A program made the position numbers and the translations under genes. Shown here piece after piece: positions 1 through 61,887 of a DNA stretch of 61,887 bases. The DNA comes from Cyanophyceae cyanobacterium (lineage in GTDB: Bacteria; Cyanobacteriota; Cyanobacteriia; Cyanobacteriales; JAAUUE01). The notes below the pieces were generated by a model. The model saw nothing but the letters and a program-made list of their open reading frames with translations. It was not told the DNA's origin and did no database searches. Every line of letters starts with the position of its first letter. Positions within the stretch are counted from its first letter, which is position 1. The DNA is taken from positions 1 through 61,887 of the forward strand of contig JBBQFK010000002.1 of NCBI GenBank assembly GCA_038321825.1. The letters run 5' to 3'.

Positions 1-1
1 G

Positions 2-223
2 GGCTTGATGTATGCCGGGACTCCGAGGGTAGTGACGAGTTTATGGGAAGTTCCAGATGCAGAAACCGCTAGTTTGATGAGTGATTTTTATCGCAAGATG
101 TTGGAGGAAAACCTCAGACCAGCCGAAGCCTTGAGAGCCGCTCAGTTGGAAATGTGGCAAAGTCGGGGTTGGGTTGCTCCCTATTTTTGGGCAGCATTTA
201 CCTTGCAAGGTGAGTGGAATTAG
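2..223 (+). CDS. CHAT domain protein, C-terminal fragment (5' end outside window)
   Basis: The frame is open to the left edge. SLWEVPDAETASLMSDFY...APYFWAAFTLQG matches the typical C-terminal end of CHAT-domain proteins. Confidence 0.6.
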   Translation, partial: GLMYAGTPRVVTSLWEVPDAETASLMSDFYRKMLEENLRPAEALRAAQLEMWQSRGWVAPYFWAAFTLQGEWN

Positions 224-254
224 GCTTCATTCTCTGATCTTGAAATAAGATAAC

Positions 255-1409
255 TTAATATAATTCGTACTTGAGAAACTGACAGGGGAGATTGCCATTA
301 AAAATTTGGGTTTGCTGACTAGGTTTGAGCCCGATCGCCTTCGTTAGTTCTCGATTGCCGCTTAAGACAAAAGCAGTCCAACCCTTAAACCGCCGTTTCA
401 TCACATCCCCCAAGAGTTTATAGAGTCCCGATAATTCCTGATCTCGACCAATGCGTTCCCCGTAGGGCGGGTTGCATACCAAAACTCCCTGAGCCGCCGG
501 AGCTTCTAGGTGAGCAAGGTCGGTACAGGTAAACTGGACTTGTCGATCGACCCCACAGTTTTCTGCATTAGTTATAGCTTGCTTGATCACCCGACTATCA
601 ATATCACTACCAAAAATTGGGGCGGGCAGTAAAAATTTCTGCCTTGCGGAGGCTTCCTCTAGGAGTCGATCGAACAATTGGGCATCAAAATCTGTCCAAG
701 TTTCAAAACCAAAACGTTCTCGAAATAACCCCGGAGCCATGTCTAGAGCTTTCAGGGCGGCTTCCAGGGGCAGAGTTCCTGAACCACAGAGGGGATCCAA
801 AAAAGATACTTCTGGCTGCCAGCCCGATAGTTGTACCAAGGCTGCTGCCAAGGATTCCTTTAGGGGAGCCTGTCCTACTGCTGGACGATAGCCCCGCCGA
901 TGTAGGCTACTACCAGAACTATCTAAGCTGACGGTGCAAAGATCTTCTTTGTCGATAAATACATTAATGCGTAGATCCGGCTCTTGGGTATCTACTGAGG
1001 ATCGATCGCCCCAAACCCGTTGCTGTTGATCGACGATCGCATTTTTCACCTGCAAAGCTGTGAAGTGGGTATGGTTGAGTTGGCTATTCCCTCCCGTAGC
1101 ACTAACAGCCAGACTATGCTTCGGGGTGAGATACTGCTGCCAGTCAATGGTTTGAATACCTCGATACAGGGCTGGGGCATCGAGACAGGGAAATTGGTGA
1201 ATTTGCATCAAAATTCGGAAGGGTAATCTTGCCCACAGGTTCACTCGATAGAGCAGGGATCGATCGCCCCGAAAACTCACCCCACAAAACCCCAAGGTCA
1301 CAGACTCCGCCCCCAAGCCCTCCAACTCCTGCGCCGCTAAACTTTCCAAACCCCGGGCCACCGTCGCAAAATATTGACCCGATTGACCTAACTGATCCAG
1401 TTGATTCAC
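255..1409 (-). CDS. THUMP-domain class I SAM-dependent RNA methyltransferase (RlmL/COG0116-like)
   Basis: 384-aa ORF with the SAM-binding motif DPLCGSGT, the NPPYGERIG (NPPY) catalytic motif, and an N-terminal THUMP-like region. Confidence 0.85.
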   Translation of the reverse strand: MNQLDQLGQSGQYFATVARGLESLAAQELEGLGAESVTLGFCGVSFRGDRSLLYRVNLWARLPFRILMQIHQFPCLDAPALYRGIQTIDWQQYLTPKHSLAVSATGGNSQLNHTHFTALQVKNAIVDQQQRVWGDRSSVDTQEPDLRINVFIDKEDLCTVSLDSSGSSLHRRGYRPAVGQAPLKESLAAALVQLSGWQPEVSFLDPLCGSGTLPLEAALKALDMAPGLFRERFGFETWTDFDAQLFDRLLEEASARQKFLLPAPIFGSDIDSRVIKQAITNAENCGVDRQVQFTCTDLAHLEAPAAQGVLVCNPPYGERIGRDQELSGLYKLLGDVMKRRFKGWTAFVLSGNRELTKAIGLKPSQQTQIFNGNLPCQFLKYELY

Positions 1410-1478
1410 TTTTAACTTATCCCTTTTAACTCACTTTCCATACCAATTTGATTGAGAACAGAACGCAAGACTTCCCTA

Positions 1479-1520
1479 ATAACTGTTCCCTGATAACTGT
1501 TCCCTGATAACTGTTCACTG
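1479..1520. repeat. 14-bp tandem repeat x3 (ATAACTGTTCCCTG)
   Basis: Three head-to-tail copies read directly; the last has one mismatch. Intergenic. Confidence 0.9.
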
Positions 1521-1545
1521 AAAAAAAGGGGATCCACAGATCCCC
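1521..1545 (-). terminator. Rho-independent terminator downstream of rpoC2
   Basis: Perfect 7-bp stem GGGGATC/GATCCCC (1528-1534 / 1539-1545) with a 4-nt loop. On the minus strand it is followed by T7 (1521-1527), about 50 nt after the rpoC2 stop. Confidence 0.8.
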
Positions 1546-1594
1546 CTAAAATTAGACTGAAACTTAAATCTAATCCTGAGTCGCCATCCTAGTT

Positions 1595-4500
1595 TTAGGC
1601 ATCATCCTCAAAATCATCCTCAAATTCGTCACCTTCATCTTCAAAATCATCCCCATAATTATCCTCCGCTTCTAGATTAGTATCCAGTACCGAAGGACTA
1701 GCGGGAGTCATCCCAAAGGCAGCTCGTTCTTCGAGGCTATAGGCTCTGGCAGTGCGATCGTCCAGCACCATATCCACAAGGGAATCATCATCAGTGAGGT
1801 CAGCGGCCATACCCATTTCCCCGTAGGCGAAGTTATCACTACTATTGGAGAGGTCAATGGGGTCGACACTATGCAGCATCGGCTCTTCATAGGCATTGTA
1901 GCCAGTCCCCGCCGGGATGAGACGACCAATGATCACGTTTTCCTTTAAGCCTCGGAGCCAATCAGATTTACCCTCGATCGCTGCTTCCGTGAGGACTCTA
2001 GTGGTTTCTTGGAAACTCGCTGCCGAGATAAAGCTATCGGTGTTCAGAGATGCCTTCGTAATCCCCAATAGTACGGGAGTGTACTGCGCTGGGGCACCTC
2101 CAGTAATTGCCATGGCTTCGTTGACCTGCTCGATCTGCCGCAATTCCACCAGCTCTCCTGGTAGCATCGTCGTATCACCGCCGTCATCCACCCGGACTTT
2201 GTTGGTCATCTGCCGGACAATCACTTCAATGTGTTTATCGGAAATTTCCACCCCTTGGGATTGGTACACCGACTGGACTTCATTCACAAGGAACTCTTGG
2301 GCTTTCTGTAAACCAATCAGCGCCGACTCGTACACGCCCTCGGTTTCTCTGGTGAGGTTAAAGAACACTTCCAGAATTTCGTGGGGGTTTGCCAAGCCAT
2401 CGGTGAGAGGTTCAGCAGTTGTGACCTTCTGCCCATCGGAAACTAGGGAGTTTTGTCCGGGTGACAGGGGATAATCGGAGATAGTTCCATCCCGCTCGAT
2501 GACTTTAATATCAACGGTTTCATCCTGTTCGTAGATCACCTGAGCTTCTCCGGGTCGCCGGGCCAATACACAGGCTTCCTTGGGTTTTCTGCCTTCGAGG
2601 AGTTCTTCAATTCTCGGTAGCCCTTGGATAATATCTCCAGTCTTCGATCGCTCAAACACCAGTAACACCAAGTTATCGCCCCGTTGTACCAAGTCTCCTT
2701 GATCAATTTGGAGGATAGCTCCTGCCGATACCCGGTAGGGACGAGCCAAGCGCAGGGTAATAGCTTTTGGAGTGACTTCGATGACCTGTCCAGACTGTTG
2801 GGCGATCGTATCCGCCGTGAGTTTGGTACCAGCCACCATCAAGCTACCCTCTTTGACCAGAGCTTTCCCCGTCACTGGGACTGTAAATTGGTCGGTTTCT
2901 CGCATGATTAGCACCCGACGCGTCGCCTCACTATCCGCCTTGATTCCCCGCACTTGCCCAGCTTGATGACACTGGATTTCTGTGCGGGCGACAACGGCTC
3001 CGGGGGGGATTTTATCGCCATCTTCTACGAGGAGACGAGTTTGGGTGGAGCCACTCAGGGGATCAGCACTGCTATCCCGGCGAATTACCAGAGATTCCAA
3101 AATTACCAATTGGAGACGTTTGACCTCACTATCATCCTCGGCGGGAATTAATTCAATATCTGCACTTAGTTGGGTGGTGGAAACATGCTCTTGGGTACGC
3201 TCTTGGCTCATTTCTAAGATTAGTTGAGTCCGTAGCAGGTCTACCCCGTGGACAGATTTCACCCGCTCCCCATCTTTGAAGGCAATCCGTTGTACTGCCC
3301 GGAGTTCGATCTCGATCGCCCCCGACGCATTCACCGAGGCTTGGGAAGGCACACTAGGCTCATCAGCAACGGGGTATTCCACCACAGGACGTAGCAACAT
3401 CGCTCCACCTTCGGGGGTTTCCACGTATTCGCAGTAGCGCATTTCGGTGATTACCGTGCCGGGAACTACTTCCGTACCGGGGTTGGCAATCTTTCCTTCT
3501 GGCTTCTGGGTCGGATCGGGGAACTCGTCCACAAGGTGCAATTCTCCGGGCTTGATCACAATCTCCCGCAAAATATCATTTTTCTGAACGACTTCAATAA
3601 TCCCTGCACTCTGACAGAAAATATCCTTGACAACTTCCGTCCCAGCTTCCACATACTGCCCTTCTTCTACCAAGAGGAGGGAAATATCTTTGTTGACTTC
3701 GTGGCATTCTTCAGGAACCCAGAGAATCGTCCCGCCCTTGACCACTTCGTAGCCCTGTTTGGCTTTGTTGCGCTTGCTGACATCGATCCCCGCATACTTG
3801 ACAATTCCCCCCGTGGGTGTGCGGTAGCGATCGTCGATGAGTTCGGCAACCACTTGCCCGCTCTGGACCTTGGTGCTGGGGGCAGCCTTAAGGAGGAAGC
3901 GTTGATGTCCGGCGGTTTGAATCACGTACTGATCGGCAGTTCCCGTACTTTCTGTAAATACTGAAGCCTGATCTAGGAGGACAGAGGCAGTAATAATCTC
4001 AATTTCCCGTTCTCCCGTAGTATGGCGTACCGTTCCCCCATTCACAGAGATGAGTTTGGTTTCTGCTAAGATGTCTCCCGCTGCCACTCGATCGCCATTC
4101 TTGACCACTACTTCTGCCGTTGGGGGCAGGTTATAGACTTCCCCAGAGAGAATCCACAACAAACCACCCCGTTGGGCAGTCCGGGTCGTGTTTCCTTGGC
4201 GATCGGTTTTCTCCTCAGGAACTAGATCTGCAAAGACCACTTCCCCTGCTAGAGCCGAAGCCACATCCTTGACCGCCCGTTCCGTAGACCGTCGGGATTT
4301 GGCTTGAGTCACCTCTGCTAACAATTGCCCTGCCACTACCTGCTGCCCATTTTCTATCATGAGCAGAGAACCGGGAGTAACACCAATAGGTTTAGCGATC
4401 TGTTTACCTGTCAGGGGCACGATCAAAATATCCCCAGCTACTTCTACCTGCTCCCGCTCATCCCCGTGGCGAGTCCGTACACCTCTGGTTCTCAAGCTAT

Positions 4501-5590
4501 CTGAGAATTTAACTCTCCCAGCAAACTCGGCTAAAACTTGACGATCGACCTCTCCGGTAAATACGCCTCCAGTGTGGAAAGTCCGCATGGTTAGCTGGGT
4601 TCCGGGTTCACCGATGGATTGAGCCGCAATGATCCCCACGGCTTCCCCCATATCGACCATTTTGCCGTGGGCAAGACTCCAACCGTAGCATTTTTGGCAC
4701 ACAGAACGGGAGGCTTCACAGGTGAGGGGCGATCGCAATACCACTGACCCCACCGCTGCCCCAATTACTTGAGCAAGGTCATCATTAATGGCTTGGTTCC
4801 GCTGGGCAATGACTTTCCCAGTTTTGGGATCAATCACGTCTTCAGCGAGGACTCTGCCCAACAGTCGATCGGCTAAGGGAATCAAGACTCGATCGCCATC
4901 CCGCATGGGTTGCGCCAACAGCCCTCTAGTTGTCCCACAATCCACTTCCCGGATGATCACATCCTGAGACACATCCACTAGCCGCCGGGTGAGGTAGCCA
5001 GAGTCGGCCGTCCGCAACGCCGTATCTACCAGCCCCTTTCTCGCCCCGTAGGAAGAAATAATATATTCCGTCACCGTCAAACCTTCTCGGAAATTGGTCT
5101 TAATGGGTAAGTCAATAATTTCCCCCTGAGGATTGGCCATCAAGCCCCGCATCCCCACCAACTGCCGCACTTGGGAGATATTCCCCCGCGCCCCAGAGAA
5201 CGCCATCATATACACCGAGTTGAGGGGGTCCGTCGCCCGGAAGTTCTTCACCACTTCATCCTTGAGAGATTCAGAAGTACTATTCCAAGTATCAATTACT
5301 TTTTGGAACCGCTCTACCTCTGTAATTTCTCCCTTAGAAAAACGATCCTCGGTGTCCCGAATCTTGGTCTCGGCTTCCTCTAGCATCTGCCGCTTAATTG
5401 GTGGTACTTGCAAATCATCAACACTGATGGAAATCCCAGCTCTGGTGGCGAACTTGAATCCCAAATCTTTTAATTTATCTGCTAACTGAGAAGCTCTGAT
5501 ACTGCCGTAGTTGGTGAAAGCCCAAAAGACTAGTTTCCGTAGCTGTCCCTTATCTACAATCCGGTTGTAAAAAGTTGGTTCTTTACTCAT
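1595..5590 (-). CDS. rpoC2: DNA-directed RNA polymerase subunit beta' (cyanobacterial C-terminal part)
   Basis: 1331-aa ORF immediately downstream of rpoC1. It has conserved beta' C-terminal blocks, the large cyanobacterial insertion and an acidic tail. Confidence 0.98.
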
Positions 5591-5635
5591 GATTCTGTGG
5601 TTGGTGTGGTGATTGATTGATGGTTATTCAGTAAA

Positions 5636-7513
5636 TTAGCTGATGAGAGCCTCACGGATGGTCTGGTTGTAGATAATTCGCCCCGGTGTGGTGCGGACAA
5701 ATTGAGAAATAATATTGCCCTCCGCATCTTCCCGGACTCGTCGCTCTCGGTAAACTTTAGTTACGCTGCCATCTTCACTTTCTCTCTGTTCTATTACCTC
5801 TACATCAGGTTTCAGAGTATGTACCTGTCCGTCGTACTTCACCCAGACGTAGGCATGGAGATCGACTTCTCGCTGCTCGTAGGCTCTGACTACATCTTCA
5901 AGATTGCTAAAATGGACTCCGGCTCCCTTGGTAGCATCCCGATTTTCGGCAGTGAGATAGTAGCAACCCAAGACCATATCTTGGCTGGGATGAACGATCG
6001 GCTTCCCGGTGGCTGGAGAAAGTACGTTATGGGAAGCTAACATCAGCATCCGGGCTTCTGTCTGAGCTTCGATCGACAACGGTACATGGACAGCCATTTG
6101 GTCACCATCAAAGTCAGCGTTAAAGGCTTGACAGACAAGGGGATGGAGTTGAATGGCTCTCCCTTCCACCAGTAAGGGTTCAAAAGCCTGAATCCCTAGT
6201 CGGTGCAAAGTCGGCGCTCGGTTTAGGAGTACAGGATGCCCGGCGATCACTTCTTCGAGGACTTCCACCACCTCTGGATGATTGCGTTGAATCATTTTCT
6301 TGGCAGCTTTGATATTGTTGACCAAGCCCCGGCTAATCAAACGGTGAATTACAAAGGGTTGGAACAGCTCGATCGCCATTTCCCTAGGTAAGCCGCACTG
6401 ATGAATCTTCAGGTCAGGGCCAACAACAATGACCGATCGACCAGAGTAATCTACCCGTTTCCCCAGCAAGTTCTGCCGGAATCTTCCCTGCTTCCCTTCG
6501 ATAATATCCGACAGAGATTTGAGGGGGCGATTATTAGCACCCACCACAGTTCTGCCCCGGCGACCATTATCAATCAGAGCATCTACCGCCTCTTGGAGCA
6601 TCCGTTTTTCATTGCGGACAATAATTTCCGGAGCCATGATTTCTTGCAACCGAGCCAAGCGATTATTACGGTTAATTACCCGGCGGTACAAATCATTCAG
6701 ATCGGAGGTAGCAAAACGTCCCCCGTCTAGTTGCACCATGGGGCGCAGGTCTGGGGGAATTACTGGCACCACGGAAAGAATCATCCATTCTGGCTTAGAA
6801 CCCGTCGCCACAAAGTTATCAACTACCCGGAGGCGTTTAATTAATTTTGCTTTTTTCTGCCCCTTTGCCCCCAAAATTTCTTCCCGGAGTTTTTCGGCTT
6901 CTGCCTCTAGTTGCAAGTCTTGCAGTAGGCGTTGGATTGCTTCTGCTCCAATACCCACTTCTACTCCTTCCATTTGGGAGTCTTCACTGTAAATCTGCTC
7001 CTCAGTCTCTAGCCACTGATCTTCCGACAGGAGTTGCTTATAGATCAGATTTTCTGCATTCCCCGGATCTAAAACCACATAGGAATTAAAGTATACAATT
7101 TGCTCCACATCCCGCAGGGGCATATCTAACAAAATACTCAGGTAGCTAGGAATCCCCTTGAGATACCACACATGGGCAACGGGAGCCGCTAATTTAATAA
7201 AACCCATCCGGTGACGGCGGACACGAGATTCTGTAACTTCTACACCACAGCGCTCGCAGACAATTCCCCGATGGCGGACTCGCTTGTACTTGCCACAGTG
7301 ACATTCCCAATCCTTGGCAGGACCAAAAATCCGTTCACAAAATAAGCCATCCATTTCTGGCTTCAGAGTCCGGTAATTAATAGTTTCAGGCTTGGTTACT
7401 TCTCCCACTACTTGTCCGTTAGGCAGGGTACGTTCGCCCCACTGCCGGATTCGTTCCGGGGAAGCAATACCAATTTTCACGTAGTCAAAGCGCTGTTCTA
7501 GCTGGTTTCTCAT
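5636..7513 (-). CDS. rpoC1: DNA-directed RNA polymerase subunit gamma (N-terminal part of beta')
   Basis: 625 aa with the catalytic NADFDGD motif and N-terminal Zn-binding cysteines (CHCGKY...CERCG). Confidence 0.98.
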
Positions 7514-7555
7514 ACTTAGGGTTGGGGGTGTAGGTGATAAATAGTTGAGCGGAGT

Positions 7556-10500
7556 TTATACTTCTTCTTCTTCAAACTCCGATCGAGAAAGCGGTTCGTA
7601 GGTGGGACGGGAAGGCGCACGGCGGTACTCACCATCTGCCATGAGGTCTATTTCCACTTCTCTAGATTCGCCATCTTCGCCATTTTCGATTTTGTGGACA
7701 GCGATGTCTAAACCGAGGGATTGGAGTTCTCGCATCAGTACCTTAAAGGATTCGGGAGTACCGGGGCGGGGGATGGGTTTACCCTTGACGATCGCATTTA
7801 GGGCTTCATTTCGTCCCTGCATATCGTCAGATTTCACCGTTAGTAGTTCTTGGAGAATATAGGCAGCACCGTAGGCTTCCAAGGCCCATACTTCCATTTC
7901 CCCAAATCTCTGACCACCCTGTTGTGCTTTACCACCCAAGGGTTGCTGAGTAACGAGGGAGTAGGGACCTGTGGAACGGGCATGGATCTTATCATCCACA
8001 AGGTGAACCAGTTTCAGCATATAAGCTACGCCCACGGTGATGGGGCGATCGAAGGCTTCTCCAGTCCGACCATCGTAGACTTTGATTTTGCCGGGATGCT
8101 CTGGATCAAACATCCAGTCTTTATCTTCCTCCGCTGCCGCTTGTGCTAATTTGCCATGGACGGTCAACCGGGAAGACTCTTCCCCATACATTTCATCAAA
8201 GGGGATCATCTTAAACCGTTTGTCTAAATGGTGACCAGCCCAACCCAACAGGCATTCAAAAACCTGTCCCACATTCATCCGGCTCGGTACACCCAAGGGA
8301 TTGAGGACAATATCGAGGGGCGTGCCATCGGGCAGGTAGGGCATATCTTCTGCCGGTAAAATCCGGGAGATAATCCCCTTATTGCCGTGGCGACCCGCCA
8401 TTTTGTCCCCGACTTGAATCTTCCGTTTCTGAGCTACATAAACCCGGACAACCATGTTGGCTCCCGGTGGCAGTTCATCCCCTTGTTCACGGGTAAACAA
8501 CCGGACATCGACGACTCGACCTTTCTCACCGTTGGGAACCCGTAGGGAATTGTCCCGGACATCTCTGGCTTTTTCCCCAAAAATTGCTCGGAGGAGTTTT
8601 TCTTCGGGGGGCTGGTCAGATTCTCCCTTGGGAGTTACTTTACCCACGAGGATATCGCCGGATTCTACCCAGGCACCAATGCGGATAATCCCGTTTTCAT
8701 CCAACTGCCGCAGGGCATCTTCGCCGACGTTAGGAATTTCTCTGGTAATTTCCTCGGGACCGAGCTTGGTTTGCCGGGCTTCAATTTCATATTTTTCAAT
8801 GTGAATACTGGTATAGACATCATCAATCACCAGCCGTTCGCTGATTAAAATTGCATCTTCGTAGTTGTAACCTTCCCAAGGCATATAGGCTACGACAATG
8901 TTTTGTCCAAGGGCAAGCTCACCACCTTCGGTCGCAGAGCCGTCGGCAATCACCTGCCCAGCAACTACAGGATCCCCGTCATAGACTAGGGGACGCTGGT
9001 TGAGGCAAGTATCTTGGTTCGATCGATGGTACTTTTGGACTTCATAATCAATTTCCTCTGGCTCACCGGGTTCAGGATTATCGACCTTGACCCGAATCCG
9101 GGTAGCATCCACATAACACACTTCACCATTGGTTTTGGAAACTACTACCATCCCCGAATCCCGTGCTGCCTGAGCTTCTAGCCCTGTACCCACCAAGGGA
9201 CGCTCTGGACGAAGGAGAGGCACAGCCTGCCGTTGCATATTAGAACCCATCAAAGCTCGGTTAGCATCATCATGCTCCAAGAAGGGAATCAGGGAAGTTG
9301 CTACGGAAATAATTTGTACCGGAGACACAGCCACTCTATCTACTTGGTCTGGAGTGGTGGTGGTGAAATCCTGACGGTAACGCACGGGAACCAGTGGTCC
9401 AATGATCATGCCCTCATCATCCACGGGAATATCTCCCGGAGCCACTCGCAGATCATCTTCTTCATCCGCCGTCATATAGGTAGGGGGACGATCTTTGAGG
9501 ACTTTACCTTTTTCTACTGGATAGAAGGGAGTTTCAATAAAGCCGTAGGAGTTGACCCGGGCATGGGTAGCAAGGGAGCCGATCAGACCAGCGTTGGGCC
9601 CTTCAGGAGTTTCAATGGGGCAGATGCGTCCGTAGTGAGAGGGGTGAATATCTCGAACCGCAAAGCCAGCCCGCTCTCTGGTGAGACCACCGGGACCAAG
9701 GGCGGAAATCCGGCGTTTGTGAGTCAATTCCGCTAGGGGATTGGTTTGATCCATGAACTGGGATAGCTGGGAGGAGCCAAAGAATTCCTTGATAGCGGCG
9801 ACGAGGGGCTTGGGGTTGACCAAGGAGGCTGGGGTGAGGCTTTCTGCTTCACTGACGGTCATCCGCTCTCTGATGATTCTCTCTAGACGATTGAGACCGA
9901 CTCGGACTTGGTTTTGGAGGAGTTCGCCGACCGATCGAACCCGCCGATTTCCTAGGTGGTCAATATCATCGGTATTCCCCATGTCGTATTCCAGATTGAT
10001 CAAGTAATCTACGGCACTGAGGATATCTTGCCCCGTCAGAATCCGCACTGAATCGGGAACAGTGAGGCGGAGTTTTTTGTTGATCTTATAACGTCCTACT
10101 TTACCGAGGTCGTAGCGTTTGGGGTCAAAGAACCGAGATTCTAGCAATTGCTGACCACCAGCCACTGTTGGCGGTTCGCCGGGACGAAGTTTTTTGTAGA
10201 GTTCGATCAGGGCTTCTTCTTCGCTGGGGTTACCTTCCTTGGCAAGGGTTTTTTCGTAGTATTCGGGATGGCGGAGGGCATCGGTAATTTCGACATCGGT
10301 GAGTCCTAGGGCTTTGAGCAAGACTTGGGCAGAAAGTTTCCGGGTTTTGTCAATGCGTACCCAGACTAAGCCGTTGCGATCGGTCTCAAACTTCAGCCAG
10401 GCTCCCCGATTGGGAATCAAGGATGCACTGTAGGTACGGCGACCGTTTTTATCAATTTCGGATTTGTAGTACACACCGGGACTCCGGACGATCTGGTTGA

Positions 10501-10867
10501 CGATCACCCGCTCTGCGCCGTTGATAATAAAAGTGCCTCGATCGGTCATCAGGGGCAAGTCCCCAATGAACACCTCCATTTCCTTGATTTCCCCAGTTTC
10601 TTTGTTGACCAACCGCGTGGGGACATACATTTGGACTGAGTAGGTACTATCCCGGCGTTTTGCTTCATCTACGTCGTACTTGGGGCGTTTTAGCTTGTAG
10701 TCTTTACCCAAGAAATGCAATTCCATTTTGCCCGTGTAGTCGGTAATGGGGGAAAAGCTATTTAATTCTTCGATCAGCCCTTCTTCGAGGAACCAACGGA
10801 AACTAGCCCGTTGAATTTCGATCAAGTCTGGCAAAATGTAGTTAGGAGTGCTGTAAGTGGTATTCAT
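7556..10867 (-). CDS. rpoB: DNA-directed RNA polymerase subunit beta
   Basis: 1103 aa with conserved beta-subunit blocks (e.g. [15 protein letters not shown]). Gene order is rpoB-rpoC1-rpoC2. Confidence 0.98.
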
Positions 10868-11220
10868 GGGGCTTGACTTTGCTAATCTTGACTTTGCTAA
10901 TAGTACTAATAGGGTGACAAAACAGTTACATCTAATTGCAATCTAGTTGCAAAAGACAACTAAACGCAGCCGCTCAACTGGGGTCAAGGGCTGGAAGTAT
11001 TTTATTTAAGGTTGGGGTAACTGGGTCAGGGAGTGCGGGGGAAACAGAATATTCAAGGGATTGCGATCGCTGAATTTTTTCATTAGGCAGGTTACAAATA
11101 TAACACCTTTTGTCTGACTTATTCTATGCTACAACATAATACAGAATTTTGCTGGATGGGAATTTGATCGCAGGCAAATACCACATTAAGATCATCAACG
11201 GGAAATCAAGTATGACTGAT

Positions 11221-11275
11221 GTAAGGTGGGCAAGGCCCACTCTACTTAAATATAATCTGTGCGTAAGTCCTATTA
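11221..11275. repeat. Dispersed short repeat, family 2 copy (GTAAGGTGGGC...TGCGTAAGTCCTATTA)
   Basis: Shares its end motifs with the copies at 15389-15455 and 43964-44034. Contains the hairpin GTGGGC-aag-GCCCAC. Confidence 0.5.
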
Positions 11276-11328
11276 AACTTAAACTCCTATCCTTAGAATT
11301 CTAAACTCAATTTTCTTGATCTTAAACT

Positions 11329-12108
11329 ATGCAACTTATCGACACCCATGTTCATCTCAATTTTTCTGTGTTTCAAGAAGATTTGCTGGCTCTCCGATCG
11401 AGGTGGCAGGAGGCGGGAGTAGTAAGGTTAGTTCATTCCTGTGTAAAACCAGAGGAGTTTGCAGCGATTGCGGCGATCGCCGACCAGTTCCCGGAAGTTG
11501 CCTTTGCGGTGGGTTTGCATCCCCTTGATGCGGATCAGTGGCAGCCGGACATGGGGGCAGAAATTTTGGCAAAGGCGGAGAGTGATCCACGAGTAGTGGC
11601 GATCGGGGAACTGGGCTTAGATTTTTTTAAGGCGGATAATCAAGATTGGCAAAAACAAGTCCTCCATGCTCAGTTAGAAATTGCCTACAAATTACAAAAG
11701 CCGATTATTGTCCATTGTCGGGATGCTGCTCCTGCGCTCCGGGAAGTATTGACAGAATTTTTCCAGACCCACGGTCAAGTTAACGGGGTCATGCACTGTT
11801 GGGGGGGAACTCCAGAGGAAACCCAATGGTTTTTGGATTTGGGCTTTTACATTAGTTTTAGTGGAATTGTTACCTTTAAGAATGCTCACCAAGTCCACGC
11901 TTCTGCTCAGATGGTGAGGAGCGACCGACTTTTGGTAGAAACCGACTGCCCCTTTCTAGCGCCTGTTCCCCACCGTGGTAAGCGCAATGAACCCGCCTAT
12001 GTCCGATCTGTGGCGGAGGCGATCGCCAAGTTACGAGGGGTAGAATTAGAAACCCTAGCTCAGGAAACTACTGCCAATGCCTGCCGCTTGTTCCAGCTTG
12101 AAATTTAA
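11329..12108 (+). CDS. tatD: TatD-family metal-dependent hydrolase/DNase
   Basis: 259 aa. The N-terminal IDTHVHL motif and overall length are typical of the TatD family. Confidence 0.9.
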
Positions 12109-12191
12109 CTCTTAATAACTTCTGGAGATAATTCCTAGAGATTAAAAATAATCCTAGACCTAAGCAAAAAACCTAAGCAAAAAATAAAGCC

Positions 12192-12653
12192 ATGCCCAAA
12201 GCCTTAATTTCTCCATCATCAACAGCATTGTACGATCGAGATTTTTTATTGTGGATTGAAGCAACTATTCAGGATTTGCGATCGGGAGACCTAGAAAAAG
12301 TAGACTTGGAAAATTTAATTGAGGAGATTACATCTTTGGGGAAGGCTCAAAAAAATGCATTTAAGGGACAAGTCCGGGCGTTAATTGCCCATATTCTTAA
12401 ACGCTTTTATGTGCAAATGCCTTTGGAATACCACGGTTGGGAAAGGACAATTCGCCATATCCGTCCAGAAATTGAAGACTTGATTGAAACTTCTCCAAGT
12501 TTAGAAAAAAATTATGCTCAAATCTTGGATGCTACCTATCAACAAGCCCTGAAGCAACTACAACCGGAGTACAAAGACACTCAATTTCCCGATGCGTGGC
12601 AATTTGGTCGAGGACTCGATGATCTCCTAAATGTCGATTTTTGGGATATGTGA
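12192..12653 (+). CDS. DUF29 domain protein
   Basis: 153 aa. LYDRDFLLWIE...LDLENLIEEI..LG is typical of the cyanobacterial DUF29 family. Confidence 0.75.
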   Translation: MPKALISPSSTALYDRDFLLWIEATIQDLRSGDLEKVDLENLIEEITSLGKAQKNAFKGQVRALIAHILKRFYVQMPLEYHGWERTIRHIRPEIEDLIETSPSLEKNYAQILDATYQQALKQLQPEYKDTQFPDAWQFGRGLDDLLNVDFWDM

Positions 12654-12867
12654 TTTTTGGGATATGTAGCAGAGTTCATAGGAAAAATTATTGACTAAAT
12701 TTTGATCCACATTTTTTGATCCACAATTAGGCAGAAATTAGGCAAAATTTATGGTTTGCTCAGTTGCGATCGATTAACTAATCGCTTAAGATCCTTTGAA
12801 GATTATCTAGAAATTTTTGGGAAATTAGTTTTAGATAATAATTCAGATAAGAAATATTTATAACTCT

Positions 12868-13416
12868 ATGGCAAAGTTAATCCGTGGTCGCATTTTTGTA
12901 GTTGATGACAATATTGATACTGATCAGATTATTCCGGCAGAATACTTGACCCTTGTGCCGTCAAAGCCTGATGAATACGAGAAATTGGGTAGCTACGCTA
13001 TGGTTGGTCTGCCCGATCGCTACGGCAAATTTATGGCTGAGGGAGAAATAAAAACCCAGTACTCAATTATTATCGCTGGGGAAAACTTCGGCTGTGGTTC
13101 CTCTAGAGAACACGCACCCATTGCCCTTGGGGCATCAGGAGTAGAGATTGTTGTCGCTCTTTCCTACGCGCGAATTTTCTTCCGTAACTGCTCCGCTACG
13201 GGGGAATTGTATCCTTGGGAATCTATCGATCGACTCTGTGAAATTTTTCAAACCGGACAAGATGTCTCGATCGATTTTGACAACAACACGATCATTAACC
13301 ACACCCTAGACAAAACCTATCCCCTCAAACCCCTTGGAGAAATTCAGCCCGTAATTGATGCTGGCGGAATTTTTGCCTATGCTCGACAAACTGGTATGAT
13401 CAAAGCTGCGATCTAA
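12868..13416 (+). CDS. leuD: 3-isopropylmalate dehydratase small subunit-like (LeuD/aconitase swivel domain)
   Basis: 182 aa with DNIDTDQIIPAEYL and GENFGCGSSREHA motifs. No adjacent large-subunit gene. Confidence 0.75.
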   Translation: MAKLIRGRIFVVDDNIDTDQIIPAEYLTLVPSKPDEYEKLGSYAMVGLPDRYGKFMAEGEIKTQYSIIIAGENFGCGSSREHAPIALGASGVEIVVALSYARIFFRNCSATGELYPWESIDRLCEIFQTGQDVSIDFDNNTIINHTLDKTYPLKPLGEIQPVIDAGGIFAYARQTGMIKAAI

Positions 13417-13536
13417 ATCTTGTGATCTAGTAGAGCAGAGGACGTAAAGCCTTACGCCCCTAAAGATTGGAGTGTACAATTGGTATCAATGTCTTTGAGA
13501 AAATCCTAGAGAATAGAACACTACCCTAAGAACACT

Positions 13537-13869
13537 ATGCTACTTAAGTCTACAACCCGCCACGTACATATTTTTACCGCCGAAGTCAAAGAGGGTGAAC
13601 TCGTCCCTAATGATCAAATTTTGACCCTAGATATTGACCCTGATAATGAGTTGACTTGGAATGATGGTAGTCTCCAGAAGGTTTACCAAAGATTTGATGC
13701 TCTTGTGGGGGAACACGATGGTGCAGATTTGACTGAATATAATCTCCGCCGCATTGGTTCTGACCTAGAGCATTTCATTCGATCGCTCCTCCAAAATGGC
13801 GAAGTTGGCTACAACCTCAATAGTCGGGTGCAAAACTACAGCATGGGCTTACCCCAAGTTGTGCAATAA
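13537..13869 (+). CDS. ndhM: NAD(P)H-quinone oxidoreductase (NDH-1) subunit M
   Basis: 110 aa. [16 protein letters not shown]...[19 protein letters not shown]...NYSMGLP closely resembles known cyanobacterial NdhM. Confidence 0.93.
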
Positions 13870-13900
13870 TTCGCTTAGGGAAGATAATAGGGAAGATAAA

Positions 13901-14755
13901 TTACTTTGATTTTTCTGATTTACCTTTTTGCCAACTTTGGCTATTTCCCTGCTTATTAATGACCCCCGCTCTCGGAAAGAGTTTGGTTTCGATCGCTTCA
14001 TAGCTGCCTTCAAAATCACACCTGCCTGCCAAGGGACACTGACGACAATAGACCCCTTTACTGTAGCGCTCTAGATTTTCTCGGTTAAAAAAGTAAGGTT
14101 TGTGGCTGAAGGTGCTGGCAACCCACTGCCATGAGAGATTATTACTAGCGGGATCACCATCAAGGAGGTGTTCGAGGAACCATTTTGCCCCTGCTTGCCA
14201 TTTGATCCGACGCCAATGAATAATGTAGGCGGCTAACCACATCCGGCTGTGATTGTGAAGATAGCCTGTATCTCGGAGTTCTTGGCTAAAGCTATCTATG
14301 CACACCATGCCTGTGCTGCCCTGCTGAATTTCTTGGGGTAGGGTGGCGTTGTAATCCTTGGGAAGATAGCCAGTTTTGTATTCTTCTCGATCGACCCAGA
14401 TATCTTCTCCAGCCGTCGTTATTTCCCCATAGAGACGTTGCCAATAGTCCCGCCAGCCCAACTCGGTAATTAATTTCTCTGCCTCGATCGGCTCTGCTAC
14501 CTGCTGCCACACATAATCCCGGACTTCGGCTAGGCTTAATACCCCATGACGTAGATAGGGCGACAAACGAGTGACAGCCCCGGTCAAAAAGTTGCGAGAC
14601 TTGGCATAATGTACCGGATTAATTTTCTTGAGAGCCTGTTCCGCAGCCTTTCTGCCCCCCTTGATTTGGCTGATATGGGTATCAGGAACCTTAGGAAACT
14701 GCTCCTTGAGGTAGGCAACTAATTCTTCTCGGCTTGCAAAATCTCGACGCATCAT
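13901..14755 (-). CDS. Photolyase/cryptochrome FAD-binding domain protein lacking the N-terminal alpha/beta domain
   Basis: 284 aa with GWRDYW, TG..C.D......TGY.HNH.RMW and DGD.ASNN.SWQW blocks of the photolyase helical domain. It has only four Cys: C152 and C237-x2-C240-x5-C246. Confidence 0.8.
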   Translation of the reverse strand: MMRRDFASREELVAYLKEQFPKVPDTHISQIKGGRKAAEQALKKINPVHYAKSRNFLTGAVTRLSPYLRHGVLSLAEVRDYVWQQVAEPIEAEKLITELGWRDYWQRLYGEITTAGEDIWVDREEYKTGYLPKDYNATLPQEIQQGSTGMVCIDSFSQELRDTGYLHNHSRMWLAAYIIHWRRIKWQAGAKWFLEHLLDGDPASNNLSWQWVASTFSHKPYFFNRENLERYSKGVYCRQCPLAGRCDFEGSYEAIETKLFPRAGVINKQGNSQSWQKGKSEKSK

Positions 14756-14836
14756 AATTTTTGACGGGTGGGGCAGATTTTAAGTTTGATTCTGTGGGCT
14801 ATTTTGGGGACTATGCTGGGGTTAGGTGCAGAAAGG

Positions 14837-15283
14837 CTATAAACAGGGTTGAAATTCTGCCCAACGGCGGCGGACTTGTCGATCGCACTCTGGGGGAGAA
14901 ATTTTTAAATCCCGTAACAGATTGATTTCCGGGCGATTATTAGCAATTAATAGTACTATTATATCCTGCTGCGGATCGTAGTTATCAACAACAAATAGTA
15001 ATTGCTCGATCGATTCTGGATCAAAATCGTATTCCTGCATCTGACTAGGCAACTCATTTTTGCCAATGAATCGGGAATTAAATTGACTATTAGTTAACCT
15101 AAAATCTTCCCAACTATTACCCATTTTCCCAGCATTTAAGTCTACATGAAGACTCACAATTCCCCGCCCCGACTCCATAAATCCTTGCCAAGCATAGTAA
15201 CCAATAACTAGCATATTCTCATGAATAAAATCCTGTTGCCAGTAGCCAAAGTTTCCCTGCCATTCACTATTTCTCGATCGCAT
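14837..15283 (-). CDS. Hypothetical protein
   Basis: 148-aa ORF between DUF1636 and the photolyase-like gene on the same strand. No family recognised. Confidence 0.55.
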   Translation of the reverse strand: MRSRNSEWQGNFGYWQQDFIHENMLVIGYYAWQGFMESGRGIVSLHVDLNAGKMGNSWEDFRLTNSQFNSRFIGKNELPSQMQEYDFDPESIEQLLFVVDNYDPQQDIIVLLIANNRPEINLLRDLKISPPECDRQVRRRWAEFQPCL

Positions 15284-15388
15284 TATTTTTAACCTCTAAT
15301 TTATGCAATTTCTATTTACCTGACATTTGCAAATAAATATTTATAGTTTGATTTATAGTTTGATTTACAGTTTGTGATGCTCAGATAA

Positions 15389-15455
15389 GTAGGGTGGGCC
15401 ATGACCACCTTACCCCTATCAATAGCGGAGGTCAGCTTGTTTTGCGTAAGTCCTG
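15389..15455. repeat. Dispersed short repeat, family 2 copy
   Basis: Contains GTAGGGTGG-n7-CCACCTTAC, CAATAGC and TTTTGCGTAAGTCCTGT motifs. It directly abuts the stop codon of the DUF1636 gene. Confidence 0.55.
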
Positions 15456-15866
15456 TTATAGTTTGCGATGCTCAGGAGTAGGAAAAGAAGGAATACGAGC
15501 CATGACTTTATTTTTTAATAGCTCTGGTCTTTCTTTGTAGGAAAGCAATCCTTGGGGATTTTCGTAATACTGCCCTGCACACTCTAAAACCGTGGTAGCA
15601 GTTATTTCGATCTGGGTTTCATCTACAGGTAAATTACCAAAAAGATAGGTAAGTTTATTGCTACCCATGAAGGCGATCGCACAGGCTTGACTACAGGTAC
15701 TCAGACATTGCACTGGCTCGATCGAAAACTCTGAAGCTAGTTCCCATGCTTGAGCAGAAATTTGCATCTGTTGCATTAACCTTTCGCCCCCACTTTCCCC
15801 AACTTTTTTACCGTCTTGATACTTACTGGCACAGGTGGTACAAACAAACAAAATGTGTTCTGACAT
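15456..15866 (-). CDS. DUF1636 (thioredoxin-like metal/Fe-S binding) protein
   Basis: 136 aa. The ILFVCTTC N-terminus and CLSTCSQAC motif are typical of DUF1636, a family often linked to cobalamin genes. Confidence 0.75.
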   Translation of the reverse strand: MSEHILFVCTTCASKYQDGKKVGESGGERLMQQMQISAQAWELASEFSIEPVQCLSTCSQACAIAFMGSNKLTYLFGNLPVDETQIEITATTVLECAGQYYENPQGLLSYKERPELLKNKVMARIPSFPTPEHRKL

Positions 15867-16204
15867 GATTTATTTCTTTAGATTATTTTTCTTTTAGGTT
15901 TCTTGTAGGGTTGTGAATATAAAAACTCACAGCAAAGATTGAGACTTTCATTCAAGTCTGGTTTACATAATTTGGGTTGAAAACTAGTTATGCTGGCTGA
16001 GACATTAAGCTGAGAAATTGACTAGATGTTGGTGATAGAAAGATGATTAATAGAAAAGCCCTGTGACTCAATCTCTATCCCCAGAATTTTTGATTTATTA
16101 GATTTTAGAGGAAAGGCTCGATCGAGTTAGCAAAATTATCTAGCAAAATTACTAAAGTCACGAAATTTGGAGTCCAAGCTATAACGCAAAAATGCTGAAT
16201 TAAT

Positions 16205-16430
16205 CATCTGTACCTCGCAGATTGTGAAAATAATAAAACGCACGATTGGCGGGCATCCTGACTAAGAAACCTTAATAATAATCTCCAGAAATCTCCAGAA
16301 AAATCTTTAGAAATCAACTAAAAAGAGTTTCATCACAGTTGCGGGACAGTGCCAGATTAACGCTGGGCTTTCCCCATTACTTCTAGTGGCTGTTCCCCAC
16401 TAAAACCAAAGTGTATGGTTAACTATAACA
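16205..16430 (-). promoter_or_regulatory. Cobalamin (B12) riboswitch
   Basis: The minus strand reads AATGGGGAAAGCCCAGCGTTAATCTGGCACTGTCCCGCAACTGTGATGA (about 16376-16329). This matches the GGGAA...GGTG.AAATCC...CTG.CCCGCAACTGT core. A B12 box AGTCAGGATGCCCGCC follows at 16264-16249. Boundaries are approximate. Confidence 0.75.
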
Positions 16431-16565
16431 TCTTTGCTCTAGTTCTCTTCCAGAAATACTTGATAGTTTTGATAGTTTTTATTTAGCTTTTAGATAGTCC
16501 GATCACAATTTTTGTGATAATTAACCAGCTATCATGACCATGAGACTATTATCCTAAAACCTTCT

Positions 16566-18452
16566 ATGATTGCCACTTCTACCCCTACCCAAACTGCTCC
16601 CCAAATCCCTGCTCCACATCCCCTTGATCCCCTCAGTGCCGCAGAGATTAACCTTGCTACCTCGATCGCCCGCCGCCAGCTTCAACTCCCACCCCGCTAT
16701 CGGTTTCCCGTAGTTGCTCTAAAAGAACCCAGTAAAGCTGTAGTTGCCACCTACCAAAATGGTATAGAAATTGGTGCGGAAATTCTCCGGGAAGTTGATC
16801 TGACAATGCTGGATAACGCTACGGGGAAAACCTACGAGGCGACGGTATCTCTCAATCACGAAACCCTCTACGCTCATCGAGAAATTCCCCATGTCCAACC
16901 CCGCTTAACTGCCGATGAGGTGATGGAGTGTGAGGCAGCGGTGAAAGCTAGCCCAGAATTTCAGGCAGCTCTGGCAAAACGGGGAATTACAAACTTAGAT
17001 TTGGTGATGATTGATCCCTGGGCGATCGGCCACTACGGTTTCCCGGAAGAAGAAGGTTTACGTCTATCAAAGGGGCTGTGTTGGTTGCGATCGAGTCCCC
17101 GTGACAATGCTTATGCTCACCCGATCGATGGTCTGATCCCCGTGGTGGATTTAAACACGATGCAAGTCCTGAGAGTTGAAGATTTGGGGATTGTCCCCGT
17201 TCCCCCAGAGGATGGCAACTACGCTGCGGAATTTATGCCAGAATTGCGGCAGGATATTAAACCCCTAGAAATTAAACAACCAGAGGGTGTGAGTTTCACG
17301 GTGCAGGGCTACCAGGTTAGCTGGCAAAATTGGCAATTACGGATCGGCTGGACTCCCAGAGAAGGGGTAGTTTTGTATACCATTGGTTACGAAGATCAGG
17401 GTAAGTTGCGCCCCATCATTTACCGGGCTTCCCTCGCAGAAATGGTCGTTCCCTACGGCGATCCCCGGCAGCAACATTTCCGCAAAAATGCCTTTGATGT
17501 GGGAGAACACGGAGTTGGCTCCCTAGCAAATTCCCTGACCCTAGGTTGTGATTGCTTGGGAGAAATTTTTTACTTTGATATGGCCATTCCCAATAGTTAT
17601 GGGGAAGCAGAGGTAATAAAAAATGCGGTGTGTATGCACGAAGAAGATTACGGCATTCTCTGGCAATACCAAAACCCCCAGACGGGCAAGCGGGAAACAA
17701 GGCGATCGAGGCGCTTAGTCATCTCCTTTGTCGCCACGGTGGATAATTACGAATACGGCTTTTTTTGGTATTTCTATCAAGATGGCAGTATCCAGTACGA
17801 AGTGAAATTAACCGGGATTCTCCTCTGTGGAGCCTTGGCAGATACTGCCGATTACGGTACATTAGTCGCCCCAGAACTGAATGCCATTAATCATCAGCAC
17901 TTTTTTTGTATGCGCCTTGATATGCAGATTGATGGCGATCGCAACTCTATCTCCGAAGTCAACACCCAAGCCTCGGTTACACAGGTAGAATTATTCAAAA
18001 CCGAACAGGAAGCCCAAAGATTAATTGATCCCCTTGTTGGCAGATATTGGCAGGTGGTCAACCCCCATGTTTTGAATAGTTGGGGACAGCCGGTGGGCTA
18101 CAAACTCGTGACCGGGGAAAATATTCTGCCCTTTGCTCAAGATGATGCGAGTATTCTCGATCGAGCCAAATTCATGACTAAGCATCTCTGGGTGACACCC
18201 TACGACCAAAATGAAAGGTATCCCACCGGAGAATATCCCAACCAGCATCCGGGGGGCGAGGGCTTACCCCAATGGACTCAGGCAAATCGCAGTATTGAAG
18301 ATACAAATATTGTCGTCTGGTATAACTTTGGACACCACCATATCCCCCGTCCCGAAGATTGGTCAGTCATGCCCACTGCCTACATTGGTTTTAAGCTCCT
18401 GCCCGTAGGTTTCTTTGATCGGAATCCAGCTATCGACCTCCCTGCTCCTTAA
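16566..18452 (+). CDS. Copper-containing primary amine oxidase (TPQ cofactor)
   Basis: 628 aa with the TPQ precursor motif VDNYEYGFFW, the Cu-ligand region NFGHHHIPRPEDW, and N-terminal N2/N3-type domains. Confidence 0.9.
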   Translation: MIATSTPTQTAPQIPAPHPLDPLSAAEINLATSIARRQLQLPPRYRFPVVALKEPSKAVVATYQNGIEIGAEILREVDLTMLDNATGKTYEATVSLNHETLYAHREIPHVQPRLTADEVMECEAAVKASPEFQAALAKRGITNLDLVMIDPWAIGHYGFPEEEGLRLSKGLCWLRSSPRDNAYAHPIDGLIPVVDLNTMQVLRVEDLGIVPVPPEDGNYAAEFMPELRQDIKPLEIKQPEGVSFTVQGYQVSWQNWQLRIGWTPREGVVLYTIGYEDQGKLRPIIYRASLAEMVVPYGDPRQQHFRKNAFDVGEHGVGSLANSLTLGCDCLGEIFYFDMAIPNSYGEAEVIKNAVCMHEEDYGILWQYQNPQTGKRETRRSRRLVISFVATVDNYEYGFFWYFYQDGSIQYEVKLTGILLCGALADTADYGTLVAPELNAINHQHFFCMRLDMQIDGDRNSISEVNTQASVTQVELFKTEQEAQRLIDPLVGRYWQVVNPHVLNSWGQPVGYKLVTGENILPFAQDDASILDRAKFMTKHLWVTPYDQNERYPTGEYPNQHPGGEGLPQWTQANRSIEDTNIVVWYNFGHHHIPRPEDWSVMPTAYIGFKLLPVGFFDRNPAIDLPAP

Positions 18453-18508
18453 GCTTAAATCCCTTGGGTGCAAGCCTTGCGCCCCTACCTCCATAACCGG
18501 ACTTGATA
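18453..18508. repeat. MITE-like repeat, family 1, left-truncated copy
   Basis: GCTTAAATCCCTTGGGTGCAAGCCTTGCGCCCCTACCTCCATAACCGGACTTGATA aligns with 33198-33280 and 51958-52050. Confidence 0.75.
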
Positions 18509-18521
18509 CAAAGAAATAGAA

Positions 18522-18566
18522 GGAAAATACAAAAACTCCGTCAGCAGTTCAGACCTAGACGGAGTT
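18522..18566 (-). terminator. Rho-independent terminator downstream of petF
   Basis: 9-bp stem AACTCCGTC/GACGGAGTT (18534-18542 / 18558-18566). On the minus strand it is followed by TTTGTATTTTCC, about 100 nt after the petF stop. Confidence 0.7.
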
Positions 18567-18662
18567 ACTTAGTTTATAGTCTCAGATTAAATTCTTGCGG
18601 GAACTCTAGTTTGAATTCTTGCTAGAACTTTTACTTAAACTTTTCTTTGAACTAACTTGAAT

Positions 18663-18998
<336 letters not shown>

Positions 18999-19183
18999 TT
19001 AAATATTTTCCCGCAAAAGATTATGATCTCTAGTTCTTGGCTAGATTAAGGAATTAGAGCTATTTCCTTTGCTTCATTTCTGATACTAAGGTAAAAGGAT
19101 TGACAATCCTAGCAGGATTAGGAATGAAATTTTTAATCTGAGATTAGATTAGTTCTACTTATGGCTCCTTGGGGATTTTTAGC

Positions 19184-22100
19184 CTAGAGAATGAAGGGAC
19201 GGGGTTTGCCGATCGCATAGCCTTGGGCATAGTCAACGCCAATTTGTTGGAGTTTCTTAAAAATTAAGGGACTTTCGACAAACTCCGCAATGGTTTTCAT
19301 CCCCATTACCTTGCCCACTCGGTGAATTGCTTCGACAATCTCGTAGGCGATCGCATCTTCCCCAATCTCCCGCACAAACGCCCCATCAATTTTGAGATAG
19401 TCCACAGGTAAATTCTTCAGGTAGGTAAAAGAAGACATACCGCTGCCAAAATCATCGAGGGCAAAGGAGCAGCCCAGAGCCTTGAGAGAATGGATCAGGT
19501 TCATAGCGGTCTTCAGGTTCGTAATTGCTAGGGTTTCCGTGATTTCAAAGCAAATTAACTGAGGTGATACTTGATAAAGTTCCAATTGCTCGTAGAGAAA
19601 GTCGACAAATTGTTCATCATTGATACTGGCTCCAGAGAGATTAATGGCGTAAAGAGGGGAATGATTGTGGGGAGGATGCTGCCCGTGATTTCTGAGAGGA
19701 TTCCTCAGGGGATTTCTGAGAGAATTTTTGAGAGCTTCCTGCTCTTGGAGATGGCTAAATACTTTCTGAATTACCCATCGATCGATCTGGCTCATCAGGT
19801 CATACCGTTCCGCCGCCGAGATAAAGCTAGTTGGTGCAATTAACTGCCCGGAAGCATCCCGTAACCGGAGGAGAATTTCCCCATGATTATTACTATAAAT
19901 TTGGCTAGACTCACTAGGGGCATTTTTACTAAAATCATCAAAATTACTGAGATCACCAGAATCACCAAAACCATTAAGATTACTACTAGAATTACCAAAA
20001 TTACTAGCAGATTGGTTTACTGGAACAATAGTTTGGTAATACAGACAGAAGCGATTCTCGGCTAGGGCTTGGGGAATCTGCACTGCCCAACGCATTTCGC
20101 CCCGTTGTTTGATTAGCTCCTGATCATCCGCTTGGTAGACATGGACTCGATTTCGTCCTTGGTTTTTGGCAGCATAACAGGCAGCATCCACCGCACTCAA
20201 GGCACTAGTTAAATCTGGGGTTTCAGCATTGATGGCAACTAAGCCAATACTCACTCCGACTTGAAAGGTTTTATCTTCCCAAACAAAGCGGAACTGCTGG
20301 AGTTGTTTCTGGAGGGAGGCGGCTACCTGTTGGGCGGCGGCAAGGGAAGATTGGTGTAATAAAATTCCAAATTCATCTCCTCCTAAGCGAGCGAGGGTAT
20401 CAGTTGGGCGGAGGCGGTGATCTAGTAAATTACTGACTTGTCTGAGGAGTTCATCTCCAGCCAGATGTCCACAGGTATCATTAACAATCTTGAACTGATC
20501 TAGGTCTAGGTAGCACAGAGCCGATTCTAGACCAGAGGATTTGGTAAAAACAATTTCTTTTTCTAGACGGCTTTCAAATTCTCGACGATTTACTAACCCA
20601 GTGAGGTTGTCGTGGGTAGCTTGCCAAGATAGTTGCCCGGCGAGTTTCTGCTCTTCGGTCACGTCTCGAAAGACCAACACAGCACCGATGATCTCGTTGT
20701 TGCGATTCCGAATTGGGGCGGCGGAATGACTGATAATCCATTCTTTTTGGGTTCGATCGACCAAAATCGCATAATTTGCCAAACTAACAATACACCCCTC
20801 TTGGAAAGCTTTTTGGGCAGGGTTTTGAATCTCTTCCGGGCTAGGGTTCAGGGTACTGAGACTAGTAGTAGTGAGATGAAATACTTCCGAGAGTTGTAGC
20901 CCCCTTGCTTCTACCTCGCTCCAGCCTGTAATTTGCTCGGCAACAGGATTGCAAGATTGGACATAGCCTAGACGATCGACCGTAATCACCCCGTCGGCGA
21001 TCGATTGCAGAGTCACCTGTGCTAGTTCCTGACTCTGGCGTAATTGATACTGAGAAGATTCCAACGCCGCCAACATTAAAGCACTCCGTAATTCCAAGGC
21101 TGCCTCAATTTCCCCTGAGTCCCAAGGCAGGGATTGAAATTTTACTGTTTCTTTCCAGAGAGCAAAGGAATTCCGGGGGCTGAGACGCTGATGATTGAGG
21201 GGATCCACCTCTAGGGACTGGCGGGGATTTCCGGCCCAGTTCACCGTCTGAATCACCTCTGGGCGAAACCAAATTACTTGATAGCTCTTTTGGCTCCGGG
21301 CAATGGAAATAGCTAAAACCCCACTGGCCTCATCTTTATAATCTATAGCTTCTGGATAAAGCTTTGCTAAATGATTGGTATGGAAAATTTCCTCTTGATA
21401 ATTGGTTTCGAGCCACCCCATCAGAGCGTAGATAAACTCTTGGGGGGGAGTTTGTCCCAAAAACAAAAAATTATTTCCGAGGGAAACCACAGCCCCGGTA
21501 GCTTTCACAAGATCGAGGAGTACCTGTTGATCTTTAATTAGGCTATTGGCAAAGTTTTGCTCTTGGGGATTAGTTTGCAGAAGATTATCTAGCACTATCC
21601 GCAGTTTATCTTTGTAGCAAAAGCTCTTTTCCTGTTTTTCTTTGTAGATCAGTTCCACCGACATCACCTGCCCCAAAAATTCACAGGCTTTACGGATATT
21701 GTAGGGAATGTAGCGACGGCTGTAGTGATGGCAAGCAATCAATCCCCAGAGTTGCCGTGTTGCATCAAAGAAATACAAAGGGTAGCTCGGACTCCCATAT
21801 TTTGGAGGTATTCGATGTGAATGGGGGAAACCGCCCGGAGAATAGCCTGACTCAGGTCTAAAGGTTCTTGGGTCAGGGGGTTATTTTGGGGTATAATCTC
21901 CACAGGCGCATACTCCACATCGGCAATTAATCTTGTCCAGGTGGATTTGTAGAGTTCCCTAGCTTGAGCCGGAATATCGGTAGCTGGATAGTGCAGCCCT
22001 AGGAATGGTTCTAAATCTGCTTGTTTATCTTCGGCAATGACGGAGCCATTATTGAGGTGATCAAACTGGTAGACCATGACTCGATCGAACCCAGAAATCC

Positions 22101-22596
22101 GCCGCACTTCTTGGGCAAGAAAATCACACAATTCCTTAAATCCAGTGGCTCCTTGGAGCTTCAGCACCGAAGATCGCACCAAATGATAAAACTCTAAAAA
22201 AGATATCTGTTCCTGATGTACCACAGGCTCAATCTCTAATAACAATAATTCTTCGGAAGCGTGAATAATGCTATCAAAAATGAGAGTCTGTTGATTAATA
22301 TTAATAACTAGCCGCAAGGGATTTATGGTATCTAAATCCTCTAAAACTAGTGATTGCCTTAACTTTTGAATTTGTTGAGCATCTAAAAAGAAATCAAGGT
22401 TCTGATTTATTAATTCTGTTGGCGGAACAAATAAAAAATCTTGAGTATTGTGACTAACTTGAAGGATGGTAAAATCCTGTTTGCTGATTACCAATAGCAT
22501 CCCGTAGGGCTGAATTAGTCCCGGTTTACGGATACATTCTTGGTCGCAGGGGATGGGGCGAGTATTTGGAGAAAAGGCAATTTTTCTATTGATCAT
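19184..22596 (-). pseudogene. Bacteriophytochrome-type photoreceptor (PAS-GAF-PHY-PAS-GGDEF-EAL), interrupted by a 1-nt frameshift
   Basis: ORF 21739-22632 encodes PAS/GAF (C-DQEC-IRKPGLIQPYG, SPIHIEYLQNMGV). ORF 19184-21778 continues in another frame (LWGLIACHH, PHY, PAS, GGDEF, EAL-like EIL). The frames switch near 21763-21771. Confidence 0.85.
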
Positions 22597-23049
22597 GTCA
22601 TAATCACCTAGCACGCTTTCACGAGCAATCAAAGTAGAGAGATAGACGATTCTAAGTCATTGATCCAAGCATTAATTTACTTGGTATTATTACCCTAGCT
22701 TTTTATCTATATTTCACTTATAAATGTAACACAATATACTTGATATCTGTCATTAAAAATGATAAAATCAACATATAAGTTCATGTAATCTGTGTATTTC
22801 ACTATTAGTTAATTAATTTTTGTGTAGAGAGAAATATTTAGAAACTATATTAGCCATTAGTCAATCTCAGCTATGGGACTACCAGATCTGGCGAGGAAAG
22901 ACTAGGGACAAATTCATGGTGGAAACGGTATCTCAAGGACAGAGATGAAAAAAAACTTTAGCCCAGACCCCAACTCAGCCTAAACACCACCTCGATCGGG
23001 TAAAATGAGAATATTAGCTTAAGATAATTTTCAACACCTCAAGTAAACA

Positions 23050-23469
23050 ATGAAAATCACCATAACTTTGCCTCGCTTGGTAGGAATGCTCCTATCCACC
23101 CTCCTTCTAATTACTTCCAGCTTCATCTTTTCCGTAGCTCCTGCGGCAGCAGAAACCTATACAGTGAAAATGGGTGCTGATAACGGACAACTCCAGTTTG
23201 TTCCCCCTACCCTGACTGTCAAACCCGGTGACACTGTGAAATGGGAAATGAACAAGATTGGCCCCCACAATGCAGTTTTTGATACTAGTGCTATTCCCGG
23301 TGGTGACTCTGTTTTGGCGACCAAGCTATCTAAATCTAAGTTGCTGTTCACTGCTGGTGAATCCTACGAATCCGTAATTCCTAGCGATGCTCCTGCGGGA
23401 ACCTACACCTATTACTGTCAGCCTCACCGGGGTGCTGGCATGGTAGGCAAAATTGTTGTCGAAGGCTAG
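23050..23469 (+). CDS. petE: Plastocyanin precursor
   Basis: 139 aa with a signal peptide and the Cu ligands in GPHN...[11 protein letters not shown]. Confidence 0.95.
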
Positions 23470-23624
23470 AAGCTGATTGACCTAGAGGGTAGTTTTTGCG
23501 CCAATCCTGCTTAAGTAATTTGTTTGCAGAACTCCCTAAGTAATTTGTTGGGTAATTTGTCGGTTTAGGAGATAACCTCGATCGACCTTCGATAAATCCC
23601 TAATATCTAATATCTAATAACTGA

Positions 23625-23660
23625 GGAGGACTAAGATTATCTGGTTCTCCTTTTGTTTTT
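23625..23660 (+). terminator. Putative rho-independent terminator of petE
   Basis: GGAGGAC (23625-23631) pairs with GTTCTCC (23644-23650), including one G-U pair. It is followed by TTTTGTTTTT. Confidence 0.5.
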
Positions 23661-23718
23661 GGTTTATATTTGGTTTATGTTTGGTTTGATTAGGGAAGTT
23701 GGGTCGATCGAGGAAAGA

Positions 23719-24138
23719 TTATTCGGCTTGAGCTTTAGTTGATTTGGGAAAGTGGATTTCTAGACAGGACTGTAGTTCTTGAGCATCAAAAAGTACGGGC
23801 AGAAAGTGAATACTCTTGATCTCACGAAAGTAAAATAGAACTGGAAAAACTGGACTATAGATTTCCCAATTTAGCCAATCTTGGTAAGGAAAACTCCGAA
23901 TTAGATTTTGATCTTTGTTCATAGCTCGGTAGATATCAAGGGCTTGGGCGGTGAAGTGGAGACGCAGGGTCAGGGCTTGGAATAGCAGAAATCCACCAAA
24001 TAGGGCGATCGCCAGTCCCAGCCATTTCTGATATAAAACTAGGGGAATCGAGCTAATAATTAAAACTAAAGGAATTTTGAAGCTAGGGGCTAAGATTTGA
24101 GTGGAGCTAGCTGCCTCTGCCGTCACATTAGTATTCAT
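23719..24138 (-). CDS. Conserved cyanobacterial membrane protein (possibly DUF3119 family)
   Basis: 139 aa with two predicted TM helices followed by a conserved-looking C-terminal region. The family call is from memory only. Confidence 0.55.
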   Translation of the reverse strand: MNTNVTAEAASSTQILAPSFKIPLVLIISSIPLVLYQKWLGLAIALFGGFLLFQALTLRLHFTAQALDIYRAMNKDQNLIRSFPYQDWLNWEIYSPVFPVLFYFREIKSIHFLPVLFDAQELQSCLEIHFPKSTKAQAE

Positions 24139-24370
24139 AAGATGATATTTGTTTAATTAACTGAAGTTAACTGAAATTTACTTAATTAACTTGAATTTAT
24201 TTAGATTTATTACAGATCACTATCTTTGAAATTGTATCCTATGAATAGAAAAATATTAAAATCTATCTATGTTTTATCTATATTATTTATCTATGGCTAA
24301 AAGTCCTATACAATGAGTATCTACCAAAAATCCGCCATACTATCGATTGCGGTCTCAAAAATTTAGATAA

Positions 24371-25585
24371 ATGCAGACAGATTACTTAAACTATCCCCTA
24401 GATATCATTAACGCTAGACTTCCCGGATATAAAGGACTACAGAGAGTAGTAGTTAACGCCACTGGCTTGATTACCCGAATTTCTCCCATGAGTAAAGTCC
24501 GGGGTGATATAGGTCCTAGAAGTCTTGATGTATATAGCTCTTGGATTTCTTTGGGAGGGGTGGATTTACAAATTAACGGAGCTTTGGGGCTACCCTTCAC
24601 CGATGTCCAGAAGCAAGATATAAACAAGATCAAAGAAATTTGTCAGCTTTTATGGAATCAAGGGGTGGATGCTTTTCTGCCGACGATCGTCACCACCTCT
24701 GTCAAGAAAATTCATCAAGCTCTTGAAGTATTTACTGAAGTCCGTAGTCTCCAAGAGCAAGAAACTAATACAGCAAAGATTTTGGGTGTACATCTAGAAG
24801 GCCCATTCCTGAATCCGGGCAAACGGGGCGCCCATCCCCAAAAATATTTACTTCCCTTAACGATCGAGCAAGTTAAGCAGGTGCTAGGTGACTATCAAGA
24901 TATTGTCCAAATGATCACCCTTGCTCCAGAGCTAGATACCACCGGGGCGATTATTCCTTACCTGCGATCGATGGGAATCAAGGTCAGTGTTGGGCATTCC
25001 CTCGCCACCGCCGAAGAAGCAAATCTAGCTTGGCGACAGGGAGCCAGCCTTGTTACCCATGCGTTTAATGCCATGTCTCCTCTCCATCACCGTCAACCCG
25101 GACTTTTGACCTCAGCGATTACTAACCCCCAAATTTATTGCGGTCTGATTGCTGATGGTGAACACGTAGCTCCCTTGATGATTAAGCTCCTCCTTGCTGC
25201 TAGTGACTACGAAGACGGCGTATTTCTGGTGAGTGATGCCCTTGCGCCTCTGGGTTTGGAGGATGGGGTTTATCCTTGGGGTCAACAAAAAATGGAGGTC
25301 AAACAGGGGACAGCCCGCCTCGCCGATGGTACTTTAGTCGGCACAACCCTACCTCTACTGACGGGGGTGAGAAATTTGGTGAAGTGGAAAATTTGCCCCC
25401 TAGAGCAGGCGATCGCCCTTGCCACGATCGCTACGAGAAAAGCCATCTACCGGAATAGCCTCGAAGAACGGAAGCCCCACGCCTATCTAGATCAGCCAGC
25501 CCGTTGTATGCTGCGGTGGACAAATACCCCAGAGGAAGGAGTCCGGTGGTCTCGGTTATTTAGCCCCAATCCCTCTTTTCTCTAG
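24371..25585 (+). CDS. nagA: N-acetylglucosamine-6-phosphate deacetylase
   Basis: 404 aa with GGVDLQINGALG, HLEGPFLNP.KRGAH and THAFNAM motifs. Confidence 0.9.
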   Translation: MQTDYLNYPLDIINARLPGYKGLQRVVVNATGLITRISPMSKVRGDIGPRSLDVYSSWISLGGVDLQINGALGLPFTDVQKQDINKIKEICQLLWNQGVDAFLPTIVTTSVKKIHQALEVFTEVRSLQEQETNTAKILGVHLEGPFLNPGKRGAHPQKYLLPLTIEQVKQVLGDYQDIVQMITLAPELDTTGAIIPYLRSMGIKVSVGHSLATAEEANLAWRQGASLVTHAFNAMSPLHHRQPGLLTSAITNPQIYCGLIADGEHVAPLMIKLLLAASDYEDGVFLVSDALAPLGLEDGVYPWGQQKMEVKQGTARLADGTLVGTTLPLLTGVRNLVKWKICPLEQAIALATIATRKAIYRNSLEERKPHAYLDQPARCMLRWTNTPEEGVRWSRLFSPNPSFL

Positions 25586-25621
25586 TCCGGCTCTATCAAG
25601 AATTTAGGTAATTGAATAGGC

Positions 25622-26404
25622 TTAAACTAGGGTCACTTCAACGGGATCACCCCATGTACATTCGAGTTCTTGGGAGGCCTTACCTTGATTTGTGGCAATT
25701 TCAATGTAGCCATGACTGCCAATGAGGGCGATCGACTGCCCCACGGGAGCTCCACTATAGGTATGACGATAACTGATTCTTTTGCCCCCGACCTTGAGAT
25801 ACCATATTTTTCCTGCTACTCGATCGCTAGAAATATTTGTAATTAAATTTCCAAAGTGATCAATGTACTGCACTCTGCCCAACAAGCCTGTGGGAGTAGG
25901 CACTATGTCAAGGGTTGGTAGCATCACCAAGGATTCGATGGCGATCGCCTCTCCTAACTCATGCATGGCCAATCCGCCCGCCAGATAAGCCGCCACCGGA
26001 GCAAAAATATCCCGTCCATGAAAAGTCTTGCTGGGGCTGGGAGTTAGCCAATACTTAAAATTAGTTAGATTCACTGCCCCCAGAGCTTTATGTTCTTGCA
26101 TCAACTGGCTACACAAACCATTATCTGGAGCAACAACATAACCTTGATCAAACTTGATCGCTACTGATTTGCGGGAGCCACCCACCCCTGGATCCACCAC
26201 GGCTAGATGTACCGTATTCTGGGGGAAGTAGGGAAATGCGCTGGCAAGACAAAAACTAGCTGCTCGGATATTTTGGGGAGGGATATAGTGGCTGAGGTCG
26301 ATTACCTGAATTTGGGGATTAATTTTGGCGATCGACCCCTTCATCACCCCCACATAAGCATCTTGCAAGCCAAAGTCAGTTAATAGGGTCAAAATAGCAG
26401 CCAT
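25622..26404 (-). CDS. SAM hydroxide adenosyltransferase (DUF62) family protein
   Basis: 260 aa with LLTDFGLQDAYVGVMKG and VVDPGVGG motifs. Confidence 0.85.
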   Translation of the reverse strand: MAAILTLLTDFGLQDAYVGVMKGSIAKINPQIQVIDLSHYIPPQNIRAASFCLASAFPYFPQNTVHLAVVDPGVGGSRKSVAIKFDQGYVVAPDNGLCSQLMQEHKALGAVNLTNFKYWLTPSPSKTFHGRDIFAPVAAYLAGGLAMHELGEAIAIESLVMLPTLDIVPTPTGLLGRVQYIDHFGNLITNISSDRVAGKIWYLKVGGKRISYRHTYSGAPVGQSIALIGSHGYIEIATNQGKASQELECTWGDPVEVTLV

Positions 26405-26509
26405 AGTTTCTCACTGATAGATGCGGTTAGATGCGGTGGTGGTTCTAGACTCGTGGACTAGATTTTTGGGCTAAATTTTGGGGCTAAATGTTTAGACTAG
26501 ATTTTGGAG

Positions 26510-27346
26510 CTAGATTTTTTTACTATAAATTGAGTCTGGTAAAGAAAATGATATAGCTAACAGGTCTCGATAGCCTGCTTCCATCAACTTTTTAGGCTCC
26601 TTTTTAGGCCCTTTTTCATGACTATAGGCGATATCGGTAACGCTGTGCTTCAAGTGTCGGTCTTCTAGCCATAGAGAGTCAAGGGGATGCTCAAAAGTGA
26701 TTTTAGCAAGGGGTGTTTCATCAAGTTGATAAATTGCAGTTTCACCGCCCACAACATCCCCTCGATCGAGCAAGTGTAGCCCTGCAAAGGGATAGCCATC
26801 AGAATGAATCCCCTCTGGAGTAATCGCCGTAGTCTGCCCCGCCCCGACGACAATTCGCATAATGTGGACTTGGCAAATCCATGGTCGATCGAGCCACATC
26901 TCCTCTAGGGGAAATAGACTGAAATTGTAGTCTACAAGATCTTGAAATAAAAAATTATCGTAGGTTTCCGCCGTCAAATCTCCAAAATGCCGATCTTTTC
27001 CGCCGGCGTAGACGTTCATCTCTTTGCTTTGGACGTAGGGCTGATGTTGCCGGAGTTCCAGGGTTCCTGCCTTGGGGGCATAGTCAAACTCTGCATAGCG
27101 TCGTGATCGCTGGCAGGAGGGGTGTTTTTCTCCATAGAAAGGGTCATATTCAAGGGAATCCCAACATTTTTGGAGTTGTTCTAGGGCGATCTTGCCAGAG
27201 TTACTGAGGTGAAAATTTTCGGCTGTGGCGATCGCATACTTGTGCTGCTCAACTTGAGGACGGAGATCTGTGGCGATCGAGAAGGTTCCCCGGCGAGAGG
27301 TGAAAGGTAAAATTGGGGAATTTGAGATTGGAGAATTTGGGGTCAA
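26510..27346 (-). CDS. 2OG-Fe dioxygenase family protein (2OG-Fe_Oxy_2-like)
   Basis: 278 aa with a PEGIHSDGYPF...GGET core. It has a TTG start, so the start is uncertain. Confidence 0.7.
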   Translation of the reverse strand: MTPNSPISNSPILPFTSRRGTFSIATDLRPQVEQHKYAIATAENFHLSNSGKIALEQLQKCWDSLEYDPFYGEKHPSCQRSRRYAEFDYAPKAGTLELRQHQPYVQSKEMNVYAGGKDRHFGDLTAETYDNFLFQDLVDYNFSLFPLEEMWLDRPWICQVHIMRIVVGAGQTTAITPEGIHSDGYPFAGLHLLDRGDVVGGETAIYQLDETPLAKITFEHPLDSLWLEDRHLKHSVTDIAYSHEKGPKKEPKKLMEAGYRDLLAISFSLPDSIYSKKI

Positions 27347-27720
27347 TGGCTTTACTTCAATACATTTACCGAACTGAGTAAATTGCTCTAATTGCTCTAA
27401 TTGCTTAGGGTTGGTAGATTATTTAATATCTTGTTCAATATTTGTGGAATTTAGCATAAAAAAATAATTACTTGAGCGTTTAAGTGTTGATCTAGGTGAT
27501 CCAATTGTTTGATTCGGGTGTTTGCAGAAATTACGGCAACTGAGGCAACTACGGCAACTACTGAATATTAACTAGCAAATCTCGATGACTTTCCGAGTTT
27601 TGGTTAGAACAAAATCGCTAGGAAATTATAGTGTATAAATCGTTACTAAAATAGGGGATATTTGCCGATCGACCAAAAAAATTCCCATGATTTCCAGATG
27701 GGCAGTTGATATTAGTCATC

Positions 27721-27765
27721 AAAATTACTGAAATTGCCAAAATTGCCAAAATTGCCGAAATTAAC
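27721..27765. repeat. 9-bp tandem repeat x5 (AAATTGCCA)
   Basis: Read directly. A second 9-bp array (TACGGCAAC x3) lies at 27532-27558. Confidence 0.85.
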
Positions 27766-27842
27766 GGGCTTGATAAATTATTCTCGATCGTGATCTAAGA
27801 TGGTAAAGTTTATGGTATGATAGTCATCTACGAAACAAATGA

Positions 27843-27916
27843 GGGCTTGTAGCTCAGTGGACTAGAGCACGTGGCTACGAACCACGGTGTCGGGGGTTCG
27901 AATCCCTCCTAGCCCG
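27843..27916 (+). tRNA. tRNA-Arg (anticodon ACG)
   Basis: The cloverleaf was folded by hand. Parts are acceptor GGGCTTG/CTAGCCC (one U-U mismatch), D arm GCTC/GAGC, anticodon stem CGTGG/CCACG with loop CTACGAA, and T arm GGGGG-TTCGAAT-CCCTC. No CCA is encoded. Confidence 0.92.
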
Positions 27917-28082
27917 TCCTCGATTGATCAAGAAAAATTGATCAAAGAAATATAATATATATAAATCTAGACATAAATCTAGGCAATTTATTCAAAATCC
28001 CTATCCTAGGGGTTGGCACCGCCAGCCCTTTTTTCATAAGCTAATTTCGCAAATAATCCTTTAAATAATCCTGCAAATAATC

Positions 28083-28577
28083 ATGCTAGAAGATTATCCC
28101 CAACTTACTCACCTTGATACCCAAGGGCAGGCGCAGATGGTAGATGTTTCGGGGAAGCAAACCACCAAACGTCAAGCTGTGGCTGTAGCTCAGGTTAGGA
28201 TGTCTGCTGATACTTTTGGGGCGATCGAAGCCGGAAATACTCCCAAGGGAGATGTTCTTGCCACTGCGAGACTAGCGGGGATCATGGCTGCCAAACAAAC
28301 TGCCAATCTGATTCCCCTCTGTCATCCCCTCCCAATTCATCAAGTAGAAGTCCAGATCGCTCCTGCTCCCCAACTTCCCGGCTACCAAATCCGAGTAACC
28401 GTAACTACAAAGGCAGAAACTGGGGTAGAAATGGAAGCCCTCACCGCCGCTTCTGTAGCCGCTCTCACCCTCTACGATATGGCAAAGGGTCTAGAAAAAG
28501 CGATTTCGATCGAGTTCATCCACCTCTTGAGCAAAACGGGAGGCAAATCTGGAGACTATTTCCGTGAGAATTGCTGA
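28083..28577 (+). CDS. moaC: Cyclic pyranopterin monophosphate synthase
   Basis: 164 aa with MVDVS.K..T.R.A, IPLCHPL and TLYDM motifs. Confidence 0.93.
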
Positions 28578-28731
28578 TTACTTATTGATAATTCTATTGA
28601 CGACTCTCGCTAGATATTAATAGCTGTTGATTGCTACAATAAATTACTATTCTTGATCAGATATATCAGATATTGAATCAGATATTGATCGGCTTTGATG
28701 AAAACCAATTCATACTAACCTATGCAATTTT

Positions 28732-30360
28732 ATGCAATCAATGGAGTTTATCCTGAATGAGGCTCTAGGCTATTCTAAGCCACTCAAAGGAGAAATATCC
28801 TCAAGTCTTTCCCCCGCCAAGTGGAATATTTCATCCTTATCTATGAATGAATACTTCGCTCCAGAAATCCATCAGAGTAACATTTTGGTAGTGGACGATC
28901 ACCCAGCAAATCTCAGTTTGTTGATGCAGATTTTGACGGGACAAGGGTACAAAGTCCGGGTCTCTCCTAATGGGAACCTAGCTCTTCGATCGATCCATTT
29001 AATGCTCCCAGATCTAATTCTCCTTGATATCAATATGCCAGACATGGATGGCTATACACTGTGTCAGCACCTAAAATCACAGCCACAAACAAAAGATATT
29101 CCCGTGATTTTTATTAGTGCCTTGGGGGAAACATGGGATAAAGTGCGGGGATTTACCCTAGGAGCTGTGGACTATATCACCAAACCTTTTGAGCCAGTAG
29201 AAGTCTTGGCAAGGATCCAACATCAGTTGCAATGGCAAGCCTCCCAAGCCCACCTGAAACTCCAAAATATTCAACTCCAGCTACTTTTATCCACCACCCA
29301 AGCCATCAACGCCGCCAAGGATGTGGATTCTGCCCTCGAAGCAATCTTGACTCAGATTTGCCAGAGTTTGGGCTGGGATCTAGGGGAGGCTTGGATTCCA
29401 GATCAAGAAGGAAATTATTTAGTGTGTAGCCCCGGTTGTTATATTGGCGACCAGAGTTTAAGGCGGTTTTACGATCAAACTAGGTCTCTACGATTTACCC
29501 CAGATATGGGTTTAGTAGGCAAGGTTTGGAGCAGTCAGCAACCCCAGATGATCGAAGATTTATCGGCGGGAGTGAGTGATGATGAATTTTTGTCAGTGAA
29601 ATATGCGATCGATGCAGGAGTTCGAGGTGTTATCAGTATTCCCGTAATTTCCCAGCAGGAAGCGGTCACTGAGTCTAGTCGAAGTGTGGTAGCAGTCTTA
29701 AATTTTTTTCAGAAGAAAATATTAGTAATTCGGCTAGATTCCTTACAATTAATTATGACCATTGCTGATCAGCTCAGCTCCTTTATTCAACGTAAACAAG
29801 CAGAGGATCAACTCCGGGAGTTAAATTTAGAACTTAAGAAACTAGCTAATCTGGATGGGTTGACCCAAGTTGCCAATCGGCGGCGTTTTGATGATTATTT
29901 ATTGCAGGAGTGGCGGCGATCGATGCGGGAGGAACAGTGGTTATCTTTGGTTCTTTGTGATGTGGACTATTTCAAACTCTACAATGACTACTATGGACAT
30001 CTTGCTGGGGATGATTGCTTGCAAAGAGTAGCTCAGACCATGAATGATCAAGTCCAAAGACCCGCAGACTTGGTAGCTCGCTACGGAGGAGAAGAATTTG
30101 TATTACTGCTACCCAATACTCCCTCTGAGGGCGCTCAACAGGTAGCGTTCAACCTCCAGAGCCGAATTCAATCCCTCCGTTTACCCCACGCTCAATCGAA
30201 AGTTAAACCCTACGTTACTATGAGTTTAGGAGTTGCTAGTGTAATTCCTAGGGCAAATTCATCACCAGAGGTTTTGATAATTGCTGCGGATCAGGCTCTC
30301 TACCAAGCAAAACATCAGGGGCGCGATCAAGTTGTTGTGAATTCTCTCAGGTGTAATTAG
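28732..30360 (+). CDS. Response regulator receiver-GAF-GGDEF diguanylate cyclase
   Basis: Contains a REC domain (ILVVDDHP...DINMPDMDG), a GAF region and a GGDEF domain with GGEEF. An alternative start is possible at 28843 (MNEYF). Confidence 0.88.
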   Translation: MQSMEFILNEALGYSKPLKGEISSSLSPAKWNISSLSMNEYFAPEIHQSNILVVDDHPANLSLLMQILTGQGYKVRVSPNGNLALRSIHLMLPDLILLDINMPDMDGYTLCQHLKSQPQTKDIPVIFISALGETWDKVRGFTLGAVDYITKPFEPVEVLARIQHQLQWQASQAHLKLQNIQLQLLLSTTQAINAAKDVDSALEAILTQICQSLGWDLGEAWIPDQEGNYLVCSPGCYIGDQSLRRFYDQTRSLRFTPDMGLVGKVWSSQQPQMIEDLSAGVSDDEFLSVKYAIDAGVRGVISIPVISQQEAVTESSRSVVAVLNFFQKKILVIRLDSLQLIMTIADQLSSFIQRKQAEDQLRELNLELKKLANLDGLTQVANRRRFDDYLLQEWRRSMREEQWLSLVLCDVDYFKLYNDYYGHLAGDDCLQRVAQTMNDQVQRPADLVARYGGEEFVLLLPNTPSEGAQQVAFNLQSRIQSLRLPHAQSKVKPYVTMSLGVASVIPRANSSPEVLIIAADQALYQAKHQGRDQVVVNSLRCN

Positions 30361-30387
30361 TGCCTTTCAAGATTAATAGCTTTTGTG

Positions 30388-30436
30388 ATTAATACCAATT
30401 AATACCAATTAATACCGATTAATACCAATTAATACC
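30388..30436. repeat. 10-bp tandem repeat about x5 (AATACCAATT)
   Basis: Read directly. It lies 31 nt upstream of the SLH gene start. Confidence 0.9.
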
Positions 30437-30467
30437 TCGTAGTTTTGATTCTCTTAAAAATATCCCC

Positions 30468-31940
30468 GTGTTCCAACTACCCATTTCCCAACGATTTTTA
30501 CTAACTCTATTGCTGATCACTTTGGCTGGATGTGCCAACACTCCCAATGCTCAGGATTTGGAGCGCACCTTTGCCGCCGATCCAAGCCTTGTCAATGGAG
30601 TTGGCTCCCCTAGTCCTACTCCCACGATCGACCTACCCCCAAATTTTCCCCCAGAAATCCCGATCTATCCCCAAGCACAGTTAAAACCCTCGGAGTCTCC
30701 TAACTCGAATCAAGCTGGTAATCGCAACAATACCAACACCCCAAATAATCAAAGTAATCAAATTGTAATGACCCGTTGGGTTTCTGGGGATCCGAGTAAT
30801 TTGATCCAGAGTTTTTATGAGCGAGAGTTGCGATCGAAGGGCTGGCAGATTCAACCATTAACTAACTCTACAAATAACTCTACAAATAACTCTACAAATA
30901 ATTCCACAAATAATTCCACAAATAATTCCGGTCTTGCTGATAACGATCTTGATAACACCCTCATCGCCAAGAAAGATGGGCTAAACCTGCGCCTAAAACT
31001 ACAACCACAGACAGCTAGTGGTACTGTATTTTCTCTAGAATATCGCCGTGGTCAAGAAAATCCCTTTGTAAATCCATCGCCCAATATAGTTGGCAATCCA
31101 GCTACTAATCAAACTAATTCTAATAACTCTACTAATTCAAATAATCCAAATAATCCAAATAATCTAGCTGCTAATCCTTCCTTGCCAAATCCTCCCGGCG
31201 GAACTCAAGCTAATAATCCTAATAATCTTAATAATCCTAATAACTCCAATAACGGTGCTCAAGCTATTCCTGAACAACTCCGGCAGGCAGTGGTCGAAGT
31301 GGTAACTTTGGGGGTGCTGACCAGTGATGCTCAAGGGACAAAAATTGATCTACAGCAATTAGAACCAAATAAACCCATTACAAAGCGAGAATATGCCCGG
31401 TGGTTAGTAGCAGCAAATAACCGTATTTATAGCAATGAATCTGGGCAACAGGTGCGCTTGGCAACGAGTCCAGACCAGCCAGCTTTTAATGATATTGCGG
31501 TGACAGATGCAGATTTTGGCACAATTCAAGGTTTGGCGGCGGCGGGGGTGATTCCTTCTCGGTTGAGTGGAGACCAGACGGCTACTTTTAGCCCAGAGGC
31601 GATCGTCACTAGAGAACAATTAATTCTTTGGAAAGTCCCTCTTGATACTCGCCAAGCTCTACCCACAACCTCGATCGAAGCAGTCCAACAAACTTGGGGG
31701 TTTCAGGATGCTGCCCGGATCGATCCCCTTGCCCTGAGAGCGGTGGTGGCAGATTTTCAGAATGGGAATTTGGCAAATATCCGGCGTGTGTTTGGTTTTA
31801 CGACTCTGTTTCAACCCCAGAGACCTGTGACTCGTGCTGAGGCAGTGGCGGCTCTGTGGTATTTTGGCTCCCAAGGTAGGGGAATTTCAGCCAAGGATGC
31901 TCAACAAAATCTGGATCGATCGACTGGTAACAGGGACTAG
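30468..31940 (+). CDS. Lipoprotein with Asn-rich low-complexity regions and C-terminal S-layer-homology (SLH) domain(s)
   Basis: GTG start, a signal peptide with lipobox LAGC, NNST repeats, and an SLH-like FNDIAVTDADFGTIQGLAAAGVIPS. Confidence 0.8.
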   Translation: MFQLPISQRFLLTLLLITLAGCANTPNAQDLERTFAADPSLVNGVGSPSPTPTIDLPPNFPPEIPIYPQAQLKPSESPNSNQAGNRNNTNTPNNQSNQIVMTRWVSGDPSNLIQSFYERELRSKGWQIQPLTNSTNNSTNNSTNNSTNNSTNNSGLADNDLDNTLIAKKDGLNLRLKLQPQTASGTVFSLEYRRGQENPFVNPSPNIVGNPATNQTNSNNSTNSNNPNNPNNLAANPSLPNPPGGTQANNPNNLNNPNNSNNGAQAIPEQLRQAVVEVVTLGVLTSDAQGTKIDLQQLEPNKPITKREYARWLVAANNRIYSNESGQQVRLATSPDQPAFNDIAVTDADFGTIQGLAAAGVIPSRLSGDQTATFSPEAIVTREQLILWKVPLDTRQALPTTSIEAVQQTWGFQDAARIDPLALRAVVADFQNGNLANIRRVFGFTTLFQPQRPVTRAEAVAALWYFGSQGRGISAKDAQQNLDRSTGNRD

Positions 31941-32056
31941 ATTCCTACACTCTAGCGATCCCCTTGGTGGTAAAATCTAGGGCAGGATTAGGAGCCTTGA
32001 TGCCCTGAGACAGTATAGAAAATATAATGAAGGCAAGTTACAGAGGGTAAAAAAAA

Positions 32057-33073
32057 GTGATTAGAGTAGCAATTAATGGTTTTGGACGCATCGGACGCAA
32101 CTTTCTACGGTGCTGGGCAGGACGTAAGGAAAGTCTCATAGAAGTTGTGGGAATTAACGATACTTCAGACCCCAGAACCAATGCCCACCTACTAACCTAC
32201 GACACCATGCTCGGAAAGTTTGCAGGGGAAGTTAGTGCCGACGATGACACTATTACCGTCAATGGCAATGTAATCAAATGTGTTTCCGATCGAGACCCAT
32301 TAAAGTTACCTTGGGGTAGCTGGGATATTGATCTAGTTATTGAATCTACAGGCGTATTTATTAGTAAAGAATTAGCTACTAAACATATTACTGCTGGAGC
32401 CAAAAAAGTCTTGATTACTGCTCCAGCTAAGGGTAGCGATGTCGGAACTTTTGTTTATGGTGTCAACCATCAAGATTACGACGATCAGGTAAATAATATT
32501 GTTAGTAATGCTAGTTGTACTACAAACTGTTTAGCTCCTGTGGCTAAGGTTCTCCATGAGCAGTTTGGGATTATCAAAGGTACAATGACCACCACCCATA
32601 GCTATACTGGTGATCAAAGGCTTTTGGATGCTTCCCACCGGGATCTTCGCAGAGCCAGAGCCGCCGCTATGAATATTGTCCCTACCACCACTGGAGCAGC
32701 AAAGGCTGTAGGTCTGGTGTTACCCGAACTTAGTGGCAAACTCAACGGAATTGCCCTCCGGGTTCCTACCCCCAATGTATCGGTAGTTGACCTAGTAGTC
32801 CAAGTCCAAAAAAGCACGATCGCCGAAGAAGTGAATCTTGCCCTAAAAGAAGCTGCTAATACTTACCTCAAGGGTGTTCTTGAGTACAACGAGTTGGAGC
32901 TAGTCTCCTCTGACTATCGGTCTAATGATGCCTCTTCGATCGTGGATGCCAACCTAACGATGGTGATGGGTGGTGACTTGGTGAAAGTAATTGCTTGGTA
33001 TGACAACGAGTGGGGTTATTCACAACGGGTTGTGGATCTAGCTGAACTTATGGCGCAAAAGTGGTCTAAGTAA
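32057..33073 (+). CDS. gap2: Glyceraldehyde-3-phosphate dehydrogenase (Calvin-cycle type)
   Basis: 338 aa with [14 protein letters not shown] and [15 protein letters not shown] start. Confidence 0.95.
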
Positions 33074-33197
33074 ATTAAATTTGGATGCAAATATCAAGTA
33101 TTGAAGTAGTTTAGATACAAAATAAATTCTCCCAAGGGCAGGTTTTTTTCAAGAATCGCTAGATAGATAACCTGTGTTTTTCTTGGGGGACCATTCT

Positions 33198-33280
33198 AAT
33201 ACCAAATCCGCTTTATGTAGACTAATTAATTTATGCTTAAACCTTTTGGGTGCAAGCCTTACGCCCCTACCTCTATAAAA
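33198..33280. repeat. MITE-like repeat, family 1 copy (degenerate right end)
   Basis: TAATACCAAATCCGCTTTATGTAGACTAATTAATTTATGCTTAAACCTTTTGGGTGCAAGCCTTACGCCCCTACCTCTATAA aligns with 51958-52050. Confidence 0.8.
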
Positions 33281-33310
33281 GTTTTTAGGCTAATTTAGTG
33301 CCGAGAGAAA

Positions 33311-33360
33311 TCTAATTAAATCTAATTAAATCTAATCAAGTCTAATTTAGGGCTAATCAA
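33311..33360. repeat. Degenerate 10-bp tandem repeat x5 (TCTAATTAAA)
   Basis: Read directly, upstream of the RidA-family gene. Confidence 0.8.
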
Positions 33361-33365
33361 AATTT

Positions 33366-33755
33366 ATGTTGGAATACATTACTTTGCCAGAGGATATCTT
33401 ACCCACCGTTGCTCCTTATTCCCATGCAGTCAGGGCGGGAGATTTTTTGTTTGTAACTGGACAATTATCTGAGGATCCGGCTACAGGAAAAGTGGTGGTG
33501 GGGGCGATCGAAGAGCAAACCATTCGAGTTATGGAAAACCTAAAATTAGTCCTCGAACACGCTGGTACTAGTTTCCAAAGTGTGGTGATGGTGCGGATCT
33601 TCGTGACGGATTTTCGCTCTTTTGAAATTGTTAATAAAATCTATGCCAGTTACTTTGCCAGCGATCGACTCCCCAGCCGCACCACCGTCGGTGTTATGGG
33701 TTTAGCAGGGCTAGGAGATGTAGAAATTGACCTCATAGTCTACTGCGGTCAGTAG
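33366..33755 (+). CDS. RidA/YjgF family reactive-intermediate deaminase
   Basis: 129 aa. The APYSHAV..G.FLFVTGQ and PSRTTVGV blocks are typical of RidA. Confidence 0.9.
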   Translation: MLEYITLPEDILPTVAPYSHAVRAGDFLFVTGQLSEDPATGKVVVGAIEEQTIRVMENLKLVLEHAGTSFQSVVMVRIFVTDFRSFEIVNKIYASYFASDRLPSRTTVGVMGLAGLGDVEIDLIVYCGQ

Positions 33756-33759
33756 CTCT

Positions 33760-33833
33760 CATTGCTTACAAATTTCCTTGCTTACAAAGTGTTGCTTACA
33801 AATCATTGGTTACAAACCATTGCTTACAAATGG
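33760..33833. repeat. Five spaced copies of TTGCTTACAAA (period 14-16 bp)
   Basis: Read directly, between convergent genes. Confidence 0.8.
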
Positions 33834-33874
33834 GGAATATGCACCTGATCCAACTTTGTAGAATTGTTGACAGG

Positions 33875-34174
33875 TTAACTATTGCTAAACTCTTCGAGAA
33901 TATCCATCAAGTGCATTTGAGCTTGCATGGGCAACAGGTCGGCGAGGGGAATTTCGAGCTTGCCGCCCCCCAACTTCACCGGGATATTACGGAGAACGTG
34001 TAACACTTGGTCTTCTTGGAGATCGTCTGCAAGGAGAGGATAAAGCTGCTCTGCCAAAAAAGTATGCAGGTGAGCGTCCCGGAGATATAGATGCCACTTT
34101 GCCACATCCATGTACACATTGTCGCCGATCGCTGCTGCGAGTTGTTCTATTACTTCTGTGTTAGATTTTGTCAT
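33875..34174 (-). CDS. Conserved cyanobacterial hypothetical protein (DUF3181-like)
   Basis: 99 aa. It overlaps the upstream ORF by 4 nt (ATGA). The family call is from memory only. Confidence 0.65.
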   Translation of the reverse strand: MTKSNTEVIEQLAAAIGDNVYMDVAKWHLYLRDAHLHTFLAEQLYPLLADDLQEDQVLHVLRNIPVKLGGGKLEIPLADLLPMQAQMHLMDILEEFSNS

Positions 34175-34425
34175 GTTTTCTTACTATTGGGAGAATAATC
34201 AGCGATCGCAAAAATATAAGCCCCATGCAATACCAAGATTGCACCGGAAACAGCCGTCACCCACACCAACCAATCCCAACTAGTATGGTTTAGAGTATGG
34301 AAAAACCACAGACTAGAATTGACACAGGAAAAAGCAGCTACATGGGTAGCAAAGGTCATCCGGTCATCGAGACGGCGATATTCAGGGTCTTGGCGATCGG
34401 GAATACGAGACCAACGAGGAGGCAT
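34171..34425 (-). CDS. 2TM-domain membrane protein
   Basis: 84 aa with two hydrophobic helices, coupled to the downstream ORF by an ATGA overlap. Confidence 0.6.
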   Translation of the reverse strand: MPPRWSRIPDRQDPEYRRLDDRMTFATHVAAFSCVNSSLWFFHTLNHTSWDWLVWVTAVSGAILVLHGAYIFAIADYSPNSKKT

Positions 34426-34559
34426 AGTAGTTAAAGTTTAAGTGGGTAGAATCAATCTTGAATCAGCTAGATCTTAACCCAAATCCTTAACTAAAACCTT
34501 TCCTCAATGATTATTTGATGATTATTTAATAATTATTTTTGGAGATCACTTTTTTTGCC

Positions 34560-35627
34560 CTAGCTTAACCAACCCTTCAGCCGCCTTGCCACTTGGGGAC
34601 GACGTAACTTCCGCATCGCCTTACTTTGGATTTGCCGGACACGCTCCCGGGAGAGATTAAACATCAAACCCACCTGCTCTAGGGTATAGGGTTCATTGGA
34701 GGTCAAACCATAGCGCAGAGAAATCACATCTTTTTCCCGCTCTGTCAATACATCCCCCAAGACCTGCCAAATTTCTTGGCGCATCATAGCCTCGCCCATC
34801 TGTTCTTCTGGCAGTTGGTTTTGGTTATCCTCTAGGAGATCTACTAGTTCCGTGTCTTCGCCTTTACCGACTCGATGGTTGAGAGAGAGCGATCGCCTGC
34901 GGAGTTGCAATAGTTGCCGGAGATGGTTGGGGGAAACATCTAGTTCCTTGGCAAGTTCTTCTTCCTTGGGGTTGCGGCGGAGTTGTTGTTTTAGTTCCCG
35001 TTGGGCTTTCTTGAGCTTGTTGAGCTTTTCGACAATGTGGATGGGCAGACGGATTGTCCGGGCATCGTTGGCGATCGTTCTAGTGATGGCTTGACGAATC
35101 CACCAGTAGGCATAGGTAGAAAACTTATAGCCCTTATCTGGATCAAACTTTTCGGCGGCTCGGTTCAAGCCCAAGGCTCCCTCTTGGATTAAATCTAGGA
35201 AAGGTACACCCCGGTTGAGATAACGTTTGGCGATCGACACCACCAAGCGGAGATTGGAACGAATCATTTTCCGTTTGGCAACCCGTCCCCGGTAGAGGCG
35301 ATTTTCTAGCTGTCGCTCCGTAAACCCCAAAGATTCTGCCAATTCTGGTCTAGTAGGCTTGCGGTTGAGCTTTTGTTGCAAATCCGTCTGGACTTCATCT
35401 ACCATCACCAAAAACTGTACCCGTTTTGCCAATTCCACCTCTTCCTCTGGTTTTAGGAGAGGATAACGGGCCATTTCCTTAAAGAATGCGCCTACGGTGT
35501 CATCACCACTGGTTTTACGGTAGCCCGATAGCTGAGGGGCAGCCATATCATCCCCGGCTTGGGTAAAATATTCATCAACCGGGGCGAGGGGGTCAAGCTC
35601 TTCAAAATCATTATTCATATCAAACAT
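34560..35627 (-). CDS. RNA polymerase sigma factor, RpoD family (group 2-like)
   Basis: 355 aa with regions 1.2, 2 (YWWIRQAITR), 3 and 4 (LSRERVRQI) present. It is too short for the primary sigma factor SigA. Confidence 0.92.
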   Translation of the reverse strand: MFDMNNDFEELDPLAPVDEYFTQAGDDMAAPQLSGYRKTSGDDTVGAFFKEMARYPLLKPEEEVELAKRVQFLVMVDEVQTDLQQKLNRKPTRPELAESLGFTERQLENRLYRGRVAKRKMIRSNLRLVVSIAKRYLNRGVPFLDLIQEGALGLNRAAEKFDPDKGYKFSTYAYWWIRQAITRTIANDARTIRLPIHIVEKLNKLKKAQRELKQQLRRNPKEEELAKELDVSPNHLRQLLQLRRRSLSLNHRVGKGEDTELVDLLEDNQNQLPEEQMGEAMMRQEIWQVLGDVLTEREKDVISLRYGLTSNEPYTLEQVGLMFNLSRERVRQIQSKAMRKLRRPQVARRLKGWLS

Positions 35628-36220
35628 CCTAGTTAATTTCTGCGGTTATGGTCTAGAGAGAGTCTTTTCCTTGGCTCTTTTGACTTTTAGTATTTATTTA
35701 ACTGGTGTGGACGAAAATCCAAGATTAGATAGGTTGCTAGTGGGTGTGACCCCCAAGGCTGACTGCTTTGATCAGATGTTATAGTAACGGGAATTCCAGT
35801 GGCAACTTTATCAAACTGTTGTTTTTACCTAATCCCTATCTAGAAAATATGCTACAGGACACTACACATCTAAGATACCAGAAAACTGTGGCACAAATGT
35901 TGTTCTGGTAACAAAACGTTATTACCAAACCCTTACTAGTGTCGAGATATTACCGAATTTTGACGAAAAGATCACCGACCTGACTCCTCTTTTTCCGCCC
36001 CAAATTGTCTCCAAATCAGGCAGACAGCCCCCTGCCAACTCTACAAAAAGATTTACGGAATTTTACGGAGGCTTCTAAGAAGTTTTTCTAAGTTAAGATA
36101 GATAAGAATTAATTTTATGGGCAATTTTATGGGTAATTTTGTGGACTAGGCAGGATGTTTTTCTGATTACGAACAACAGATCGCCCGTCACCAATGACCT
36201 GCCTAACTATCTAACTACCC

Positions 36221-38869
36221 ATGCTTGATCATAATTCTGGGTTAACCTTGGCAACGCCTTCTACTCCCTACTTTCCCGATCGCTCCCCCCTTGATCCGGT
36301 GGATCCTGTTGAGCTGGTTAATCATCTTGACCATCTTCCAGAGTTTTCTCCAGAATCAGCAACCCAATGGGTAGAAGTTCTTGTAGACTGCCCCGGACAG
36401 CAAGGCTTATACACTTACAAAGTTGCCGCAGATTTGGGAGTGCAACCGGGAGATATTTTGAGTGTTCCCTTTGGCAGTAGACAATTAGGAGCGATCGCCA
36501 TCCGCCTATTATCTTTTCCTACCTCTGAGTTAGCCCCAGAGAAGATCAAACCCGTAGAAGAGATTATTTGCCGAAATTATTTCCCGCCTCACTACTGGGA
36601 ACTCCTCGATCGAGTGGCTCACTATTACCAAACTTCTCTGTTGCAGGTGATGAATGTGGCCCTACCACCGGGGTTACTCAGCCAGAGCCAGCGCCGGATT
36701 CGCCTCAAGGGGAAAATTCCTGCCCAAGGGGATCTATTTCTCAGTGCCAGTGCTAAGGAAATCTTCAAACTCCTCCGGCAGCAAGAAACCAGTGGCTACA
36801 GTTGGCGGCATCTGCAAAAACAGGTGAAATTGGCAAGTCGGGGTTTGCGGGAACTAACCAAACTAGATTGGGTAGAAAGCTATTTAGAACCTCCCAAGCC
36901 GCCCCGTCCTCAGCTAAAAAAGGCAGTGACTCTGACTAGTGAAACAAATGTAGAACTTCCGAAGTTGACGACTAAGCAGCAGGAAGTATTAGATATTCTG
37001 CGCCGCTACGGGGGGGAGTTGTGGCTGCCGGAGCTATTACAAATTTCTACTGTCGGTAGTAGCGTAGTGGAGTTGTTGGCAAAGAAGGGCTTAGTGACGA
37101 TCGAACCCAGAGAGGTATTACGCAAGGGAAATACAGGGGTACGGCATCCAGACCTGCCCAAGGAATTGACCCCGGATCAGGCGATCGCCCTAGAGCAAAT
37201 TAATCAACTCTCTGGGTTTACCCAAGTTTTACTCCACGGGGTCACGGGTTCGGGAAAAACGGAAGTCTATCTGCAAGCGATCGCCCCCATCCTTGCTCAG
37301 GGAAAATCCGCCCTTGTCCTTGTCCCAGAAATTGGTCTGACTCCCCAACTCACCAGTAGATTTCAAGACCGTTTTGGGCAGCGAGTTTTTGTCTATCACA
37401 GTGCCTTGTCTGATGGGGAACGCTACGATACTTGGCGGCAGATGCTCACGGGGGAACCACAGGTAATTATCGGCACTCGATCGGCGGTGTTTGCGCCCCT
37501 GCCCCAGTTGGGGATGATTATTTTGGATGAAGAACACGATGCTAGTTTTAAGCAAAGTCAGCCCGCTCCCTGTTACCATGCCCGGACGGTGGCCCGATGG
37601 CGATCGCAACTAGCCAATTGCCCACTCCTCCTCGGCTCCGCTACCCCAGACCTCGAAACGTGGGTACAGGCTCAAAATTCTCGTGAATCTTGTGAATCTA
37701 GGGAATCTATGCAGTCTGGTGAATCTAGTAAATCTGGTGAATCTGGTGAATCTGACCAATTTATCTACCTTGCCCTGCCAGAGAGAATTAATGCCCGTCC
37801 CCTGCCCCAGATTGAAATTATTGATATGCGTTTGGAGTTTCAGGCAGGAAATAAATCTATATTTAGCTTGGCCTTGCAGGAGGCGATCGCCCAAATGCAG
37901 AAAAGTGGACAGCAGGGGATTTTATTTGTACCCCGCCGGGGTTACAGTACCTTTGTTTCCTGTCGCAGTTGCGGTTATGTCATGGAATGTCCCCACTGCG
38001 ATGTGTCTCTTTCCTACCACCATGTTAAAAATGCGAAGATTGAAACTAAACCAGTCCTCCAGTGTCACTACTGCAACCACCAACGCCCCCAACCAACCCA
38101 ATGCCCAGAGTGCGGCTCTCCTTACTTCAAATTTTTTGGCAGTGGCACCCAACGAGTTACCCAAGAACTGGAGGAGTTATGCCCCGGTTTGAGAATCATG
38201 CGTTTTGATAGCGATACTACCCGCACCAAAGATGCTCACCGGATTTTGCTCGATCGCTTTGCCCAAGGAGAAGCCGATCTGCTAGTGGGAACCCAAATGC
38301 TCACCAAAGGTATAGATTTAGCCCAAGTTACCCTGGTGGGTGTAGTTGCCGCCGATGGTTTACTCCACCGTGCCGATTATCGAGCCACAGAGCGGACTTT
38401 CCAGACCCTAACTCAGGTAGCAGGCAGAGCCGGACGGGGAGATTTACCGGGGCGAGTCCTGATTCAGACCTATTCCCCCGATCACACCGCAGTGATGGCA
38501 GTACAACGGCAGGATTATCCCAGTTTTGCAGCCACAGCCTTGAAAGAGCGAATTGATCTAGGCTATCCTCCCTACGGAAAATTGGTCCTACTTCGTTTTG
38601 CTGGTCAACCGGGAGAAGCAGTACAAGCAGCGGCGGAGGTGATCGCAGATTACCTAGAAGATTTACCCGATCGAACCTTCAATTTATTAGGTCCCGCTCC
38701 AGCCACAATCTTGCGGGTTGCCGATCGATTCCATTGGCAAATTCTCCTCAAGTTCCCTCCCCAAGCTACCCCAGTGTTACCATCCCTAGAGGAACTCCGC
38801 AGCTTAGTTAATGGTATAAGTTCTGGTGTTAGCTTAACGATCGATGTAGATGCCCTAAATTTGGGTTAG
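36221..38869 (+). CDS. priA: Primosomal protein N' (replication restart helicase)
   Basis: 882 aa with Walker A GVTGSGKT, DEEHD, a Cys-rich Zn region (CRSCG...CPHCD...CHYC...CPECG) and a C-terminal domain. It contains a 24-aa Ser/Glu repeat insert. Confidence 0.93.
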   Translation: MLDHNSGLTLATPSTPYFPDRSPLDPVDPVELVNHLDHLPEFSPESATQWVEVLVDCPGQQGLYTYKVAADLGVQPGDILSVPFGSRQLGAIAIRLLSFPTSELAPEKIKPVEEIICRNYFPPHYWELLDRVAHYYQTSLLQVMNVALPPGLLSQSQRRIRLKGKIPAQGDLFLSASAKEIFKLLRQQETSGYSWRHLQKQVKLASRGLRELTKLDWVESYLEPPKPPRPQLKKAVTLTSETNVELPKLTTKQQEVLDILRRYGGELWLPELLQISTVGSSVVELLAKKGLVTIEPREVLRKGNTGVRHPDLPKELTPDQAIALEQINQLSGFTQVLLHGVTGSGKTEVYLQAIAPILAQGKSALVLVPEIGLTPQLTSRFQDRFGQRVFVYHSALSDGERYDTWRQMLTGEPQVIIGTRSAVFAPLPQLGMIILDEEHDASFKQSQPAPCYHARTVARWRSQLANCPLLLGSATPDLETWVQAQNSRESCESRESMQSGESSKSGESGESDQFIYLALPERINARPLPQIEIIDMRLEFQAGNKSIFSLALQEAIAQMQKSGQQGILFVPRRGYSTFVSCRSCGYVMECPHCDVSLSYHHVKNAKIETKPVLQCHYCNHQRPQPTQCPECGSPYFKFFGSGTQRVTQELEELCPGLRIMRFDSDTTRTKDAHRILLDRFAQGEADLLVGTQMLTKGIDLAQVTLVGVVAADGLLHRADYRATERTFQTLTQVAGRAGRGDLPGRVLIQTYSPDHTAVMAVQRQDYPSFAATALKERIDLGYPPYGKLVLLRFAGQPGEAVQAAAEVIADYLEDLPDRTFNLLGPAPATILRVADRFHWQILLKFPPQATPVLPSLEELRSLVNGISSGVSLTIDVDALNLG

Positions 38870-39163
38870 AATCAGCAAACTAATCCTATGAGTTTAAGAT
38901 CAACTCAACCCTCACCCTAATTAGCTCATTAACAGCCTATATATCTTTTAATCTACATATTTTACTATAAATTAATGGTAGGATATAATAAATCTTACCA
39001 GATCAAGAAATAAGACCCATGCCTAATTGTCAACAGGTGTTCAAGATTAAATTAAAAGTCTTTTATCACCCAAAAATCCTCAATATATCAATACTGGCCG
39101 CTCCGGTGATTAGTTTTTGTAGATATTTTTATAGATATAATTGCGCTGTTCACGGAGGGCTAG

Positions 39164-39544
39164 ATGGGAACTAGGACTGTGTTGGTGATTGATGATGAAG
39201 ATGATATTCGAGAAGTGGCTCAACTGTGCCTAGAGGCTGTGGGGGGATGGCAAGTAGTCACCGCTGCCTCTGGGCAGGAAGGCTTACTCAAGGCTGCCGC
39301 CGTTTCCCCCGATGCGATTCTCCTTGATGTGATGATGCCAAACCTAGACGGGCCCACCACCTTTGCTCACCTCCAAGCTGACCCCGCTACTAGGGATATT
39401 CCAGTAATTCTCTTGACTGCCAAGGTGCAAGCCTCAGAACAACGCAAATTTGCAGCCTTGGGGGTAAAGGCAGTGTTAGCAAAACCCTTTGATCCTCTAA
39501 CTCTAGCTGCACAGGTGGCAGAAGTTCTAGAGTGGCAAGATTAA
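39164..39544 (+). CDS. Single-domain response regulator (CheY-like)
   Basis: 126 aa with VLVIDDEDD...LLDVMMPNLDG...LTAK. Confidence 0.9.
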   Translation: MGTRTVLVIDDEDDIREVAQLCLEAVGGWQVVTAASGQEGLLKAAAVSPDAILLDVMMPNLDGPTTFAHLQADPATRDIPVILLTAKVQASEQRKFAALGVKAVLAKPFDPLTLAAQVAEVLEWQD

Positions 39545-39591
39545 TCGCAACTTTAACAAGGGAAATCAGTGTCATAACTTGGAAATAAATC

Positions 39592-40068
39592 ATGAAATAC
39601 CTGCTAGGCTTTGATCCCGGACGAGATAAGTGTGGGGTGGCGGTGGTAGAAAAGGTGGTAGAAAAGGTGACAGATACCCCAGCGATCGATCTCCTAGGGC
39701 AGGGAGTTGAAGATCGGGGAAATAGTAAAAGTTGCGTCGATCGAGTGTGTCTCCACCAAATTTTGCCATCGACGGCAGCGATCTCAGGTTTACAAGATTT
39801 GTGTCGGCAGTTTGACTTTGAAATTTTGGTGATGGGGGATGGGACTACCGCTAAGGAGTGGCAGGAAAAGTTTCGCCAGAGTTTGGCTATTCCAGTAGTT
39901 TTAGTAAATGAACGCAATAGTACCCTAGAGGCGCGCGATCGATACTGGCAGATGTTTCCGCCCCAAGGCTTCCAAAAAATTATCCCCCAAAGTTTACGGC
40001 GCATCGATCGCCCGATCGACGATATTGTGGCAATCCTGCTCGTGGAGCGCTTTCTAGCAACTCAGTAA
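39592..40068 (+). CDS. ruvX: YqgF/RuvX-like putative Holliday junction resolvase / pre-16S rRNA nuclease
   Basis: 158 aa with LLGFDPGRDKCGVAVV, ERNSTLEAR and IDDIVAILLVERFL resembling YqgF blocks. Confidence 0.65.
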   Translation: MKYLLGFDPGRDKCGVAVVEKVVEKVTDTPAIDLLGQGVEDRGNSKSCVDRVCLHQILPSTAAISGLQDLCRQFDFEILVMGDGTTAKEWQEKFRQSLAIPVVLVNERNSTLEARDRYWQMFPPQGFQKIIPQSLRRIDRPIDDIVAILLVERFLATQ

Positions 40069-40171
40069 TTACTCGGTAGTCAGTGCCAAGCCAGTAATAA
40101 CCCGTTTACGTTATGGTGAAAAGGCAGATAAAATTTGATAAAGAATTCAACACCACAAAAAGAATTATATT

Positions 40172-41350
40172 TTGTCCGACACAAACACAACTCAGCCTCG
40201 CCTCTTATCCTTCACCCTCGATGATTGGGATGTCCTCGGTGGTCAAGTTTCTGTGTCTTTGCAAAATGGAGTTGTAGTATTAGTTGGTCGAAATGGGGCT
40301 GGTAAATCAGCTATCCTTGAAGGCTTTAAAGCTATTTCATCCATTGCCACTGGTGAGATAATTGAAAGAAGTAGACCCAAAATATTAAAGATCGAAATCT
40401 CAACTCCACTTGATCGTCGGCTTGAATATACATATAAGTTTATTCCTGTAGATATATCTACTAATGAAACTAAAGTTAAGTCTTCGCCGACGTGGGATGA
40501 TCACTGCGAATATCTGGATGGAGAAAAAGAACTTTTGTGGACTACTAAGCATGGAGTAACAGAATTTGAGAAGATAGGAAGCCCAATTATTACTATTCTT
40601 GGGAATACTAGCTCTCTCCAAACAACACTTCCAGAAAATTCACCAATACAGCTTCCTATTGAAATGCAATGGATTCGTGCTGTCTTAAATGGAGTTCATC
40701 TTCTTGGGAAACTTCCCGTCCGTACAACATCAGAACGTCGAGTAGTAATCCTGACTATATCCAATAAATTTAGTTGTTCTGATTCTGATTTCGATTTAAT
40801 AAATCATGTGCCTTCTAAGATACTCCATCTTATGAAGACAGGTGAACTTCATGAACTTGAAAGTGTTTGTCAGCGAGTTGGGATTGGTAATAAAATAGCT
40901 ACGAAAAAACTTTCTCTAACTCCAAATGAGATATTTAGAGGATTTACGGAAGAAACAGACTATTTTTTAGTAATGTTAGATGGGGTAAATATTGGGTTGC
41001 TCTCTGATGGGACACTTCGGATTTTATCAATTCTTGTAGAGTTAATTAACCTAAATCCTAGTACAACAATAATAATTGAAGAACCGGAAACCCAAATTCA
41101 TCCGGGTATGCTGGCAAGATTACTTAATGAAATTGAAGCATATACCTTTGGGAGAAATTTAATTCTCTCGACTCATTCACCACAGGTAGTAGCTTGGACT
41201 AGCCCAGAGAATATTAATCTAGTTCACCGCAAAGATGGGCAGACATTTGTTCGGAAACTAGATGAAGATGAAATACACAATGTTATCGAATATATTTCCG
41301 ATGAAGGTGATTTAGGCGAATGGATTTATAGTGGTATTCTTGATGACTAA
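40172..41350 (+). CDS. ABC-type (AAA_15/AAA_21-like) ATPase, first gene of a two-gene cassette
   Basis: 392 aa with a TTG start. It has Walker A GRNGAGKS (39-46), signature-like LSDGT (277-281), Walker B TTIIIEE (298-304) and H-loop STH (333-335). The gene is AT-rich and free of CGATCG. Confidence 0.85.
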   Translation: MSDTNTTQPRLLSFTLDDWDVLGGQVSVSLQNGVVVLVGRNGAGKSAILEGFKAISSIATGEIIERSRPKILKIEISTPLDRRLEYTYKFIPVDISTNETKVKSSPTWDDHCEYLDGEKELLWTTKHGVTEFEKIGSPIITILGNTSSLQTTLPENSPIQLPIEMQWIRAVLNGVHLLGKLPVRTTSERRVVILTISNKFSCSDSDFDLINHVPSKILHLMKTGELHELESVCQRVGIGNKIATKKLSLTPNEIFRGFTEETDYFLVMLDGVNIGLLSDGTLRILSILVELINLNPSTTIIIEEPETQIHPGMLARLLNEIEAYTFGRNLILSTHSPQVVAWTSPENINLVHRKDGQTFVRKLDEDEIHNVIEYISDEGDLGEWIYSGILDD

Positions 41351-41939
41351 TTTTAGAATTGCCTTGATTGCTGAAGATGATACAGACTGCGATGCTATGC
41401 GGATAATTATCCATCGTGTACTAGGTAAAGATATAAGCACAAAAAAGTGGGCATCCAAGGGTTGTGGCAAATTAAGAAGAAAGTTACCAGCAAAAATCAA
41501 AGAACTTTCTAGGGAAGGTTGCAATGCTTTTGTTATTCTGCACGATTTGGATCGTAACCCTCAAAATGGATCTCTTAATAATGAACTAGAACTCAGAAAA
41601 AAATTAGAGGAATCAATCTCAAGTTTCCAAGGTATTCATAAGCATATTTGTATCCCTATTGAGGAGTTAGAGGCTTGGTTCTGGTCTGACCCAGAGGTGG
41701 TAAAGCATATTGGGCGAGGTAAAGGACAAGCAAAAGCAAATCCTCACACTATTCCCAAACCAAAAGAAGCATTACTAAAACTTTCAATTGGCGAAAATAG
41801 GCAGCCCCGTTACAGTACCAACATGAATGCTGAATTGGCTGATATGTTGAATCTAAAGATTTGTGCCGATCGCTGCCCTGCTTTTAAGGGCTTAATCGAA
41901 TTTCTTAAACCTGATTCAGTTAAAAAAACTAAAAAATAA
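41343..41939 (+). CDS. TOPRIM-like small protein (DUF4276-like), second gene of the cassette
   Basis: 198 aa from the ATG at 41343, overlapping the ATPase stop in ATGACTAA. It has an N-terminal IALIAEDDTD acidic cluster and HDLD (67-70), consistent with TOPRIM Glu and DxD. The ORF-track start at 41331 (GTG) is an alternative. Confidence 0.75.
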   Translation: MTNFRIALIAEDDTDCDAMRIIIHRVLGKDISTKKWASKGCGKLRRKLPAKIKELSREGCNAFVILHDLDRNPQNGSLNNELELRKKLEESISSFQGIHKHICIPIEELEAWFWSDPEVVKHIGRGKGQAKANPHTIPKPKEALLKLSIGENRQPRYSTNMNAELADMLNLKICADRCPAFKGLIEFLKPDSVKKTKK

Positions 41940-42062
41940 TCTCGGAATAGTTGCGGCATCCTATGGCACTTTTAGAAATTCTCGCCGTCCTAGGAAGGTA
42001 AATCTCATAAGTTTTGAGAATTTTCTGATACACTTTAAACCAAAATTAACTTTTACTGAAAA

Positions 42063-42599
42063 ATGTTTCTATCTATAAAAAAGCCCCTCCACATTTTATT
42101 GTCTGCGACTTTGGTAGCTGGTAGCTTGCTCACGGGTGGTTTGACCGCATTTGCTCAAAATACTCCCGGATTTACCATTTTTAGTGGGGTGCGGGGTGAA
42201 AATGAACTGAGATATTTCCTCGATTTTGGTGGTCGTCCTTTTCAGTTTGAGCGCTATCGCCTGCGGATTCCCTCTAGCAAAATGGAAACTGGCGTATCCG
42301 AGTTTATTGTTGCCTACCCAGATTACTTTGATGGCATTATCGATCCGGGGGCGATCGAGCTATCAGTCCGGGGAAGAAATGTTCCTGTCGATGCAGTATT
42401 AGACACAGAAGCCCGACGGATTCAAATTGTCCCTAGGGAAGTAGTTGTTTCTGGTAGCCCTGTGGAAATTGTCCTCAGTAATGTCAAAAATCCCCAGTAT
42501 GGCGGTACTTACTATTTTGAAGCCTTTGCCAATGCTCCCGGAGATATTCCCCTATCTCGCTATCTAGGGACTTGGATTATCACGATCGGCGGCAATTAG
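42063..42599 (+). CDS. DUF2808 domain protein (secreted)
   Basis: 178 aa with a signal peptide. LRYFLDFGGRP.QFERYRLRIP...FIVAYPDYFDG is typical of the cyanobacterial DUF2808 family. Confidence 0.75.
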   Translation: MFLSIKKPLHILLSATLVAGSLLTGGLTAFAQNTPGFTIFSGVRGENELRYFLDFGGRPFQFERYRLRIPSSKMETGVSEFIVAYPDYFDGIIDPGAIELSVRGRNVPVDAVLDTEARRIQIVPREVVVSGSPVEIVLSNVKNPQYGGTYYFEAFANAPGDIPLSRYLGTWIITIGGN

Positions 42600-42635
42600 T
42601 CTCTAGAATTAAGTCTCTGGAATTAAGTCTCTGGG

Positions 42636-43025
42636 CTAGGGTACAGGCAGAAAAGACACATGGGCAAAAACAATCTTCCAACCTTGGGGGAATTTGTACC
42701 AATTTTGACTCTGCCTGCCATACCGGGGAGTGCCATTAATATTTCGTTTAAATTCTAAAATTACTGAAGCCGTATCTTCCCCGATCGTCACCACTTTAAG
42801 TTTGATTATTTCCCTCTTTAGGTTGACTGCTGGTCGCCCTTGGCGAAAATCTCGAATCTCTTCAATACCGTACAGATTTTCCGTTGCCCCCAACCGAATC
42901 ACCTCTGGAGAGTCCCAAAATAGCCGATCCATCGTGGCAATATCGTTGGTACACAGAGCAGTTTCGTATTCCCTATAAAGGGCAGTTAGCTCGGCAACAA
43001 GGGCAGGATTGTTAATTTCTGGCAT
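42636..43025 (-). CDS. AtzH-like / DUF3225 NTF2-fold protein
   Basis: 129 aa with a DRLFWDSPEVIRLGATENLYG...R pattern. Confidence 0.7.
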   Translation of the reverse strand: MPEINNPALVAELTALYREYETALCTNDIATMDRLFWDSPEVIRLGATENLYGIEEIRDFRQGRPAVNLKREIIKLKVVTIGEDTASVILEFKRNINGTPRYGRQSQNWYKFPQGWKIVFAHVSFLPVP

Positions 43026-43108
43026 AGTGTTTATTTCTGGAAGCTAGTGTTAAAATTCTTAAAGCAATTCTTAAAGATTTAAGATACCAGCTTTTCGATC
43101 GTCCACCG

Positions 43109-43903
43109 ATGAGAATTTACCGAGGTTTTAGGTTTTACATGGTTACATCATTCCAGACTAGTTCCCTGCCTTCATCTAGCAAAGTTCCTGAAGATTTCGG
43201 TTATCGAGGATTAATTATTGGGCTCACGGTTATTGGGACATGGGCAGTAAGTACAGGGTTTCTGTTTACGATTGATGTCAGCCAGACCCCCTTTTACTTG
43301 ATAATTCCTGCCATGTTCTGGCAAATTTTTCTCTACACTGGTTTATTTATCACTGCCCACGATGCCATGCACGGGGTAGTTTTTCCCCAGAATAAAACAA
43401 TTAATGATTTGGTGGGTAATGTCGCCGTTAAAATCTATGCTTTGTTTGATTATCAAAAGCTAGTCAAAAAACACTGGGAACACCATTATCATCCCGCTAG
43501 TGCCGAAGACCCCGACTACCACGAAGGAACTCACAAAAACTTTTTTATCTGGTATGCAAAATTCATGAGAACCCACTGGAGTTGGTGGCGGATTTTGGGC
43601 TTGAGCTTGCTATACAACGTGATCAAATCCCAGCTTCATATTCCTGATGACAATCTCACCCTATTTTGGGTATTGCCTTCCCTCCTCAGTTCGGTACAAC
43701 TTTTCTACTTTGGTACATACCTACCCCATCGAGAACCCGCAAAAGGTTATAGTGACGACCACCGAGCCACCAGCATCTACCGTCCCCTCTGGCTATCATT
43801 CATCACCTGTTATCACTTCGGCTACCACTGGGAACACCACGAGTATCCCCTCCTCCCTTGGTGGCAGTTACCCAATGCAAGAAAAACTCTTTTAGCTGAG
43901 TGA
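43109..43903 (+). CDS. crtW: Beta-carotene ketolase
   Basis: Histidine boxes TAHDAMHG, HWEHHYHP and HWEHHEYP, plus YFGTYLPH. An alternative start lies at 43139. Confidence 0.88.
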   Translation: MRIYRGFRFYMVTSFQTSSLPSSSKVPEDFGYRGLIIGLTVIGTWAVSTGFLFTIDVSQTPFYLIIPAMFWQIFLYTGLFITAHDAMHGVVFPQNKTINDLVGNVAVKIYALFDYQKLVKKHWEHHYHPASAEDPDYHEGTHKNFFIWYAKFMRTHWSWWRILGLSLLYNVIKSQLHIPDDNLTLFWVLPSLLSSVQLFYFGTYLPHREPAKGYSDDHRATSIYRPLWLSFITCYHFGYHWEHHEYPLLPWWQLPNARKTLLAE

Positions 43904-43963
43904 TATACTTTCCCGTTCATCTAAGGGTATAGTGAGAGCTTCTCCCCTTCACTGTGAGCAATA

Positions 43964-44034
43964 CCCACCTTACGTCTACCAATAGCAATGCTCACCAATA
44001 GCAGAGACACAACTATTTTACGTAAATCCTGTAA
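43964..44034. repeat. Dispersed short repeat, family 2 copy
   Basis: CCCACCTTACGTCTACCAATAGC...TTTTACGTAAATCCTGTAA abuts the deoC stop codon. Confidence 0.55.
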
Positions 44035-44700
44035 TTAAGAAGACAACTCTCCTAGCTCTTCCATCAGGTTCACGCCCCTCGAAGTCCCTAGGCGAGTCGC
44101 TCCGGCAGTGATTAGTTCTGCGGCTTGGGCATAGGTTTTGATGCCACCAGAGGCTTTGATCCCTACAGATCCTCTGGTGATTTCTTGCAACAGTCGGATA
44201 TCGGCAACGGTAGCTCCCCCCCGCCAGCCCGTACTAGTTTTCAGGAAGGCGACTCCCGCATCTAGGCAGATAGCAGCAGCTAAACGAATTTCATCGGGGG
44301 TTAATAAACTGGTTTCTAATATTGCCTTGACTGGCCGATCGCTCTCCTCACAAATTTGAGCAATATCTTGATAGACTTCTTCTTTCTTCCCTGCCTTCAG
44401 CCAACCTAAATTAATTACCACATCTAATTCATCGGCTCCTCTATCTACTGCTTCTTGGGCTTCATAGAGCTTGCTACCAGAAGTTGTTGCCCCGGTGGGA
44501 AAGCCAATTACCGTGCATACCTTGGGCTTTTTACCGTGGAGGAGTTGGGCAGCTTGATGGACGGCGCTGGGATAGACGCAGACAGAGGCAAAGTTGTAGC
44601 GATCGGCTTCTTCGCAACATTGGATCACCATATCTGGGGTAGCGCAGGGGTCGAGGAGAGAATGATCAATAAAGGGAGCGAGGTCTATAAGTTGTTCCAT
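44035..44700 (-). CDS. deoC: Deoxyribose-phosphate aldolase
   Basis: 221 aa with IDHSLL, VCVYP, VIGFPTG and FLKTSTG (Schiff-base Lys) motifs. Confidence 0.93.
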
Positions 44701-44723
44701 AGGATTTTGAGAGGGAATTATTT

Positions 44724-45524
44724 ATGGGATTGGGGCGGAAATTAGTTAAAGGATTAAAGGGATTAATAGGAGCCTTGGTTTTTTATACCCGTTTGCCTGT
44801 TTCGGAAAAGATTCCCTACGAAATTGATCGAATTGGACGGTTTGCTCCGGTGGTGGGCTTGCTCCTAGGGATTTGTCTAGTAATTGGGAATCGGGGGCTG
44901 GAGTGGCTGGGAATAGGGAGTTTCAGTCGGGCTGTTTTATTGGTTTGTCTTTGGTGTTTGCTGACGGGAGGCTTACATTTAGACGGGGTGATGGATACGG
45001 CTGATGGGTTGGCTGTGCAAAATCCGCAACTCCGGCTCCGAGTGATGCAAGATAGCCAAACAGGAGCTTTTGGGGTGATGGCTGGGGGATTGTTAATCTT
45101 ACTAAAGGTAGCATTTTTAACAGACTTGGAATATAGTAATACCTTTATTTATAGCTTAAGGTTTTGGGCGTTGTTACTCGCTCCAGTCTGGGGCAGGTGG
45201 GGACAGGTGCTGGCGATCGCTCTCTATCCCTATCTACGACCAACGGGGAAAGGGGCTTTTTTGAAAGCAGAAATGCAGTTACCCATAGATTTTCTCTGGG
45301 GTGCAGGATGCCTGATCTTATTCACGGGGCTACAAATCTGGGGAACAGGGAACTTACCATTTACTCTGGGGTTATTTCTCGGCGGCGGGTCGATCTCTTG
45401 GGGAGTGGGCTATTGGTTTTATAAGCGTTTGGGTGGACACACGGGGGATTCCTACGGGGCAGTGGTGGAGTGGACAGAGGCGGCTTTTTTGGGATTGGTG
45501 CTGGTGGTCGATCGATTCACCTAA
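44724..45524 (+). CDS. cobS: Adenosylcobinamide-GDP ribazoletransferase (cobalamin synthase)
   Basis: 266-aa polytopic membrane protein with FYTRLPV and GGLHLDGVMDTADG motifs. Confidence 0.9.
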   Translation: MGLGRKLVKGLKGLIGALVFYTRLPVSEKIPYEIDRIGRFAPVVGLLLGICLVIGNRGLEWLGIGSFSRAVLLVCLWCLLTGGLHLDGVMDTADGLAVQNPQLRLRVMQDSQTGAFGVMAGGLLILLKVAFLTDLEYSNTFIYSLRFWALLLAPVWGRWGQVLAIALYPYLRPTGKGAFLKAEMQLPIDFLWGAGCLILFTGLQIWGTGNLPFTLGLFLGGGSISWGVGYWFYKRLGGHTGDSYGAVVEWTEAAFLGLVLVVDRFT

Positions 45525-45633
45525 AAAATACTTCCCTTAAAATAAAAATTCCCTTGAAAGCTAATTCACCTAAAAATTGAAGAGAACTTTGTGATAATTG
45601 TCAAAATCAAGAGAACTTAATTGTATGTTTTAG

Positions 45634-45668
45634 AATCAATAATCAATAATCAATAATCAATAATCAAG
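45634..45668. repeat. 7-bp tandem repeat x5 (AATCAAT)
   Basis: Read directly. It ends 15 nt upstream of the dacB ATG. Confidence 0.9.
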
Positions 45669-45683
45669 AAGAAATAATTAACA

Positions 45684-47375
45684 ATGCCCAGAAATAATAG
45701 TTATATACTTTCACCCCTTGCCTTATCTTTAGTTTTCTCTCTAGTTACTCAAACGATCGCCAGTGCCATGCCTTCAAAATTGGGGCAATTAGCAACTGAG
45801 GTAAATTTAACTTCTGGGATAACTCTTAGATCAACTTCTGGATCAACTTCTGGATCAACTTCTGGATCAACTTCTGAGCATGGGTTAATGTCTGACAAGG
45901 TTGCAGATCAAAGAATCTCGACAACTAGGCAACCACGGCGGAGTCTGGAAGGGCGGGAAGAATTACCGCTAGAATCTTTGCCCAAAGCCGATCGACCCCA
46001 AGAAGCTGGAGAAAAACAAACTAATTTCTGTGCTAATCAGTTGGCTAGCTCCATCGACCGGACTATCCGGGAAGAAGGTTTAGATCGATCGCAACTAGGA
46101 ATTTTAGTTACAGGAGTGAATAGCAATCAAGAATTTTATAACCTGAATGGCGATCGATTGATTGTCACTGCTTCTACGGTCAAGCTCCTAACTTCGGCAG
46201 CAATTTTGCATCAACTGGGGGCAGAGCATCAGATTCGCACTTCTATCTATGATCCCGGTGATAACTCCTTGGTGGCGATCGGGCGGGGAGACCCCAGCTT
46301 AGATAATGCTCAATTTCAACGCCTAGGGCAACAACTCCGAAACCAAGGCAAAGGCAATATTAACCTCTTGATTGGGGATGATAGTTATTTTCAAGGAAAT
46401 TTATTTAATCCGGCTTGGACTTGGGTTGATATCGAAAATGGGGATGCACCACCCGTTAGTAGCTTGGTAGTTAACCAGAGTTATGTGTATCTAAATCTGT
46501 CTCCACAACGGGTAGGCAGTCCTCTACGGTTGAGCTGGAGTGATCCCCTCGCAGGCAATCAGTGGCAAGTGAGCAACAATACCCGGACTGGTGGCAGTAG
46601 CTCTTCGATCCAGATTAACTTCAATCCCAATGAAAATATTTTACGGTTAGGTGGAAATTTGGCAGCCAATCGAGGGGCGGAGGAATTTGGTTTATCGATT
46701 ATGGAGCCGAGTTTGTATTTTGTGCAACGGCTCCAAGCAGAATTAAGTAGTTTGGGAATTGTAGTGAATCAAGCGAAGGTACAGAGTAGTCGATCGCCCC
46801 TCGCAATTCCTGAGCTTTGGCAAGAAGTCGCCGCCGTAGAATCTGCCCCAATGAGGGAACTGTTAAAGGAAATGAATAGCGATAGTAATAATTTCTACGC
46901 TGAAATGTTGGTGCGTCAACTAGGAAAGGTCACAGCAGGGGACGATCGCAACTGGTTAGCGGCGGTGGAAAATACCTTAACGGGGTTAGGGGTAAATCCC
47001 AACGGTTATCGCCTTGTGGATGCTTCAGGACTAGCACGGCAAAATCAGGTATCTCCTAGGGCGATCGTCCAAACCCTCCAAGCAATGGCAAAAACTCCAG
47101 AAGCAGAGGCTTATCGAAATTCCCTCGCCCTCGCTGGGGAAACTGGCACTCTCAGGAACCGTTTACGGAATACCCCTGCTACTCGTATTTTCTGGGGTAA
47201 GACTGGTACTCTCCGGGGCGTAGTGGCTCTTTCTGGTTATTTGAATAATCCCGACAATGAGCCGTTAGCTGTGAGTATCACTGTGAATAATCCCCAAAAA
47301 TCCCTTGCAGATCTGCGGTTTGCTGTCGATCGTCTCGTAGTCCAAATAAGTCGATTACGCTCTTGTAAACAGTGA
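45684..47375 (+). CDS. dacB: D-alanyl-D-alanine carboxypeptidase/endopeptidase (PBP4 family)
   Basis: 563 aa with a signal peptide, the active-site ASTVKL (SxxK), and GKTGTL (KTG). It has an N-terminal (STSG)4 repeat. Confidence 0.88.
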   Translation: MPRNNSYILSPLALSLVFSLVTQTIASAMPSKLGQLATEVNLTSGITLRSTSGSTSGSTSGSTSEHGLMSDKVADQRISTTRQPRRSLEGREELPLESLPKADRPQEAGEKQTNFCANQLASSIDRTIREEGLDRSQLGILVTGVNSNQEFYNLNGDRLIVTASTVKLLTSAAILHQLGAEHQIRTSIYDPGDNSLVAIGRGDPSLDNAQFQRLGQQLRNQGKGNINLLIGDDSYFQGNLFNPAWTWVDIENGDAPPVSSLVVNQSYVYLNLSPQRVGSPLRLSWSDPLAGNQWQVSNNTRTGGSSSSIQINFNPNENILRLGGNLAANRGAEEFGLSIMEPSLYFVQRLQAELSSLGIVVNQAKVQSSRSPLAIPELWQEVAAVESAPMRELLKEMNSDSNNFYAEMLVRQLGKVTAGDDRNWLAAVENTLTGLGVNPNGYRLVDASGLARQNQVSPRAIVQTLQAMAKTPEAEAYRNSLALAGETGTLRNRLRNTPATRIFWGKTGTLRGVVALSGYLNNPDNEPLAVSITVNNPQKSLADLRFAVDRLVVQISRLRSCKQ

Positions 47376-47483
47376 ATAGTTATCAGTGAACAGTGAAGAG
47401 TTACCAGTAAACAGCAAGAATTGATAAATGATGCTTCGATAAGTTTTACAATTAAGCCTGTTGAACTGCTTAGTAAAAGTAAG

Positions 47484-47525
47484 TAACTCTGATAACTGGT
47501 AACTGATAACTGATAACTGATAATT
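47484..47525. repeat. 7-bp tandem repeat about x6 (GATAACT), STRR-like
   Basis: Read directly. It ends 5 nt upstream of the ATG at 47531. Confidence 0.9.
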
Positions 47526-47530
47526 GATTT

Positions 47531-48463
47531 ATGGCGCAATCGATCGAGAAACTGGAAATAGATCTGGCAAAACTAGAATTAGCGATCGCCGATCTCTGTC
47601 AACAATTGACCACCATCTATCCTCCCTACCTCAAACTCTTTGGGGAAACTATTCGCCGCCAGTTAATCATGGCAGTGTATCAAATCTGCACGGATACCCA
47701 TCCCCAAACTTTTCTGCAAATGTCCCTGACCAAAAGATCAGATCTCCAGACTAAAATTAAGCACATTGCCCACGGCATCCAGCAGCAAATTTTAGCCCCT
47801 TTAGAAAATCTGCGAGAAATTACGACTTCTGGCTCTTCCCCGGAACTTACTGATACGCTAGATAATCTGCCAAGTAATTCATCTAGTAATTTATCAACTA
47901 ATTTACCAAGTAATTCACCAAGTAATTTACCAACTAAAGCATCGGGCGATTCTCCAAAGGAGAGGCTACACCAACGACAATCTGGAAAAATTAAAGCTCT
48001 TGTGCATTGGCAAAAACAAACAGATACAGAGATTAATCAACTATTGCAACAGGCTTCCCAAGAAGTAAATCAAGTCCTCCACCAAGCCGGATTACTCACC
48101 CAAAAACTGCCCATCGGACTTCTAGAAGCTGCCGCCAAAATGGAATCCCTGAACGCCACTGCCATTGTTGGCAAGCCCAGCATTCTGAACTTGATGATGG
48201 AAGTAGAAAGTCTCCGGGAAGGAGAAGATGATGACTTGGAAGTAGAGGAATCTACCCAGAAGGAACCTATTGGTTTAACTGCTGTGTATCTCCGGTGGAC
48301 AGAACTAGAATTTCATAGTCCAGAGTTGAGTGTGGCAGCGCAGACAATTCGATCGACCGTTGGCAAACTCCACAACCTTGATCGAGAGTATCATCGCCTG
48401 TTAAAATATTATCAAGTCGCCCGTGCCCAAGCTACTTGGCGATCGAGTTGGGTAGATGATTAG
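47531..48463 (+). CDS. Hypothetical protein with a Ser/Asn/Leu/Pro repeat
   Basis: 310-aa ORF with host-like composition (CGATCG sites). No family recognised. Confidence 0.65.
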   Translation: MAQSIEKLEIDLAKLELAIADLCQQLTTIYPPYLKLFGETIRRQLIMAVYQICTDTHPQTFLQMSLTKRSDLQTKIKHIAHGIQQQILAPLENLREITTSGSSPELTDTLDNLPSNSSSNLSTNLPSNSPSNLPTKASGDSPKERLHQRQSGKIKALVHWQKQTDTEINQLLQQASQEVNQVLHQAGLLTQKLPIGLLEAAAKMESLNATAIVGKPSILNLMMEVESLREGEDDDLEVEESTQKEPIGLTAVYLRWTELEFHSPELSVAAQTIRSTVGKLHNLDREYHRLLKYYQVARAQATWRSSWVDD

Positions 48464-48550
48464 AGCCTATCCCCGCTCAGATTTTTTTCAAAACCACCTC
48501 AACAATGCCTTGAAACTCCCTAGGAAATTCTTTAATTTTCTCCAGCCACC

Positions 48551-49153
48551 ATGCTCCATCTCTACGAATATGCCCCTTCTGGGAATTGCTACAAAATCCG
48601 CCTCCTGCTGACCCAGTTAGGAATTCTTTTTCAACGGACTCATCTGGATATCCTTAATAAGGAAACTAGAACCCCAGAATTTTTGGCAAAAAATCCTAAC
48701 GGCAGAACTCCTTTGTTAGAGTTGGAGCCGGGAAAGTTCTTAGCTGAATCTAATGCAATTTTGTTTTACCTCAGTGCCGAAACCCAATTTTTTCCGGTGG
48801 ATCCTTGGGAGAGAGCGCAGGTAATGCAGTGGTTATTTTTTGAACAATATAGCCATGAACCCTACATTGCCACCCTCAGATTTTGGATTAGTTATCTCCA
48901 CAAAGCCGAAGAATTTGCTATAGAAATTGCCAAACGCAAGGAGCAGGGTTATGCCGCTTTGCGAGTGATGGAGCAACACTTAAGTAGTCGTGATTATTTT
49001 GTCGGCGAGAAATACACTATTGCTGATATTAGTTTATTTGCTTACACTCATGTGGCGGCGGAAGGGGATTTTGATCTCAGCGAGTTTACCCATATTTTGC
49101 GCTGGATCGATCGAGTCAAGGCTCAACCCAACTACATCAGTATTACCGACTAG
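48551..49153 (+). CDS. Glutathione S-transferase
   Basis: 200 aa with an N-terminal thioredoxin-like GST domain (PSGNCYKIRLLL, NPNGRTPLLE, ESNAIL) and a C-terminal helical domain. Confidence 0.88.
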   Translation: MLHLYEYAPSGNCYKIRLLLTQLGILFQRTHLDILNKETRTPEFLAKNPNGRTPLLELEPGKFLAESNAILFYLSAETQFFPVDPWERAQVMQWLFFEQYSHEPYIATLRFWISYLHKAEEFAIEIAKRKEQGYAALRVMEQHLSSRDYFVGEKYTIADISLFAYTHVAAEGDFDLSEFTHILRWIDRVKAQPNYISITD

Positions 49154-49383
49154 TGACTAGTAGCTCCTGATTTAGGAGATAATGCAATAATGGTGATCAT
49201 AAATTATGGTGTTTTTCAATCTTCAAGAATTTTTGTAAAACCCCTTAACCTGTTGCCTAAAATTTATGGCCAGTTTATTTTCTGTTTATTGTCTGTCTAT
49301 TGTCTGCAATTACTTTGCAAATTATTTCCTAGATATTTTCCTGAATTTTCTAAATTTCCTAAATTAAGAGCGATCGCCGTCCC

Positions 49384-51618
49384 ATGCAAGAAATCCTATA
49401 CCTAGAAATTCCCACCCCCCATACTTCTCAAGTTATCCAGTGGCTCCAGCAGCATTGGCAGCCCAGCCACGGGGAAATTAGACCTAGTTCAGATGGGGTA
49501 CAGTGGTATGCAGCTCGACCCGACTCGATCGCTCCCCAGTTAGATTCTGTAAATTCTATGGCTTCTGTGAATTCTATGGCTTCTGTGAATTCTGTAAGTT
49601 CTGTAGATTCTGTCGCTACATTGGAGCCAGACCCGGTTGCCCCATCGCCCTTGGGAGAAATCAATATTTTTCTGTGGTCATTGCAGAGGACTACCTACCT
49701 GAAGGCTTTTCGCTATCAAGCCCAACCCATTCCCCAAGAATCTGTCCTTCTTGCCCAACTCCAACAGCAACTAAGGATTGAATTTCCTCCCCAGTATCCA
49801 GAGCCGCCCTCGATCGATCCCCAAGTTTCTATTTTCACTGCCCTCGAACCCCACTACCCCCAAACTGTTAAATTCTTCAAAAAAATCCCCCGAGGAGAAG
49901 CAGACCTCAACCGGGTTTATTGGTGGGAGCAGCGCTGGCGAGAGGGAGTCCGCAATCCCCAAACCCCGAAGCAAGTTTTATTTGCTGATCCTGTGAAAAG
50001 TAATCCTAGCAATCCAGAGTCACCCACCTACGACTTAGTTTACCTAGGGGGAGCCTTGGGAGTGATCCATGCGGCAGTGATGGCAAGGCTGGGTTATAAA
50101 GTCCTACTGGTGGAGCGTTTAGGCTTTGGCAGAATGAACCGGGAATGGAATATCTCCAGAGATGAGTTCCAGAGTTTAATTGACTTGGGTTTGTTTACAC
50201 CAAGCCAGTTTACCAGTGTGATTGCCAAGGAATATCTAGATGGATTTAATAAGTTTTTTGATGCCAACAATCCTCCCAACCTACAATCCCCAATTTTGCA
50301 CACTCCCAAGGTGTTAAATATTTGCATTGATGCGGAAAAACTCCTGCAACTCTGTGGGGAAAAACTCCGGGCTGCGGGGGGAGAAATTTGGGATCAGACG
50401 GAGTTTATTTCTGCCAATATCGCCGTCGATCGAGCTACCCTCAACCTCACACATTTACCGACTAAAACCCAGAAAACAGTAACTACAAGATTAATTGTGG
50501 ATGCCATGGGAACCGCTTCCCCGATCGCTTGGCAGTTGAATGGGGGCAGGGCTTTTGATAGCGTGTGTCCTACGGTGGGCGGGGTGGTGAGTAAGGGTTT
50601 TGATCCCGAAGTCTGGGATCTTGACTACGGCGATGTCTTAAATAGTCACGGAGATATTTCCCGTGGCAGACAGCTAATTTGGGAACTCTTCCCCGGTGCA
50701 AATGGTGAAATTACTATCTATCTATTCCACTACCATCAGGTGAATGCCACCAACCCCGGCTCCTTGCTGGAAATGTACGAAGACTTTTTTACTATCCTGC
50801 CAGAATATCGGCGCTGTGACATGGAAAAACTGGAGTGGCGCAAGGCAACTTTTGGTTATATTCCGGGGCATTTTAGTGTGGGGAGTCGCGATCGTACCGT
50901 GGCTTTCGATCGATTAATTACCATTGGTGATGCTGCTTCTTTGCAATCTCCCCTCGTGTTTACGGGCTTCGGCTCCCTAGTGCGAAATTTAGGCAGGTTA
51001 ACTCATCTCTTGGATACGGCTCTCAAACATGACCTCCTCAAGGCAGAGAACCTAAACCAAATCCGGGCTTACCAGAGTAATACGGCGGTGACATGGCTCT
51101 TTTCTAAGGGGATGATGGTACCGACGGGGGTGAGTCTTCCTCCCCAGAGAATCAACTCCATGCTGAATACCTTTTTTGGGATTTTAGCCGATGAACCTAG
51201 TGCGATCGCCGATACTTTCATCAAAGACCGCACTAACTGGCTCACCTTCAACCGTCTTGCCCTCAAAGCTGCCATCAGAAACCCCGGCTTACTAATCTGG
51301 ATTTGGCAGTTGGCAGGATTCAAGGATATTTTTCGGTGGCTGGGTAGCTATGTAGATTTCACCCTAACGGCTTTTGTTAGTTGGTTGATGGCGGGTTGGG
51401 TTCCCCAGCTTTTCCAAAAATATCAATCTTGGCTAGAATCCAAATTTCCAGCTTTGTGGCTGCGTTGCTTGGCCCAAACCTATGCTTGGACTCATGGCTT
51501 AGGGAAAAATCAAGGATCTAAAACTACTGAAAAAATTCTCAAGCCTCCCATGAAAAACTCGCTCCCGGTCGATCGACCCCTCGTGGCTCCCATACCGCCC
51601 CAGAAAACTAACAATTGA
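49384..51618 (+). CDS. FAD-dependent oxidoreductase with long N-terminal extension (possibly CruA/CruP lycopene cyclase family)
   Basis: 744 aa with the dinucleotide-binding region DLVYLGGALGVIHAAVMARLGYKVLLVER followed by NREWNISRDEF. The family assignment is tentative. It contains an N-terminal 24-aa repeat insert. Confidence 0.8.
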   Translation: MQEILYLEIPTPHTSQVIQWLQQHWQPSHGEIRPSSDGVQWYAARPDSIAPQLDSVNSMASVNSMASVNSVSSVDSVATLEPDPVAPSPLGEINIFLWSLQRTTYLKAFRYQAQPIPQESVLLAQLQQQLRIEFPPQYPEPPSIDPQVSIFTALEPHYPQTVKFFKKIPRGEADLNRVYWWEQRWREGVRNPQTPKQVLFADPVKSNPSNPESPTYDLVYLGGALGVIHAAVMARLGYKVLLVERLGFGRMNREWNISRDEFQSLIDLGLFTPSQFTSVIAKEYLDGFNKFFDANNPPNLQSPILHTPKVLNICIDAEKLLQLCGEKLRAAGGEIWDQTEFISANIAVDRATLNLTHLPTKTQKTVTTRLIVDAMGTASPIAWQLNGGRAFDSVCPTVGGVVSKGFDPEVWDLDYGDVLNSHGDISRGRQLIWELFPGANGEITIYLFHYHQVNATNPGSLLEMYEDFFTILPEYRRCDMEKLEWRKATFGYIPGHFSVGSRDRTVAFDRLITIGDAASLQSPLVFTGFGSLVRNLGRLTHLLDTALKHDLLKAENLNQIRAYQSNTAVTWLFSKGMMVPTGVSLPPQRINSMLNTFFGILADEPSAIADTFIKDRTNWLTFNRLALKAAIRNPGLLIWIWQLAGFKDIFRWLGSYVDFTLTAFVSWLMAGWVPQLFQKYQSWLESKFPALWLRCLAQTYAWTHGLGKNQGSKTTEKILKPPMKNSLPVDRPLVAPIPPQKTNN

Positions 51619-51824
51619 TTGTGTGGTTAGGGCTTAGGCAAAATAAGGTTTTTATCTACGGGTGATGTAAGGTAGGCATTGTCCACAATACGAACTCAAG
51701 GGTTGACAGCCTAATGTTGTAATGTATAATCTCTTTTTTTCTAAATTCCTGAATTATTTGTAGCGTTGTCAGAAATCTAGGCTTGAATTAAAACTTGAAA
51801 ATCTTTAGGGGTTTAAGATCAGAA

Positions 51825-51863
51825 AGAGAACCGACGACTTGCCGTGTTTCGTCTCGGTTCTCT
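51825..51863 (-). terminator. Strong hairpin, probable thrB terminator
   Basis: AGAGAACCGACGAC (51825-51838) pairs with TCGTCTCGGTTCTCT (51849-51863) with a 2-nt bulge. On the minus strand it is followed by TTTCTGATCTT. Confidence 0.45.
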
Positions 51864-51957
51864 AACTGGTTCGCTCCTCACACAAGATTTATAATAATCG
51901 CTCTCAATTCATTTGTCAAGACTTTTACATAAATTTAATGAGAACTAGTTAGAAGTT

Positions 51958-52050
51958 ATACCAAATCCGCTTTATGGAGACTAATTAATTTATGCTTAAA
52001 TCCTTTGGGCGCAAGCCTTGCGCCCCTACTTCTATAACCGGATTTGATAT
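51958..52050. repeat. MITE-like repeat, family 1, full-length copy (93 bp)
   Basis: Imperfect terminal inverted repeats are ATACCAAATCCGCTTTATGGAG and the reverse complement ATATCAAATCCGGTTATAGAAG. The central hairpin is GGGCGCAAG-c-CTTGCGCCC. Confidence 0.8.
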
Positions 52051-52075
52051 TAGTTATTTGAGGAGGTTGCATGGG

Positions 52076-53011
52076 TTATGAATCAAGCTGGATTGTGGCT
52101 CCTTTTTCCTCTACCTTGAGAATATGCACTTCTACCTCTACCCCCAATTTTTGCCAAGTAGTCGCCATGGCATCTCCTACAGTTTGCGATCGCTCTTGAG
52201 TAGTCAAAGCCAAAAGCGTTGGGCCAGCACCACTAATAACTAAACCGTAGGCTCCTTGGTCGATCGCCATCTTTCGTACTTCCTGATAACCAACAATCAA
52301 ACTCTGGCGGTAGGGTTGATGAATCCGATCTTGGAGGGCAGCCCTTAACCATTGCTCTTTCCCGGTTGCCAGCCCCCGTAAGAGTAACCCCAGATGGGCG
52401 ACATTAAAGATAGCATCTCCTCGGCTGTAGCTACTGGGCAACACGGCTCTGGCGGCGGCGGTGGATAGCTCAAAATTCGGCACGGCTACTACGGGGATAA
52501 TTTCTGGCAACCAAGGCACATCACAAATTTCCCAAGTGCCATCTTCCCTAGTGGCAGAGAGTTGGCAACCACCGACTAGAGCCGGAACCACGTTATCAGG
52601 ATGTCCTTCGAGGTTGATCGCCAGATTTTGAATTTCTAACAGAGATAGGGGCTGTCCTGCTAGATAATTTGCCCCCAACAAACCCCCGACTAAGGCTGTG
52701 GCGGAACTACCCAAACCCCTAGCGAGAGGAATACCCAATTCTAGGTCGATCGCTACCCCCGGAACTGGTTGCCCCAAAACCTGATAAACAGTACAAAAAG
52801 CCTGATATGCCAAATTACTGCGATCAGTAGCTACCCGCTCCGCCTCCAAGCCTGTCACCCGAATTTCTAGGGGACTAGTTTCCTCTGTCTTTGTAAAAGT
52901 TTTTGTAAAAGTAAACTTGTTATGTAAACTCAGGGCAGCCCCCAAGCAATCGAAACCCGCCCCTAGGTTTGCTGTAGTTGCCGGGACTGTGATAGTAACG
53001 TGATCATTCAT
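52076..53011 (-). CDS. thrB: Homoserine kinase
   Basis: GHMP-kinase motifs PATTANLGAGFDCLG and GLGSSA. The ATG at 53011 is preferred over the TTG at 53068 used in the ORF track. Confidence 0.92.
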   Translation of the reverse strand: MNDHVTITVPATTANLGAGFDCLGAALSLHNKFTFTKTFTKTEETSPLEIRVTGLEAERVATDRSNLAYQAFCTVYQVLGQPVPGVAIDLELGIPLARGLGSSATALVGGLLGANYLAGQPLSLLEIQNLAINLEGHPDNVVPALVGGCQLSATREDGTWEICDVPWLPEIIPVVAVPNFELSTAAARAVLPSSYSRGDAIFNVAHLGLLLRGLATGKEQWLRAALQDRIHQPYRQSLIVGYQEVRKMAIDQGAYGLVISGAGPTLLALTTQERSQTVGDAMATTWQKLGVEVEVHILKVEEKGATIQLDS

Positions 53012-53107
53012 AGAAGATTCATAGAAAGTTATAAATTTATTAAAATTGGCATAGGCTATCTCGCTCAAAGCTACCGCTCTATTAAAACAGAGATGAAGAC
53101 CCAGCAG

Positions 53108-54340
53108 TTAGCTTTCTCGTCGCCACACATTGATTCGTCGATCGTTCCCTCCACTGATTAATAATTTTCCATCTTTACTAAAAGTCAAGGAATGTACCGC
53201 ATCAGAATGGCTAGAAAGATTCCCTAGAAAAGCCCCAGTGCTAACTTCCCAGAGTTTGATAGTCTGATCGGTGCTACCACTAGCAAAAAACTTACCATCG
53301 GGACTCATGGCGATCGCCAAGACAGAGCCAGTGTGGGCAGAGATATCATGGACTAGTTTACCTGTACCTAAATCCCAAATTTTTACTGTTTGGTCTGCAC
53401 TCGCACTCACCAAGAATTTCCCATCGGCTGTAATCCCCAGCGCCGTTACTTGTTTTTCGTGTCCACTGAGGGTCAAGATAGATTCTTTACAGCTTTCTGG
53501 GAAACAGTTTTGCTCTAGGCTCCAAACCTTAATTCCCCCATTGGTTGCCCCACTTGCCAGCAACTTCTCATCGGGACTCATGGCTAGAGCCTGCACCGGA
53601 GCATTATGCCCTGTAAAAGTCTGATTTAGTTTCCCCGTCTCCAAATTCCAAACTTTGACGGTCTGATCACTGCTTGCTGTTACTAGAGTATCCATCTTTG
53701 CACCGAGCAGCACGTTATACACTGAGCCAAAATGGACTTGGATATCTCTGATAATATTGCCATTCACCAAGTCCCAAACCTTGACTACATTCCAGCTACC
53801 GCCCACAGCCAAATCACCACTATTATTGATGGCAACGTCATAAACCCAGAGAGAATACATGGGCAAAACTTTTTGAGGAGTTTGACATTCCTCACCCTCA
53901 CAAATCTGGGATAGATCCCATATTACTGCCTTGGAGTAGTCACTAACAGTAATTAAATTGGTATTGTCTGGGCTGAGAGCTAGGGAGTTGATGGAGTTGC
54001 CGACCCCGGAAAAGGTCTGCTCAATCTGAAACTGGGGGGCAGCCATCTGGGGTACAGGAGGAGGACTAGGAGGCTTATTGTCATCCCTAGCTTCGTTCGG
54101 TGATTTGATCATCGATCCAAGAGGTCGGGGCAGGGCACTAGGTAAGGGGATGGGACTATCTGAGGGATTATCGGCTAAGTTCTGAGACTCTTGTTGAGAT
54201 TTTTGTTGAGACTGTACCCACTGCCAGCCAGCCCAGCCTCCTAGACCCGTTGCGATCGCAATCACCATCCACACTCGATATCGTTGCCAAGATGACCGGA
54301 ATATCTTGACTAGTTGCAAAGATGGCATATTTTTATCCAT
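53108..54340 (-). CDS. Membrane-anchored WD40-repeat protein
   Basis: 410 aa with an N-terminal TM helix, a Pro-rich linker and about seven WD repeats (e.g. DQTVKVWNL, DQTIKLWEV). Confidence 0.88.
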   Translation of the reverse strand: MDKNMPSLQLVKIFRSSWQRYRVWMVIAIATGLGGWAGWQWVQSQQKSQQESQNLADNPSDSPIPLPSALPRPLGSMIKSPNEARDDNKPPSPPPVPQMAAPQFQIEQTFSGVGNSINSLALSPDNTNLITVSDYSKAVIWDLSQICEGEECQTPQKVLPMYSLWVYDVAINNSGDLAVGGSWNVVKVWDLVNGNIIRDIQVHFGSVYNVLLGAKMDTLVTASSDQTVKVWNLETGKLNQTFTGHNAPVQALAMSPDEKLLASGATNGGIKVWSLEQNCFPESCKESILTLSGHEKQVTALGITADGKFLVSASADQTVKIWDLGTGKLVHDISAHTGSVLAIAMSPDGKFFASGSTDQTIKLWEVSTGAFLGNLSSHSDAVHSLTFSKDGKLLISGGNDRRINVWRRES

Positions 54341-54608
54341 GATCCCGAATTTCTTTTATCGTCTATCTTCGATCGAGCTTCAACTCTCTACTTCAAAGGT
54401 ATCAAAAACTTCAATAGAATATCAGCAACATATTGATAGCTTTAGCAATATTAATTAATCTGCAATCCTATCTACCAATGTATTACTTGCTTAAGAATTG
54501 TTCAATAGGTTTTTAACAGGTGTTTAATAGGCTGATGGTGGCAGTTGGCGATCGCAGGTTTGGGGAATTGCTAGATATTAGTTTAATTTTCTAGTTTAAT
54601 TTTCTAGC

Positions 54609-54905
54609 TTATCTTCTGGGGCAAAAATCGGGGCAGTTAATGGCAACATCAGAATTGGCAGTATCTGGATGCACTGTACATTTGAGTCGATGATCATTGG
54701 TAAAAAACTCGCACCTACTACAGGGAATACTGTGTAGCTGTTGGATTTGACGGATGCCATTTTTGTAAGTGCGGTAGAGAGAAACTAGGCTGAAGGCAAT
54801 CAGCCACCAAGTAGCGAGGAAGCAGATCGGCACTAAGTAAAGGCGGAAGAGTTGGAGAATGGCCTGGAAGATATATAGGAAATTGAGCTGGAGGAGATGA
54901 AACAC
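54609..54905 (-). CDS. Small membrane protein with a C-terminal Cys-rich motif
   Basis: 98 aa with a GTG start, two hydrophobic helices, then CSRCEFF...C...C..FC. Confidence 0.5.
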   Translation of the reverse strand: MFHLLQLNFLYIFQAILQLFRLYLVPICFLATWWLIAFSLVSLYRTYKNGIRQIQQLHSIPCSRCEFFTNDHRLKCTVHPDTANSDVAINCPDFCPRR

Positions 54906-55057
54906 GATCGCTCTGGGGAGTTGGGGGAATTAATTATTTAACTCTTTGGGAACTTTGGGAATTTTAGAAATTTTAGAAATAGGGGAAGAGTTGCTGCTAA
55001 TTTTAGTTGATGCTAGTTGAGGCGATCGAGTCCAATCATAAATTTTTATGAATTAAG

Positions 55058-55411
55058 TTATTTTGCTGAATCAGAAATCTCCGTCTCTTTAGGTCGGGGA
55101 GTGTCAACTGGTTTAATTTGATCTCGGTGTCGCCAGATCCACCAGCCAGCGAGACAGAAAGTACAATTTCCAAGGACGGTCATCGCCGCTTGGAGAGTCA
55201 CTAACCATTCGAGGTCGGGGCTATTGTCAAAGAAATGCCACGTACAGGCACACATCGCACTCACTAGGGCTGGCAACATTCCGTAGGCAAGGGCAAACCA
55301 AGCTCGATCGCCCGTCACTTCCCCATACCGCCAGATTAACCCAATGGCGACAATCCATTCCAAAACGCTAGAAATATGAATAATCCAAGTGGGAATTGAG
55401 AGGGCGTGCAT
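55058..55411 (-). CDS. Ycf49-like protein (DUF2499)
   Basis: 117 aa. MHALSIPTWIIHISSVLEW...WRYGE is typical of Ycf49. Confidence 0.85.
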   Translation of the reverse strand: MHALSIPTWIIHISSVLEWIVAIGLIWRYGEVTGDRAWFALAYGMLPALVSAMCACTWHFFDNSPDLEWLVTLQAAMTVLGNCTFCLAGWWIWRHRDQIKPVDTPRPKETEISDSAK

Positions 55412-55536
55412 AGATTCAGAGTATAGATGAGATAATAATCCTATGATTTTAAGCCATAGAAGAGATCAAAAGAGATTAGGGGAAATTTTGGCAATGCTTC
55501 CGGGATTGCTTCCGGGATTAGTGATAGGGAGAATTT

Positions 55537-56496
55537 ATGAAAAAGAGATTATTGGGGAAATCAGGGATTGCCATTACGCCGCTGATTATGGGGACTTGGC
55601 AAGCGGGGAAGCGGAACTGGGTCGGCATTGAGGATGCGGAAAGTATTCAAGCCCTCCAAGCAGCTAACGGAGCGGGAATTACTACGATCGATACGGCGGA
55701 GATCTATGGGGATGGTCACTCTGAGCAAATTGTAGCGGCGGCTCTGGCAGGACAGCGAGACCAGTTAGTTTATGCTTCTAAGGTATTTCCTAGCCATCTA
55801 AAGCACGATCAAGTAATTGCTGCCTGTGAACGATCGCTGCAAAACCTGCAAACTGATTATATTGATCTCTACCAAATCCATTGGCCGAGTGGTGCTTTTA
55901 ATAGTGAAATTGTCCCCATTGAGGAAACTATGACTGCCCTGAATTTGCTGCAAAGCCAAGGGAAAATCCGGTCGATCGGTGTGTCGAACTTTTCTCTGAG
56001 CCAATTACAAGAAGCTAGTCAGTATGGACGTATTGACAGCATTCAGCCCCCCTATTCTCTCTTTTGGCGCTGGGCAGAAACAGAACTTCAGCCCTACTGC
56101 CTTGGGGAAAATATCTCGATTCTTGCCTATTCTTCCCTGGCCCAAGGGTTTCTTACGGGGAAATTTGGGGCAGATCATCAATTTGCTGAGGGTGATATTC
56201 GATCAAAACACCGCCTCCGGGAACCAGCCAATTATCAACGGGTGCAGGAAGCGATCGCCGCCCTCCGCCCCATTGCTGCGACTTATGAATGTACTCTCGG
56301 ACAACTCGCCCTCGCTTGGTTAATTACTCGCCCCCAAACCAGTGCGATCGTGGGTGCTAGATCCCCCCAACAAGCCAAGGAAAATGCCCAAGCCGGAGAT
56401 TTAACCATTAGTCCCGCAGATTTGGCTCGGATTGAGGCGATCGGCAACACGGTGACAGATCATCTAGATCAAAATCCTCTCCAGTGGTTTTTCTAG
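55537..56496 (+). CDS. Aldo/keto reductase
   Basis: 319 aa with ITTIDTAEIYGDG, DLYQIHWP and IGVSNF motifs. Confidence 0.92.
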   Translation: MKKRLLGKSGIAITPLIMGTWQAGKRNWVGIEDAESIQALQAANGAGITTIDTAEIYGDGHSEQIVAAALAGQRDQLVYASKVFPSHLKHDQVIAACERSLQNLQTDYIDLYQIHWPSGAFNSEIVPIEETMTALNLLQSQGKIRSIGVSNFSLSQLQEASQYGRIDSIQPPYSLFWRWAETELQPYCLGENISILAYSSLAQGFLTGKFGADHQFAEGDIRSKHRLREPANYQRVQEAIAALRPIAATYECTLGQLALAWLITRPQTSAIVGARSPQQAKENAQAGDLTISPADLARIEAIGNTVTDHLDQNPLQWFF

Positions 56497-56596
56497 TCTC
56501 TGCTACCTGTTAAATAGATGCTCGATCGTGTGGTACACTAGGCAAGGACTAATCGTTAGACAAAAAATTAATCATTATATTAAAGAGTAGGAAAGA

Positions 56597-56776
56597 ATGA
56601 CTCAAGTCGTTGTTGGACAAAATGAGGGCATTGATTCAGCCCTGCGTCGCTTTAAGCGTCAAGTATCTAAGGCTGGAATTCTGACAGAAGTTCGGAGACA
56701 CCGCCACTTTGAAACCCCTCTAGAAAAAAAGAAGCGGAAAGAAGAAGCTCGGCGGAAAAAACGCTGGCACAACTAG
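56597..56776 (+). CDS. rpsU: 30S ribosomal protein S21
   Basis: My own translation gives [59 protein letters not shown] (59 aa). It is below the ORF-track length cut-off. Confidence 0.9.
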
Positions 56777-56870
56777 GGCAGGGACTTAGTTCTTCGAGTT
56801 GTCGGATTAATTTAATAAGGGCGATCGCAAATCTATCAGTTTTGATAAGGGCGATCGCTGTTTTTGTGTA

Positions 56871-56930
56871 TTTATTTCTCGATCGAGCTTCACTTATAAT
56901 ATAAATAAATACATCAAACACTGCCCTATG
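56871..56930 (+). promoter_or_regulatory. Promoter/leader repeat copy 1 (TATAAT at 56895-56900) ending in the antitoxin ATG
   Basis: 60 nt that match 57471-57530 at 56 of 60 positions. Confidence 0.6.
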
Positions 56931-57158
56931 AATGCTATCAAATACAGCACAACAGTCAAGAATGGCAAACTTGATCTACCATTTTTAGATTTGCCTGAAG
57001 GAACAGTTGTAGAGGCCATATTATTGGTTGATCAGTCAGAGTTAGATGAAACGGCATACTTACTTTCTTCCGATGCAAATCGGCGTAACTTGATTGCGGG
57101 ATTAGAAGAATTACAGAAACCTCAGAATTATATTTATGTTGACCCTGCGGTTTTATGA
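56928..57158 (+). CDS. Type II antitoxin with a YefM-like C-terminal tail and a DUF104/AF2212-like N-terminus
   Basis: 76 aa. ETAYLLSSDANRRNLIAGLEEL resembles the YefM toxin-binding tail. The N-terminus ...GKLDLPFLDLPEGTVVEAILL resembles DUF104-type antitoxins. It overlaps the yoeB ATG (ATGA). Confidence 0.75.
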   Translation: MNAIKYSTTVKNGKLDLPFLDLPEGTVVEAILLVDQSELDETAYLLSSDANRRNLIAGLEELQKPQNYIYVDPAVL

Positions 57159-57412
57159 GAAAGATTGCATTTCTACCTAGGGGCTTTGATGAGTTTAATC
57201 AATGGGCGATCGATGACAAGAAAATTTACGCTAAGATTGTCACTCTGGTTAAGGATATCCAACGAGATCCATTTTCTGGTCTGGGGAAGCCAGAAGCTTT
57301 GAAATATGAACTTTCGGGCTTATGATCACGACGAATTACAGAGGAGCATCGCCTGGTTTACAGCATTGCACCGGAAGAAGTGGTAATTGTCTCTTGTAGA
57401 TTTCACTATTAA
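57155..57412 (+). pseudogene. yoeB: YoeB/Txe-family toxin with an in-frame TGA replacing a conserved Trp codon
   Basis: The translation is MRKIAFLP...[41 protein letters not shown]. The stop at 57323-57325 aligns with the W of [15 protein letters not shown] in E. coli YoeB. Confidence 0.8.
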
Positions 57413-57470
57413 CTCGATCGCCTTTCCGAATATAAAACTTGAACCTGATCAAGCTCAAGGTTTTAGTTAA

Positions 57471-57530
57471 TTTATTTCTCGATCGAGCTTCATTTATAAT
57501 ATAGACAAATACATCAAACACTGCTCTATG
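57471..57530 (+). promoter_or_regulatory. Promoter/leader repeat copy 2
   Basis: It lies exactly 600 bp downstream of copy 1. Here the ATG opens only a 9-codon ORF, and the antitoxin starts at 57581. Confidence 0.6.
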
Positions 57531-57580
57531 ATTGATGATAAAGGTCAGCTATGCTGAAAATAGACCATAAACTTTAAAGA

Positions 57581-57820
57581 ATGATGATCCAAGAACTTGA
57601 AGCCGTATTTGATGGGACAGCCCTTCAACTTGAAAAACCCTTAAATCTAGCCGTAGGAACGAGGGTGCGGATTGTCGTTGAAAGTGTCTTGCCCAAGGAA
57701 GTCAACCCACCTAAAACATTTCTGAAAACTGCTCAGTCTTTAAAATTACGGGGTGAGCCAGATTGGTCGGAAAAAATTGACCAATATTTGGATGCGGCAA
57801 CTTTGTCTAACAATGACTAA
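57581..57820 (+). CDS. DUF104/AF2212-like antitoxin partnered with VapC
   Basis: 79 aa. The N-terminus LEAVFDGTALQLEKPLNLAVGTRVRIVVE resembles DUF104 antitoxins. It overlaps the PIN gene start by 8 nt (ATGACTAA). Confidence 0.7.
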   Translation: MMIQELEAVFDGTALQLEKPLNLAVGTRVRIVVESVLPKEVNPPKTFLKTAQSLKLRGEPDWSEKIDQYLDAATLSNND

Positions 57821-58226
57821 AGTTTTTTTAGATACTTCTTTTGCGATCGCCTTATCTTCTGTCACCGATCAAAATCATGAACGAGCTGTTAAACTTGCCA
57901 ACCAAATTGAGACTGAGAGAACCCGTTTGGTCACAACGCAGGCGATCCTGCTGGAAATAGGTAATTCGCTTTCTAAGCAAAAATACAGAGCGGCGGCAAT
58001 CCAACTTTTGGAGTCTCTCGAAACTGATCCTAGTGTCGAAGTCGTTTTATTAACCAATAGCCTCTACAAATTAGCCTTCAATTTGTTTAAGCAACGAGAA
58101 GACAAAGAATGGGGTTTAGTGGACTGTATATCATTCATCGTGATGCAGGATCGAGGAATTACTGATGCACTGACAACCGATACCCATTTTCAGCAGGCAG
58201 GATTTCGAGCACTATTAAGGGTTTAA
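57813..58226 (+). CDS. vapC: PIN-domain toxin (VapC family)
   Basis: 137 aa from MTKVFLDTSF. The acidic PIN residues lie in FLDTS, LLEIG, LVDCIS and TTDTHF. The ORF-track start at 57753 is unlikely. Confidence 0.85.
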   Translation: MTKVFLDTSFAIALSSVTDQNHERAVKLANQIETERTRLVTTQAILLEIGNSLSKQKYRAAAIQLLESLETDPSVEVVLLTNSLYKLAFNLFKQREDKEWGLVDCISFIVMQDRGITDALTTDTHFQQAGFRALLRV

Positions 58227-58283
58227 TCACCTTATATAAAGCCAGAACCTGCCTCTACGATCGAGCCTGTACGTCTTGAACGA

Positions 58284-58565
58284 TTGGCCCAGAACTTTCT
58301 GCAAATGGCATCTCTCAGTTTGGATGAAGTTAATCGGGAAGGGGTACTTGGGATTGTTAGAGAAAGTAAAGTATTTTTAGAACTGATAGCCATTGATTTA
58401 GATGTAGACAGCGCCTTTGAATTAGCTCAAATACAACGTCAATTGTCTCGATGGCATACCCATTGGTGGTCAACTTGGGCAAGTGATTCTAGTCGTCTGG
58501 AAATTTCAACCTTGTCTCAAACCTGGGCAAATCGAATTAGGGAGATGGCAGGAGTTCTGGTTTAA
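58284..58565 (+). CDS. Hypothetical protein
   Basis: 93-aa ORF with a TTG start (ATG alternative at 58305). No family recognised. Confidence 0.4.
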   Translation: MAQNFLQMASLSLDEVNREGVLGIVRESKVFLELIAIDLDVDSAFELAQIQRQLSRWHTHWWSTWASDSSRLEISTLSQTWANRIREMAGVLV

Positions 58566-58768
58566 GGTTTTTAGTGCGATCGCCAATTTTGTAGGGTGAC
58601 TTATTGAAAATCCTGCGTGACTTAGAATGATGGGGATTGTGGGTAATGCTTCATCGTCAAAAAAGGAAAACTTGATTGAACTAGGCCTAAGTTGAGGCTT
58701 CTTGGTCATCCTGAATCATCTGCATCAGAATATTTGCGGCTTCCGTTGCGCCGTTCTTCTAAGATTTT

Positions 58769-60235
58769 TTATTTTGATTTTTTATTTTCGTCGATCGACA
58801 TCCCTAACCACTCGCTAATTTCTGCGGCAATCCAATCAATTTCTCTGACGGTCAATCTATTGCGGGAAGTTAGGGCATAGGTTCGGGAGCCAGCCACAAT
58901 TTCTAATTTACTATCTAACCAAACTAGCTCACCAGATTTGTTCTGTTTACAGGCGATCGGGAATTTACGAATTGATTGAATTACTTCGGTACTACTGGCA
59001 GGGACAATATTTTGTTTAGCACCCCAGAGTTCTTTTTGTAAACTAATTTGCGATCGATCTATTCTTAATTTTATTCTGCCAAAACAACTAAAAATAATAG
59101 TAAATATCAATGCCAGACCACTTAAAATTACAATCCCCCAAAATACTTTATCTCCTAAACCAGCTTGGCTAATTGTACTTGAAGTATTTAACATCAAAGG
59201 CAAGGCAAAGGAGACCACACCCAAGACGGCAAACCCCATACCCGGAGAGGGGAGAATAATCTCTATATATTCTGGATGGCGATGACAAATAACATCGGTG
59301 TGGCGGGGCTTGAGAACAGCACTATCTGAAGTATTACCTAATGAATTATCGGATAAATTATTAGCAGAGTTTGAGAGATTAGCTGGATCGATCGAGGGAT
59401 TTGTTAACGATCGAATTGTTTGATTATCCAGAGCTTCTAGAGCTTGAGTTGCTGTTGCCAAGCGCTGATCAATACTGGGTTCTGTCAACCATGCTAACCA
59501 ATCCTCAAAAGCAGGATTAAGATTAACTAAAGAGGCAAATTGGAGCCGGAGATTTTCTTGGGGTAATTCTGTAGGATGTCTGCCCGTTGCTAAATAAATT
59601 AAAGTTGCTCCCAAACTATACAAATCTGAGGCTGGAGTAGTTCTGCCGCCAAACTGTTCTGGAGGCATATAGCCGTAGGTTCCCACTACTGTAATTGTGC
59701 CGCCTTCCTGAGCTGCTAAGTGTTGCACCGAACCAAAATCTACTAAGTAAACATCTCCTACCTGATGACCAGATCTATTTGTCAACAGGATATTACTAGG
59801 TTTCAAATCCCGGTGGATGAGGGCAGGTGTTTGGGCTTGGAGATAAATTAAAGTATCTAACAAAGCACGAGCAATCTGGATAACTTCTGCCTCTGAAAAA
59901 GTCCGCCCCGCCTTGAGATGATCTTCAAGATTTTCCGCTTCTATATAAGTTTGAACGAGGGCAAAACCCTTAAAATCTGGCTCGTCTATTTCTAGATAAT
60001 CTAGATAGCGGGGAATGGCGGGATGATTTAAATTTTTGAGAGTTTCTGCTTCTCTGGTAAATAATTTGAGATGCTGCCAAGAGAAATTATTACCAAGGCT
60101 CAAGAGTTTGACAACCACGGAATTTTTGGTAATATCTGGAGCTAATTTATCCAGAGCCAAGAAGGTTTTTCTACCAATTTGATCACCAAGTTTTTCTTGG
60201 AGAAGATAGCGATCGCCTAATAATTTTCCTTGCAT
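58769..60235 (-). CDS. Ser/Thr protein kinase with TM segments and an uncharacterised C-terminal domain
   Basis: 488 aa with VVKLL, HRDLKPSNILL, DFGS and GTYGYMPPEQ motifs, two TM helices, and a C-terminal region of about 100 aa. Confidence 0.9.
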   Translation of the reverse strand: MQGKLLGDRYLLQEKLGDQIGRKTFLALDKLAPDITKNSVVVKLLSLGNNFSWQHLKLFTREAETLKNLNHPAIPRYLDYLEIDEPDFKGFALVQTYIEAENLEDHLKAGRTFSEAEVIQIARALLDTLIYLQAQTPALIHRDLKPSNILLTNRSGHQVGDVYLVDFGSVQHLAAQEGGTITVVGTYGYMPPEQFGGRTTPASDLYSLGATLIYLATGRHPTELPQENLRLQFASLVNLNPAFEDWLAWLTEPSIDQRLATATQALEALDNQTIRSLTNPSIDPANLSNSANNLSDNSLGNTSDSAVLKPRHTDVICHRHPEYIEIILPSPGMGFAVLGVVSFALPLMLNTSSTISQAGLGDKVFWGIVILSGLALIFTIIFSCFGRIKLRIDRSQISLQKELWGAKQNIVPASSTEVIQSIRKFPIACKQNKSGELVWLDSKLEIVAGSRTYALTSRNRLTVREIDWIAAEISEWLGMSIDENKKSK

Positions 60236-60299
60236 AATTTTTATTCAATTCAATGATTTTTTATCAGGATTTACTGTGCTAGGTACTTCTTTACTTAGA

Positions 60300-61583
60300 C
60301 TAACTAATTTGTCTCTGATGCCAGCGAGCAATATAGTAACTAATCAACCCCATGGACAGAGCTGCAATTAATACAGGAATACCCAGAGCGATAAGCAAGG
60401 ATATGCCAGATAATTCAGAAAATACTATAAGGAAAGCTAAACATCCACCAAACCCAACTGCCCCTAAGCGATGGGGATAATATTTTTCTTTATGAGACAG
60501 AAAATAGGTAAATGCTACTGAAATTAACCCATTGACTAGTCCTAACAAAAATCCAGACATTCCCCCGTAGACACCCCCAATTATGGTGCCAATCCCCGGG
60601 GCAGAAGCTGTGCCAAAGATGCCACCATAGATAGCTCCGGTTAAGGTTCCTATGACGGTACTGCGCCAAAGAAAATTCCAGAATAGACGCTGTATGGTCA
60701 TGGGTACTTGGGGGGATAGGGGAGGGAGTTTTTGGTCAAGCTTAATTGGTTGATTTAATACTTGCTTGGCTGTGAGAGCTTGGGGAAAGCGGCGATCGAG
60801 GCTGGGGTGGGTAGCTTTTTGTAGCCACTTGGTCAGGCTAGAACTAAGGTCTGTAAACTGAGCGAACTGAATCTGTAAATCTCGTTGGGGCAGATCGGCA
60901 GGATGACTTCCGGTGATTAGTCTCAGGGCTGTGCAACCCAAACTATACAAATCCGAGGCAGGAACTGCGCTACCACCAAATTGCTCAGGCGGCATATAGC
61001 CATAGGTTCCTACCACGGTCATGGTTTGTCCGGCTCGTGTTGCCAAAGTTTGCACCGAGCCAAAATCTACGAGATAAACTTGACCAATGCTATGACCAGA
61101 GCGATCGCCCAAAAGGATATTACTCGGTTTAATATCTCGGTGAATTACTGGGGGGTGGCGATCGTGCAAATAGACCAAAATATCTAACAGGGCATTTAAC
61201 AATTCCCGAACTTCGGACTCCGTAAATATCCGTCCATCTGCTATATATTCAGCCAAAGATTTAGCAGGAATATAGTTCTGCACTAGAGCGATATTTTTAC
61301 CTTGAGCATCATCAATTTCAAAGCTATCGAGGTATTTAGGAATAGCCGGATGGTCAAGCGATCGCAGGGTCTGAATTTCTCGTTCAAACAGCCGTAAATC
61401 TTCCCACTGAAACTCATCGCTAAAGGTCAGGAGTTTAATTACTACTAATTCCTGCGTCTCCAAATCCTGTGCCAACACCGTTGTCCGCCCCGCCTTATTG
61501 CCCAAGGTTTGTTGATACTGGTATCGATCGCCCAACATCACCAACAAATCCCCCTCCTGTTCCCCAAAATTCCCATCATCCAT
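60300..61583 (-). CDS. Ser/Thr protein kinase with a glycine-zipper membrane C-terminus
   Basis: 427 aa. Its kinase core is paralogous to the upstream kinase (HRDIKPSNILL, DFGS, GTYGYMPPEQ). The C-terminus is a Gly-rich TM region. Confidence 0.9.
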   Translation of the reverse strand: MDDGNFGEQEGDLLVMLGDRYQYQQTLGNKAGRTTVLAQDLETQELVVIKLLTFSDEFQWEDLRLFEREIQTLRSLDHPAIPKYLDSFEIDDAQGKNIALVQNYIPAKSLAEYIADGRIFTESEVRELLNALLDILVYLHDRHPPVIHRDIKPSNILLGDRSGHSIGQVYLVDFGSVQTLATRAGQTMTVVGTYGYMPPEQFGGSAVPASDLYSLGCTALRLITGSHPADLPQRDLQIQFAQFTDLSSSLTKWLQKATHPSLDRRFPQALTAKQVLNQPIKLDQKLPPLSPQVPMTIQRLFWNFLWRSTVIGTLTGAIYGGIFGTASAPGIGTIIGGVYGGMSGFLLGLVNGLISVAFTYFLSHKEKYYPHRLGAVGFGGCLAFLIVFSELSGISLLIALGIPVLIAALSMGLISYYIARWHQRQIS

Positions 61584-61661
61584 ACAAAATTAAAGTTGAT
61601 AGTTCTAGATTTCCCAATTTTCCACTAAAATCTCCATAACCGCCACTTTTTGTAAAGCTAA

Positions 61662-61817
61662 TCAAGCCCTGCTGCCAGTACATGAACCTTTAATAACTCC
61701 GGCACTATCGATCAACACTAATTTATGGACAACTTCGGGATAGGTAAGGGTGAAGTCGATCGCCGCTGCCCCACCCATGGAAGCTCCCACAAGAATAGAT
61801 AAATTATGATACAAAAC
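61662..61817 (-). pseudogene. Alpha/beta-hydrolase remnant
   Basis: A short minus-strand ORF translates to ...LSILVGASMGGAAAIDFTLTYPEVVHKLVLIDSAG..., which contains the GxSxG nucleophile elbow. It is bounded by stops on both sides, leaving about 51 codons. Confidence 0.5.
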
Positions 61818-61887
61818 TTAGAAGGAATTGATTATTCTGAAACTAAATAGCATCAAATAATTAGGAATTTTGAGTTTTCCTTTGGGG

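What the first reader, a model, noticed from the sequence alone, without database searches (positions are those of the whole stretch)
40172..41939. Compositionally foreign two-gene cassette: small ABC-type ATPase translationally coupled to a TOPRIM-like (DUF4276-like) protein, a candidate split OLD/PARIS-like defence module
Seen in sequence:
- Two co-oriented ORFs overlap by 8 nt (ATGACTAA at 41343-41350).
- ORF A (392 aa) has Walker A GRNGAGKS (res 39-46), an ABC-signature-like LSDGT (277-281), Walker B TTIIIEE (298-304) and H-loop STH (333-335). A non-conserved insert of about 230 aa separates Walker A from the signature.
- ORF B (198 aa) has an N-terminal strand plus acidic cluster IALIAEDDTD and an HDLD motif (67-70). 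This is the Glu ... DxD arrangement of a TOPRIM fold.
- Hand counts give G+C of 19/60 at 40381-40440 and 22/60 at 41521-41580. The flanks give 33/60 at 39601-39660 and 29/60 at 42301-42360.
- The CGATCG motif is absent from 40172 to 41866. It occurs at least 5 times in the 477-bp ruvX-like gene just upstream.

Established knowledge: ABC ATPase plus TOPRIM nuclease is the architecture of OLD-family nucleases, Gabija GajA, PARIS AriA/AriB and AbiL.

Inference: this is a horizontally acquired anti-phage or anti-plasmid module inserted between native genes. As far as I can recall the DUF4276-type partner has no experimentally defined role, but I cannot verify that here.
Basis: partly seen in the sequence, partly recalled or inferred. 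Interest (0 to 1): 0.8.

Follow-up and report, generated by a model that had tools for sequence, protein, structure and literature searches.

The report
Cyanobacterial HEC-01 ATPase–DUF4276 defence cassette
A low-GC two-gene cassette (an ABC-type ATPase plus a DUF4276 Toprim-like protein) inserted between housekeeping genes of a filamentous cyanobacterium belongs to the already catalogued candidate anti-phage system HEC-01; what stands out is that two very different versions of it occupy the same site in otherwise identical chromosomes.

Summary

The predicted Pfam hits came out as forecast. ORF A matches AAA_21/AAA_15 and ORF B matches DUF4276. Both proteins also match PADLOC's HEC-01A/HEC-01B models, so the pair is an already named candidate defence system (Payne et al. 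2024). It is not a new architecture. It is not a member of PARIS, OLD, Gabija, Septu or MADS.

Published tests of HEC-01 are mixed: one negative and one positive. Mad4, a DUF4276 homologue, is genetically required in MADS.

New here:
- The cassette belongs to a large, almost purely cyanobacterial clade. It is paired in 50 of 51 loci, and 39 of those keep the same 8-nt overlap.
- It moves as a 1.75-kb unit without a recombinase.
- Its G+C is below that of its flanks in 49 of 50 genomes.
- At this site it occurs as two deeply diverged alleles (63% and 74% amino-acid identity) in chromosomes whose flanks are 98–100% identical.
- ORF A's insert evolves fastest.

My own fold and profile tests of the Toprim assignment were inconclusive.

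Verdict: new member of a known kind, moderate-to-low interest.

The parts
40071..40171 (+). Cassette-specific 5' leader. It begins right after the ruvX-like stop codon (40066-40068) and contains a weak sigma-70-like site, TTTACG-18-TAAAAT, at 40105-40134.
   Evidence: Homology to the syntenic genome L001 with the alternative cargo ends at about 40070. The leader is shared almost unchanged by both cassette alleles. The last ~35 nt, including CTATATTTTGTCCGACACAAAC with the TTG start, are conserved in copies at unrelated sites. The number of promoter-like sites is not above the shuffle expectation.
40172..41350 (+). ORF A, 392 aa: HEC-01A-type ABC ATPase. Motifs are Walker A G39-x-N-G-x-G-K45-S46, signature L277-S-D-G-T281, Walker B and D-loop I302-E-E-P-E306, and H-loop H335.
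   Evidence: Pfam AAA_21 4.5e-22 and AAA_15 1.2e-10. PADLOC HEC-01A 4.7e-23. The motifs are invariant in 68 homologues. The AF2 model has pLDDT 78.8, and its best solved folds are PtuA (Septu and retron effectors, E 1.6e-11 to about 1e-9) followed by SMC and Rad50 heads.
40352..40981 (+). Variable insert of ORF A (residues 61-270), mixed beta and helical; the candidate sensing or oligomerisation region.
   Evidence: Column entropy is 1.29 against about 0.6 in the ATPase lobes, and indels cluster here. dN/dS is 0.32-0.90 against 0.10-0.20 in the lobes. DNA identity between the two alleles is lowest here, at 50-63%.
40751..40828 (+). Hypervariable patch in ORF A (residues 194-219).
   Evidence: Against the nearest copies L069 and L071, the insert carries 9 and 7 non-synonymous changes and no synonymous ones. 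Seven (L069) and five (L071) of these fall in residues 194-219. The patch overlaps the low-confidence loop 199-205 and helix 209-222 of the model.
41343..41350 (+). 8-nt start/stop overlap, ATGACTAA (inferred translational coupling).
   Evidence: Read directly from the sequence. The same ATGA(G/C)TA(A/G) 8-nt overlap is present in 39 of 50 paired loci, and most of the rest overlap by 4-17 nt.
41343..41939 (+). ORF B, 198 aa: DUF4276 / HEC-01B protein, the predicted Toprim-like metal-dependent nuclease effector. E11 follows beta1, D68-x-D70 follows beta3, and E107/E108/E110 follow beta4.
   Evidence: Pfam DUF4276 8.1e-10, above the gathering score. Multiple PADLOC HEC-01B models hit, best 6.1e-11. 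The AF2 model has pLDDT 89.2 and pTM 0.85 with four beta-alpha units. E11, D68, D70, E110 and W112 are invariant in 116 representatives down to about 25% identity.
41940..42062 (+). Highly conserved spacer upstream of the DUF2808 gene. It belongs to the native flank and is the right-hand homology anchor for cassette exchange.
   Evidence: Nearly invariant between the window, L001 (other cargo) and L004. It is 100% identical in the allele-2 contigs. There is no Rfam family above threshold, and the fold is no more stable than shuffles (z 0.54).

Best explanation
This is a chromosomal copy of the candidate anti-phage system HEC-01.

The cassette is a two-gene operon. An SMC/Rad50/PtuA-like ABC ATPase (ORF A) is made together with a small DUF4276 protein (ORF B). 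ORF B carries the Glu...DxD acidic constellation of Toprim metal-dependent nucleases.

Most likely mechanism (inferred by analogy with PARIS, Gabija, OLD and Septu):
1. The ATPase holds or gates the nuclease in an inactive complex.
2. Its variable insert senses an infection cue.
3. ATP binding or hydrolysis then releases or activates ORF B.
4. ORF B cleaves nucleic acid (DNA or tRNA/RNA) and stops phage replication, possibly at the cost of the cell.

The cassette was acquired horizontally and has since been inherited in this lineage. It is a polymorphic immune locus: different alleles, and in one relative a different cargo, replace one another at the same site by homologous recombination in the conserved flanks.

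Shown here: domain identities, motif conservation, obligatory pairing and overlap, accessory and mobile distribution, defence-island context in other genera, allelic dimorphism, and purifying selection with a fast-evolving insert.

Inferred, not shown: complex formation, nuclease activity, the substrate, the trigger and the abortive-infection outcome.
For: **Family assignment**
- Pfam AAA_21/AAA_15 and DUF4276. PADLOC HEC-01A 4.7e-23 and HEC-01B 6.1e-11.
- ABC motifs are invariant in 68 homologues.
- ORF A's fold is closest to the defence ATPase PtuA, then to SMC and Rad50 heads.
- In the ORF B model, E11 follows beta1 and D68xD70 follows beta3. These residues are invariant across 116 diverse representatives.

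**Literature**
- HEC-01B shares a metal-binding site with BpOLD Toprim (10.1101/2024.01.29.577857).
- DUF4276 is assigned to the Toprim superfamily (PMC12065111).
- One HEC-01 representative protected E. coli B against at least one of T4, T5 and T7 (10.1101/2024.09.26.614923).
- Deleting mad3 or mad4 reduces MADS defence. The mad5 gene could only be deleted if mad2 or mad3 was deleted as well.

**Operon unit**
- ORF A lies immediately upstream in 50 of 51 loci, and 39 have the same 8-nt overlap.
- A and B identities are correlated (r = 0.84).

**Accessory and mobile**
- L001 has a different cargo at this site.
- The same unit, corresponding to window 40163-41905 at 82-84% DNA identity, sits at unrelated sites in L018 and L019.
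- Cassette G+C is below flank G+C in 49 of 50 loci.

**Defence context**
- In Planktothrix the pair lies among type I, MmeI-type and type III RM, ParE, HigB, GmrSD and SocA genes.
- In Anabaena it lies among TA genes and a CHAT-domain gene.

**Arms-race signature**
- In L070 and L072 the flanks are 98-100% identical to the window, but ORF A is 62.9% and ORF B 74.2% identical. Cassette dS is 0.37-0.49 against 0-0.05 for the full-length flanking genes of L070 (ruvX-like, response regulator, DUF2808).
- Insert dN/dS is 0.32-0.90 against 0.10-0.20 in the lobes. Against the nearest copies the insert has only non-synonymous changes, clustered in residues 194-219.
- All copies examined are intact.
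Against: - There is no functional data for this clade. The HEC-01 representative tested by Payne et al. gave no protection against their phage panel.
- In this genome the cassette is alone between housekeeping genes, not in a defence island.
- Foldseek of a confident ORF B model found no significant PDB or BFVD match and no Toprim chain in the top 50. The best global TM was an RloB-like protein at 0.48.
- hhalign of the family profile against the P2 Old Toprim gave a probability of 1.9%.
- ORF B found no match in the plasmid or phage collections.
- The cassette is stably inherited in this lineage. That would also fit a domesticated or selfish element.
Confidence: 0.7

Rival explanations
1. The module depends on a partner and is not autonomous. 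As with Mad3/Mad4 in MADS, or the HEC-01 copies embedded in Hma and RM systems, the ATPase-DUF4276 pair would normally act as an effector or back-up arm of a larger methylation or helicase system. The solo copy here would then be inactive, or would serve some other MGE-restriction role (for example against plasmids or transforming DNA).
For: HEC-01 was discovered as genes embedded in Hma systems, and the representative tested on its own was inactive. Mad3 and Mad4 are accessory components of MADS that are not always present. Planktothrix copies sit next to type I or MmeI-type RM genes.
Against: Here and in Microcystis, L018 and L019 the pair is alone among housekeeping genes, yet it is intact and under purifying selection. 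The unit that moves is exactly the two genes. One cold-seep HEC-01 was active when cloned as a candidate system.
Confidence: 0.13
2. It is a selfish addiction or toxin-antitoxin-like module. ORF B would be a toxic nuclease restrained by ORF A, kept because losing it is costly, with no net benefit against phage.
For: The Pfam AAA_21 family is described as 'putative AbiEii toxin, type IV TA system'. The pair is tightly coupled and neighbours TA genes in other genomes. In L001 the same site holds a small two-gene cargo with a sub-threshold PIN hit.
Against: An addiction module does not predict two deeply diverged alleles with a fast-evolving ATPase insert. ORF B has no plasmid or phage matches, although those are where addiction modules thrive. 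Relatives contribute to defence genetically.
Confidence: 0.1
3. It is a housekeeping DNA-repair or chromosome-maintenance pair, a RecF/RecN/SbcCD-like ATPase with a nuclease, placed next to priA and a ruvX-like gene.
For: There are weak SMC_N, RecF and Rad50 profile hits to the Walker A region. The neighbours include priA and a RuvX-like protein.
Against: L001, which is syntenic, lacks the pair and has other genes there. In other cyanobacteria the pair sits at unrelated sites. GC3 is 0.25-0.30 against 0.41-0.50 in the neighbours. Allelic divergence is extreme in a conserved background.
Confidence: 0.04
4. ORF A is the ATP-binding subunit of an ABC or ECF transporter, as some source annotations say ('EcfA2', 'SufC', 'CcmA').
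For: JGI gives such names to homologues. There are weak hits of the Walker A region to transporter NBD models.
Against: No membrane partner gene is present. All transporter hits are far below their cut-offs and cover only about 40 residues. A 210-residue insert interrupts the NBD. The closest folds are PtuA, SMC and Rad50. The obligatory partner is DUF4276.
Confidence: 0.01

Closest known systems
HEC-01 (Hma-embedded candidate 01; PADLOC-DB; Payne et al., bioRxiv 10.1101/2024.01.29.577857)
   Same: It has the same two-gene architecture: an ABC ATPase (annotated AAA_21) followed by a small Toprim-like DUF4276 protein. Both window proteins hit several HEC-01A and HEC-01B HMMs as their best PADLOC matches.
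   Different: Here the pair is not embedded in an Hma or other defence operon. It is a solo insertion between housekeeping genes. It belongs to a large cyanobacterial clade with a fixed 8-nt gene overlap and shows within-species allelic dimorphism. I did not see either feature reported in the papers I read.
Mad3/Mad4 of the methylation-associated defence system MADS (P. aeruginosa SMC4386)
   Same: An ATPase plus DUF4276 pair, with weak but specific profile hits (PADLOC mad3 6.5e-15 and mad4 4.5e-4; NCBIfam MADS3 and MADS4). Deleting mad3 or mad4 reduces defence.
   Different: Scores are far below the equivalog cut-offs: 52.6 against 420 and 24.1 against 160. None of the other mad genes (methyltransferase, Mad6-8) is nearby.
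PARIS (AriA ABC ATPase + AriB DUF4435 Toprim nuclease)
   Same: A split ABC-ATPase and Toprim-type effector encoded by two adjacent genes. The PARIS mechanism (the ATPase scaffold senses a phage trigger and releases a tRNA-cleaving Toprim nuclease) is the best template for how this pair may work.
   Different: ORF B is DUF4276, not DUF4435, and hits no AriB model. ORF A is smaller than the ~55 kDa AriA, at 392 aa. Its only 'AriA' hit is to a 304-position model that matches at the same coordinates as Pfam AAA_21, so it looks generic.
OLD-family nucleases and Gabija GajA (fused ABC ATPase-Toprim)
   Same: The combination of an AAA_15/AAA_21 ABC ATPase with an acidic Glu...DxD catalytic domain. 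ORF A hits GajA HMMs at about 1e-13.
   Different: There the domains are fused in one polypeptide, and the Toprim is the PF20469 type, as P2 Old shows. ORF B gives no PF20469 hit, no significant hhalign match to the Old Toprim and no Foldseek match.
Septu / retron-associated PtuA-PtuB
   Same: PtuA is the closest solved fold to ORF A (E 1.6e-11 to about 1e-9). It is a two-gene ATPase-plus-nuclease defence module.
   Different: The name of PDB entry 9n69 among those hits describes the retron partner as an HNH nuclease. From general knowledge, PtuB is an HNH nuclease, not a Toprim/DUF4276 protein. The NCBIfam PtuA score is 35.7 against a cut-off of 500.
Menshen NsnC variants and RloB-type proteins
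   Same: DUF4276 and RloB are described together as Toprim-superfamily effector domains (PMC12065111). Five of 116 family members weakly hit RloB, and the best global TM in BFVD is an RloB-like protein.
   Different: No NsnA- or NsnB-like genes are present. Here DUF4276 is a free-standing protein, not a C-terminal domain.

Membership tests
HEC-01 (PADLOC candidate system) | ATPase component matches HEC-01A profile HMMs | tested here: met
   Best PADLOC hits are HEC-01A models, E 4.7e-23, 1.3e-22 and 1.5e-22.
HEC-01 (PADLOC candidate system) | Partner matches HEC-01B profile HMMs / is a DUF4276 protein | tested here: met
   Thirteen of the 16 PADLOC families hit by ORF B are HEC-01B models (best 6.1e-11), and a fourteenth is a model labelled HEC-01A. 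DUF4276 scores 39.7 bits against a gathering score of 30.2.
HEC-01 (PADLOC candidate system) | The two genes are adjacent and co-oriented | tested here: met
   They overlap by 8 nt on the + strand. The same arrangement occurs in 50 of 51 related loci.
HEC-01 (PADLOC candidate system) | Embedded in an Hma or other multi-gene defence system (the basis of its discovery) | tested here: not met
   The neighbours are priA, a response regulator, a ruvX-like gene, DUF2808 and an AtzH-like gene. Relatives in Planktothrix do lie among RM and TA genes. This is a context of discovery rather than a requirement of the model.
HEC-01 (PADLOC candidate system) | Confers resistance to phage | not testable with these tools
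   Literature only: one representative was negative and one positive.
ABC ATPase (SMC/Rad50/OLD-like clade) | Walker A, ABC signature, Walker B / D-loop and H-loop in order | tested here: met
   GRNGAGKS 39-46, LSDGT 277-281, IIEEPE 301-306 and H335. All core residues are invariant in 68 homologues.
ABC ATPase (SMC/Rad50/OLD-like clade) | Fold similar to solved ABC ATPase heads | tested here: met
   Foldseek gives 225 PDB hits at E<=1e-3. The top hits are PtuA, SMC4/SMC heads and Rad50.
Toprim superfamily (ORF B) | Conserved Glu after beta1 and DxD after beta3 of a beta-alpha repeat core | tested here: met
   In the model, beta1 is 5-10 followed by E11, and beta3 is 62-67 followed by D68-L-D70. 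These residues are invariant in 116 diverse representatives.
Toprim superfamily (ORF B) | Three-dimensional similarity to solved Toprim domains (OLD, GajA, AriB, RNase M5) | tested here: inconclusive
   Foldseek found no PDB hit at E<=1e-3 and no Toprim chain in the top 50. In BFVD the best TM was an RloB-like protein (0.48), and a DnaG Toprim appeared at E 0.37. Two papers report the similarity.
Toprim superfamily (ORF B) | Profile-level sequence similarity to Toprim families | tested here: inconclusive
   hhalign against the P2 Old Toprim gave probability 1.9%, although it aligned IAED on Old's LVEG. Of 116 members, 5 weakly hit RloB, 2 Toprim and 1 DUF3854. The test is under-powered: Old's own Toprim region does not retrieve the solved OLD or GajA chains.
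PARIS | Effector AriB is a DUF4435-type Toprim protein | tested here: not met
   No DUF4435 or AriB hit for ORF B at E<=1, nor for family members at E<=10.
OLD family / Gabija GajA | ATPase and PF20469 OLD-like Toprim fused in one polypeptide | tested here: not met
   There are two separate ORFs. ORF B has no PF20469 hit, whereas P2 Old scores 1.2e-17.
MADS | Mad3/Mad4 equivalog scores and presence of the mandatory Mad6-8 genes | tested here: not met
   MADS3 scores 52.6 bits against a cut-off of 420, and MADS4 24.1 against 160. No other mad-like genes flank the pair. Mad6-8 are mandatory in the published model.
Septu | PtuA equivalog plus HNH partner PtuB | tested here: not met
   NCBIfam PtuA scores 35.7 bits against a cut-off of 500. 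The partner is DUF4276, and no HNH family was hit.

The most novel reading that the evidence does not exclude
In this Microcoleus-like species the HEC-01 cassette would be a balanced, polymorphic immune locus.

Two alleles differ by 37% in the ATPase and 26% in the DUF4276 protein, yet they sit in chromosomes that are otherwise 98-100% identical. Within one allele there is also a patch (ORF A residues 194-219) that changes only non-synonymously.

This would mean that the ATPase insert directly recognises a phage-encoded trigger and is in an ongoing arms race. It would also mean that the DUF4276 protein is a released Toprim-type nuclease, perhaps a tRNase as in PARIS. That would make this clade a natural entry point to the still unknown mechanism of HEC-01/DUF4276 systems.
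Probability: 0.25. Interest if true: 0.55.

Novelty: new member of a known kind. Interest (0 to 1): 0.35.

Why it matters
HEC-01 and DUF4276 modules are common in environmental genomes. One paper lists HEC-01 among the twelve most abundant candidate system types in cold-seep prokaryotes. Their mechanism is unknown and their experimental record is mixed.

This window adds no new architecture. It does show three useful things:
- There is a large, coherent cyanobacterial lineage of the system.
- The two genes are a self-contained mobile unit.
- The ATPase insert is the fast-evolving part, and two deep alleles coexist at one chromosomal site.

This gives concrete handles for finding what the system senses: allele swaps, the 194-219 patch, and the K45 and E11/D68/D70 mutants. 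It also gives a natural population in which to link alleles to cyanophage pressure. Practically, many homologues carry misleading transporter-type names ('EcfA2', 'SufC') that should be corrected.

Tried and rejected
1. Foldseek of the ORF B model against PDB and BFVD found no significant match and no Toprim chain. I do not take this as disproof, because the hits are generic three-layer alpha/beta folds and I could not superpose coordinates.
2. Profile searches (A3, A5) against PDB sequences returned only chance hits.
3. I spent the last homologue search on the P2 Old Toprim region to build an OLD-Toprim profile. It returned only 5 fragments and was unusable.
4. hhalign of the family profile against the single Old Toprim sequence gave probability 1.9%. 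The Old Toprim region on its own also fails to retrieve the solved OLD or GajA chains, so the test is under-powered.
5. I looked for a mobility mechanism. There are no convincing terminal direct or inverted repeats. The only tRNA is 12 kb away. No integrase or transposase lies next to the window, L018 or L019 copies. I conclude that exchange happens by homologous recombination in the flanks.
6. I searched plasmid and phage collections for ORF B as possible vehicles and found none.
7. I tested the CGATCG-free gap as independent evidence of foreignness. It is not significant on its own (P = 0.43).
8. I considered an RNA element in the conserved spacer. There is no Rfam hit above threshold and no excess structure.
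9. I first read the L001 cargo as a PIN toxin-antitoxin pair. Only a sub-threshold PIN hit supports this (E 0.016, 16.2 bits against 23.6), so I report it as 'possibly PIN-like'.
10. I checked whether the window's other low-GC patches form a defence island with the cassette. They hold ordinary genes apart from one PIN-domain ORF.
Full report
**1. The observation**

The two co-oriented ORFs are as described. ORF A is 40172..41350 (TTG start, 392 aa). ORF B is 41343..41939 (ATG start, 198 aa). They overlap in ATGACTAA at 41343-41350. An in-frame TAA at 40139-40141 closes the frame upstream, so the TTG at 40172 is the first canonical start. That TTG lies in a stretch (CTATATTTTGTCCGACACAAAC) that is invariant in four copies.

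The cassette is the lowest-GC stretch of its size in the window: 0.375 against a mean of 0.453 (sd 0.035). GC3 is 0.25 and 0.30, against 0.41-0.50 in the neighbours.

The CGATCG-free interval (40013 to 41867) is the longest in the window. A gap that long arises by chance in 43% of random placements, so it is only weak supporting evidence. The one CGATCG inside the cassette encodes the conserved C174-A-D-R-C178 motif and is kept in copies from other genomes.

**2. What the proteins are**

ORF A matches Pfam AAA_21 (4.5e-22) and AAA_15 (1.2e-10). ORF B matches DUF4276 above its gathering score.

Against PADLOC models, the best hits of ORF A are HEC-01A (4.7e-23). Those of ORF B are a series of HEC-01B models (best 6.1e-11). 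Hits to mad3 and mad4 are weaker. NCBIfam gives only far-sub-threshold MADS3, MADS4 and PtuA hits.

In 68 homologues of ORF A, the Walker A, signature, Walker B/D-loop and H-loop residues are invariant. The AlphaFold model (pLDDT 78.8) is closest to PtuA of Septu and the retron effector complexes (E 1.6e-11 to about 1e-9), and then to SMC and Rad50 heads. ORF A is therefore a bona fide ABC ATPase of the defence-associated kind, not a transporter subunit as some database names suggest.

The ORF B model is confident (pLDDT 89.2, pTM 0.85). It consists of four beta-alpha units followed by a helical C-terminal part. E11 comes directly after beta1, D68-x-D70 directly after beta3, and E107/E108/E110 after beta4. 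In an alignment of 116 representatives down to about 25% identity, E11, D68, D70, E110 and W112 are invariant.

**3. The Toprim question**

Two papers assign DUF4276/HEC-01B to the Toprim superfamily on structural grounds (10.1101/2024.01.29.577857; PMC12065111). My own tests neither confirm nor refute this.
- Foldseek gave no significant hit in PDB or BFVD and no Toprim chain among the top 50. The best global TM-score was an RloB-like phage protein (0.48).
- Profile searches against PDB sequences found nothing.
- hhalign against the P2 Old Toprim was not significant, although it aligned the family's IAED on Old's catalytic LVEG.
- A few family members weakly hit RloB, Toprim and DUF3854, and hit DUF3226 more strongly.
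- The sequence tests are under-powered. Old's own Toprim region does not retrieve the solved OLD or GajA chains.

I therefore treat 'Toprim-like metal-dependent nuclease' as well motivated by motif geometry and by the literature, but not independently verified here.

**4. Is it accessory, and how did it get here?**

A syntenic Microcoleus MAG (L001) has the order priA, response regulator, ruvX-like, [cargo], DUF2808, AtzH-like. Its flanks are 83-90% identical in DNA to the window. It lacks the cassette. At exactly the same junctions it carries a different 936-bp cargo of two minus-strand ORFs, with only a sub-threshold PIN hit. Homology breaks right after the ruvX stop codon and resumes at ORF B's stop codon.

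A JGI genome (L006) that is about 13% diverged in DNA has the cassette at the same site, and it aligns collinearly with the window through the cassette. There the cassette G+C is 0.366, against 0.47-0.49 in the flanks. The insertion is therefore old and inherited in this lineage, and it has not ameliorated.

In Phormidium lacuna (L018) and a Coleofasciculaceae MAG (L019), DNA homology to the window is confined to 40163-41905 (82-84%). There it lies between unrelated housekeeping genes with no recombinase nearby. The mobile unit is therefore just the two genes plus about 10-35 nt of leader. I found no terminal repeats, no nearby tRNA, and no plasmid or phage matches to ORF B.

**5. The family at large**

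ORF B has hundreds of close relatives and ORF A likewise. Nearly all named ones are cyanobacterial: Anabaena, Dolichospermum, Planktothrix, Microcystis, Scytonema, Pseudanabaena, Symploca and others.

In a scan of one genome per species, 51 loci were found. Of these, 46 are cyanobacterial. The others are from Myxococcota, Pseudomonadota and Saccharibacteria, at 33-49% identity. The survey showed:
- An ORF A homologue lies immediately upstream on the same strand in 50 of 51 loci. In the remaining one the contig is cut.
- 39 loci have the identical 8-nt ATGA(G/C)TA(A/G) overlap.
- Cassette G+C is below flank G+C in 49 of 50 (mean -0.060).
- ORF B is more conserved than ORF A in 47 of 50.
- A and B identities are correlated (r = 0.84).

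Contexts vary. In Planktothrix the pair sits in a dense island with type I, MmeI-type and type III RM, ParE/Phd, HigB, Uma2, GmrSD and SocA genes. In Anabaena it sits among HicA and PIN genes, a CHAT-domain gene, a group II intron RT and a transposase. In Microcystis it is a solo insertion between ureD and gyrA. In the present window it is also solo. The other low-GC patches of the window hold ordinary genes apart from one PIN ORF.

**6. An unexpected result: two alleles at one site**

I used the nearly invariant right-hand spacer as a probe, and this recovered four metagenome contigs.

Two of them (L069, L071) carry the window's allele at about 97% DNA identity.

The other two (L070, L072) have flanks 98-100% identical to the window. 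In them the ruvX-like and DUF2808 proteins are 100% identical, and dS is 0-0.05 for the full-length flanking genes of L070. Their cassette is nevertheless only 50-90% identical in DNA. ORF A is 62.9% and ORF B 74.2% identical in protein, with dS 0.37-0.49. That is more diverged than the copy in the far more distant genome L006 (78% and 84%). Allele 2's ORF A is 65-68% identical to every sampled copy.

The 5' leader is shared by both alleles, and divergence starts with the ORF A coding sequence.

All copies are intact, with dN/dS of 0.2-0.5 overall. Within ORF A the ATPase lobes have dN/dS 0.10-0.20 and the insert (residues 61-270) 0.32-0.90. Against the nearest copies the insert shows 9:0 and 7:0 non-synonymous to synonymous changes. 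Seven (L069) and five (L071) of these fall in residues 194-219. The insert also has twice the column entropy of the lobes and holds the indels.

These are the features expected of an immune locus under diversifying or balancing selection, with cassette exchange by recombination in conserved flanks. They do not prove it.

**7. How it most likely works**

By analogy with the characterised ABC-ATPase and nuclease defence systems (PARIS, Gabija, OLD, Septu), I propose the following. ORF A oligomerises and binds ORF B. ORF A's variable insert senses an infection cue. The ATPase cycle then licenses ORF B's acidic metal site to cut nucleic acid. The outcome is abortive infection or growth arrest.

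The last 16 residues of ORF A are highly conserved but modelled as disordered. I suggest they are a docking motif. This is inference.

Genetic support from relatives:
- Deleting mad3 or mad4 weakens MADS. The mad5 gene could only be deleted if mad2 or mad3 was also deleted, which I read as tying the ATPase to the toxic arm.
- One HEC-01 representative protected E. coli B. Another gave no protection.

**8. Comparison with what is known, and verdict**

The pair meets the operational definition of HEC-01: both HMM families hit, and the genes are adjacent and co-oriented. It fails the defining features of PARIS (DUF4435 AriB), OLD/Gabija (fused PF20469 Toprim), MADS (equivalog scores, Mad6-8) and Septu (HNH partner).

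It is a new, cyanobacterial member of a known candidate kind. The within-species allelic dimorphism and the fast-evolving insert are the parts worth following up.

Noticed in passing
L001:4940-5691 (site equivalent to window 40071-41932): In the syntenic Microcoleus MAG the same intergenic site holds a different cargo. It has two minus-strand ORFs (150 aa and 100 aa) that overlap by 4 nt. The only hit is a sub-threshold PIN match (E 0.016), and there is no PDB relative. The ruvX/DUF2808 junction therefore behaves as a cargo-exchange hotspot.
   Followed up: partly
window 40058-40104: There is an imperfect 18-nt direct repeat of the ruvX 3' end, CAACTCAGTAATTACTCG and CAAGCCAGTAATAACCCG, spaced 29 nt apart. 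Both copies are present in the window and in the allele-2 contig L070. L006 has only one copy. It may be a footprint of recombination at the left junction.
   Followed up: partly
window 41940-42062: The spacer upstream of the DUF2808 gene is more conserved than the surrounding coding DNA. It is nearly invariant even against L001 and L004. It has no Rfam match above threshold and no excess predicted structure. It is probably the DUF2808 promoter and leader.
   Followed up: partly
window 41343-41939 (ORF B residues C16, C41, C60, C103, C174, C178): Six cysteines are conserved in the cyanobacterial clade. C178 is at least 90% conserved across the whole DUF4276 family, and the family consensus also has GCG and GC at the positions of C41 and C60. 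This may be a structural or metal (Zn or Fe-S) site. Their spatial proximity could not be checked without coordinates.
   Followed up: no
window 41300-41347 (ORF A residues 377-392, EGDLGEWIYSGILDD): The C-terminal tail of the ATPase is among the most conserved segments (majority frequency 0.89), yet it is modelled with pLDDT of about 30. It is a candidate short docking motif for ORF B or for a neighbouring protomer.
   Followed up: no
window 39592-40068 (ruvX-like gene): The RuvX/YqgF-like protein is 158 aa here and in L006 but 137 aa in L001. The difference is a 21-residue insertion after the VEKV motif (a repeated VEKV plus a Gly/Asp-rich stretch). CGATCG occurs five times in this 477-bp gene.
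   Followed up: no
window ~37650-37900 (inside priA, 36221-38869): The PriA-like helicase carries a low-complexity Ser/Glu/Gly-rich insertion (…RESCESRESMQSGESSKSGESGESDQ…). It is longer than in L001, and repetitive alternative-frame ORFs are listed at 37610-37894 (- strand) and 37683-38192 (+ strand). This looks like an expanding tandem repeat in an essential gene.
   Followed up: no
window 57753-58226: A PIN-domain ORF (157 aa, Pfam PIN 7.2e-14) lies in another low-GC patch next to two Ser/Thr kinase genes. It may be a toxin-antitoxin remnant. No partner was examined.
   Followed up: no
window 19184-22632 (- strand): Two overlapping minus-strand ORFs lie at 19184-21778 (864 aa) and 21739-22632 (297 aa). 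The 297-aa ORF has phytochrome-type PAS_2 and GAF domains. They may be one phytochrome-like gene split by a frameshift or a start-codon artefact. The 864-aa ORF was not scanned.
   Followed up: no
L012-L014 (Planktothrix agardhii / rubescens): The HEC-01 pair lies in a variable defence island. Its left part alternates between a type I RM (N6_Mtase plus Methylase_S) and an MmeI-type enzyme. Its right part alternates between GmrSD/SocA genes and a type III RM plus helicase. This is a good natural example of island turnover around a fixed HEC-01 copy.
   Followed up: no
homologues P0126, P0138, P0143, P0173, P0224 and others: Many ORF A homologues carry transporter-type names in source annotations ('energy-coupling factor transporter ATP-binding protein EcfA2', 'Fe-S cluster assembly ATPase SufC', 'cytochrome c biogenesis ATPase'). 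These are almost certainly mis-annotations.
   Followed up: partly
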